Positions 1 to 64,000 of a stretch of 64,000 nt of DNA are shown here, in pieces. The translations under genes and the position numbers were made by a program. The notes beneath the pieces are model-generated. The model was given only the letters and a program-made list of their open reading frames with translations. It ran no database searches and was not told where the DNA came from. Source of the DNA: Eledone cirrhosa (Eukaryota); the NCBI GenBank assembly GCA_964016885.1, contig CAXHJY010001017.1, forward strand, positions 1 through 64,000, given 5' to 3'. Position 1 is the first letter of the stretch, and each line of letters begins with the position of its first letter.

Positions 1-1345
1 AACCACCACCACCACCACCACTACCACCACCACCACTACCACCACCACCACCACCACTACCACCACCACCACCACCCACCACCACTACCACCACCACCAC
101 CACCACCACTACCACCACCACCACCACCACCACAACCACCACCACCACTACCACCACCACCACTACCACCACCACCACCACTACCACCACCACTACCAAC
201 ATCACTACATGAGCCCCCGCGCCTCACTCCACCATCACCCACTACACCAATCTTCCTCTCCCACTCCCACTTTGCGCTGTAGAAGTCCTGGTGTGGTGTG
301 GTGGTGTGGTGTGGTGTGGTGGTGTGGTTGTGTTGTGGTGTGGTATTGGTGGTGTGGTGTGGTGGTGTGGTAGTGTTAGTGGTGTGGTATTGGTGGTGTT
401 TATGGTGTAGTGGTGTAGTGGTGTTTGTGGTGGTATTGGTGGTATTTGTGGTGTAGTGGTGTTGATGGTGTGGTGGTGTTGTGGTGTGGCATTGGTGGGG
501 TGGGGTGGTGGTGTTTGTGGTGTTGACGGTGTGGTGGTGTTTTGGGTGGTGTAGTGGTGTTGGTAGTGTGGTGGTGAGGTGGTGTTTGTGGTGTAGTGGT
601 GTGGGGTGTGTGGTGGTGTGGTATTGGTGGTGTTTGTGGTGTAGTGGTGTTGACGGCGTGGTGGTGTTTTGGTGGTGTAGTGGTGTTGGTAGTGTGGTGG
701 TGTGGTGAGGTGGTGTTTGTGGTGGTGTGGTATTGATGGAGTTTGTGGTGGTGTTTGTGATGTAGTGGTGTTGGTGGTGTGGTGGTGTTGTGGTGTGGTG
801 GTGTTTGTGATGTGTTGGTGGTGTGGTGGTGTGGTATTGGTGGTGTTTTCGGTGTAGTGGTGTTGGTGGTGTGGTGGTGTGGTGTGGTCGTGTTACTGGT
901 GTAGTACTGCTGTTGTTGTTGTAGGTGGTGTGGTGGTGTTAGGGGTGTAGTGCTGCTGTTGTGGTGGTGGTGTGGTGGCGTTAGTGGTGTAGTGCTGCTG
1001 TTGTTGTTGTAGGTGGTGGGGGTGTGGTGGTGGTGTGCTGTGGTCGTGTTAGTGGTGTGGTGCGGGTGGTGGTGTGGCGGTGTTAGTGGTGTTAGTGTTG
1101 TTGTTGTATATGGTGGTGGCGTTAGTGGTGTGGTGTGGGCGGTGGTGGTGGTGTTGTACTGCTGGTGATATAGTGGTGGTGGTGGTGGTGTTGTACTGCT
1201 GGTGATATAGTGGTGGTGGTGGTGGTGGTGTTGTATTGCTGGTGATATAGTGGTGGTGGTGGTGGTGGTGGTGTTGATTGTGCTGTTGTATATGATGGTG
1301 GTGGTGGTGGTGGTGGTGTTGATGGTATTAGTGGTGTGGTCTGGT
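1..1345. repeat. (ACC)n microsatellite followed by oppositely oriented degenerate (GTG)n low-complexity tract
   Basis: ACC/CTA triplets at 1-200, a ~90-bp unique spacer, then GTG/GGT-rich triplets at 290-1345. Confidence 0.9.
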
Positions 1346-1937
1346 AGTGGTGTGTTATTGTGTCACCCCTGCCCTTTTTTCAGCCTGTGATGGTGATGAT
1401 GATGATGGTCTGTTGCTGAGGCGTTGTTGTTATGATGATGTTGTTGATACCGTTGTTGCTGCTGTCGATGTCGTTATAAACCCCCCTCCCCCCCCTCCCC
1501 CCTCCACCCCACCCCTCACCCTTCTCTCCATTCCAAGATAATAAAATAAAAGGAAAATTAACCAGTTTAATCGAAATTTCAAAAATAAAATAAGGAAAGG
1601 CAAAAACAAAAAGTTTTTTTAAATTAAAAAAAATTAAAAAAGAAAACCTCATCTTTTCGGCGGAAACAGAAGAGAGAGCCAAATGAAATATTTTGCTGAT
1701 TAAAAGTCTGTTGTCCTTTTCCGATTCTGTGTTTCAAATGGCACCTAAATGTTGATTTACCATTTAATATGTCTAGACCCAGGACGCAGAAAAGCGGAAC
1801 GAACGTCTGAAAGTATTTTATTCGACATTTTATCAAATGTGTTCTGAGTTCTGAGTTCAAATCCCGTCAAGGTCAACTTTAGGTTGATTCATCATTTGTC
1901 AAGGAATAGTGTTTGTCTCATGTAGGGAAGCTGCTAC

Positions 1938-2359
1938 CAGGGTCGGATTTAGACCTTGGGGTGCCCGGGACCCTTCAGTGGTTTTTTGGGGGGTGGGGAG
2001 GGGGGATTATACACACACAGAGAAAAATAGAGGGAAGTTGTTATCAGGGTTGCATTTAGAGCTTGGAGGCGCCCGCAATGCTTCAGTGGTTTTTTTTTGG
2101 GGGGGGGGGGGGCTCATACACACACAGACAAATAGAATACACAGCAAACCCCCAGTTTTACATATCAGAGTCAGCTTGGTGTAAGTAATTGGAATTGAAA
2201 GGTTATACGTTACAGGTATTGAATTTAAAAATTCTAACCATTCTAAAACTAAAAAGCCCAGCTGAGGGGACAAATAGATTGCTACGTCAATTGCTGGTGG
2301 GGCCCCACTGCAGGGAGCCCGGGGAAATTACCCCCCCCCCCCCATTAAATCCGGCCCCT
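1938..2359. mobile_element. Putative non-autonomous DNA transposon (hAT-like MITE)
   Basis: Imperfect TIRs CAGGGTCGGATTTA (1938) / TAAATCCGGCCCCT (2346-2359). A diverged copy of the left end recurs internally at ~2045. No clear TSD. Confidence 0.5.
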
Positions 2360-2390
2360 TGGTTATCACCCCGAGAAAACTGAATGCTGA

Positions 2391-3160
2391 TGATGAAAGG
2401 CAAAGCTAACCTCGGCGGGATTTGAACTCAGACCGTAAAGGGCCGTAACTCTATGCCGCGAAGCAGGGTGTCCGACGCTCTACCGATACTGCCAATTTGC
2501 CTCGGGTGCCAGATTGACACTCAGCAGGATTTGGGAAAGAAGCAGAACTCAAAGGAAGTTTCAAATGATAATTGTTTCTACTTTTTGGCACAAGGCCATC
2601 AATTACCCCCAGTGTATTACTGGTACTTTATTTTATCGACCCCCGTAAGGATGAAAGGCAAAGTTAACCTCGGCGGGATTTGAACTCAGACCATGAAGGG
2701 CCGTAACTCTTTGCTGCAAAGCATGGCGTCCGACCCTCTACCGATACTGCCAATCCACCGCGTTTCAAATAATTGTTTCTACTTTAGGCACAAGGCCAGC
2801 AATTACCCAGTACATTACTGGTACTTTATTTTATAGACCCCGTAAGGATGAAGGGCAAAGTTAACTTCGGCGGGATTTGAACTCAGACCATGAAGGGCCG
2901 TAACTCTTTGCTGCAAAGCATGGCGTCCGACCCTCTACCGATACTGCCAATCCACCGCGTTTCAAATAATTGTTTCTACTTTAGGCACAAGGCCAGCAAT
3001 TACCCAGTACATTACTGGTACTTTATTTTATAGACCCCCGTAAGGATGAAAGGCAAAGTTAACTTCGGCGGGATTTGAACTCAGACCGTAAAGGGATGTA
3101 ACTATGCTAGAAAGCATTGCAATGATTTCATTTATTCGCCACAAGGGCCGACCCGCGTTT
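2391..3160 (-). mobile_element. Head-to-tail array of ~4 tRNA-derived SINEs (family S1)
   Basis: Minus strand reads GGATTGGCAGTATCGGTAGAG (A box) ... GAGTTCAAATCCC (B box) ... TTTGCCTTTCATCCTTACGGGGTCGATAAAATAAAGTACCAG ... GGCCTTGTGCCTAAAGTAGAAAC. The core resembles the Meta/MESC SINE domain as recalled, unverified. Confidence 0.85.
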
Positions 3161-3530
3161 CAAATAATAATAACAATAATACATTTGATATATTTTTAAT
3201 ACCTCTCAATTATCTCTTCTAATAGTCATCTATTCACCTATCTCTGCATGATTGATTTAAATTATCCATCCATCGAACTATTTATTCAACGAGAGAACGC
3301 CTGGACATACGACTTGCTAGAAATACTAAACACAGGTCCTCTATCACGCCCCTCGAATCACTCCACACCTTCTTCAAAAGGGAAAGTCATATTCTATAAT
3401 GGGGTTTGAAAAAGTAAAAAAAAATTATAATCTTGATGATCAGCTCAAGAGCTGCTTTGAACATACCTATTCATTTAGGACTGATTTGGTCCTAAAAAAC
3501 CTAGATCAAACATCTATTTGTACATCACCA

Positions 3531-3575
3531 TATATCTATTTATCTATCTATCTAGCTATCGATCTATCTATCTAG

Positions 3576-3652
<77 letters not shown>
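3531..3652. repeat. (TATC)n microsatellite
   Basis: Tetranucleotide run. Confidence 0.95.
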
Positions 3653-4116
3653 CATTCATTAAGACACTCATCAATCCAAGTAGCCAACATCCCATTCAAA
3701 CACTTTAGTCTCTATATCCATTCATCCATCCATTCATCTACCCATCTCTGTATCCATCCATTTCATCATAAATAGTTCCCTGCACGTAAAACATATCCAT
3801 ACATCATACATGAACAACTACAAACAGGCAACATAGAGCTTTGATCTGTAAAAAGTGCTACAGAAGTTAATGTTTTTATTCACGTTGATTTTGTGAAGTG
3901 GCTGTTCCCGTACGTCTCAGTCGCCGTCCTCTCTGTGGGTAATGCTTTCTCCATCCTGTTGGCCGGGATGAAGAGGCAGAGGGTAAGGTAGCTAGAGGTG
4001 GAGGGTACTCGTTTGGACCTCACACATATACCCACACATTCAACCACTTCTACAGTCGAATGAGTTACTTAATATAAAGAACGACCACATGTGCGTTCAG
4101 TGTATATTGTATATAT

Positions 4117-4412
4117 GTTGTTGTTGTTGTTGTTGTTGGATCTTTGTCGATTGCGACGACGAGTGTACCATCTGCTGGAAGAACGGAAACACCTGTACGT
4201 GAAATTAACGTGCAAGTGGCAGAGCACGCTAGAGACATGTGTGTCTTTAATGTGCATCTCAGGAAGATTGAGTGTGACGCAGTGTGTAAATAAGCCGGAG
4301 TTCCTTTGAATTAAAGGTACAACTCATTTTAACCAGCTGATTCAACTGGAACAACGTGGAATAAAGTTTCTTGCTCAAGGATACAACGTGCCGCTAGGAA
4401 TTGAACCCACGA
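4117..4412 (-). mobile_element. tRNA-derived CORE-type SINE (family S2), 5' truncated, (CAA)n tail
   Basis: Minus strand GGTTCAATTCC (B box) then TCCTTGAGCAAGAAACTTTATTCCACGTTG. The same core occurs at 49465 and 62918. Resembles octopus OR-type CORE-SINEs. Confidence 0.75.
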
Positions 4413-4421
4413 TAAAATATA

Positions 4422-4590
4422 CCGTATTTCCCGGCGTCGCAGACGCTACTTTTCCCCCTAAAATAAGTCTCAAAAACCTACGATGCGTCCTGGAGGCCGA
4501 AGGTTGTTTATTATTTCTTTTCACATTTTTGGTTGTCAAAATTAGGGTTCGTCCTCAAGCACGAAGCGTCTTCGGCGCCGGGAAATACGG
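4422..4590. mobile_element. Tc2/pogo-like MITE (169 bp)
   Basis: TIRs CCGTATTTCCCGGCGTCGCAGACGCT / AGCGTCTTCGGCGCCGGGAAATACGG, with TA on both sides (4420-21, 4591-92). Confidence 0.85.
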
Positions 4591-4937
4591 TACACTTCAG
4601 AATATCAATAACAACAGCAACAACAACAACAGTAACAGTAGTGATACTATCTTAACATAGAACAACGTAAATATATCGATATAAAACCTAGACTTCAGAA
4701 CAACAGTAAAAACCACCGCCACCATTAACACCACCACCAACAACAACCACAACCACCAGCAACAGCCACCAGCACTCCCACCACCACCAACAACAACCAC
4801 CATCACCAACAACAGCCACCACCACCACCACCAAAAGTAACACTATCTTAGCATAAACTATATTTCTCTCCTGGCCAATATCTTTTTGGGAATATTCCAG
4901 CCATTTACTGTCAGACAGACTTGATATATTATTCCAT

Positions 4938-5555
4938 CACTGCCCTTTGCCAGCAGCTGGTTACTTAACAAAGACACTAAACTGCCCTTTGCCAACCACT
5001 GGTCATCTAAGAACGGACGATAAACAACCCTTGTCACCACTGCCCTTTGCCAGCAGCTGGTTACTTAACAAAGACACTAAACTGCCCTTTGCCAACCACT
5101 GGTCATCTAAGAAAGGACGATAAACAACCCTTGTCACCACTGCCCTTTGCCAGCAGCTGGTTACTTAACAAAGACACTAAACTGCCCTTTGCCAACCACT
5201 GGTCATCTAAGAACGGACGATAAACAACCCTTGTCACCCCTGCCCTTTGCCAGCAGCTGGTTACTTAACAAAGACGATAAACAACTCATGTCACTCCTGC
5301 CCTTTGCCAACCGCAGGTTACTTAACAAAGTCACTAAACTACGCTTGTCACCCCTGGCCTTTGCCAACCACTGGTCATCTAAGAACGGACGTTAAACAAC
5401 CCATGTCACCACTGCCCTTTGCCAGCAGATGGTTACTTAACAAAGACACTAAATACCCTTGTCACCCCTGTCCTTTGCCAACCACTGGTCATCTAAGAAC
5501 CGACGCTAAACAACCCGTCACCACTGCCCTTTGCCAACCACTGGACACTTAGTAG
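4938..5555. repeat. Minisatellite with 100-bp period built from two related subunits
   Basis: TGCCCTTTGCCAGCAG starts at 4941, 5041, 5141 and 5241, followed by diverged ~57-bp monomers. Confidence 0.9.
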
Positions 5556-5599
5556 AGACGACAAACAAACAATCTGGTGGTGGGTTGGGAAAATTCTTA

Positions 5600-5957
5600 T
5601 GAGGTTAGCCTGAAAATTTCATAGGCTGATTATGAAAGAATGATGCTAGAGCTGTGAAGTCTTGCATAGCATTAATTTCAACTCTTCTTATAAGTAATAA
5701 CTACCTTGTTACTTTCCAGGGACCATGTTGAAAAATAAACCTCATTTTGTCATTCCATGAGAGTATCTTCGTCAGCCTATGAACTTATCATTTGACCGTC
5801 ATATGTTGTAAAATAAACCTCATTTGGTTATTCCATGAGTGTATCTTAGTCAGCCTATAAACTTATCATCTGACTTTAACATGTTGAAAAATAAAACTCA
5901 TTTGGTCATTCCATGAGAGTATCATGGTCAGCCTATGAAACTTTCAGCCGACCCTCG
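5600..5957. mobile_element. Mariner-type MITE with triplicated right end
   Basis: TA-TGAGGTTAGCCTGAAAATTTCATAGGCTGA ... TCAGCCTATGAAACTTTCAGCCGACCCTCG-TA. A ~77-bp right-end unit occurs three times at 5725-5957. Confidence 0.75.
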
Positions 5958-6215
5958 TACATTATTTACTGCGGTTCGTTTCAAGTACTTAGTTTATATC
6001 CCGCCAGGAGTCGCTCAACTTTGCCTTTTCAATCAATACCTTCAGTTCTACAGGAAATATAATATCGCTAGTTTCAAAATCAAAGGTCTTAATAATTATT
6101 AGATTTTTTTTTCTTTGTTTTTGTTATTTTGTTTCGTCGTTCACTTGCCTGATGTATATATATTTCTATATATTTATCTATATCAATGTCTCTTTCTCCC
6201 CCCCCCTCTCTCTCT

Positions 6216-7376
<1,161 letters not shown>

Positions 7377-7484
7377 CATATTTTTTCTTTGCCCTCTCCA
7401 TAAAACGTAACATTTAATGTTGATGCTGCGAAGAGATATTGGGGCCATGCAGTGCAGTACTATCTTTAATATTCTTCAGCTCTG

Positions 7485-7623
7485 AGGATGGTATATCAGT
7501 GGAGTTGGTAGACGGTCGGATAAAATCATCAGCACTATATGTTCTGAGTTCAAATCCTGCCGAACCAACTTTTCCTTTTACCCTTCCAGGGTCGATAAAA
7601 TAAACTACTTGTTAAGTAGTGGG

Positions 7624-7625
<2 letters not shown>
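7485..7625 (+). mobile_element. Diverged S1 SINE
   Basis: GAGTTCAAATCC B box and CCTTCCAGGGTCGATAAAATAAA core. Confidence 0.7.
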
Positions 7626-7687
<62 letters not shown>

Positions 7688-7689
<2 letters not shown>

Positions 7690-7898
7690 TTAGTACATTT
7701 ACCAACATATGTGTACAGATGTTCACCTATGCTAGCAAATATATATGTTATGTCTTAGTACCTTTGTGGTTCTATGCAGGGGGATGCAGAACAATTATAC
7801 GAAAGACGTAAAATAAGAAAATTTTAAAAATTAAAAATCAACTTACTTACTAAAAGTTGATTTTTAATTTTTAAAATTTTCTTATTTTACGTCTTTCA
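7688..7898 (-). mobile_element. PLE-like fold-back remnant, family F
   Basis: ~110-nt tail plus 44-bp inverted arms (7801-7897). Homologous to 15679-16530 and flanked by microsatellite. Confidence 0.7.
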
Positions 7899-7911
7899 TA
7901 TATATATATAT

Positions 7912-8126
7912 ATACGATATTAACAAATGGAAACTATATTTATAGAACCATATCTATTTTATTATACATATTTCAAGGATACCATGTTAAATTATGGTAT
8001 GCTTTCATCAGACAAAATACAATATATAACAGTTTTATAAATAAATATTGACATACCCTTACAAAATGCAACCATTACTGTAGGAAGACTCCGGGAGTAT
8101 CCCAACAATTTAAATAGAACTTTTGC
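7912..8126. mobile_element. PLE-like remnant, family B, with HHR at 7956-8018 (-)
   Basis: Minus strand ATTTTGT-CTGATGA-AAGCATACCA/TGGTATCCTT-GAAA-TATGTA-TA-ATAAAAT. Joined in inverted orientation to the family 3' tip (8097-8126). Confidence 0.8.
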
Positions 8127-8135
8127 ATATATATA

Positions 8136-8270
8136 TAGGATAAAAATACTTGAGTGCATTAGAGTCAAACACACTCGTCGTATTAGAGAAATGATGAGTC
8201 CTAATTACTGGGACGAAACATTGTCAGCAAATAAAGATTTTTAATGTATTAAAGGCTTCTTTGTTGAGTC

Positions 8271-8272
<2 letters not shown>
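8136..8272. mobile_element. Short inverted remnant related to the 18843-22210 PLE, with a 5'-clipped HHR
   Basis: 8136-8194 matches 18843-18901, then switches strand into TGATGA-GTCC..GGAC-GAAA-CATTG-TC-AGC-AAATAAA. Confidence 0.75.
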
Positions 8273-8329
<57 letters not shown>

Positions 8330-8677
8330 CGATAAATTAACGAAGCGATAGACTCTCGCTATTCCCTGTCAATAATGTACTCAAAGGAGAAGGAATCCCG
8401 AGCCCTTTATAATACAATATGTAGAAAAGACAACACACCAGAGAGAGAAACTGACCGATCGGTTTCGCTTTACGAAGCGAAACCGATCGGTCAGGGCCAT
8501 AAGGATAGGTAAATATTTAAATTATATTTTTTTATTTATTTTAAAAAATTCGTTGAATTTTGCTTGTTCTGCTTATCTTAATATTATAGTTCTGGTATGT
8601 AAAATTAATACAACCTTGAATCATAGACAACCTATATATTTCCAGGGGTACTTAGTATCCTTGGGTATATTAACTTC

Positions 8678-8760
<83 letters not shown>

Positions 8761-8882
8761 AGTGTGTGTTCATAGAACAATGGAAAAAATATAGAAGTTA
8801 GACGTTCGTAGTTACTACGTACGTCTGACTTCTGTCTTTTTTTCTTTGTTCTATGCTCAAAGACACATATAAAGATATATAA

Positions 8883-8965
<83 letters not shown>

Positions 8966-9071
8966 CATATGTAGATCCCGAGTTAATTTGGTGGTAACAA
9001 CAGTGAACAAAGTACTCAATATATTTGTAAAATGAAAACAATGAAACGATATGTGTGCTAATTATACAGAC

Positions 9072-9102
<31 letters not shown>

Positions 9103-9129
9103 TATATACACATATATATATATACATAT

Positions 9130-9202
<73 letters not shown>

Positions 9203-9210
9203 AACACACA

Positions 9211-9246
<36 letters not shown>

Positions 9247-9301
9247 AACTCACACACATATATATATATATATAAACACACATATATATATATACACACA
9301 C

Positions 9302-9332
<31 letters not shown>

Positions 9333-9333
9333 A

Positions 9334-9402
<69 letters not shown>

Positions 9403-9403
9403 A

Positions 9404-9458
<55 letters not shown>

Positions 9459-9459
9459 A

Positions 9460-9536
<77 letters not shown>

Positions 9537-9537
9537 C

Positions 9538-9592
<55 letters not shown>

Positions 9593-9593
9593 C

Positions 9594-9626
<33 letters not shown>

Positions 9627-9676
9627 AAGAATCTTGCTAAACAAATTCAGAAACGAAATATATATATATATATATC

Positions 9677-9810
9677 GATAGTAAAAGAGTCAGGACCCCG
9701 ACGACTGAGCTCCGGCCGTTCCGACAGCTAGATCCAAACAGGGTCCTGACTCTTTTCCTATTACCCACTCTACTGCCCTAAGTATTGAGTACCTTTCAAC
9801 TGACCCTAGT
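9677..9810. mobile_element. Family E short fold-back element
   Basis: ATAGTAAAAGAGTCAGGACCC ... GGGTCCTGACTCTTTTCCTAT plus tail TAAGTATTGAGTAC, flanked by (TA)n. Relatives at 10981, 13280, 17882, 18038, 26715, 26891, 28718, 54258 and 56018. Confidence 0.8.
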
Positions 9811-10221
9811 ATATATATTCTTATTACACATAAACATATTATACACGAGTCTATATACATCCACAACTTTATTATGAATCACTCTGAGCTAGTATTCTTA
9901 CTAATTAAAGAAACATAGTCTATGTTATAAACAAATATTTTTATTTTAAGGAAAAAAATGAATTAGTTTTTCTTTTTTCATATATAAGAAAGACAAAATC
10001 AATATTAATTCTGATTGAAGAGGTTATTATTTCCAATAACCTCCTGATTATAGAAAATATATTTATTTAGTTTTATTCTATTTAAATATTTGTTCAATAT
10101 TGATATCCCGAATTAGTTAAATAACATTTTTTAAAGAAATAAACCATTATCTCTTCCTATTTTCATCAATGCTTGTAAATATCTTCTCGACGTAAACAGT
10201 GAGGTTAATTGTGATAAATTC

Positions 10222-10274
<53 letters not shown>

Positions 10275-10277
<3 letters not shown>

Positions 10278-10550
10278 GAGGTTATATTTAATTTGTTGGG
10301 ATTCAACAAGCTTAAACATTTTTTATAACTGATATAAAGCACTCAACAATTTAGTGGCGTAAATACACAATATATTAATAAATGGAAACTATATTTATAA
10401 AACCATATTTATTTTATTATATATATTTCAAAGACAACCAAGACAAATTATGGTGCGCTTCCATCAGATAAAATACAGATTTGTTTTATAAATAAATATT
10501 GACATATCCGGAAAAAAGACAACCTTAACGGTTGGAGATTCCTGGATAGT
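10275..10550 (-). mobile_element. Family B PLE 3' end with variant HHR (10411-10474, core CTGATGG)
   Basis: Homologous to 7912-8096 and 61235-61508. Confidence 0.8.
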
Positions 10551-10589
10551 ATATTTATATATATATATATACGTGTGTATATATGATAG

Positions 10590-10685
<96 letters not shown>

Positions 10686-10878
10686 TGAGTATATGTATGT
10701 ATATATATGTTCAAATATGTATATGTATCTGTATATATATGTATGTGTATATATATGTTCATATATGCATGTGTATATATAGATGTGTGTGTGTATATAA
10801 ATATATATATATATATATTTATTAAAATAACAGATTAAAGTTTAAGCAAAGCATTTTAGTCTTCAAATTTATTATTAT

Positions 10879-10912
<34 letters not shown>

Positions 10913-10932
10913 TGTATATATATAGATGTGTG

Positions 10933-10981
<49 letters not shown>

Positions 10982-11075
10982 CGAAGGAGTTGTGGTAAGG
11001 AACCAAATTGACCATAACGCACCAGAGTACTCAATACTTAGGGTAGAGAGCGAGAGAGAAATGTGTGTGTATATG

Positions 11076-11114
<39 letters not shown>

Positions 11115-11360
11115 TGAGTTAGAAACTCAAAGTAGTCTCTTACAATTAAATAGCTCTAAGAAAAAGCTTTTCCGAGCCGTGTAATATAATTGAATAAACA
11201 AGAGAGATGAACTCTCATATAAACATACATGTGTCCGAATTGTAAGGACCAGGTTTGCTAGGGTGAAAAAATACTGACTACAGCAATATGGTTTACCAGA
11301 CTTAATTTAAAGTAGTAAATTAAGAGAAATAATAACAAACCTCTATTGGGCAACTGATGT

Positions 11361-11399
<39 letters not shown>

Positions 11400-11408
<9 letters not shown>

Positions 11409-11570
11409 AGATCAAAAGATGGTTAACAGAGTTCCAAGAATTTTATTATGCGCATTTCAAAAACAAATATCATCATGAGATGATATCTGCGTTTTCAACA
11501 GATAAAATAGGGATACATGATATGAAGCTTAAAAAACACTTGTGAATAGTGAAGTTTTAAATCAACATAT
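11400..11570 (-). mobile_element. Family C PLE remnant with variant HHR (core CTGTTGA)
   Basis: Homologous to the elements at 22238, 48648 and 63477. Confidence 0.8.
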
Positions 11571-11756
11571 GAAAAATAATTTAAGATTGATGTATGACAT
11601 TATATATATATATATATATATATATGCATGTGTATATGTATGTATATGTGTATATATGTATGTATCTATGTATGTGTATATATGTATGTTTATATGTATA
11701 TATGTCTGTATATATATATGTGTATATGTATGTGCATATATGTATGTTTATATGTA

Positions 11757-11810
<54 letters not shown>

Positions 11811-12026
11811 GTATATATATATACACACACATACGAGTGTATATGTGTATATATATATATATATAATAAGTAGGAACGAAATGTCAAACTACCATTATTA
11901 AGTTTATTCAGTATGACGCACGTTTCGCGATTGATCGGTTCAAGGTGCGATCTGTATCGTATATATATAAAGAGAGATATAGAGATATAGATACATAGAT
12001 GAATGGATATATATATATATAGAGAT

Positions 12027-12079
<53 letters not shown>

Positions 12080-12367
12080 AAGAGCAGTTATTCGTTTACA
12101 TATTTTCAAAAGCTGAACGCTGCAAACCAGCCACCAAGGAATATCTTTGTATATATACATATTGTTTATGTCTATAGCTATTTAAGTTTTATCTACAATA
12201 ATTTATAGTTTAACACACACATATATACACAAGGGCTAAATATATAGATATATATCTATCTGTATGTATGTGTGTATATAAATGATGTATGTAGGTGTGG
12301 ATAAATATTTTTTTTACGAGTAAATATTTATATACATATATATTTATATGGATACACACACACACAT

Positions 12368-12431
<64 letters not shown>

Positions 12432-12487
12432 ATACATATACATATTTATATATATATATAGAAGGAAAACTCTGATATAACACCTGC

Positions 12488-12821
12488 AACTCTGATGGTA
12501 TCCAATGATGTTGACTTGTTCTTCTTTTTGGTAAATATCATCTTGGTTAAGAGCGTGGGACTGGCTTTGTGCAGTGCCTTTGCTCACTATAAAAGCTTCA
12601 CAGCACAGGCATTGCTTTATATCTGGAGATCTCTCTGCACTTGTCATCACATGGTACCATGGGCCCTGCACTATGTGTCAATAATGGTCACAAGTGTAGT
12701 CTTTGTACCAGAGTTTTCAAGTCGCTGGCTGGACTAAAGTCACATTCGTTCAGCGCATCGGTAGTGGTTCTCCTACATGGATATAAAGTAGTGGCCGTAC
12801 TCGAAAACGAGTTGGCAGCCA

Positions 12822-12824
<3 letters not shown>
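12488..12824 (+). mobile_element. Retroposon 3' end with RTE-like C-terminal zinc-finger remnant
   Basis: Encodes CSLCTRVFKSLAGLKSH and, after a frameshift, IRSAHR-stop. Has a 3' hairpin ACTCG-AAAA-CGAGT and a (TA)n tail. Further copies at 17362-17703 and 16781-16864. Confidence 0.65.
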
Positions 12825-12857
<33 letters not shown>

Positions 12858-13094
12858 AGCTGTCTGGCTGTCTGGCTTTCTGGAGAATAGAGGAAAGGTG
12901 TTTCCTCAAAAACCAGTATGACTCTAAAAACCGGTTTGTCTGTGTGTTTACATACAGAATAGCTGGCCACTCACAGTAAAGTGACCAGTGAAAAAACTTG
13001 GTACATCTACATATGTATACGTGTGTGTATTCATATACATACTAGTATTTCAGTATACATATATGGATGTACATCTTTAACTTAATCTTTAACT

Positions 13095-13125
<31 letters not shown>

Positions 13126-13245
13126 GGTATATATATATATATGATGTATATATATATACACAGCGTATATTTATATATATATGTATATATATATACACAG
13201 CGTATATATATACATATATATGATGTATATATATATATATATATA

Positions 13246-13279
<34 letters not shown>

Positions 13280-13366
13280 CAAAGTAATTGTGGTAAGGAA
13301 CCAGATTCGATCATAACGCACCAGAGTACTCAATACTTAGGGTAGTAGAGTGGGAAATAGGAAAAA

Positions 13367-14020
13367 GTTCCCTGTAAATAATGTGCTCAAAGGAGGGAAA
13401 TCCCCGGCACTTTAGAATACAATATGTTGAAAAGGTAAGACACTAGAGAGAGATATACAGTGCGCCATCAATAAAACAGGGAAAAACCACCAGTGTATGG
13501 AATCTATAACCTATGGAAGGCAGAATATAGACACGATAATTAAAAATATAAATTAAAGCGTAAATAAATACCTCTATAACTATATAACACACGTACAAAT
13601 CCGAAGTGATATGTTTCGCCATTAAGTTGTTGAGAGAAGGGAAATAACCCTAGCAGCTCGCCCCTCAGAGACCACTAGTTTACTGCCCTTAAACACGCTG
13701 TGACTTCTTTCTCCCACGTGTAGCTGGACGGTCGCTTTAAAAATTCTCTTAGTGTTGTCTGAAATGTATGGCCTTACACACGCTGATGAACCTGGGTTAT
13801 TTAACTTCTCTCAGCAAGTTAATGGCGAAACATATCACTTCGGATTTGTACGTGTGTTAGATAGTTATAGAGGTATTTATTTACGCTTTAATTTATATTT
13901 TTAATTACCGTGTCTATAGTCTGCCTTCCATATGTTATAGATTCCATACACTGGTGGTTTTTCCCTGTTTTATTGATAACGCATTGTATATCTCTCTCTG
14001 GTGTATTACCTTTTCAAGAT

Positions 14021-14027
<7 letters not shown>
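13367..14027. mobile_element. Family D fold-back element with ~235-bp inverted arms
   Basis: 13415-13650 is the reverse complement of 13794-14027. The left arm has an extra tail matching 8362-8450. Confidence 0.8.
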
Positions 14028-14056
<29 letters not shown>

Positions 14057-14253
14057 TAGTTGCTAAATGTTATATGAAATTGTATCTAAACAATTTGTGT
14101 GTGTGTACGTATATATATACATACATACATATATACACACGCGCGCACGCACACACACACACACACACACACACATTTGTGTACACATATATGAATAGTT
14201 TATACACGCACGCACACACACCGACACACAGATATATACATATGTATATATAC

Positions 14254-14308
<55 letters not shown>

Positions 14309-14347
14309 CACATATATACATATGTATGTATATATATATATACACAC

Positions 14348-14394
<47 letters not shown>

Positions 14395-14418
14395 TATACA
14401 TATGTATATATATATATG

Positions 14419-14452
<34 letters not shown>

Positions 14453-14462
14453 TATACATATG

Positions 14463-14530
<68 letters not shown>

Positions 14531-14542
14531 TATATACATATG

Positions 14543-14634
<92 letters not shown>

Positions 14635-14678
14635 TACATATGTATATATATATATATATACACACATATATACATATG

Positions 14679-14710
<32 letters not shown>

Positions 14711-14729
14711 TATATATATATATATACAC

Positions 14730-14768
<39 letters not shown>

Positions 14769-14782
14769 AATACATATGTATG

Positions 14783-14918
<136 letters not shown>

Positions 14919-14921
14919 TAC

Positions 14922-14962
<41 letters not shown>

Positions 14963-15034
14963 CCATATACTACATATATATATATACTATATATACACAC
15001 ATAAATACATATGTATGTATATATATATATATAT

Positions 15035-15140
<106 letters not shown>

Positions 15141-15526
15141 TTAGAAACTGAAGCCCAAAGGTGAAAAATGCAGAAATTATACATTACGCATTTGTTGTTT
15201 TCCTAGTTACATATTTTGAGAAATTTTATCTGAAAAATATAATTAAATTAGAATTAAGACAAATTTATCTTTTTAGGCGGAAATGTTAGGTTAGTGAAAA
15301 ATTAAAATAATCGATATTTTAAAATGTTATTCACCACCGGATGTAGAGAAGGACGTCGACGGAAGTGGGGATGGGGGTGTCAAATGTTAGCAGTGAGAAT
15401 TTGATGTTATCGTTGATATAACTAGAAGTAGTAATGAATTGTATAGGTTGTGTGTGTTTGTATGTGTTTGTATGTATGTATGCATGTATGTATGTATATG
15501 TATGTATATATATGTATGTATGTATA

Positions 15527-15559
<33 letters not shown>

Positions 15560-15584
15560 ATATATATATATGTATGTATGTATG

Positions 15585-15678
<94 letters not shown>

Positions 15679-15681
<3 letters not shown>

Positions 15682-16530
15682 GAGAGACGTAAAATAAGAA
15701 AATTATAAAAATTAACTTACTTACTAAAATTTCACTCCAACTAATTAGTTTCTGAAAGGGAATAAACGTAGTTTCCGAAGAAACGTACGGAGAAGCCTTT
15801 CGTCATCAGGGAAGTCTATTCTCAGCTAAGTTTCCAGGCAATACGTGGACACAGGGAACTTATACAAAAATAATTCAGTGGATGGAAAAAAGCAAAGCGT
15901 GGACTAAGTTCCAAGCCATTGAAAAAACACTGCCTACTGCGTCGGTGGCAAATTCAAAAGAATCAATCACGTGACATCGAGGTCAATCAGTGAAGAGTGG
16001 TTTGTTAAGAAGACAGCAGCCGGACTGTTACTATGAACTATAGTAGCAGTTTTGGCCAATTTTGGCTCGACAAAATAATTTGGAGGTAATTATAAAGAAT
16101 TAGTATATTTACTAACATATATATACAGATGCATACCTATGCCAGCAAATATATAGGTTTTGTCTTAGTAACTTTGTGGTTCAATGCATGGGGATGCAGA
16201 ACAATAATATGAGAGACGTAAAATAAGAAAATTATAAAAATTAACTTACTTACTAAAATTTCACTCCAACTAATTAGTTTCTGAAAGGGAATAAACGTAG
16301 TTCCCGAAGAAACGTACGGAGAAGCCTTTCGTCATCAGGGAAGTCTATTCTCAGCTAAGTTTCCAGGCAATACGTGGACACAGGGAACTTATACAAAAAT
16401 AATTTAGTCTTTCATATTATTGTTCTGCATCCCCATGCATTAAACCACAAAGTTACTAAGACAAAACCTATATATTTGCTGGCATAGGTATGCATCTGTA
16501 TATATATGTTAGTAAATATACTAATTCTTT
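15679..16530. mobile_element. Family F element: tandem direct repeat plus terminal inversion
   Basis: 15679-15874 recurs at 16208-16403, and 16407-16530 is the reverse complement of 16095-16218. A possible degenerate HHR core (CTGATGA...GAAA) lies on the minus strand near 15770-15810. Confidence 0.8.
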
Positions 16531-16541
16531 ATATGTGTATA

Positions 16542-16604
<63 letters not shown>

Positions 16605-16647
16605 ATATATATGTATATATATATGTATATGTATGTATATATGTATG

Positions 16648-16681
<34 letters not shown>

Positions 16682-17060
16682 TGTATATATATATGTATAT
16701 GTATGTATATATGTATGTATATGTATGTATATATATGTATATATGTATATGTATGTATATATATATGTATATATGTATATTACATTCGTTCAGCGCATCG
16801 GTAGGGGTTCTCCTACATGGATATAAAGTAGTGGCCGTACTCGAAAACGAGTTGGCAGCCACCATATATGTATATATATATATGTATATATATATATATA
16901 AATGTATATATATATATATGTATATATATATATGTATATATATATATGTATATATATATATGTATATATATATATGTATATATATATATGTATATATATA
17001 TATATGTATATATATATATGGTATATATATATATATGTATATATAGTATATATATGCTAC

Positions 17061-17091
<31 letters not shown>

Positions 17092-17106
17092 GTATATATA
17101 TATATG

Positions 17107-17137
<31 letters not shown>

Positions 17138-17361
17138 GTATATCTATACTGTATCATATATATATATGTATCTATATATGTATTACATATGTACAGTATA
17201 ATATACTGTATATATACTATATACCTGATATACTATATATATATGTACATCTATATATATAATGTTCTACACTCTATCAGAGTATTCTTCTCCTACGAAT
17301 TCTGCCTTGACAAAGGCTAAGGGGTGATTTTGGATGGCCATTGACTCTTAAGAGCTCCTTT

Positions 17362-17703
17362 GCTCTGATAGTATCCAATGATGTTGAGTTGTTCTTCTTT
17401 TTGGTAAATATCATCTTGGTTAAGAGAGTGGGACTGGCTTTGTGCAGTGCCTTTGCTCACTATAAAAGCTTCACGGCACAGGCATTGCTTTATATCTGGA
17501 GATCTCTCTGCACTTGTCGTCACATGGTACCATGGGCCCAGCACTATGTGTCAGTAATTGTCACAAGTGTAGTGTTTGTACCAGAGTTTTCAAGTCGCTG
17601 GGCTGGACTAAAATGTCACACTGGTTCAGCGCATTGGTAGGGGTTCTCCTACATGGATATAAAGTAGTGGCCGTACTCGAAAACGAGTTGGCAGCCACCA
17701 CCA
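17362..17703 (+). mobile_element. Second copy of the RTE-like-tailed retroposon
   Basis: High similarity to 12488-12824. Confidence 0.7.
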
Positions 17704-17733
17704 TATATGTATGTATGTGTGTGTATATATATA

Positions 17734-17774
<41 letters not shown>

Positions 17775-18037
17775 AGGATCGATCGACTTTCGTCAAATCG
17801 GACCGGGGAAACAATGTTTTTCGTCGGTCTTTCCAGTTGCTAAGTACTATCTATTGGTCGCAACTCCAGGTATATATATATAGTGGAACTACCTGTTGAA
17901 ACGGCAAGAGCTCAGCCGTCGGGGTCGGTCCTGACCTTTTCATATAACCATATTCTACTACTCCAAGTATCGAGTACTCTGGTGAGTAATGGTCCAAACA
18001 GAATTTTACTGCATCCATTTTGGTATATATATATATA

Positions 18038-18205
18038 TAGGAACAAGTATGACCCCGACGGCAGAGCTCAAGCCTTTTCGACGGCTAATTCTGGACTCAA
18101 ACCGTCGGGGTCATACTTGTTCCTATTACCCACTCTACTACCCTAAGTATTGAGTACTTTGGTGCGTTATGGTCCATCTGGTTCCTTACTACATTTCCTT
18201 CGTTT
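18038..18205. mobile_element. Family E short fold-back element
   Basis: TAGGAACAAGTATGACCCCGACGG ... CCGTCGGGGTCATACTTGTTCCTA plus ~80-nt tail. Confidence 0.8.
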
Positions 18206-18210
18206 TATAC

Positions 18211-18268
<58 letters not shown>

Positions 18269-18336
18269 GATGCTGTGGTTACATATATCGTTTAATCATT
18301 ATAATTATTTCCACGGTTCTCCATGCATTCGAGATG

Positions 18337-18400
18337 CCATTACCAAAGGTTTCTGGATTCCAGACAATATTAATATACGTCTGGATCGTTCATCAGACAG
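18337..18400 (-). ncRNA. Candidate hammerhead ribozyme
   Basis: CTGT-CTGATGA-(TCCAGAC..GTCTGGA stem II)-GAAA-CCTTTGG-TA-ATGG. Stem I needs two G-U pairs. Confidence 0.55.
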
Positions 18401-18694
18401 AGATGAAAATATGAAATGAGATTTTAAATCTGTGATTAAGAAACCAGTATTAGTTAGCCCTATATCAATATCTGTGTGTTTCTTAATGGTACGATATATA
18501 GGGCTGAAACACTAGCCTGAGATGGGGTCTTCTTTTCAGAAAACCTTCTGCTGTCCAGTATTCAGTTGTGGTTTTAAGTTAAAAACTTAAAACCACAACT
18601 GAATACTAACCCATACAATCACTAATACTCTTTTATTCCTAATTAAACCATTTTTCAACTGTGAACAATTTGTCAGCATTTTCTATTCCGTTTA

Positions 18695-18766
<72 letters not shown>

Positions 18767-18788
18767 ATAAGGCGTTGTTGTAAAAGAG

Positions 18789-18846
<58 letters not shown>

Positions 18847-18993
18847 ATTAAAATACTGGAGCGTGTTGGAGTTAAACACCCTCTTCGTATTATAGAAATG
18901 ACAGTAAAAGGTATAGCTCAATGCAGTTAAACAGAGCCGAAAAATTAAGAGAGTAAAACAAAGAAGCCTTTAATACATCAAAAGTTTTTATTA

Positions 18994-19031
18994 GCCGACA
19001 ATGTTTCGTCCTATTAAGGACTCATCAGGGC
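18994..19031 (-). ncRNA. Minimal type I hammerhead ribozyme
   Basis: GCC-CTGATGA-GTCC ttaata GGAC-GAAA-CATTG-TC-GGC followed by TAATAAA. Confidence 0.88.
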
Positions 19032-20852
19032 AATTAAAACAACAAGAAGTAATATCGGCAGATACGAGCCGGAAGCTCCGAAGAATATGGAGTGTACATA
19101 CACTAAAGTCTTGCAAAAATATATAATAAAAATAATAAAAATATATAATAAGAATAACTAAGGATGTATATAACATTAAGAACCATATTACAAATATAGT
19201 CCAAAGCAAATAACCTAGAGCTAAACAAAGGTGGTTATTTAGAGCAGGAATTATATATAACACAATGTAATATAATATAATACATTATAATAATAAACCT
19301 TTACCAACATTAAAATTACAATAAAAATCAAAAGGTACAATATGCACATGTATATATGTGCGCACACGCACACACACACACACACATACAACAATACGCA
19401 CATCTATCTTCAACTACACAAATCAAACCTTATTAGGAGTTTGAATATAAAAATAAGCATGATAAGAGTGAAAATAATAATAATAATAATACCAATACAT
19501 CTACCCAATATACATGAGGTAATAATACGATATAATTACAAGAAACACATATAATAAATAATAAACAATAAAATTATATAATTCAATATAATAGATAATG
19601 CCCGGTTAATTTACACAAACAATATAGATGTCACAATAATAATATAATAATAATATATTAACAATGTACTAACATTTACAATAAACAATATATACAAATC
19701 GATTCATACTGGGTTACAGAGTAAATGAGGAAAAATAAATGATACAATATTCAAAAAACATTATGATGGTACAGAAAAAAATACAGACATCTTACATGAT
19801 ATATAAAGTTTAAATATCATAATGTTACATATAATGAACAGTAAGTAATAAGGATCAATATTACAATACAATGTAATATAATATATTATATAAAATAAAT
19901 TGACATAAAATAATATATAAATACTTATAATTACAAGGTTAGTAGACAGACATATGTGGATGTGTAAGTAAGTGCCAGACAGTGAATAGTAAATAGTAAA
20001 TATGATGCCCAGTAGTATTTCAAATACAATATAGAATATAAAATATAGAATAAAATAAATAAATATAATCAACCGGAAATTACAAAACAAAAACAAATAT
20101 ATACATTTAGGTCTCACATGCGGTTAAGTAGTTAGGTAAAAACTAAGGAAAACAATCCCTGTAAATGACTCAAAACCCTATTTGATAAATTATTATTAAT
20201 AATATTTAAACTATCCAATAAGGTAGTATAATATTAGCTATAGTTTAAGTCATTAAAGTTTATAAACTTTAATATTTCGTTACAAATGTTTACAAAAAGG
20301 AATGAAATTTTTTACTATCATATACATAACGATATCTAAAAAACTGACTTAAGTAGAATTAAGGTAGGCTAATGGGGACAGAATTGAAGAAATATATGGA
20401 GGATGCAAAGGGGCATAAAATATAGTCGATATACTATAATAAATAATAGAACGGACTTTAAAAGAGGGGGGGGGGGTTAAATATAATCATAGTCAATTTG
20501 GAGGGGTTGACAATAAGTTCATGTGCGCATGGGGGGAAGGGGGGAGGGGAGGGGGGTATCCAAAGATGAATCTGAATAAAAATAAAAATAAAATTAAAAA
20601 TAAAATTAAAAATAAAAATGAAGATAATAATAAAATAAAGTAAATGGCGTAAAGTATGTAATCTTATATATATTCACAAGGTGTAATAGTGAAAATTTAA
20701 TGCGTAAGAAGACAGATATGGTACAGTAGCCAAATGATTATGAGAGCTAGAATAAAGAGTTATCAAAAACCAATGATAATAATGATGATAATAATAATAA
20801 TGTTGGCAAACAAAAGAACCTAAACTAAAAAATAAGTAATGGAATATATCTG

Positions 20853-21458
20853 CTAATGGGTACAATTTGTACTACTAGAACGTTTGGGTTTATAATAAAA
20901 GTAAGAATTAGAAATAGCGTGGGGGCAAGAAGAGAATATCTCAGACTTTCTATTAAGTAAGGATACGCTAGAGAAAATTATAGAGTGTGTCTCAAGGATA
21001 CAGAGATTACAAAACTTAGTATGTGTAGAAAGGTGGTTAGAGCGTGCTACTAAACGCCAGTTAAGGCTATATGGTATATAAGCTCCCGTAAGATCCCAGA
21101 TATAATGTGCTAAAGAAGTAGAATTCTTAAACTTAACATGTTTGAAGTTAGAGATATGAGAGTTAAACCTAGTCTTAAAAGTGTTTGAAGTAGATCCTAT
21201 ATAAGTTCTATTAGAGGAGTTAGTTATAACTTCGCAAGCGTAGACAATGTTCTTAGAAAGGCAGTTACCGTTTAAAGGGCAGTTAGCACTCACTCTACAA
21301 TTGCACTTCCGGGTGTTATTGGTTGGCTCGAGTGGTGATGTATTACACGTAGGATTTCCATTAGATAAGGACTGTTCTGGTGGTAAAGCATTGTCAGATC
21401 TGTTCAGACTATTAGTATGTAGAGAGAAGAATCCATCCCTAATTTTCCTATTATTATC
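20853..21458 (-). pseudogene. C-terminal GIY-YIG endonuclease of a PLE ORF (RT part lost)
   Basis: The frame is open from the inversion junction: NNRKIR...KCNCRVSANCPLNGNCLSKNIVY..V..RTYIGST..FKTRFNSH..TSLAHYIWDL..W..CNLCILE..LLNRKSE..CPH. Confidence 0.88.
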
Positions 21459-22122
21459 GATTTGTATATATTGTTTATTGTAAATGTTAGTACATTGTTA
21501 ATATATTATTATTATATTATTATTGTGACATCTATATTGTTTGTGTAAATTAACCGGGCATTATCTATTATATTGAATTATATAATTTTATTGTTTATTA
21601 TTTATTATATGTGTTTCTTGTAAATATATCATATTATTACCTCATGTATATTGGGTAGATGTATTGGTATTATTATTATTATTTTCACTCTTATCATGCT
21701 TATTTTTATATTCAAACTCCTAATAAGGTTTGATTTGTGTAGTTGAAGATAGATGTGCGTATTGTTGTGTGTGTGTGTGTGTGTGCGTGTGCGCACATAT
21801 ATACATGCGCATATTGTACCTTTTGATTTTTATTGTAATTTTAATGTTGGTAAAGGTATATTATTATAATGTATTATATTATATTACATTGTGTTATATA
21901 TAATTCCTGCTCTATATAACCACCTTTGTTTAGCTCTAGGTTATTTGCTTTGGACTATATTTGTAATATGGTTCTTAATGTTATATACATCCTTAGTTAT
22001 TCTTATTATATATTTTTATTATTTTTATTATATATTTTTGCAAGACTTAAGTGTATGTACACTCCATATTCTTCGGAGCTTCCGGCTTGTATCTGCCGAT
22101 ATTACTTCTTGTTGTTTTAATT

Positions 22123-22160
22123 GCCCTGATGAGTCCTTAATAGGACGAAACATTGTCGGC
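22123..22160 (+). ncRNA. Minimal type I hammerhead ribozyme
   Basis: Same motif as 18994-19031, with predicted cleavage after GTC at 22157. Confidence 0.88.
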
Positions 22161-22205
22161 TAATAAAAACCTTTGATGTATTAAAGGCTTCTTTGTTTTA
22201 CTCTC

Positions 22206-22237
<32 letters not shown>

Positions 22238-22241
<4 letters not shown>

Positions 22242-22629
22242 AGGTGAGTTTTATTGTAGTACAATAAAGCAATGCAGATATCGGATAAGAAGCACTCTAC
22301 AGTTTGTAGGACTGGAGTATACATAATATATAAGAACAAAAGATGGTTAAAAGAGTTCCATGTATTTTATTATGCGCATGTATTTTATTATCCTCTATTT
22401 CATCCCCGCCCCCCTCAAAATAAAATATTTTTCCCAATATCACACATCAATCTAAAACTACTTTTCATATGTTGATTTAAAACTGCACTATCCACAAATG
22501 TGTTTTTAACCTTCATATCATGTCTTCCTGTTTTATCTGATGAAAACACAAATATTATTGCATGATGATATTTGTTTTTGAAATGCGCATAATAAAATAC
22601 ATGGAACTCTTTTAACCATCTTTTGTTCT

Positions 22630-22638
<9 letters not shown>
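22238..22638. mobile_element. Family C fold-back PLE remnant, HHR at 22529-22599 (+)
   Basis: GTTTTAT-CTGATGA-(ACAAATATTA..TGATATTTGT stem II)-GAAA-TGCGCA-TA-ATAAAAT. Confidence 0.85.
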
Positions 22639-22686
<48 letters not shown>

Positions 22687-23220
22687 TTTAATGAGGCTTT
22701 GTTTTGAAAGAGATGTATATACTATGTATGTTTATAACATGTTCGTGTGTTTAACAGCGTCGCTTTCAATGAGGTGTATATATGTTTAAATGAGGTGTAT
22801 AATAAGGTGTTGTTTTGAAAGAGATGTGCAGATATTATATGTATTTACAACATGTTTGTGTATTTAATATAGTCTTGTTTAAAATGAGGTGTATATATTA
22901 TACATGTATAATAACATGTTGGTGTATATATAACATGTTTGTGTGTTTAATATGGTGTTGTTTAAAATGAGGTGTGCATGTTATACTAAAATATGCGATG
23001 TTTTTTTTTTCATTCAATATGGCGTTGTTTTAAATTTGATTTCAAGAAATTTCTAGAGTTAATTACATGAAAGTTTAACGTAACTTCTCAGCTGCTTTAA
23101 CACTGAAAGAGAACACCAGGTGCAATGTTATTGGATGATTGAAATTGAGAAAATACACACATATACACACACTCACATACATGTATATGTATATATATTT
23201 ATATACTTATACACACACAA

Positions 23221-23279
<59 letters not shown>

Positions 23280-23310
23280 AAATATATAACCTGCATACTG
23301 AAGTACTCAA

Positions 23311-23387
<77 letters not shown>

Positions 23388-23449
23388 CATATGTATGTAT
23401 ATTTACATATACATACATACACAATGACTCATATGCATACATATACACA

Positions 23450-23497
<48 letters not shown>

Positions 23498-23559
23498 CAC
23501 ACAGACATATATACATACAAATATACACACACATACATATTTATATAGATACAGACACA

Positions 23560-23810
23560 CACATATATATATATATACACAAATACACACACACACACAC
23601 ATATATATACATATATATATATATATATAAATATATATATAATATATATATAATATATATAATTAATATATATATATATATATATAATATATATATATAA
23701 TATATATATAATATATATATATATAATATATATAATATATATATATATAAAATATATATATATATAAAATATATATATAAAATATATATATATATATAAA
23801 ATATATATAT

Positions 23811-23852
<42 letters not shown>

Positions 23853-24057
23853 ATAATATATATATATTATATATATATATATAATATATAAATATATATA
23901 TAATATATATATAATATATATATATAATATATATATAATATATATATATATAATATATATATGTATATAATATATAAATATATATATAATATATATATAA
24001 TATATATATATAATATATATATATAATATATATATAATATATATATATATAATATAT

Positions 24058-24102
<45 letters not shown>

Positions 24103-24592
24103 TATATATATAATATATATATGTATATATATATATATAAAATATATATATATATATAATATATATATGTATATATATATATATAAAAAATATATATATA
24201 TATAATATATATATGTATATATATATATATATAATATATATATATAAAAATATATATATATTTATATATATATTTATATATATATAAAATATATATATAA
24301 AATATATATATAATATATATATATAATATATATATATAATATATATATATAAAATATATATATATAAAATATATATATAATATATATATATAAAATATAT
24401 ATATATAAAATATATATATAATATATATATATAAAATATATATATATAAAATATATATATAATATATATATATAAAATATATATATATAAAATATATATA
24501 TAATATATATATATAAAATATATATATATATATAACATATATATATATATATATATATTTCGTTTCTGAATTTGTTTAGCAAGATTCTTTAT

Positions 24593-24660
<68 letters not shown>
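23560..24660. repeat. (TA)n/(TAA) compound microsatellite
   Basis: About 1.1 kb of nearly pure A/T. Confidence 0.95.
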
Positions 24661-24769
24661 TGCATGTGTGTATTTGTGTGTGAATCTTTTGAATTGTAGA
24701 AGTTCAATGGGATTTCAAATAAAACAGAATCTTAATTTTATTCCACCATGTTATCATGTTGAACAATTG

Positions 24770-24915
24770 TACTAGCGAGGCAGCACGAGGAAAGCTGCGA
24801 AATCAAAATGGCGGCGGTTCTGATTGATGATGTGTTGTAATATTTGTAGTGAGGTAAGAGGCAAGGAGGAAGGCCAAAATGGCGGCGATAGCTGATCATG
24901 AGTTCGCCGGTAGAG
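24770..24915 (+). promoter_or_regulatory. Candidate promoter / first exon with two YY1-type motifs
   Basis: CAAAATGGCGGC at 24804 and 24875 in a CpG-containing patch, with a consensus donor GAG|GTAAGA at 24853/24854. Confidence 0.5.
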
Positions 24916-24994
24916 ATAGTTTAAATTAATTTAACAGTGCGTCAAATATATATATATATATAAATGTATGTTTCTCTCCCCCTCTCTCTCTCTG

Positions 24995-25027
<33 letters not shown>

Positions 25028-25224
25028 GTATATGTATATGTATATATATTTATATATATATGTATATATATATGTATATGTATATATATTTATATATATG
25101 TATATATATATGTGTATATATATATGTATATATATATGTATATATATTTATATATATGTATATATATATATGTATATATATATATGTATATACATATGTA
25201 TATATATATGTATATATATATATG

Positions 25225-25273
<49 letters not shown>

Positions 25274-25288
25274 GTATATATATATATG

Positions 25289-25355
<67 letters not shown>

Positions 25356-25429
25356 GAATGTATATATATGAATGTATGTTTATATATAGATGTGTATATA
25401 TATATATGAATGTATATATATATGAATGT

Positions 25430-25480
<51 letters not shown>

Positions 25481-25522
25481 GAATGTATGTTTATATATAT
25501 ATGTATATATATATGAATGTAT

Positions 25523-25579
<57 letters not shown>

Positions 25580-25652
25580 TGTATATATATGAATGAATGA
25601 ATGGAATAGATTCTATAGTTGTCTATAGTGTTGGTTCTTCTTCATAAGGTTT

Positions 25653-25700
<48 letters not shown>

Positions 25701-25755
25701 TTACACGTGCACATATATATACATATAATACAGATTTACACACACACACACACAC

Positions 25756-25787
<32 letters not shown>

Positions 25788-26220
25788 TAATACAGATTTT
25801 AAAACACACACACATATATATAAATACATATATATAAATACATATATATAAATATATATATATAAATACATATATATAAATATATATATATATATATATC
25901 GAGAAAAAGAGAGTTTGAATGAAAGAGTCTTATCGTTTGTAATCTGTAAACAACGAGTTGGTTGTGGTTGTATGTGTGTCTGCTTACATTTAAAGAAGAT
26001 ACGAAATAAGATTGTCTAACGTTCGTACTTAACTGTTGTGTGGTTAATTTACTGTATAAGGTTTCTGCCAGATCTCCAATAAACACGACTTCTACTAACT
26101 ATGACACATCACGTAGCAATCAAACCATCAGTGTCTTCTCATACTGAATACTAATTTTCTTCTACATAGCTACAAAACAGTCTTAAAACGACAAAATCTG
26201 GTTGAACTAGTGTGATAACA

Positions 26221-26690
26221 TAGTTGTTTCTATTATAGGCACAAGGCCAGCAAATACCCAGTACATTACTGGTACTTTATTTTATCGACCACGTAAGGAT
26301 GAAAGGTAAAGTTAACCTCGGCGGGATTTGAACTCAGAATGGCAAGGGCCGTAACTCTATGCGTCAAAGCATGGCGTCCGACCCTCTACCGATATGCCAA
26401 TCCACTAAAATAATTGTTTCTACTTTAGGCACAAGGCCAGCAATTACCCAGTACATTACTGGTACTTTATTTTATCGACCCCATAAGGATGAAAGGCAAA
26501 GTTAACCTCGGCGGGATTTGAACTCAGTCCGTAAAGGGACGTAACTGTGCTGTAAAGCATGGCGTCCGACCCTCTACCGATGCTGCCAATCCACCTAAAA
26601 TAATTGTTTCTACTTTTGGCACAAGGCCAGCAATTATCCAGTGCATTACTGGTACTTTATTTTATCGACCCCGTAAGGATGAAAGGGAAT
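26221..26690 (-). mobile_element. Tandem array of 3 S1 SINEs
   Basis: Same A/B box and core as 2391-3160. The third unit is truncated. Confidence 0.85.
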
Positions 26691-26755
26691 AATGATCTCC
26701 AACATTTCAGCAGAGTACTCGAAATGGCAAGAGATCAGCCGTCGGACTCGGTCCC

Positions 26756-26893
<138 letters not shown>

Positions 26894-27290
26894 AACGAGT
26901 GGGACCACCCCGACGGCTGAGCTCAAGCCGTTCGAATCTCGAACCCGTACGGGTTCGAGAATCGAACTCACAACCTTACTATTGCGACATAACCACGAAG
27001 CAGCAACATAACCACGAAGCCCACCATAAACATATGAAACATACCTCACCATGCAGCAGCTTGCAGCTGTCCTAGTATTTCGATAGATTCAATTAAGCGC
27101 ATGTCCTAAAGGACACCTATTTTATACCGAAAACGTTCAATAAATTTCCCCAAAGGTTAATGAAAGAATTTTTGTTTCAATTATAATCTGGATTATATAA
27201 AATGATTTAGCACAACAGCATTCCATGTCTTGTTAACTCGCTTTCTCTCTCTTGCTGTCCCCATCTCTCTTTCTCTCTTTCTCTGCTACT

Positions 27291-27321
<31 letters not shown>

Positions 27322-27388
27322 GTCTGCCTCGCTCTGTGTCTCTCACTCGTTCCCTCTCTCAGTCTCTCTCTATATGTGTGTTTGTGTA

Positions 27389-27428
<40 letters not shown>

Positions 27429-27431
<3 letters not shown>

Positions 27432-27470
27432 TTACGAGATGGATATGTATGATGTATATTCATATGTGTG

Positions 27471-27532
<62 letters not shown>

Positions 27533-27562
27533 TTACGAGATGGATATGTATGATGTATATTC

Positions 27563-27620
<58 letters not shown>

Positions 27621-27650
27621 TTACGAGATGGATATGTATGATGTATATTC

Positions 27651-27712
<62 letters not shown>

Positions 27713-27742
27713 TTACGAGATGGATATGTATGATGTATATTC

Positions 27743-27750
<8 letters not shown>
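27429..27750. repeat. Minisatellite: four copies of a ~40-bp unit separated by variable (TA)n
   Basis: GGTTACGAGATGGATATGTATGATGTATATTCATATGTG at 27429, 27531, 27619 and 27711. Confidence 0.9.
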
Positions 27751-27799
<49 letters not shown>

Positions 27800-27949
27800 A
27801 ACACGCACACACACATACACACATGTATATACATATATTTTTGTATATATCTTGGCATGCTATGTATTATATATATATATATATATAAAATGTATATAAA
27901 TTAAAAACACACGGTGTTTTATTCAACCCTTTATCATTCTCTCTCTCTC

Positions 27950-28065
<116 letters not shown>

Positions 28066-28339
28066 ATATACAATGTGCAACGTCCGATTTCCTTATGCAA
28101 TTTCAAATTAAAACTGGACATTTGATAGTTAATGACCTCACACACACACATTCTCACACACACATACACACACACACACATACACACATTCTCTCTCACA
28201 CACACACACATATATATGTATACAAAACTTCCGCCCTCTCTCTCATTCCGCCCTCTCTCTCATTCTCTCTCTCTCTCGTTCTCTATATATGTGTGCATCA
28301 ACCCGCACGTCCCCTTAATCTATCTTATTTCTCATTCTT

Positions 28340-28375
28340 TCTTCTGATGAAGGACTAGTGTCTGAAACGTTAAGA
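28340..28375 (+). ncRNA. Candidate minimal hammerhead ribozyme
   Basis: TCTT-CTGATGA-a-GGAC tagt GTCT-GAAA-CG-TT-AAGA, with palindromic ACGT stem III. Confidence 0.65.
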
Positions 28376-28532
28376 CCCTCTTCCTGCTATATCAAGCGTT
28401 AACCTAATATATCCCTTCCATATACTGTACTGATTGTGTTGTTATTTCTGTTTACCTTTTACATATATATATATATATATATATATAGTGATGAAACATA
28501 AGTCAGTTGCATGAACTCATAATCCTTTATTT

Positions 28533-28588
28533 ACTGCTATATATATTTCGTTGATAGCCATTGAGTGGCTATGACCTCATCAGGCAGT
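28533..28588 (-). ncRNA. Minimal type I hammerhead ribozyme
   Basis: ACTGC-CTGATGA-G..ATAGCCA ctcaa TGGCTAT..C-GAAA-TATATA-TA-GCAGT, then AATAAA. Confidence 0.85.
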
Positions 28589-28825
28589 TAGTCAGTTCTT
28601 AGATATGCCAGCTCTGTGTTTATAGTGTTGATGGTATCAGAGCCTTGGGATTTATATATATATATATATAAATGGATAAAAGATGTATGATGTATAAATA
28701 TATATATATATATATATAGGAGTAAGTAAGACCCCGACGGCTGAGCTCAAGCCGTTTCGACGGCTAATTCAGTACTTTGGTGCGTTATGGTCCACCTGGT
28801 TCCTTACCACTTTTCCTTCGCTATA

Positions 28826-28873
<48 letters not shown>

Positions 28874-28894
28874 CATATACATACATAAACAGAT

Positions 28895-28939
<45 letters not shown>

Positions 28940-29481
28940 TATATATATACATATAACTCTCTCACACACAATATATGATGTGTGTGTGTACCTGCATATA
29001 TGATTTCATATGCTGTTCAGTATCGATATGAATGCGGAGTTGTCTATGTAAATATTGATTGGTTTTCAAATGATCTCTCTGTCTCTCTCTCTCTCGTTCT
29101 CTCTCACTCACTCTCTCTCACTCTCTCTCTCACTGTCTCTCTCACTCTCTCTCTCTCACTCTCTCTCTCTCTCTCTCTCACTCTCACTCTCTCTCTCACT
29201 CTCTCTCTCTCTCTCTCTCTCTATCCAGTCAAACATTACCAAGTACTTTACGTACAATATCATATTTATACTCTAGTGTACCCGTGCCGTCAATAACGGC
29301 GACGGCAGAGTTGAACGTACTTAATGTTTGTAGTGCAGGGTTTGTTTGCCTCGTATAACAGGATTACTGGATATATCTGGGAAATTTGCATAAACCTAGG
29401 TTTGACTATTACATATATGGAACTACTAAATATATCTGATGACTGCATAGCTATCTGTCTGTCTAGATGTCTGTCTCCCCC

Positions 29482-33495
<4,014 letters not shown>

Positions 33496-33567
33496 CCGAA
33501 CTGAGGATCGCATAAGGTGAAACATTCGTTCTCAGATATGGTGAACTTACTGTTGTGGAACTACTTA

Positions 33568-33614
<47 letters not shown>

Positions 33615-33737
33615 TGGGGAAAATCGACTAACTTTTAAATTCCATCTGTGATAACATTTTACACGTTTTTATTGTATGTAAACTTCCCCCTTTGTATTTG
33701 TCCCCTTCTTTTGTGCCCCTGTGGCTAATAAAGAAAT
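33615..33737 (+). mobile_element. Short 3'-end fragment of a sister L1/Tx1 family in (TATC)n
   Basis: TATGTAAACTTCCCCCTTTGTATTTGTCCCC...AATAAAGAAAT resembles 39460-39521 and has TATC repeats on both sides. Confidence 0.8.
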
Positions 33738-33957
33738 ATATCTATCTATCTATTAATACACAAGATCTAGCTGTCGCTCTGTTTTGTTCAAATTTATTGA
33801 GGAAATTTTGTGAGTTCAAACTTAATTTTGATACAATTGTGTAGCTTGACCCTCCGTCTGAACTGTCAGGCGGTGGGTCAGCTCATCTTTACCCCTCCTA
33901 GAGGTGAAAAACCTGTTTTAAAAATTTTGTGTAAAAAATTTCAATCGTCTAACAGAA

Positions 33958-35834
33958 ATGTTAAACGCAGCGAACGAAAATAGTGGTGGGGGGACAGCGG
34001 TAAGAGTTGTAAGCTCGCACGCTTTAGTCCTCCCTTCCTTCCCAACTAACGTCATAGAGAAGGAAGGAAAAATGAAAATAAAAACGGACGAATCTGCGGA
34101 GAAAAAATTAAATGACGAAAACAACGAAAAAAAAAATTTGAAAAATTGCATGACAATACTAATAACACAAACAAAGACACAACAAACAAAAAATAACAGT
34201 TGAAAATAACATCATATCAGAAAACAAAGCAGACGACAAGATTTCTTTTGCACAGAAAACAAAGAAATCTTTGACTTATATAGCGGAAAACATTTCAGAT
34301 GTGGTACGAAGGATCACGGACGCAAAACAATACATAAGTGAAGGTGAGATGGGTATTTTATTGGTAAAAATGCCTCAAGAATTCACGAAAGACATTGAAA
34401 GCCGAACGGTCAAGTTTCGGACCATCAACAACAGTACAAAAAAACCTGAACAGCCTTCTCAAGCAGATATCAAAACAGTACTCGCAGAAGTACTGAATGA
34501 AACAACTTTCATAAGAAAAGACAGACTGTATGGAAGCCTAGCAATTATCATGAAGAACGAATCGGCGGCAAAAAAATGTGCTTTGTCACCGATTCGTTCG
34601 AAAAATTTCACCTTTTATCCATCTTATATGGGAAAAAAAACTCAACGCATATGGCTGGATGCAATGATGCCAGATGTGGACTACTGCTGGCTCATAGCTG
34701 GCTTCATCGATCCAGTGAATGACAACGTGATTTCCATTGGGAAAACCACAGGCAATGCGTTCAGTGGAACAGGTATAGAGCTGGTAGTACAAATGAAGCC
34801 TGAACGCATCGCCCAAATACCCGACAGAATCCTATTAGAGGACCACGGGTATATAAACATTAGCGTGGAGGGGAGAAGGCCGTCCTGCCATATCTGTGCA
34901 GGCAGAGGGCACCTGAAGGCCGCTTGTCCACAACTCAACAAAAAGAAAACTCTGCTACCAACACCAGCTCCACCACCACCACCACAACAGATAAACAAAC
35001 AACAAAACTCAGTCCCACCCAACCCGTCCCTCAGTAACACCACAACACCACCACAACACAAACAGTCACAACACATTACCCCAAAACAAAATACAGGCCC
35101 ACCCAACCTCTCACTCAATAAAACAACACAACCACCGCAGACACAACACACAACACAGTCTAACATAGTGACATCCCATCTCCCCCACAAAGAAAACCAA
35201 CACGGAAACATTACCAGCAAACATACCTCTTCCCTCCAACACTGAAGATAACCCAACGAATTCGGAGGAAGAAACGGAGTCCTTCAGACAGATTAAAAGG
35301 AAAAAAAGAAAACATGTGCAAAACACACAAGGACAAACAACCCCCACCCAAATCGCAACACAATCTAACAAAACAGAAAACACCCCTCCAGCAACAAACA
35401 AAACCAAACCTGCCCCTCCCCTCTTCGAAACACTCACACCATCGGAAAAAAAGACATTACACTATACTTACATCAACAGAAACAATAATAAATTAAATGA
35501 ACTCATATACAATAATCCTTCGGTACAAACCGAAGGTGTAAACTTTGTTTCATCAGAAAACCACCCACATTTAAAACTAATAAAAATCCCAATGAACCTC
35601 TACCAAAAACTAAAAAAGGATTTTAAGGAGGACGTAGGACCACCCTCTGTCAAACCCATAAACCGCGTCCTACTAAAAAGCTTTCCCCCTCCCCTTCCCC
35701 TCCCCAACACAACTCCAAACACCCCAACCCCACCACACACCGACGACCCCACACCACCACAAGACACCCCTTCACCCAACACCCCCGACCCCATGGAAGT
35801 CGTGCAACCCGAACCCCGGGAAGCGGAAAGGTAG
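33958..35834 (+). CDS. LINE ORF1 (gag-like, CCHC knuckle), split by frameshifts
   Basis: Track ORFs 33958-34203, 34271-35245 and 35316-35834 join by frame changes. CHICAGRGHLKAAC fits CX2CX4HX4C. Pro/Thr/Gln-rich C-terminus, stop 33 nt before the ORF2 ATG. Confidence 0.8.
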
Positions 35835-35867
35835 GTCTCTACACTCTCCTTTGGCTCTGCCGCCCAC

Positions 35868-38800
35868 ATGGATGTGTTAAGAGTAGGATGTTTGAATGCA
35901 CGTGGCCTGGGCTCAACTTGGAAGCAAGCAAAGCTTCTAAATGACCTCAGGTCATGTAGTATAAATGTAATGGTTATCTGTGAGACTCGAATCAGCGTCA
36001 TGCGGCAGCTGGCCCCCACCTTCGATGACTTTGAGGTGCATGCATCTCTCTGTCAACCTGGAGGTGGGGGTGGGGTTGTCGTGCTGCTGCAAAAACACCT
36101 GGGTCTTGCCGTACAGGTTGTGCACTCGGACCCGGAGGGTCGTTTGTTGGTGCTAGACGTTGGCAGTAGTGAAAGTGCGGCCTTGAGACTGGTCGCCGTC
36201 TACTCCCCTTTCGGAGCTGAACGGCCCGACTTCTTCCAGCGTTTGGAGACTTTTCTGGGAACGTCGCGTTCCCTGCTTCTAGCGGGGGATTGGAATGACA
36301 TCCTGGATGCACATTGGGACTATGCAGGAGCATGTCCTAATAGAGGGGGGTGTAACAGCCTCAAGGGGTTACTCGACCGTTTTAACTTGGTCGATAGATA
36401 TCGACTAGATTTTCCAACTGTGCCTACCTGGACTTGGAGAAACCACAGTGGTCAATCTAGATCGTACTTAGATAGATTCTTAGTTAGAAGTAAGGATAGG
36501 GACATATTAAGCTGTCCAGAAATGCGCACGGTTGGCTACACGGATCACAAATTAGTGACCTGCGTGGTCAATCTCGAGAAAACACATAGACAGGGTCCCG
36601 GTTACTGGAAACTTAATTTGTTTTTACCGGCAAAAGAGACTTACAGAAACCGGATTAGCAGATTAGTTAAGGAGAGGTTGACGGGTGCAATCGTCAACAA
36701 CCGATGGTGGGCATCTCTCAAAAGAGAGATTAGAACAGAATCAATAAGTTATAGCAAGATGTTAGCTGCCAATAGGAATAGAAACGAGAAAGAATTAACA
36801 GGTAAATTAGAAGAGGCAATCAAGAGCGAAGATGTGGCCAGAGTGCTGGCATCGAGGACGGCCTTGAACCAGTTTTTCGATGCAAAGCATGAAGGCTGCG
36901 TCATTCGAAGTAAAATACGTGCTCTAGGTAATGAGGGGGCCAAAGCCGTTGGATGGGCCCGCGTGACAGAAGCTAAAAGTGGAAATCGATCCACCATCCG
37001 GTCGTTGCAAGACGAAGATGGACGAGTGATCCGGGAGCCTAAGCAGATGTGCGAGGCCTTTCAAAAGCACTTTGCCCGATTGTTCGGGGGAGGCGAGGGT
37101 CCGGGCCGGGGCGTGGATTTCGGTCCATACCTCGACGGCCTGCCGCGTCTCTCGAACAAAGAGGCAGAGTCCTGCGAGGGACCAATCTCGGCTGATGAGA
37201 TCGGAGATGCGCTGAGCCAATGCAGCAGACGCAAATCTCCAGGTCTCGATGGTATACCTTACGAACTTTATTTAGCAATGCCGGTCTTCTTCTCCGAACT
37301 CCTCGAAGCGGTCTACTGCAATTGGCAGCAGAACGGGAGAATTCCTTGTTCTGTAGCCAAGGGCGTAGTCACGCTGGTGAGGAAGGACGAGAACAAGGGG
37401 GATAGTATAAATAATTTTCGGCCCATAACCCTGCTAAACACAGAGTTAAAGATTTTGGCCAAGGTGTTAGCAAAGAGGTTGGCGCTTGTCGTGGGTGGCC
37501 TGGTGGGAGATGCGCAGACATGTGCTATCCCATCCAGGTCCATTCACGATAACCTCCACCTCATGCGATACATCATAGAGAGGGTTGGCAACAAACCCGG
37601 CTTCGGTGGGGCCCTGATCAACTTGGATCAGTCTAAGGCCTTCGATAGGGTCGACCATGGTTACCTGGATGCGGTGCTAGCGGCGGCTGGGTTCGGTCCT
37701 GTTTTCAGAGGCTGGATCACTGCCCTACATAGCAACCACATCTGTTCTAGGATCAAGGTGAACGGCTACCTTTCGAAGCCGTTCGAAATCACACGATCCA
37801 TTCGACAGGGGTGCCCTCTCTCCTCCCTTCTGTACGTATTGACTCTCGAGCCTTTACTGAGGAAGTTGGAGTTGTTGCAGGGTATCCCCCTGGAACCAGG
37901 ATTGAGCAAAGCGGTGTCGGCCTACGCCGATGACGTAACAGTAATGGTATCAACCGACTCGGAGATCGAGGCGATCGGTACCTTACTGGAGGAGTACGAA
38001 AGGTTGTCAGGAGCGAAACTGAACCGGGAAAAATCCATCGGGCTGCAACTCGGAACGTGGAGAGGCAAACCGATGCCTCCTGACGGTGTCGTCGGACACT
38101 GGACGGAGGGCCCGGTAAAGTTGCTTGGGGTCTGGTTTGGACCGGACCTCCAGGTGGAAAAGAACTGGAACGAGGTTACGAACAAGGTGTTTGCACTAAC
38201 CCAGAAATGGGCCAAGTGTAAGCTGTCCCTAAAAGGCCGGGCGGAGGTGGCGAACATTTACATAGCGTCCGTCACTTACTACCGCCTGACTGTCGTGCCT
38301 TGCCCTAAGGAAACACTCACCACCATGGAACGCATGCTCTTCCAATTTCTTTGGAAGAAGCGTCCTCCTATGGTGAGAAGATCCATCTGCTGCCAACAAC
38401 CTTCGAAAGGAGGGCTGGGGATGCCGTGGTTGATGATGCGTAGGCACGCATTAAGGCTACGGCACCTACAGGTATTCCTCACTGGTCAACCGGTGTGGGC
38501 TCCGTTCGTGAAACGAGCCTTTCCGAGACTCATCTCACTCACCGAGCTACAGTCCTGGGTCAAGCAAAGATCCGGAAAACTGGGAGACTGGCACACTGAG
38601 TGTGCTCAGGCGCTCAGGGCTCTCTGGCAAGCGGGCCGGGCCATCGGTGGAGAATCCACCTCATCATTCTATAGAGGGCTGGTGGCTAGCAGGGGCGATG
38701 ACACCCTTGGAGAGTCGCTGGACATGGAGGAAGACGAACTGGCCAGCCTGTTCGGTAGGACTTTCGGCCCAGGACCAATGGACAACTTCCAGAAGTCACT

Positions 38801-39305
38801 GGCCTGGCAGTGCTACCGAGGGGCTCTACCCGTTCGAGAGAGGCTCTACAGACACGGGCGCCCGGGCAGGGATCCCTCAAAAAAGATTTGCCCTAGATGT
38901 GTGCGTCACGAAGAAACCGTGGCGCACGCATTGGTGCAATGTCCGGGCGTGGCTGATCTGTGGGGCTACGCCGAACAACTGCTGTCGCGGGTGGCGCCGA
39001 TTAAATTGACCGCCGAGTCCGTGATGACAATCAAACCGCCTCCCCTCTTCACAAAGGAAGCAAAGGCGGTTTTTCTGTGCGTAATAGCCATGTTGAAAGA
39101 GGTTGTTTGGTGGACACGATTGAAAGGTCTGAGGTCAGGCAACTTCCTCTCTGGCCATAGTCTGGTCTACTTCTTCCGATATCACTTCGGAAGAAGGATA
39201 AGAATGGAGAGAGAGGTGCTTGGCCACAGGCAGTTTTATGAAAGGTGGGTGATAGTGGCGAGAATGGCTCGTGTAAATGGGCCTTCTCTGTATACCATCC
39301 TGTAG
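35868..39305 (+). CDS. LINE ORF2: APE endonuclease, reverse transcriptase and C-terminal zinc finger (1145 aa)
   Basis: EN motifs LNARGL, ICETR, GDWN, YLDRF, TDH. RT motifs KSPGLDG, FRPITLLN, DQSKAFDRVDH, RQGCPLS, YADD. C-terminal CPRC..ETVAHALVQC. Confidence 0.97.
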   Translation: MDVLRVGCLNARGLGSTWKQAKLLNDLRSCSINVMVICETRISVMRQLAPTFDDFEVHASLCQPGGGGGVVVLLQKHLGLAVQVVHSDPEGRLLVLDVGSSESAALRLVAVYSPFGAERPDFFQRLETFLGTSRSLLLAGDWNDILDAHWDYAGACPNRGGCNSLKGLLDRFNLVDRYRLDFPTVPTWTWRNHSGQSRSYLDRFLVRSKDRDILSCPEMRTVGYTDHKLVTCVVNLEKTHRQGPGYWKLNLFLPAKETYRNRISRLVKERLTGAIVNNRWWASLKREIRTESISYSKMLAANRNRNEKELTGKLEEAIKSEDVARVLASRTALNQFFDAKHEGCVIRSKIRALGNEGAKAVGWARVTEAKSGNRSTIRSLQDEDGRVIREPKQMCEAFQKHFARLFGGGEGPGRGVDFGPYLDGLPRLSNKEAESCEGPISADEIGDALSQCSRRKSPGLDGIPYELYLAMPVFFSELLEAVYCNWQQNGRIPCSVAKGVVTLVRKDENKGDSINNFRPITLLNTELKILAKVLAKRLALVVGGLVGDAQTCAIPSRSIHDNLHLMRYIIERVGNKPGFGGALINLDQSKAFDRVDHGYLDAVLAAAGFGPVFRGWITALHSNHICSRIKVNGYLSKPFEITRSIRQGCPLSSLLYVLTLEPLLRKLELLQGIPLEPGLSKAVSAYADDVTVMVSTDSEIEAIGTLLEEYERLSGAKLNREKSIGLQLGTWRGKPMPPDGVVGHWTEGPVKLLGVWFGPDLQVEKNWNEVTNKVFALTQKWAKCKLSLKGRAEVANIYIASVTYYRLTVVPCPKETLTTMERMLFQFLWKKRPPMVRRSICCQQPSKGGLGMPWLMMRRHALRLRHLQVFLTGQPVWAPFVKRAFPRLISLTELQSWVKQRSGKLGDWHTECAQALRALWQAGRAIGGESTSSFYRGLVASRGDDTLGESLDMEEDELASLFGRTFGPGPMDNFQKSLAWQCYRGALPVRERLYRHGRPGRDPSKKICPRCVRHEETVAHALVQCPGVADLWGYAEQLLSRVAPIKLTAESVMTIKPPPLFTKEAKAVFLCVIAMLKEVVWWTRLKGLRSGNFLSGHSLVYFFRYHFGRRIRMEREVLGHRQFYERWVIVARMARVNGPSLYTIL

Positions 39306-39751
39306 GTAAAGAAGTAAAGGAGAGGGGAGCACCTTCTCCATGTGCTCCCCGGGCAAAGGATTGCACACTTTTTCGGGGGTGTGTGCAACCCCCATCACGT
39401 CCCCTCCCTTTTGAGGTTATTTTCGATTATTTTCATGTTACACCCTTTTTACTCGATTATATGTAAACTCCCCCTTTGTATTTGTCCCTTCTTTTTATGC
39501 CTTTATGGTAAATAAAGAAATCTATCTATCTATTAATACACACACATTTATATATGTATCTCTCTCCCTCTACACACACACTCACACATACACACAGTCA
39601 GCCACTCTTACCCACACCCTTGTGCTAAATTAGTTCAGATCAATCACAGTTCTAATTACAATCTCTTCTGATTAGTTGATGTGGTAACAAAATGAGGCGG
39701 CAGAGATAGGAGATTGTAAACACACCTTCTGTAGAATGATAATAATAGTAA

Positions 39752-40440
39752 TAATCGTTTTTACTTTTGGCACAAGGCCAGTAAATACCCCAATGTATTA
39801 CTGGTACTTTCTTTTATCGACCCTGTAAGGATGACTGGCAAAGTTAACCTCGAATAATAATTTCTACTTTTGGCACAAGGCCAGCAATTACCTCAGTGTA
39901 TTACTGGTACTTTCTTTATCGACCCCGTAAGGACGACTGGCAAAGTTAACCTCGAATAATAATTTCTACTTTTGGCACAAGGCCAGCAATTACCTCAGTG
40001 TATTACTGGTAGTTTCTTTTATCGACCCTATAAGGATGAAAGGCAAAGTTAACCTCGAATAATATTTGTTTCTACTTTTAGCACAAGGCCTGCAATTTCC
40101 CCCAGTGTATTACTGGTACTTTCTTTTATCGACCCCGTAAGGATGAAAGGCAAAGTTAACTTCGGCGTGATTTGAACTCGGTCCATAATAATGATAATAA
40201 TAATAATTGCTTCTACTTTAGTCACAAGGCCAGCAATTTGAAGGGGAGAGTAAACTCGATGAATAAAGTACCAGTGAATTACTGGTACTATATTTATCGA
40301 CCCTCGTAAGGATGAAAGGCAAAGCTACCATCAATCGGGTAATAATTAGAATTGTTTCTGTTTTAGGTTTAGGCACAAGGCCAGCAATTTTGGATGAGGG
40401 GAAAATCAATGAAATCGATCCTAGTGTATTACTGGTACTT
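39752..40440 (-). mobile_element. Tandem array of ~7 S1 SINE 3' halves
   Basis: ~95-105-bp units TTTCTACTTTTGGCACAAGGCCAGC...GGCAAAGTTAACCTCG, mostly lacking the tRNA head. Confidence 0.85.
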
Positions 40441-40868
40441 TATAACAGACTCTATAACTAGTCGCCGCCCCTTCATTTTCTTCTCCCTTCACTACCACCA
40501 CCTTTCACCCACCAGTTCCACAGATTATATAACTAATCAGCCCACCACCATCACCATCACATTCACCACCATCATCCCCAACTCCACCACCCTCACCATC
40601 ACATCCACCACCAACACCATCACCATCACGCACACCCACCACCATCACCACCACCACCATCACACCCACCACCATCACCACCACCACCACCTTCCTCCCA
40701 CTATTCCCATAGACTCTATAACTAGTCCACCACAACTACCAGCACCACCACCACCACAACCACAACAACAACACTTTGTAATTAAAGTATCAATCAGATA
40801 TTTAATCTCAGAATTGTGGCTTCCTACATTTTATTTTTCCTTCCAAATATATTACCACCACAGACGTG

Positions 40869-40932
<64 letters not shown>

Positions 40933-40946
40933 TATTCTTATATATA

Positions 40947-41059
<113 letters not shown>

Positions 41060-41703
41060 CTTATATGTATATATATACTGTATATATTTATTAAAATAAC
41101 AGATTAAAGTTTAAGCAAAGAATCGCTGCTTTCACCCTTAACGGGATCTTCTGAAACTAAAAACATCAATCTGTGAACGCAGAACGAAATATTTCGAGAA
41201 ACGTTGCAACCGAACGAAAACAGGAAGACGATATTTTGGTTCGTGAAGACGTTCCCTGGCAATGAACGGAAAAAAGCGAAGATAATACTCCTGGGTTCAA
41301 TTGGGATTAGCCACAGTAAGTAAGGTACTCAATACGTTAGTAGAGTATAAACATGTTTAATATAGAAATGGCTTCTGGAGGACTAGAACGATTTCGTTCG
41401 AAAGATAACATCAATTTACAAGGACAGTTGGCTTTCCTGGTGATTTGTTTTCAATAAAACATTTCTAGTCCCGTAGAAGCCATTTCTATGTCAAACATGA
41501 TATATATTAGCACAGCATAAGTTCGACGAGATTTTGATTCCAGAATCGGCCTAGATCGATACAGATCGAACCTTGAGCTGATCAATAGCGAAACGTGCGT
41601 CACTCCTCAATAAACGTAATGAAGATATAACAAATCGTCCTTCTTATATATACATATATAATGAGTCGACGGACCCAGCATATTTATCAATGTCAGGACC
41701 GGT

Positions 41704-41757
<54 letters not shown>

Positions 41758-42185
41758 AATTAAAAAATAGAGCTAGAAGCCACGACTATCCATCAGCAGT
41801 GATCTTCTGGCCATCACAGGCATTTCTTCGCATTAAAGATCAGATACCTCAGGCCAGCGCGCGCAATAACTATAAGTTATTGGGATAAAAAGAATTGGGT
41901 GGAGTAAGAAAGACATGTAAACAAAACAAGAATGGTGAGGCAACGTAAAGAGTGGAAAAATGAGAAACAAGTCAGTGATACAAGTGAATATAAGATCTAG
42001 CGAATCATTGACAAAAAGACGACAGACTCATCTAAGACAAGCGAAATGTGAGCGAGAAAAGAATTTCACACGAGTCAGACATGAGGAGTGAGAGAGGGTG
42101 AGTAGCAGAGAGTGAGTGAGTGAAAGTGTGAGGAAGAGGCTAGCCGAGAGAGATATATATATGCATATATATATATGTATATCTA

Positions 42186-42231
<46 letters not shown>

Positions 42232-42373
42232 TATATATATATATATATGCATATATATATATATATATATCTATGCATATATATACATATATATATATGC
42301 ATATATATATGCATATATATATATATATATACATATATATATGCATATATATATATATATATACATATATATA

Positions 42374-42411
<38 letters not shown>

Positions 42412-42438
42412 TATATGCATATATATATATATATATGC

Positions 42439-42472
<34 letters not shown>

Positions 42473-44462
42473 GCATATATATATATATATATACATATAT
42501 ATATGCATATATATATATATATATATATATGCATATATATATATATATATATATGCATATATATACATATAGTATGCTAGGGAAAGGATCAGGGGTGTAT
42601 AACACTCCACTTATCCAGCAGGCAGTATGAGGTTAGCTCAATGTCTGAGGACAGAGCCGTAATATAATTGGCGGCAGGTTGCTAAATCCCATCCATATAC
42701 TCCTCATAGTAGAGTATGCAACCTGTGCCTTGCCGAATCCCACTCTATTATATTTGCTAAATGCCCTCTACTAAATAGAAAGTCTGAAATTTTTTCCTCT
42801 TGCCCCCACCGAATATTAAGCTCTTTCTTCTACTTTAAACCTGTTAGCTAGCACGTCCTTATTCCTCCAGTTGGGCTGTCTTGTGTAACTGTCTCTGACT
42901 GAGTGTAACTGTCTCCTAATGTTGGTCGTCTATGTATACGAGTCTGTGAATGTATACGTATGCCTGTGGGAGGATATTGATCTTGATATTGGGGTGTGCA
43001 GGGGAGTGTATGTTAATAAGCACCCCTGTTTGGTACAGTGGATGTAACCCATCCACGCTGGCCTACCCACCATTAGTGCATTGGTGGACCTATCCTGACG
43101 TATATCTTGTTGATCTGTACCTCTGTATGCGCATGAGTTGTGATGTAATGTATTTATGTAAAGCGTGTACTGTGATTTAGGCTGCACTAGTAGAAATTTA
43201 GCCTGTAACTGTGGCGGACCCGTGCCATCCTGCCGTAAGCAGTGGATACGTGGCGCATATATGTGTTGCCCTCATATTCTGTGGTTCAAGATCTACAGGT
43301 GACCTCTGGGAACTCTTACCCGGGGTTGTAGTCTTTCTAGCACGATCGGCCTTCCTTATATTGACGGTCGTTTTTATGATCCCGAAAGTAACGTTTTGGC
43401 CCCGATGGCCCTCCGTAGTTACTAACGGTCTGTGTACACTCGAATCGGTCAATGGCACGTGCAGACATGAATATCTCCGTAGGATTTCAACTTTATTTTA
43501 ATACATCTCATCGTATGTATTTGTTTTGAATATATTACCTGTGGTGGTGGGTCTGATCTAATGTGGTATTTCGGTGTTTAATATTTAATATTGTATTTAA
43601 TATCGTATTTAATATCGGCTTTGACCCGGGTGTCCTACGCTGTGTGTGTGTGCGTGTGTGCCCGTGTATACATTTATATGTGTATGGGTGTAGGTGGTTA
43701 TATGTGTCTGTGTGTATATATAAAAATATATATATATATATATATGTATACCGTCTCTGCATGTGCATGTGGTGTGTATACGTGCATATATGTACTGAAC
43801 ATATTGATGTGTATAATCTTGTGATGTCCCAATGCGGTGACTTAATGGCTCTTGAAGCTATCTTTTTATATTTTGTATGCGCTACAACTGTATCTGCTTG
43901 CTTTAAACTCACGCTTGCTAATGCATGTGAATTCTTCTACCTCCTTTGATGCACCTCTCTGACCATTTGACTCCTGCCTGTGTTGAACCGGTTTGTGATT
44001 ACCCCACCGCTCGAGTGATACTGGTGACTGTGACACTTAGCGCCTTCGTGGGCCCCTGATGTTTTCAAGAAATGTATTTAAAAAAAAAATTGGTGTGTGA
44101 ACCGGTTTGTGATTACCCCACCGCTCAACTGTGTGAATGCACACCCATGACTTTCGAGTGAACTTTCGAGACTGCCCAACCTGGGACGCCTCCATTGCCT
44201 TGCAATGGTCAAGTGATACTGGTGACTGTGACACTTAGTGCCTTCGTGGGCCCCTGATGTTTTCAAGAAATATATTTTGAAAAATTGAAAAATTGGTCAA
44301 GTGATACACATAACTGTGACATTTAGTGCCTACGTGGGCCCCTGATATATTCAAGAGATATATTCTAAAAAAATATATATCTTATCTCAATTTACTTTAT
44401 TTCATTTTATTTTATTTCATTTCATGTTATCTAATTTTATTTATTTACTTACTTGACTCCAT

Positions 44463-44509
<47 letters not shown>

Positions 44510-45143
44510 TATTTAAATTTAGATTTTAATTTTAAAATTTTAAAATTTAAATTTAAATTTTATTTATTTATTTATTTATTTAATTACATTTAATTATACA
44601 TATAATTATAATTACACATTTGATTTTAATTTTAATTTAGTCTATGTTATTTGATTTTAGTTTACCTTATTTTATCTTATTTTACGATTATACTATATTA
44701 TGTTCTATGTATATAATTTTTAATTTTTAATTGTATATTATTTTTATCTCATTCCTTACCCTTTATTTTATATTTTATATGTAAGTTTGTTATGTATTTC
44801 TTTGTATTTCTTTTTATATATATTATAAGTCTGTTTTTTACCTATTTTTTACCTATTTTTTACCTACTCTTACCTAATCCCATTATCTTATCTACTCTTG
44901 TCTGTTCTCTTATCCATGTGTCTACTCTTGTCTGTTCTCTTATCCATGTGTATGCTTGTATGTAACTATATGTTGACAGCACACCGCCCAACTGTGACAG
45001 ATAGCACCCCTTATTTTTATTTTTATTTTTATTTTTACTTTTATTTTTATTTTTTTATTCGTATCCTCTATCGTCTATTATTACCTTTCATTCTTCAATG
45101 TCTTGGATTTGTTATTGCTTGTATGGTATGTAATTAACCTTTA

Positions 45144-45189
45144 TGCTCTGATGAGTCCCACTTATAGTGTGGATGAAACAATGTTAGCA
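45144..45189 (+). ncRNA. Minimal hammerhead ribozyme at the 3' end of a ~2.6-kb (TA)n-bounded segment
   Basis: TGCT-CTGATGA-GTCC CACT tat AGTG t GGAT-GAAA-CAATG-TT-AGCA. Confidence 0.8.
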
Positions 45190-45483
45190 AGTAAAGATAT
45201 GCATATGCTATAAGCGTTCTTTGTTATTTATTTATTATATATATACATATATATATATATGCATATATATACATATAAATATATATATATATATATATGC
45301 ATATATATATATATGCATATATATACATATATATATATATATGCATATATATATATATATATATGCATATATATATATATATATATGCATATATATATAT
45401 ATATGCATATATATACATATATATATATATGCATATATATACATATATATATATATATACATATATATATGCATATATATACA

Positions 45484-45525
<42 letters not shown>

Positions 45526-45599
45526 CATATATATATGCATATATATACATATATATATATATATACATATATATATGCATATATATACATATATATATA

Positions 45600-45680
<81 letters not shown>

Positions 45681-46123
45681 TGAGGACGGAGTTCGTTGCT
45701 GCTGCCCTTAGGTTACCTTCATTCCGTACTGTGGGTTCCTCAGGGAACTTGGGCAGCAGAGGGTCAATCAACAACGTGTCATTATATTGGTGGCTTTGTA
45801 TAAAGTACCAGTAATGCACTGGGTAATTGCTGGCCTTGTGCCTAAAGTAGAAACAATTATATTGGTGGCTTTGTTACCAAAGTTAGAATAGTAGAAACAA
45901 TTGTAACTCGGACTCCATTATCTATTTGACGAGTTCTTCCACCCCCTCCCACCACCCACTACACATACATCCTCTACCTCCCACCCCACCCCCCTCCCAC
46001 CACCCTCTACACATACATCCTCTACCTCCCACCGCCACCCACCTCCCACCATCCTCTAATTGTCCTGTTGTTGGCACTGCAGTAGATTCTGTTGTTCAGT
46101 TCTGTGATGTGGTCTTTAGTAAT

Positions 46124-46124
<1 letters not shown>

Positions 46125-46193
<69 letters not shown>

Positions 46194-46210
46194 TCATGTA
46201 TGTATGTATC

Positions 46211-46261
<51 letters not shown>

Positions 46262-46370
46262 ATTTATATATATATATTTATATATATATATTTATATATA
46301 TATATATTTATATATATATATATTTATATATATATATATTTATATATATATATTTATATATATATATATT

Positions 46371-46457
<87 letters not shown>

Positions 46458-46565
46458 TATATATATATATTTATGTATATATATATATATATATATATAT
46501 ACTATATATATATATATTTATGTATATATATATATATATATATATATACTATATATATATATATT

Positions 46566-46649
<84 letters not shown>

Positions 46650-46665
46650 TATATATATATATATT

Positions 46666-46700
<35 letters not shown>

Positions 46701-46797
46701 TATATATATATATTTATGTATATATATATGTATATATATATATATATATATATACTATATATATATATATATATATATTTATGTATATATATATATA

Positions 46798-46835
<38 letters not shown>

Positions 46836-46893
46836 GTATATATATATATACTATATATATATATATATATATATTTATGTATATATATATATA

Positions 46894-46931
<38 letters not shown>

Positions 46932-47094
46932 TTATGTATATATATATATATACTATATATATATATATATATTTATATTTATGTATATATATATATATAC
47001 TATATATATATATATATATTTATATTTATGTATATATATATATATACTATATATATATATATATATTTATATTTATGTATATATATATATATAC

Positions 47095-47149
<55 letters not shown>

Positions 47150-47171
47150 TATATATATATATATATATATT

Positions 47172-47206
<35 letters not shown>

Positions 47207-47352
47207 GTATATATATATATATATATATATACTATATATATATATATTTATGTATATATATATATATATATATATTTATGTATATATATTTATGTATATA
47301 TATATATACATAAATATATATATTTATATATATATATATTCATGTATGTATT

Positions 47353-47400
<48 letters not shown>

Positions 47401-47424
47401 TATATACTCATGTATGTATGTATC

Positions 47425-47458
<34 letters not shown>

Positions 47459-47478
47459 ATTATATGTATATATTTATG

Positions 47479-47510
<32 letters not shown>

Positions 47511-48167
47511 TATATATATTATATATATATGTATATAAATATATATATATATTTATGTATATATTATATATATATATGTGTATATATATATATTTATGTA
47601 AAATATATATATGTATATGTATATATATATTTAGGTATATATATATTTATGTATATATTATATATATATGTGTATATATATATATTTATGTATAATATAT
47701 ATATGTATATGTATATATATATTTATGTATATATATTTATGTATATATATATTTATGTATATATATATTTATATATATATTTATGTATATATATATTTAT
47801 ATATATATATTTATGTATATATATATTTATGTATATATATATATATATATATTTATGCATATATATATATATTTATTTATGTATATATATATATATTTAT
47901 GTATGTATATATATATATATTTATGTATATAACTATCTCTATATATTTATGTATATATCTATATATATATCTATATATATCTTTATCTCTCTCTCTCTCT
48001 CTCTATCTATATATATATATTTATGTATATATATATATATATATTTATGTATATATATATATATATTTATGTATATATATATATATTTATGTATGTATAT
48101 ATATATATATTTATGTATATAACTATCTCTATATATTTATGTATATAACTATCTCTATATATTTATG

Positions 48168-48260
<93 letters not shown>
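46125..48260. repeat. Compound (TA)n satellite
   Basis: TA runs with recurring TTTATG and TACTA interruptions. Confidence 0.95.
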
Positions 48261-48262
<2 letters not shown>

Positions 48263-48352
48263 TCTTTGTTTGGTTTAAGAAGCTACAGTATGTTTCTATT
48301 GAACGTTATAATTAAACGAAACTCTCTCATCTACGGTGCTATACATACACAC

Positions 48353-48412
<60 letters not shown>

Positions 48413-48466
48413 ACACACACACACACACCAACACACACACACACATATTTATATATATAGAGAGAG

Positions 48467-48571
48467 AGGGTGTCCGAAAATATGTATACACACTTCAACA
48501 AACAGCCTTCTAATAAATATAACCTGTATAGGTAATCAAGGTGTGTATACATTTTTGGGGAGGACACCCTG
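48467..48571. mobile_element. Tc1/mariner-type MITE (~105 bp)
   Basis: AGGGTGTCCGAAAATATGTATACAC / GTGTATACATTTTTGGGGAGGACACCCTG-TA. Confidence 0.65.
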
Positions 48572-48610
48572 TATATATAACTGCGTGTGTGTGTGGCTGT
48601 ATTTATGTTT

Positions 48611-48647
<37 letters not shown>

Positions 48648-48656
<9 letters not shown>

Positions 48657-48963
48657 AGAACAAAAGATGGTTAAAAGAGTTCCATGTATTTTATTATGCG
48701 CATTTCAAAAACAAATATCATCATGCAATAATATTTGTGTTTTCATCAGATAAAACAGGAAGACATGATATGAAGGTTAAAAAACACTTGTGGATTGTTT
48801 AGTTTTAAATCAACATATTTGAAATGCGCATAATAAAATACATGGAACTCTTTTAACCATCTTTTGTTCTTATATATTATGTATACTCCAGTCCTACAAA
48901 CTGTAGAGTGCTTCTTATCCGATATCTGCATTGCTTTATTGTACTACAATAAAACTCACCTCC

Positions 48964-48966
<3 letters not shown>
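48648..48966. mobile_element. Family C fold-back PLE remnant, HHR at 48687-48757 (-)
   Basis: A tail-less arm is inverted against a tail-bearing arm. Confidence 0.85.
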
Positions 48967-49000
<34 letters not shown>

Positions 49001-49464
49001 GTATATATCCATACGTACATACACACACACACGGTTTACTTTTTCTTCTTCCTTACCATATCTGCTTTTGTCTCTCCTTTGTCCTTCAATTGAGTGGGTT
49101 TGTCTTTTCTTGTTTCTTTTAGTTCTTATCGTATTACAAGATAAGAATGTTCGTTTCTTTTATTATCTGACATTAACTGCGATGTTTGTCATCGTCCCAG
49201 TTGTTTTGCTACCTTGGCAGAGTAGTTTTTACCTGAAGTTCCAAAGTGTAACATGAATAAAGTAAAAAAAAAAACAAAAAAACAAACGGCTCTTTTAGTC
49301 CACCATTGAAACTGAGACAATAGTAGCTCCGCAAACAACAATATCACCACCACCACCACCACCACACCACCACCACCACCACCACCACCACCTGTGACAA
49401 TACCTATAATAGTATCAACATCACTAATAACACCACCAATAACAACACCACCGCCGGCAACAAC

Positions 49465-49600
49465 ATGGCTTAGTGGTTAGAGCATTGGGCTTGCAATCGA
49501 AAGGTTGAGAGTTCAATTCTCGGACCGGGTGATGTGTTGTTTCCTTGAGCGAGACACTTTATTTCACATTGCTCCAGTTTACTCAGCTGTAGAAATGAGA
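49465..49600 (+). mobile_element. S2 CORE-type SINE 5' part
   Basis: TGGCTTAGTGGTTAGAGC A box, GAGTTCAATTC B box and CCTTGAGCGAGACACTTTATTTCAC core. Confidence 0.8.
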
Positions 49601-50150
49601 TGATAGGGACTGGGGTCCCTATCATTAAATCACCCAAGACACCTCCAACGAGATATACCTTGGGAGAGGCCAGCTAAAGCCACCACCACCACCATAGCCA
49701 CCACCACCACCACCAAAGCCACCACCACCATAGCCACCACCACCACCGCCACCAATAACAACTACAATAGCACCAATGCCACTAATAACACCACCATCAA
49801 CAACAACAACAATACTAAAGCTAACACCACCAACACGACCAAAAACAAGACAAACACTAACACCACCACCACCACCACTACCACCACCACTACCACCACC
49901 ACCACCACCACCACCACCACCATCCAAGGGGAAATGACTACCAAAACCAGAACACCTCCACCACACCACCAACACCACCAACACCACCACCACCAACTAC
50001 AACAACAACAAGAGGAAATGACTTAGAAAACACCACTAACAAAACCAGAACACCACCACCACCACCTCCAGCAACACCACCAACACCACCACCACCAACT
50101 ACAACAAGAGGAAATGACTTAGAAAACACCACTACCAAAACCAGACCACC

Positions 50151-50182
<32 letters not shown>

Positions 50183-50390
50183 CAACAATAATATTGACTG
50201 AGAAACCATTTCACCCGAGGATTGAACGAACCTAAAGGTTGTGATGTATTCTCACCGGAGACCAATTATTGTGGTTCCGTTTACAAAAGACTTTCTCAGT
50301 TAGACATCAAGTAATATGGACAAAGGCTGCAGAATTACACGACACATTGTATCCGGTACGGAATACACAGCCATATTAGATACACTACTG

Positions 50391-50935
50391 AGGGCGGTGG
50401 TTTGGCAGTATCGGTAGAGAGGCGGACACCATGATTTGCAGCATAGTTACGGCCCTTTATGGTCCGAGTTCAAATCCCGCCGAGGTTAACTTTGTCTTTC
50501 ATCCTTACGGGGTCGATAAAATAAAGTACCAGTAATGAACTGGCGTCGATTTAATCGACTTTCCCCTCCCACAAAATTACTGGCCTTGTGCCTATGTAAG
50601 AAACCATTATTTTATTATCACAGGGCAGTGGATTGGCAGTATCGGTAGAGGGTCGGACGCCATGCTTTGACGCATAGAGTTACGGTCCTTGCCATTCTAA
50701 GTTCAAATCCCGCCGAGGTTAACTTTGCCTTTCATCCTTAAGGGGTCGATAGAATAAAGTACCAGTAATGCAGTGGGTAATTGTTGGCCTTGTGCCTAAA
50801 GTAGAAACAATTATTATTGAGTTCAAATCCCGCCGAGGTTAACTTTGCCTTTCATCCTTACGGGGTCGATAAAATAAAGTACCAGTAATGCACTGGGTAA
50901 TTGCTGGCCTTGTGCTAAAAGTAGAAACAATTATT
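50391..50935 (+). mobile_element. Tandem array of 3 S1 SINEs
   Basis: GGCGGTGGTTTGGCAGTATCGGTAGAG ... GAGTTCAAATCCCGCC ... core. The third unit starts at the B box. Confidence 0.88.
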
Positions 50936-51468
50936 TTATTAACACCATCACATGAACCAACACAAATTCTCTAATTTCACAAAAAAAAAATATATATACA
51001 TAAGAAGCATTGCAGAGTTGTCATAAATCTACAAAATCTCTCAGAAAGTGATATGACACTATCGAAATTAAAAATTATTTTACGACACCGTTCAACACGA
51101 GCTATGTCAGACGTTCGTAGGTATGAATTCACACAACATATCACAATATATTTCAATATACTTCCATATGAAACAAAAATGAAATGACATATAATAAATC
51201 TTGTGATGTATTATAGAAGATAATATAGAATCTGGCAGATTATATTTTGAGTAGAAAACATCGAGTTTTGTATTTTTACTGACTGTCACCAAATATTTTC
51301 AGAGAATATAGGATAGTTTATAGTAATAATACTTGGTGTTGAATACTTTAGCACATTTCCTATGTGTGTGTGTATATATATATATATATGTATGTATATT
51401 TGAGTGTGTGTATATATGTGAGCACCCCTACAGATATATACGCAAACGTATAAATATATATACATACA

Positions 51469-51525
<57 letters not shown>

Positions 51526-51581
51526 ATGTATGTATGTATATATCTATACAGTATATAAATTTATTATTATTACTATATATG

Positions 51582-51698
<117 letters not shown>

Positions 51699-51802
51699 AC
51701 ATCTGTACACACCCACACACATATATATATATATACATGTAGATGTACATATATGGACATGTTTGTAAATCTATTTGTATAGGTATATGTATATATGAAT
51801 AT

Positions 51803-51839
<37 letters not shown>

Positions 51840-51892
51840 ACAGTGGTATATATATATATGTGTATATTATACATATATACACACACACACAG

Positions 51893-51931
<39 letters not shown>

Positions 51932-51968
51932 ACAGTGGTATATTATACATATATACACACACACACAG

Positions 51969-52057
<89 letters not shown>

Positions 52058-52213
52058 ACAGTGGTATATTATACATATATACACACACACACAGACATAT
52101 ATATATATAATCTCGACACCTGCATTTTAATAAAATAATTTAAATAATTTCAGTTAAGATCAACAACGAAATGTAGATGAGAGACCTGGAATATTTGCTA
52201 ATCCTCTGCAAAA

Positions 52214-52860
52214 CACACCACCACCACACCACCTCCACCACCACACCAATACCACATCACAACCGCCACCACCACCACCACCACACCAATACCACACCAA
52301 TACCAGCACCACACCACCACTACCACCTCCACCATCTCCACCACCACCTCCACCGTCGCCACCACCACCACCACCTCCACCACTACCACCTCCACCACCA
52401 CCACCTCCACTACCACCACCGCCGCCACCACCACCACCTCCACCACCACACCAATACCACATCACAACCGCCACCACCGCCACTACCACCACCACCACAC
52501 CAATACCACACCAATAATACCACCACACCAATACCAGCACCACACCACCACTACCACCTCCACCATCTCCATCACCACCTCCACTACCACCACCGTCGCC
52601 GCCACCACCACCACCACCACCTCCACCACCACCACCTCCACTACCACCACCACCACACCAATACCACATCACAACCGCCACCACCGCCACTACCACCACC
52701 ACCACACCAATACCACACCAATAATACCACCACACCAATACCAGCACCACACCACCACTACCATCTCCACCATTTCCATCACCACCTCCACTACCACCAC
52801 CGTCGCCGCCACCACCACCACCTCCACCACCACCACCTCCACCACCACCACCACCACCAA
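52214..52860. repeat. (CAC)n-derived repeat with ~210-bp internal duplications
   Basis: CACACCAATACCACATCACAACCGCC recurs at ~52242, ~52447 and ~52653. Confidence 0.9.
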
Positions 52861-53058
52861 TGATAACTATGATATCGTGAGACTATAAATAAAAGACAAT
52901 TAGATAAAAATTACTTTTCTCACTTTTGAAATAGGAAAATAAAACTATTCCTCCATCTTACACTGACAGATGCCAATGATATTTCTGACATACAAACTAT
53001 TCTGTCTCTGTCTGTCTGTCTGTCAATCTGTCTGTGTGTCCCTCTTGTCGGCCTCTCA

Positions 53059-53100
<42 letters not shown>

Positions 53101-53538
53101 CATTTCTACACGCTGTTGCTTGCCTGATTTTAATTCCCCTCCGGCATTCTAGCAGTGAGTTTGGTTAGTGTGTTGAGCACTACTGAAGATCGATTCCAAC
53201 CAAAACTAATCCCACTGAAAAGTTTCGTGAAATAGTCTTTTAAGACTATATAGTGCATTTATAGTTTTCCCCAAATTGACGGTTTAGTATTTCTTCTTGA
53301 TTATATTTTGAATTAAGATTATACTGCTTTTCTCCCACCTTACACAAAGTCTGAGGATAAAGTTTTTCTTCTTGATTTGTTTTAAATTAAGATTGTATTA
53401 CTTTTCGCTCATCTTACATTAAAATGTTGTTCATCTTGATGGCATAGTCACTTATATGTCTGAATTATTGTTGGCATTTTGCTTACATTAATTTATCTAT
53501 TTTCATATATATCTATTTTCAAAAGAAAATAATCCCCA

Positions 53539-53581
53539 GTCACTGAAGAGGTCACAGAACGTGTGACGAAAGAACTTTGAC
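53539..53581 (+). ncRNA. Minimal type I hammerhead ribozyme
   Basis: GTCA-CTGAAGA-g-GTCACA gaacg TGTGAC-GAAA-GAAC-TT-TGAC, then AATAAA. The element ends at ~53725 in (TA)n. Confidence 0.8.
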
Positions 53582-53720
53582 AATATATATTATAATAAAT
53601 TGAAGTGAAAGCAAATGGTGCTTGTGTTTCTTATTGGCAACATGACCCTCCCAAAGTATAACAATATCGGTTTCAACACACGTTTTCAGATAAAGAATCT
53701 TGCTAAACAAATTCAGAAAC

Positions 53721-53763
<43 letters not shown>

Positions 53764-54100
53764 CTATTTAATACATTAACAGAGAAAGCTTTAAGCAATA
53801 CTCCGACCGACTTCCGTCTCACTCAATAAACATTAGGATATACCTTAGTATAATCCCAATTATACGTTTGGGGTGCTAACTATACGTATTTTGCGGATAG
53901 CCAGTTGTATTATTTTATATGAGACATAATATATATATATATATATATATACCACCATATTTACTTGGACAGTCAGCTTCCTGATGATTTCGCACGAATG
54001 AAAGTTCTAGTCCTGTACAAGCTTTTCTATATTAAACATTTTATACTCTGCTATGTATTGAGTACCTGTGGTTACCTCCGTTTGAACGTGTGTGTATACA

Positions 54101-54132
<32 letters not shown>

Positions 54133-54171
54133 ACACTCACACTCACACACACACACACACACACACTCACA

Positions 54172-55655
<1,484 letters not shown>

Positions 55656-55703
55656 ATGAAATGACAGGAGGCTGGATTTGTGTAAATCCTTGAAAGGTTT
55701 ATT

Positions 55704-55761
55704 ATACTATGATCATTTCAATGACCGGGTTCCGTATGAATCCGGTGATATCATCAGGTAT
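55704..55761 (-). ncRNA. Minimal type I hammerhead ribozyme
   Basis: ATAC-CTGATGA-(ACCGG..CCGGT stem II)-GAAA-TGATCA-TA-GTAT-AATAAA. Confidence 0.8.
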
Positions 55762-55866
55762 TCGAAATATAATACGTGAATGTAATAGATAAAATCCATG
55801 GGGCTGAAAATGGAGGACCCGAGGGCGACCGCTATTCCGCTCCTTCAACCTCACCCGGTCGCCCTC

Positions 55867-56023
<157 letters not shown>

Positions 56024-56530
56024 GAGCCAGGACTCCGACGGCTGAGATCCGCCGGCCGATTCGACAGCTAGATCCGAACTAGCTGTCGAAACGGCCGGAG
56101 CTCAACATTATACACACTAGTCACACAGCAAACGTAACACTATACACACACGCAAACGCATGCGCAAAGAAGACAAAATAAAATAAATAAACAAACAAGC
56201 AAATAAATAAATAAATATATAGACAGACTGAATAAAAAATGGCGTAGACATACAACACAACAGGAGAAAAAATATAACGCCACTGACGATGTTGCAGATG
56301 TGCAACGAAAGATTTATGTAAATTATGTAAACTATATATATATATATGTGTTTGTGTCTATATTGTATCTGTATTATTTTTGACCGTCGGTCAGTCAATG
56401 GCAACATTGAGGACCGAGTAAGTTAGATCGCAGATATATATATATAAAAGACAGCGAGAAGCGAAAACCAACCAAACAGTGAGTGTGTTCTGTTATTAAT
56501 TCTGGCAATATTACACAAATATGACCCTCC

Positions 56531-56566
<36 letters not shown>

Positions 56567-57470
56567 GGCAAAATTAACCTTGGTAGGTTTTGAACTCATA
56601 TCGCATAAAGTCTGATCGAATATCGCAAAACATATGTCCCGTGCTCCAATGACTCTGTCAGTTCACCGCCGTCTCGCCTCTCCAGTCATTGAAGTCACAG
56701 AAATGGCTTAATATCATATTTTGTTTTCCGAGATCAAGTTTTTATGCGTTAAAAAATCTCGCTGGATTCAACTGTAGCTGTTATGCGTCCTAAGATCGAT
56801 AAAAGAAATCCAAGTCACGTATTGGGATATAATCTTACGACTAGACTTGGCAACAGTTCTGCTAATCCCCAAGCTTTGGACCGACCAATCAACGAACTAG
56901 CTAGCTAACCAGCCAGCCACCCAACCTCCTTATCTTCCTAAGACATCTATATCGTTATCGATTACTGGTCCTAAGCCAGATAAGGACAAGGATATTGACA
57001 ACACCTGTATGTGATTAGTAAAGTAATATACACAGAACTAACGGTGTATGTTAGTTAGTAGATCAAAATAGATAAATCTATAGTAAATAGCGACAACAAA
57101 AATACGAACCTTACTTGTGTCTAAACCACACGTATAGTGTTAGTACAGTGAGAATGTGTCGTAATAAATCTATCATGGTATTATTGGATGTCATTATATC
57201 ATATCATAGTAAATATTGATTTCGTTAACTAGAAATCTAGTGAAATAAACAAATATCACTTCAATCGATCTCCTTTGAAGGTGATTTATTAACCATACTC
57301 ACCTGAATTCACATTCGGTATTAACCACATATTAGGAGAGGAATTGGCAGTATCGATGGAGCGTTAGACAACATGCTTTATGGCAAAATGATACGGCCTT
57401 TTACAATCTGAGTTCAAATAAAGCCCCACTTTAATATTAGGGATCGATTTTCTCTCTCTCTCTCTCTCTA

Positions 57471-57561
<91 letters not shown>

Positions 57562-57562
<1 letters not shown>

Positions 57563-57745
57563 ATAATTGTTTCTACTTTAGGCACAAGGCCAGCAATTAC
57601 CCAGTGCATTACTGGTACTTTATTTTATCGACCCTGTTAGGATGAAAGGCAAAGTCAACCTCGGCGGGATTTGAACTCAGATCGTAAAGGGACGTAACTA
57701 TGCTGGAAAGCATGGCGTCCAACCCTCTACCAATACTACCAATCC
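57562..57745 (-). mobile_element. S1 SINE
   Basis: Full A box, B box, core and tail. Confidence 0.85.
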
Positions 57746-57764
57746 AAATATAATGGCCGCTAAC

Positions 57765-58048
57765 CGGAAGTGTTGACATTTGACGATGTAAAAAAAATAT
57801 ATTCTGGATGCAGTCCCCCACTCCCTTCTTTATTATAGTTAAGGTATCATAGTCACATGATTCTACATTGAGAGAAGTCAGAAATATTGCAGACCTTTGG
57901 AAGATAGGTATGCAGTAGAAACGCTCATAAAATTGTGAAAAATATTCAAGATGTAACATCAAAGATTTCTTAAGAGAATTGTTTTTGGAAATGTTAAAAT
58001 ATCTTCGGTGTTTTGTTTTCCAATTTAGACATGAAATTATTTCTTCTG
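57765..58048 (-). CDS. Candidate internal coding exon of an unidentified host gene
   Basis: 94 stop-free codons of non-repetitive sequence ([17 protein letters not shown]...HRQMSTLP) between AAACAG| and CCG|GTTAG. No recognisable domain. Confidence 0.35.
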
Positions 58049-58087
58049 CTGTTTAGATGGTGTACTATTTATTACACACGCATGTCG

Positions 58088-58125
<38 letters not shown>

Positions 58126-58279
58126 GGTGTGTGTGTGATGGTCTCTGTGTGTGTGTGTGCGCATTGGTGTGTGTGTATGTATATATGTGTGTTGGTGTGT
58201 GTGTGTGTGTGTGTGTTGGTGTGTGTTGGTGTTAGTGTGTGTGTATGTGTGTGATGGTCTGTGTGTGTGTGTGCGCGTT

Positions 58280-58317
<38 letters not shown>

Positions 58318-58811
58318 TTGGTGTGTGTGTGTTGGTGTGTGTTGGTGTGTGTGTGTGTGTGTGTATTGGTGTGTGTGTGTGTGTGTATGTATTAAAATGT
58401 GTACATATATATAAATGTGTGTACATAAATCTGTGTATATATATATAGATATATATACATAATATATATATAATGTGTATATATATATATATATACATAT
58501 ACGAGACACTAAACATGTGTTGCTATTATAACTGGCAGCTAATTTAAAGACAACAACAACAACAACAATAACAATAATAATAATAATAATAATAATAACA
58601 ATGTGAAGTGAAACTATTGGTATTTCATATTAAAAAGTTCTGTGAAAGTGAAATGAATGGGGAATTATTCGAACACTCCTTGGTAATAGCAATAGCTACA
58701 TGATGATGATGATGGCGATGATGATGATGAAATATTATTTGAAGATGCGAAATCATGTAATAATAATGCTTTCTTTATTAACCACAAGGGTTGACACAAA
58801 GTATAACATTA

Positions 58812-60402
58812 AGGACAACACAGGACAATACAGGACAGCACAGAACAATACAGGACAATACAGGACAACACAGGACAGCACAGGACAATACAGGACAATA
58901 CAGGACAATACAGGACAATACAGGGCGGTACAGGACAATACAGGACAATACAGGACAACACAGGACGGTACAGGACAATACAGGACAATACAGGACAATA
59001 CAGGACAGCACAGGACAATACAGGACAGCACAGGACAATACAGGACAATACAGGACGGTACAGGACAATACAGGACAATACAGGACGGTACAGGACAATA
59101 CAGGACAATACAGGACAATACAGGACAATACAGGACGGTACAGGACAATACAGGACAACACAGGACGGTACAGGACAATACAGGACAATACAGGACAACA
59201 CAGGACAACACAGGACAATACAGGACGGTACAGGACAATACAGGACAATACAGGACAATACAGGACAATACAGGACGGTACAGGACAATACAGGACAACA
59301 CAGGACGGTACAGGACAATACAGGACAATACAGGACAACACAGGACAACACAGGACAATACAGGACGGTACAGGACAATACAGGACAATACAGGACAATA
59401 CAGGACAATACAGGACGGTACAGGACAATACAGGACAACACAGGACGGTACAGGACAATACAGGACGGTACAGGACAATACAGGACAGTACAGGACAACA
59501 CAGGACAGTACAGGACAACACAGGACAATACAGGACGGTACAGGACAATACAGGACGGTACAGGACAATACAGGACAGTACAGGACAATACAGGACAACA
59601 CAGGACGGTACAGGACAATACAGGACAATACAGGACAACACAGGACAACACAGGACAATACAGGACGGTACAGGACAATACAGGACAATACAGGACAATA
59701 CAGGACAATACAGGACGGTACAGGACAATACAGGACAATACAGGACGGTACAGGACAATACAGGACAATACAGGACAACACAGGACAACACAGGACAATA
59801 CAGGACAATACAGGACGGTACAGGACAATACAGGACAATACAGGACAGTACAGGACGGTACAGGACAATACAGGACAGTACAGGACAATACAGGACAACA
59901 CAGGACGGTACAGGACAATACAGGACAATACAGGACAACACAGGACAACACAGGACAATACAGGACGGTACAGGACAATACAGGACAACACAGGACAACA
60001 CAGGACAATACAGGACAATACAGGACAATACAGGACGGTACAGGACAATACAGGACAATACAGGACAATACAGGACGGTACAGGACAATACAGGACAATA
60101 CAGGACAACACAGGACAATACAGGACAATACAGGACGGTACAGGACAATACAGGACAATACAGGACAACACAGGACAACACAGGACAATACAGGACAATA
60201 CAGGACGGTACAGGACAATACAGGACAGTACAGGACAACACAGGACAGTACAGGACAATACAGGACAATACAGGACAATACAGGACAACACAGGACAATA
60301 CAGGACGGTACAGGACAACACAGGACAATACAGGACAATACAGGACAACACAGGACAATATAGGGCGGTACAGGACAATACAGGACAATAGAGGACAATA
60401 CA
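58812..60402. repeat. 10-bp satellite (CAGGACAATA)n, ~159 units
   Basis: Constant CAGGAC plus variable AATA/AACA/GGTA/AGTA/AGCA, with no indels. Confidence 0.98.
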
Positions 60403-60799
60403 GACTTCCGACGTACACTCGTGGAGAAAGCTCACAAAAAAAATTACGATTACCCTGACCACCTGGGTAATGCCCCTCCCAGTTTTCCACCTCCAATTTA
60501 CAGGCGTATACTCAGAGCAGGCCTATTCACTCGGGTCATGCTTGCCTCTTTCACCCATCTTTGAACAAATTACTGGGAAGAGAGCACTTACCTAATAGTA
60601 ATAAAAAAGAAATAGTATTTGAAGATACGCATCGTGTAAAAGAATCAGTACAATACATCGATTAGGCCAAAACTGGCCAACTTGACAATGTATTGAGTTA
60701 AAAGATTAGCAATGATGGTTTCAAATATGGCTGAAGGAGGCGAAGGAGGTGTTTTAGTTCTTTAGTTCTAGATTTTGGCAGAAAAATCAACAAGGGGAA

Positions 60800-60992
60800 A
60801 TAATTGTTTCTACTTTTGGCACAAGGCCAGCAATAACCCAGTGCATTACTGGTACTGTATTTTATCGACCCCGTAAGGATGAAAGGCAAAGTTAACCTCG
60901 GCGGGATTTGAACTCAGAATGGCAAGGGCCGTAACTCTACGCGTCAAAGCATGGCGTCCGACCCTCTACCGATACTGCCAATCCATCGCCCA
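60800..60992 (-). mobile_element. S1 SINE
   Basis: Full-length copy. Confidence 0.88.
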
Positions 60993-61088
60993 AGGGGAAA
61001 TAATGCGAGAGAAGAATATATTATTGTGATGATATAGAGACTAGCTTAATAGCTTAACGCTTGTTAGTGGAGGAAGAATCATCTCAAC

Positions 61089-62760
<1,672 letters not shown>

Positions 62761-62877
62761 ATATATATGTCTGTATATATATATGTGTGTGTGTATATAT
62801 ATGTCTGTATATATATATGTGTGTGTGTATATATATGTGTGTATATATATATATGTATATATATATGTATATATATG

Positions 62878-62916
<39 letters not shown>

Positions 62917-62917
62917 G

Positions 62918-63037
62918 AAGGCGTGTGGCTGAGTGGTTAGAGAATTGGATTCGCAATCGTAAGGTTGTGAGTTCGATTCCTGGACCAGGCGATGGCGTTA
63001 TGTCCTTGAGCAAGACACTTTATTTCACGTTGCTCCT
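62918..63037 (+). mobile_element. S2 CORE-type SINE, 3' truncated by another repeat (63040-63135 = reverse complement of ~17774-17871)
   Basis: TGGCTGAGTGGTTAGAG, GAGTTCGATTCC and TCCTTGAGCAAGACACTTTATTTCAC. Confidence 0.82.
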
Positions 63038-63234
63038 TCTACCTGGAGTTGCGACCGATAGATAGTATTAGCAATTGGAAAGACCAACGGAAACATTGTT
63101 CCCTCGGTCCGATTTGACGAAAGTCGATCGTTCCTATATATATGTATGTATATATGTATGTGTATATAAATATATATGTATGTATATATGTATGTATGTA
63201 TATATGTATGTGTATATATATGTATGTATATATG

Positions 63235-63270
<36 letters not shown>

Positions 63271-63439
63271 CACATACATATATTTATTGTGTGTGTCTAA
63301 ATTTTATGTATGTATATACACGTATATATATATACATATATATGTGTATGAATGTATATATATATATGTATATATAAATATGTATGTGTATGCATATTAT
63401 ATGTATATATATAATGTATGTGTGTGTGTGTGTTTATAC

Positions 63440-64000
<561 letters not shown>

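What the first reader, a model, noticed from the sequence alone, without database searches (positions are those of the whole stretch)
33568..39542. L1/Tx1 LINE with intact ORF2 apparently targeted to (TATC)n and stacked behind a sister element
Seen: (TATC)n at 33568-33614, then a 120-bp 3' fragment of a related family ending AATAAAGAAAT+(ATCT), then the full element bounded by the 22-bp duplication TCTATCTATCTATTAATACACA. There is no poly(A) tail. Two insertions thus sit in the same short tetranucleotide repeat, in the same orientation, although (TA)n is far more abundant here. Known: Tx1-clade elements include sequence-specific families (Kibi (TC)n, Koshi (TTC)n, Keno U2, Mutsu 5S, Dewa tRNA arrays). 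Inference: a (TATC)n/GATA-repeat-specific family, or one that synthesises (TCTA)n tails and re-targets them.
Basis: partly seen in the sequence, partly recalled or inferred. Interest (0 to 1): 0.75.

Follow-up and report, generated by a model that had tools for sequence, protein, structure and literature searches.

The report
Octopod LINE targeting GATA repeats
A young jumping-gene family with over a thousand copies, in what is likely an octopus-type genome, lands at one fixed position of TATC/GATA repeats, has no poly(A) tail and piles up behind its relatives; repeat-seeking elements of this kind are known, but this repeat appears to be an unreported target, and close cousins in the same genome use other repeats.

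Summary
Confirmed. The window holds a full-length L1/Tx1-type LINE (intact 1145-aa ORF2; ORF1 frameshifted in this copy) inserted behind a 3' fragment of sister family B, in a (TATC)n tract.

The repeat is a target, not a tail:
- 352 of 375 heads counted on one strand have TATCTA within 36 nt upstream; background is 1.15%.
- In 28 informative pairs the duplication is 15-21 nt (median 19) and starts TAT(C/A)TAT right at the element end.
- 0 of 102 3' ends have poly(A).
- Upstream arrays are not shorter than downstream ones.

The strict duplication here is 20 nt; 22-23 includes microhomology. Stacking follows because each insertion duplicates a strand-specific target.

The family belongs to a radiation of about 48,000 3' ends sharing a terminal hairpin. 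It includes an (ATT)n-targeting lineage (66% ORF2 identity; 30 of 30 heads) and a 72-bp-repeat family (79%).

Whether the endonuclease or read-through RNA pairing sets specificity is untested. Tx1 membership could not be tested against named families. Microsatellite-targeting Tx1s are known; eight paper searches found no TATC target, and Repbase was unavailable. The scan noted this family before on other DNA.

The parts
33568..33615 (+). (TATC)11 TATT array; target tract, its right end doubling as the 5' copy of the first insertion's duplication
   Evidence: it follows the end of another repeat (177 matches) that is followed by (TA)-type runs in 12 of 15 loci seen, by (TATC)n in 2 and by neither in 1
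33612..33738 (+). 5'-truncated 3' end of sister family B, with 4-5 nt microhomology (CTATT) at its 5' junction; ends AATAAAGAAATA
   Evidence: 100% over 142 nt to full-length B copy L251; 5,786 exact B 3' ends
33739..33754 (+). 3' copy of family B's duplication (TATCTATCTATCTATT); the site later hit by the full element
   Evidence: sequence; order of events inferred from the nested duplications
33743..33762 (+). 5' copy of the full element's target-site duplication (20 nt strict; 23 nt with microhomology)
33765..33957 (+). head and 5' UTR of family A (starts ATCTAGCTG after 2 extra bases); lacks 36 nt present in other copies
33958..35834 (+). ORF1 (625-634 aa where open in other copies), broken by two frameshifts here; one CX2CX4HX4C knuckle at 34886-34927
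   Evidence: zf-CCHC only E=0.32 in an intact copy
35868..39305 (+). ORF2, 1145 aa, open: APE endonuclease, reverse transcriptase (YADD), C-terminal zinc-binding region
39489..39519 (+). predicted 3' terminal hairpin (inner 4-bp stem, 5-nt loop, outer helix) overlapping AATAAA at 39511-39516
   Evidence: z=-4.1; compensatory changes across families
39306..39522 (+). 3' UTR ending AATAAAGAAATC, no poly(A)
39523..39542 (+). 3' copy of the target-site duplication TATCTATCTATTAATACACA

Best explanation
This is a young, high-copy L1/Tx1-type LINE family whose copies sit at one register of TATC/GATA repeats (C|TATCTAT) with 15-21-nt duplications and no poly(A), likely because its endonuclease nicks the GATA strand there and reverse transcription likely starts at a fixed point just behind a predicted 3' RNA hairpin. 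Shown: the target motif, register, orientation, duplication length, absence of tails, copy numbers and stacking. Inferred: (1) ORF2 nicks the GATA strand within the first three bases of TATCTAT. (2) AAUAAA lies only 6 nt before the element end, so the transcript would run on into the donor's own (UAUC)n flank; reverse transcription would then begin internally, positioned by the hairpin and probably helped by pairing of the read-through UAUC with the nicked strand, which leaves poly(A) uncopied. (3) The second nick falls about 19 nt downstream. Each insertion duplicates an asymmetric target, so later copies of any TATC family can land in the tail-side copy in the same orientation. This explains the window: first a truncated B copy, then the full A copy.
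For: 352 of 375 heads on one strand have TATCTA within 36 nt upstream against 1.15% of random positions. 75 of 80 fetched heads have it, 45 of those with no relative's tail upstream. In 28 informative pairs of 73, duplications are 15-21 nt; positions +1 to +7 read T28 A28 T27 C24 T28 A27 T28 and -1 is C in 24. Copies ending ...GAAATA show that the boundary lies at +1 or later. A copy in a 34-bp minisatellite has unoccupied neighbour units carrying a single TATCTAT and the same 20 nt. 0 of 102 distinct 3' ends have A8. (TA)n covers 68 times more random sequence than (TATC)n (8,730 vs 128 bp in 200 kb), yet only 4 of 80 heads lie in TA-type sites. Family B: 30 of 30 heads behind TATCTA. One contig from a second coded organism shows a TATC-type flank.
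Against: No cleavage or retrotransposition assay, and no RNA data. 10 of 73 pairs give no anchored duplication of 10 nt or more, and 35 more lie in pure repeat where the length cannot be read. Several 5'-truncated copies show no clear duplication. 5 of 80 heads lack TATCTA upstream, so specificity is strong but not strict. About 3 of 73 pairs have extra repeat units at the 3' junction (L094, L098, L063). The motif table is conditional on anchoring at the element end. The hairpin's two inner pairs were fixed by my search pattern in 12 of the 16 aligned rows.
Confidence: 0.82

Rival explanations
1. Specificity comes mainly from RNA: a loosely specific endonuclease nicks AT-rich repeats and only sites that pair with read-through (UAUC)n prime reverse transcription, so the family remembers its target through its own flank.
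For: AAUAAA is only 6 nt from the end and no poly(A) is copied, which implies a read-through RNA. Motif conservation is strongest on the primer side (+1 to +7) and weaker upstream; 10 of 28 sites have no perfect TATC unit upstream. A family 79% identical in ORF2 uses a different, 72-bp target. Pairing aids priming in I factor, R1Bm and R2Ol (PMC6007223, passages).
Against: Degenerate sites keep the target base at the 3' junction (TATATAT in 4 of 28, TACCTAT in 1, TATCTCT in 1), so perfect pairing is not needed. The ATT lineage differs from TATC families at 38 fixed endonuclease positions. Endonuclease is held to be the main determinant in Tx1 (PMC4494074, passages).
Confidence: 0.3
2. The element synthesises (TCTA)n tails by reverse-transcriptase slippage, and the arrays are its products, re-used by later copies.
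For: About 3 of 73 pairs have extra units at the 3' junction. 30 of 80 heads lie behind a relative's 3' end. The repeat upstream of the window's array is followed by (TATC)n in 2 of 15 loci, and both of these carry an insertion.
Against: No added units in the 28 informative pairs. Upstream arrays are longer than downstream in 24 and shorter in 6 of 35 position-ordered copies (p=0.001; best-hit set 19 vs 11 of 38, p=0.13; the duplication itself favours the upstream side). 45 of 80 heads sit in TATC with no relative upstream. 0 of 5 arrays in 200 kb of random sequence adjoin an element.
Confidence: 0.07
3. Insertions are random and merely survive, or are amplified by duplication, in microsatellite-rich DNA.
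For: Some loci are duplicates of one event (L069/L097, L005/L006, L010/L011), and tandem arrays could grow by unequal crossing over.
Against: Fixed register and orientation, about 80-fold enrichment, avoidance of the far commoner (TA)n, different families interleaved each with its own duplication, and 0 of 80 family A heads behind ATT motifs while 30 of 30 ATT-lineage heads are.
Confidence: 0.02

Closest known systems
Kibi (TC)n and Koshi (TTC)n of teleosts; crocodilian Tx1 families on (TTCC)n/(TTTC)n (PMC4494074, PMC3812793; passages seen)
   Same: APE-type non-LTR elements of the L1/Tx1 group that insert in a pyrimidine-rich microsatellite strand; this family far exceeds the 20%-of-flanks criterion used in PMC4494074.
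   Different: Target unit is TATC, with an ATT sister lineage; host is likely an octopod. Relatedness to Kibi/Koshi was not tested because no named sequence was available.
MutsuDr (5S rRNA genes; PMC5340908, passages), Keno (U2), Tx1L (in Tx1D) (PMC4494074, passages)
   Same: Two-ORF, sequence-specific elements; tandem insertions sandwiching a duplication are described for the Tx1-mobilised SINEU-3.
   Different: MutsuDr carries a 3' poly(A) stretch; here 0 of 102 ends do. Target is a simple repeat, not an RNA gene.
RTE/CR1/L2 elements with microsatellite 3' tails (PMC6007223, passages)
   Same: No poly(A); 3' end meets a matching short repeat; RNA-target pairing may help priming.
   Different: There the repeat is part of the element and sites are dispersed; here the repeat is on both sides and belongs to the duplication.
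Waldo (ACAY), Mino (AC), Dong (TAA) (PMC3812793, passages)
   Same: Microsatellite-targeting non-LTR elements; Dong shares the TAA/ATT repeat with the sister lineage found here.
   Different: Other clades (R1 and R4; clade labels recalled), other repeats than TATC.
Human LINE-1 ORF2p (PDB 8SXT and others)
   Same: Same EN-RT layout and catalytic motifs; best solved-structure match, E=9e-51.
   Different: Distant in sequence; L1 uses a poly(A) tail and TT|AAAA sites (PMC6007223, passage).

Membership tests
L1 group non-LTR retrotransposon | ORF2 with APE endonuclease, RT and C-terminal zinc-binding region | tested here: met
   L1 ORF2p E=9e-51 against R2 E=2e-20
L1 group non-LTR retrotransposon | Separate ORF1, target-site duplications, 5'-truncated copies | tested here: met
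Tx1 clade | RT groups with named Tx1 families rather than L1 | tested here: inconclusive
   strong octopod clade and unnamed sister group; fish and turtle proteins at 36-41% RT identity, but no named Tx1 or L1 reference in the tree except one distant fungal protein labelled TX1
Tx1 clade | ORF1 with zinc knuckle (feature recalled) | tested here: inconclusive
   one CX2CX4HX4C motif visible; Pfam zf-CCHC E=0.32, below cut-off
Microsatellite-targeting Tx1 (Kibi/Koshi type) | More than 20% of flanks are one microsatellite (criterion in PMC4494074) | tested here: met
   352 of 375; 75 of 80
Kibi / Koshi proper | Target (TC)n or (TTC)n | tested here: not met
   target is TAT(C/A)TAT; 1 of 30 position-ordered A ends is followed by (TC)n
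Microsatellite-targeting Tx1 (Kibi/Koshi type) | Endonuclease cleaves the target specifically | not testable with these tools
   needs an in vitro assay
Tail-bearing LINEs (RTE/CR1/L2 type) | Repeat tail belongs to the element and is absent from 5' flanks | tested here: not met
Catalogued Repbase/Dfam family | Identity to a deposited consensus with a recorded target | not testable with these tools

The most novel reading that the evidence does not exclude
One octopod Tx1 radiation keeps its 3' hairpin and poly(A)-free priming but has switched targets at least twice (TATC, ATT, a 72-bp repeat) among still-intact families 66-83% identical in ORF2, and the switch is set largely by the read-through flank on the RNA, so that each element inherits its target from where its parent sat and could be re-aimed by changing a few RNA bases.
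Probability: 0.2. Interest if true: 0.72.

Novelty: new member of a known kind. Interest (0 to 1): 0.42.

Why it matters
It adds TATC/GATA, and ATT in a sister lineage, to the repeats targeted by APE-type LINEs. It also supplies close, intact relatives with different targets in one genome. How microsatellite targeting by these elements works is described as not well understood (PMC3812793), and endonuclease and RNA-tail swaps between these families would test it directly. With about 48,000 3' ends, the radiation also shapes the microsatellite landscape of this genome and would confound GATA or ATT microsatellite markers.

Tried and rejected
Empty allele: none among the joints shown when three contig sets and one RAD-seq run were laid on the locus (repeats at both junctions were skipped and 13 joints were not shown). 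The only other exact match to the left flank is a different copy of a repeat, not an allele; the region fetched around it served only as extra background.

Expression: no RNA holder listed. The Hi-C run of another organism laid 0 reads, so it was no test.

A DNA search with the sister fragment found nothing; a pattern search worked.

A metagenome scan gave only distant relatives (25-42% identity in the best segment) with no consistent flanking repeat. Cluster look-up gave no names. The Atlas returned only generic RT/endonuclease clusters.

The careful tree did not finish; the quick tree is used. Searches missed loci L061-L099 through a window-offset error; counts come. The ATT head count failed for the same kind of reason and was redone.

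Kojima and Fujiwara 2004 and Fujiwara 2015 were not held. The supplement and Figure 3 of PMC4494074, which list target units per family, could not be seen and may bear on novelty.
Full report
Observation. (TATC)n spans 33568-33614. The 22-mer occurs only at 33741 and 39521. ORF2 (35868-39305, 1145 aa) is open and carries APE endonuclease, RT and zf-RVT matches; human L1 ORF2p is the best solved relative. ORF1 is broken by two frameshifts in this copy and the 5' UTR lacks 36 nt; otherwise the copy differs from intact copy L164 by 16 substitutions and short indels. In the window (TA)n covers 11,192 bp and (TATC)n 264 bp. The nearest named protein is from Argonauta hians (67% in RT), so the host is likely an octopod (inference).

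Family size and age. Exact patterns give 1,438 3' ends and 754 heads for this family (A), an unusually high share of full-length copies. 36 full-length copies have a median pairwise identity of 97.3%, and the window copy is 99.6% identical to its nearest. Both ORFs are open in 3 of 35 position-ordered copies and 13 of 38 best-hit copies. The sister fragment belongs to family B: 5,786 exact 3' ends, ORF2 79% identical to A.

Target or tail. On the strand where each head counts once, 352 of 375 heads have TATCTA within 36 nt upstream. In 20 random 10-kb stretches 1.15% of positions do, and (TA)n covers 8,730 bp against 128 bp for (TATC)n. I examined 80 heads: 39 best hits, 40 taken in contig order (the first 44 listed, less three already held and one skipped) and the window. 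75 have the motif; 30 lie directly behind a relative's 3' end (15 of the 40 ordered ones) and 45 do not. Seven were dropped before pairing (three without a matching 3' end, three of deviant length, one duplicate), leaving 73 pairs. 63 have a duplication of at least 10 nt starting right at the element end ...AATAAAGAAAT(C/A). In the 28 whose duplication is not pure repeat, it is 15-21 nt long (median 19) and begins TAT(C/A)TAT, with C before it in 24. Ten of these have no perfect TATC unit further upstream, so a proto-repeat of about 7 nt suffices. One copy sits in a 34-bp minisatellite whose neighbour units are empty sites. None of 102 distinct 3' ends has A8. Upstream arrays are longer than downstream in 24 and shorter in 6 of 35 ordered copies (p=0.001), but only 19 against 11 of 38 best hits (p=0.13); the duplication itself favours the upstream side, so this only shows that tails are not the longer part. 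Against a clean picture: 10 pairs lack an anchored duplication, about 3 show extra units at the 3' junction, and several truncated copies show none.

The window's history (inferred). A (TATC)n TATT tract took a truncated B copy with a 15-16-nt duplication and a short microhomology at its 5' junction. The tail-side copy of that duplication then took the full A copy with a 20-nt duplication reaching into unique flank. The same orientation follows from the asymmetry of the target. Reads from another sample also join B tails to truncated A bodies. A rough count (6 arrays per 200 kb, about 90,000 in the genome, against some tens of thousands of related 3' ends) suggests stacking needs no extra preference; this rests on few arrays, and 0 of 5 merged random arrays adjoined an element.

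A wider radiation. A degenerate 3'-end pattern matches 48,413 times against 243 for the control. Family B heads follow TATCTA in 30 of 30. A second lineage (7,761 3' ends, 2,403 heads; ORF2 66% identical) has ATT arrays before 30 of 30 heads and TATCTA before none, 16 of them with no relative upstream, against 1.2% background. A third family (79%) inserts in a 72-bp tandem repeat in the five regions where I located its head. In a quick RT tree of 52 rows, the TATC families with the 72-bp family form one group (support 100) and the ATT lineage another (98), inside an octopod clade (100). A 3' hairpin overlapping AAUAAA is predicted in most of them: z=-4.1 for A, covariation score reached by 2 of 500 shuffles in 16 ends, with the caveat that my pattern fixed its two inner pairs. 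One contig from another coded organism continues the 3' end into CATATCTATCTCTCT.

Mechanism. Shown: motif, register, orientation, duplication length, no tail. Inferred: target-primed reverse transcription from a nick on the GATA strand. Copies ending GAAATA place the nick at or after +1, and retained target variants at +3 and +4 place it before those bases. Because cleavage normally falls 10-30 nt past AAUAAA (general knowledge) and the element ends 6 nt past it, the RNA would extend into the donor's UAUC flank, and precise ends then need internal initiation, set by the hairpin, by pairing, or both. I favour the endonuclease as main selector with pairing as helper (0.82 for the overall model); RNA-led selection remains open (0.3, partly overlapping). 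Fixed endonuclease differences between the TATC and ATT lineages are listed.

Known systems. Tx1-clade targeting of (TC)n, (TTC)n, (TTCC)n and (TTTC)n is published (PMC4494074, passages), as are ACAY, AC and TAA targets (PMC3812793, passages) and (TG)n (PMC4640811, passages). MutsuDr has a poly(A) stretch (PMC5340908, passages). L1-Tx1 is reported as expanded in coleoids, without targets in the passages seen (PMC8967140). RNA-target pairing in I factor, R1Bm and R2Ol is summarised in PMC6007223 (passages). PMC3747384 (passages) gave clade background only. Eight searches listed no paper with a TATC/GATA-targeting LINE; Repbase, two key papers and the figure and supplement of PMC4494074 were not visible. 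The element works like Kibi/Koshi, fails their target definition, and its Tx1 placement is likely but untested against named families.

Earlier notes of this scan, read after my analysis, describe the same GATA-targeting family, the ATT cousins and the 72-bp family on other DNA; they are not independent support.

Verdict. Real, well supported, a new member of a known kind with an apparently unreported target; interest 0.42.

Noticed in passing
window 58780-60600 (minus strand): 3' end of an ATT-lineage relative followed by ATTATTATTA; the 1.6-kb 10-bp satellite at 58812-60403 lies inside its 3' UTR and looks like an expansion of a short unit of that UTR.
   Followed up: partly
window about 3130-3190 (minus strand): Very short ATT-type 3' end (hairpin plus AATAAATGAAATC) between ATT-like sequence and another repeat.
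   Followed up: no
L422:3416-6607 and L424, L426-L428: A different RT-encoding LINE (about 25% to ORF2, no APE match) lies tail to tail with ATT-lineage copies at the same (ATT/AAT)n tract; 9 of 30 ATT 3' ends are followed by it. Possibly Dong/R4-like (label recalled, not tested).
   Followed up: partly
L430-L435 (G000:C1 about 4.22-4.27 Mb, 0.56 Mb, 1.57 Mb): Family 79% identical in ORF2 inserts at one position of a 72-bp tandem repeat and forms arrays with a period of about 5.9 kb.
   Followed up: partly
L012, L090, L104, L120, L138/L165: A dispersed host repeat with an internal (TATC)n followed by TTGATAGAGTAAGA is hit independently by families A and B.
   Followed up: no
L220-L249: Family B heads carry a recurring target-like leader (TC)nTATCA before GTCGTG, which may aid 5' joining by microhomology or act as an initiator.
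   Followed up: no
window about 33492-33567: End of another repeat (177 matches with one mismatch) that is usually followed by (TA)n; both loci where it is followed by (TATC)n carry a Tx1-type insertion.
   Followed up: partly
L467:7500-9800: Cluster of five TATC arrays each flanked by truncated members of families B, C and D.
   Followed up: no
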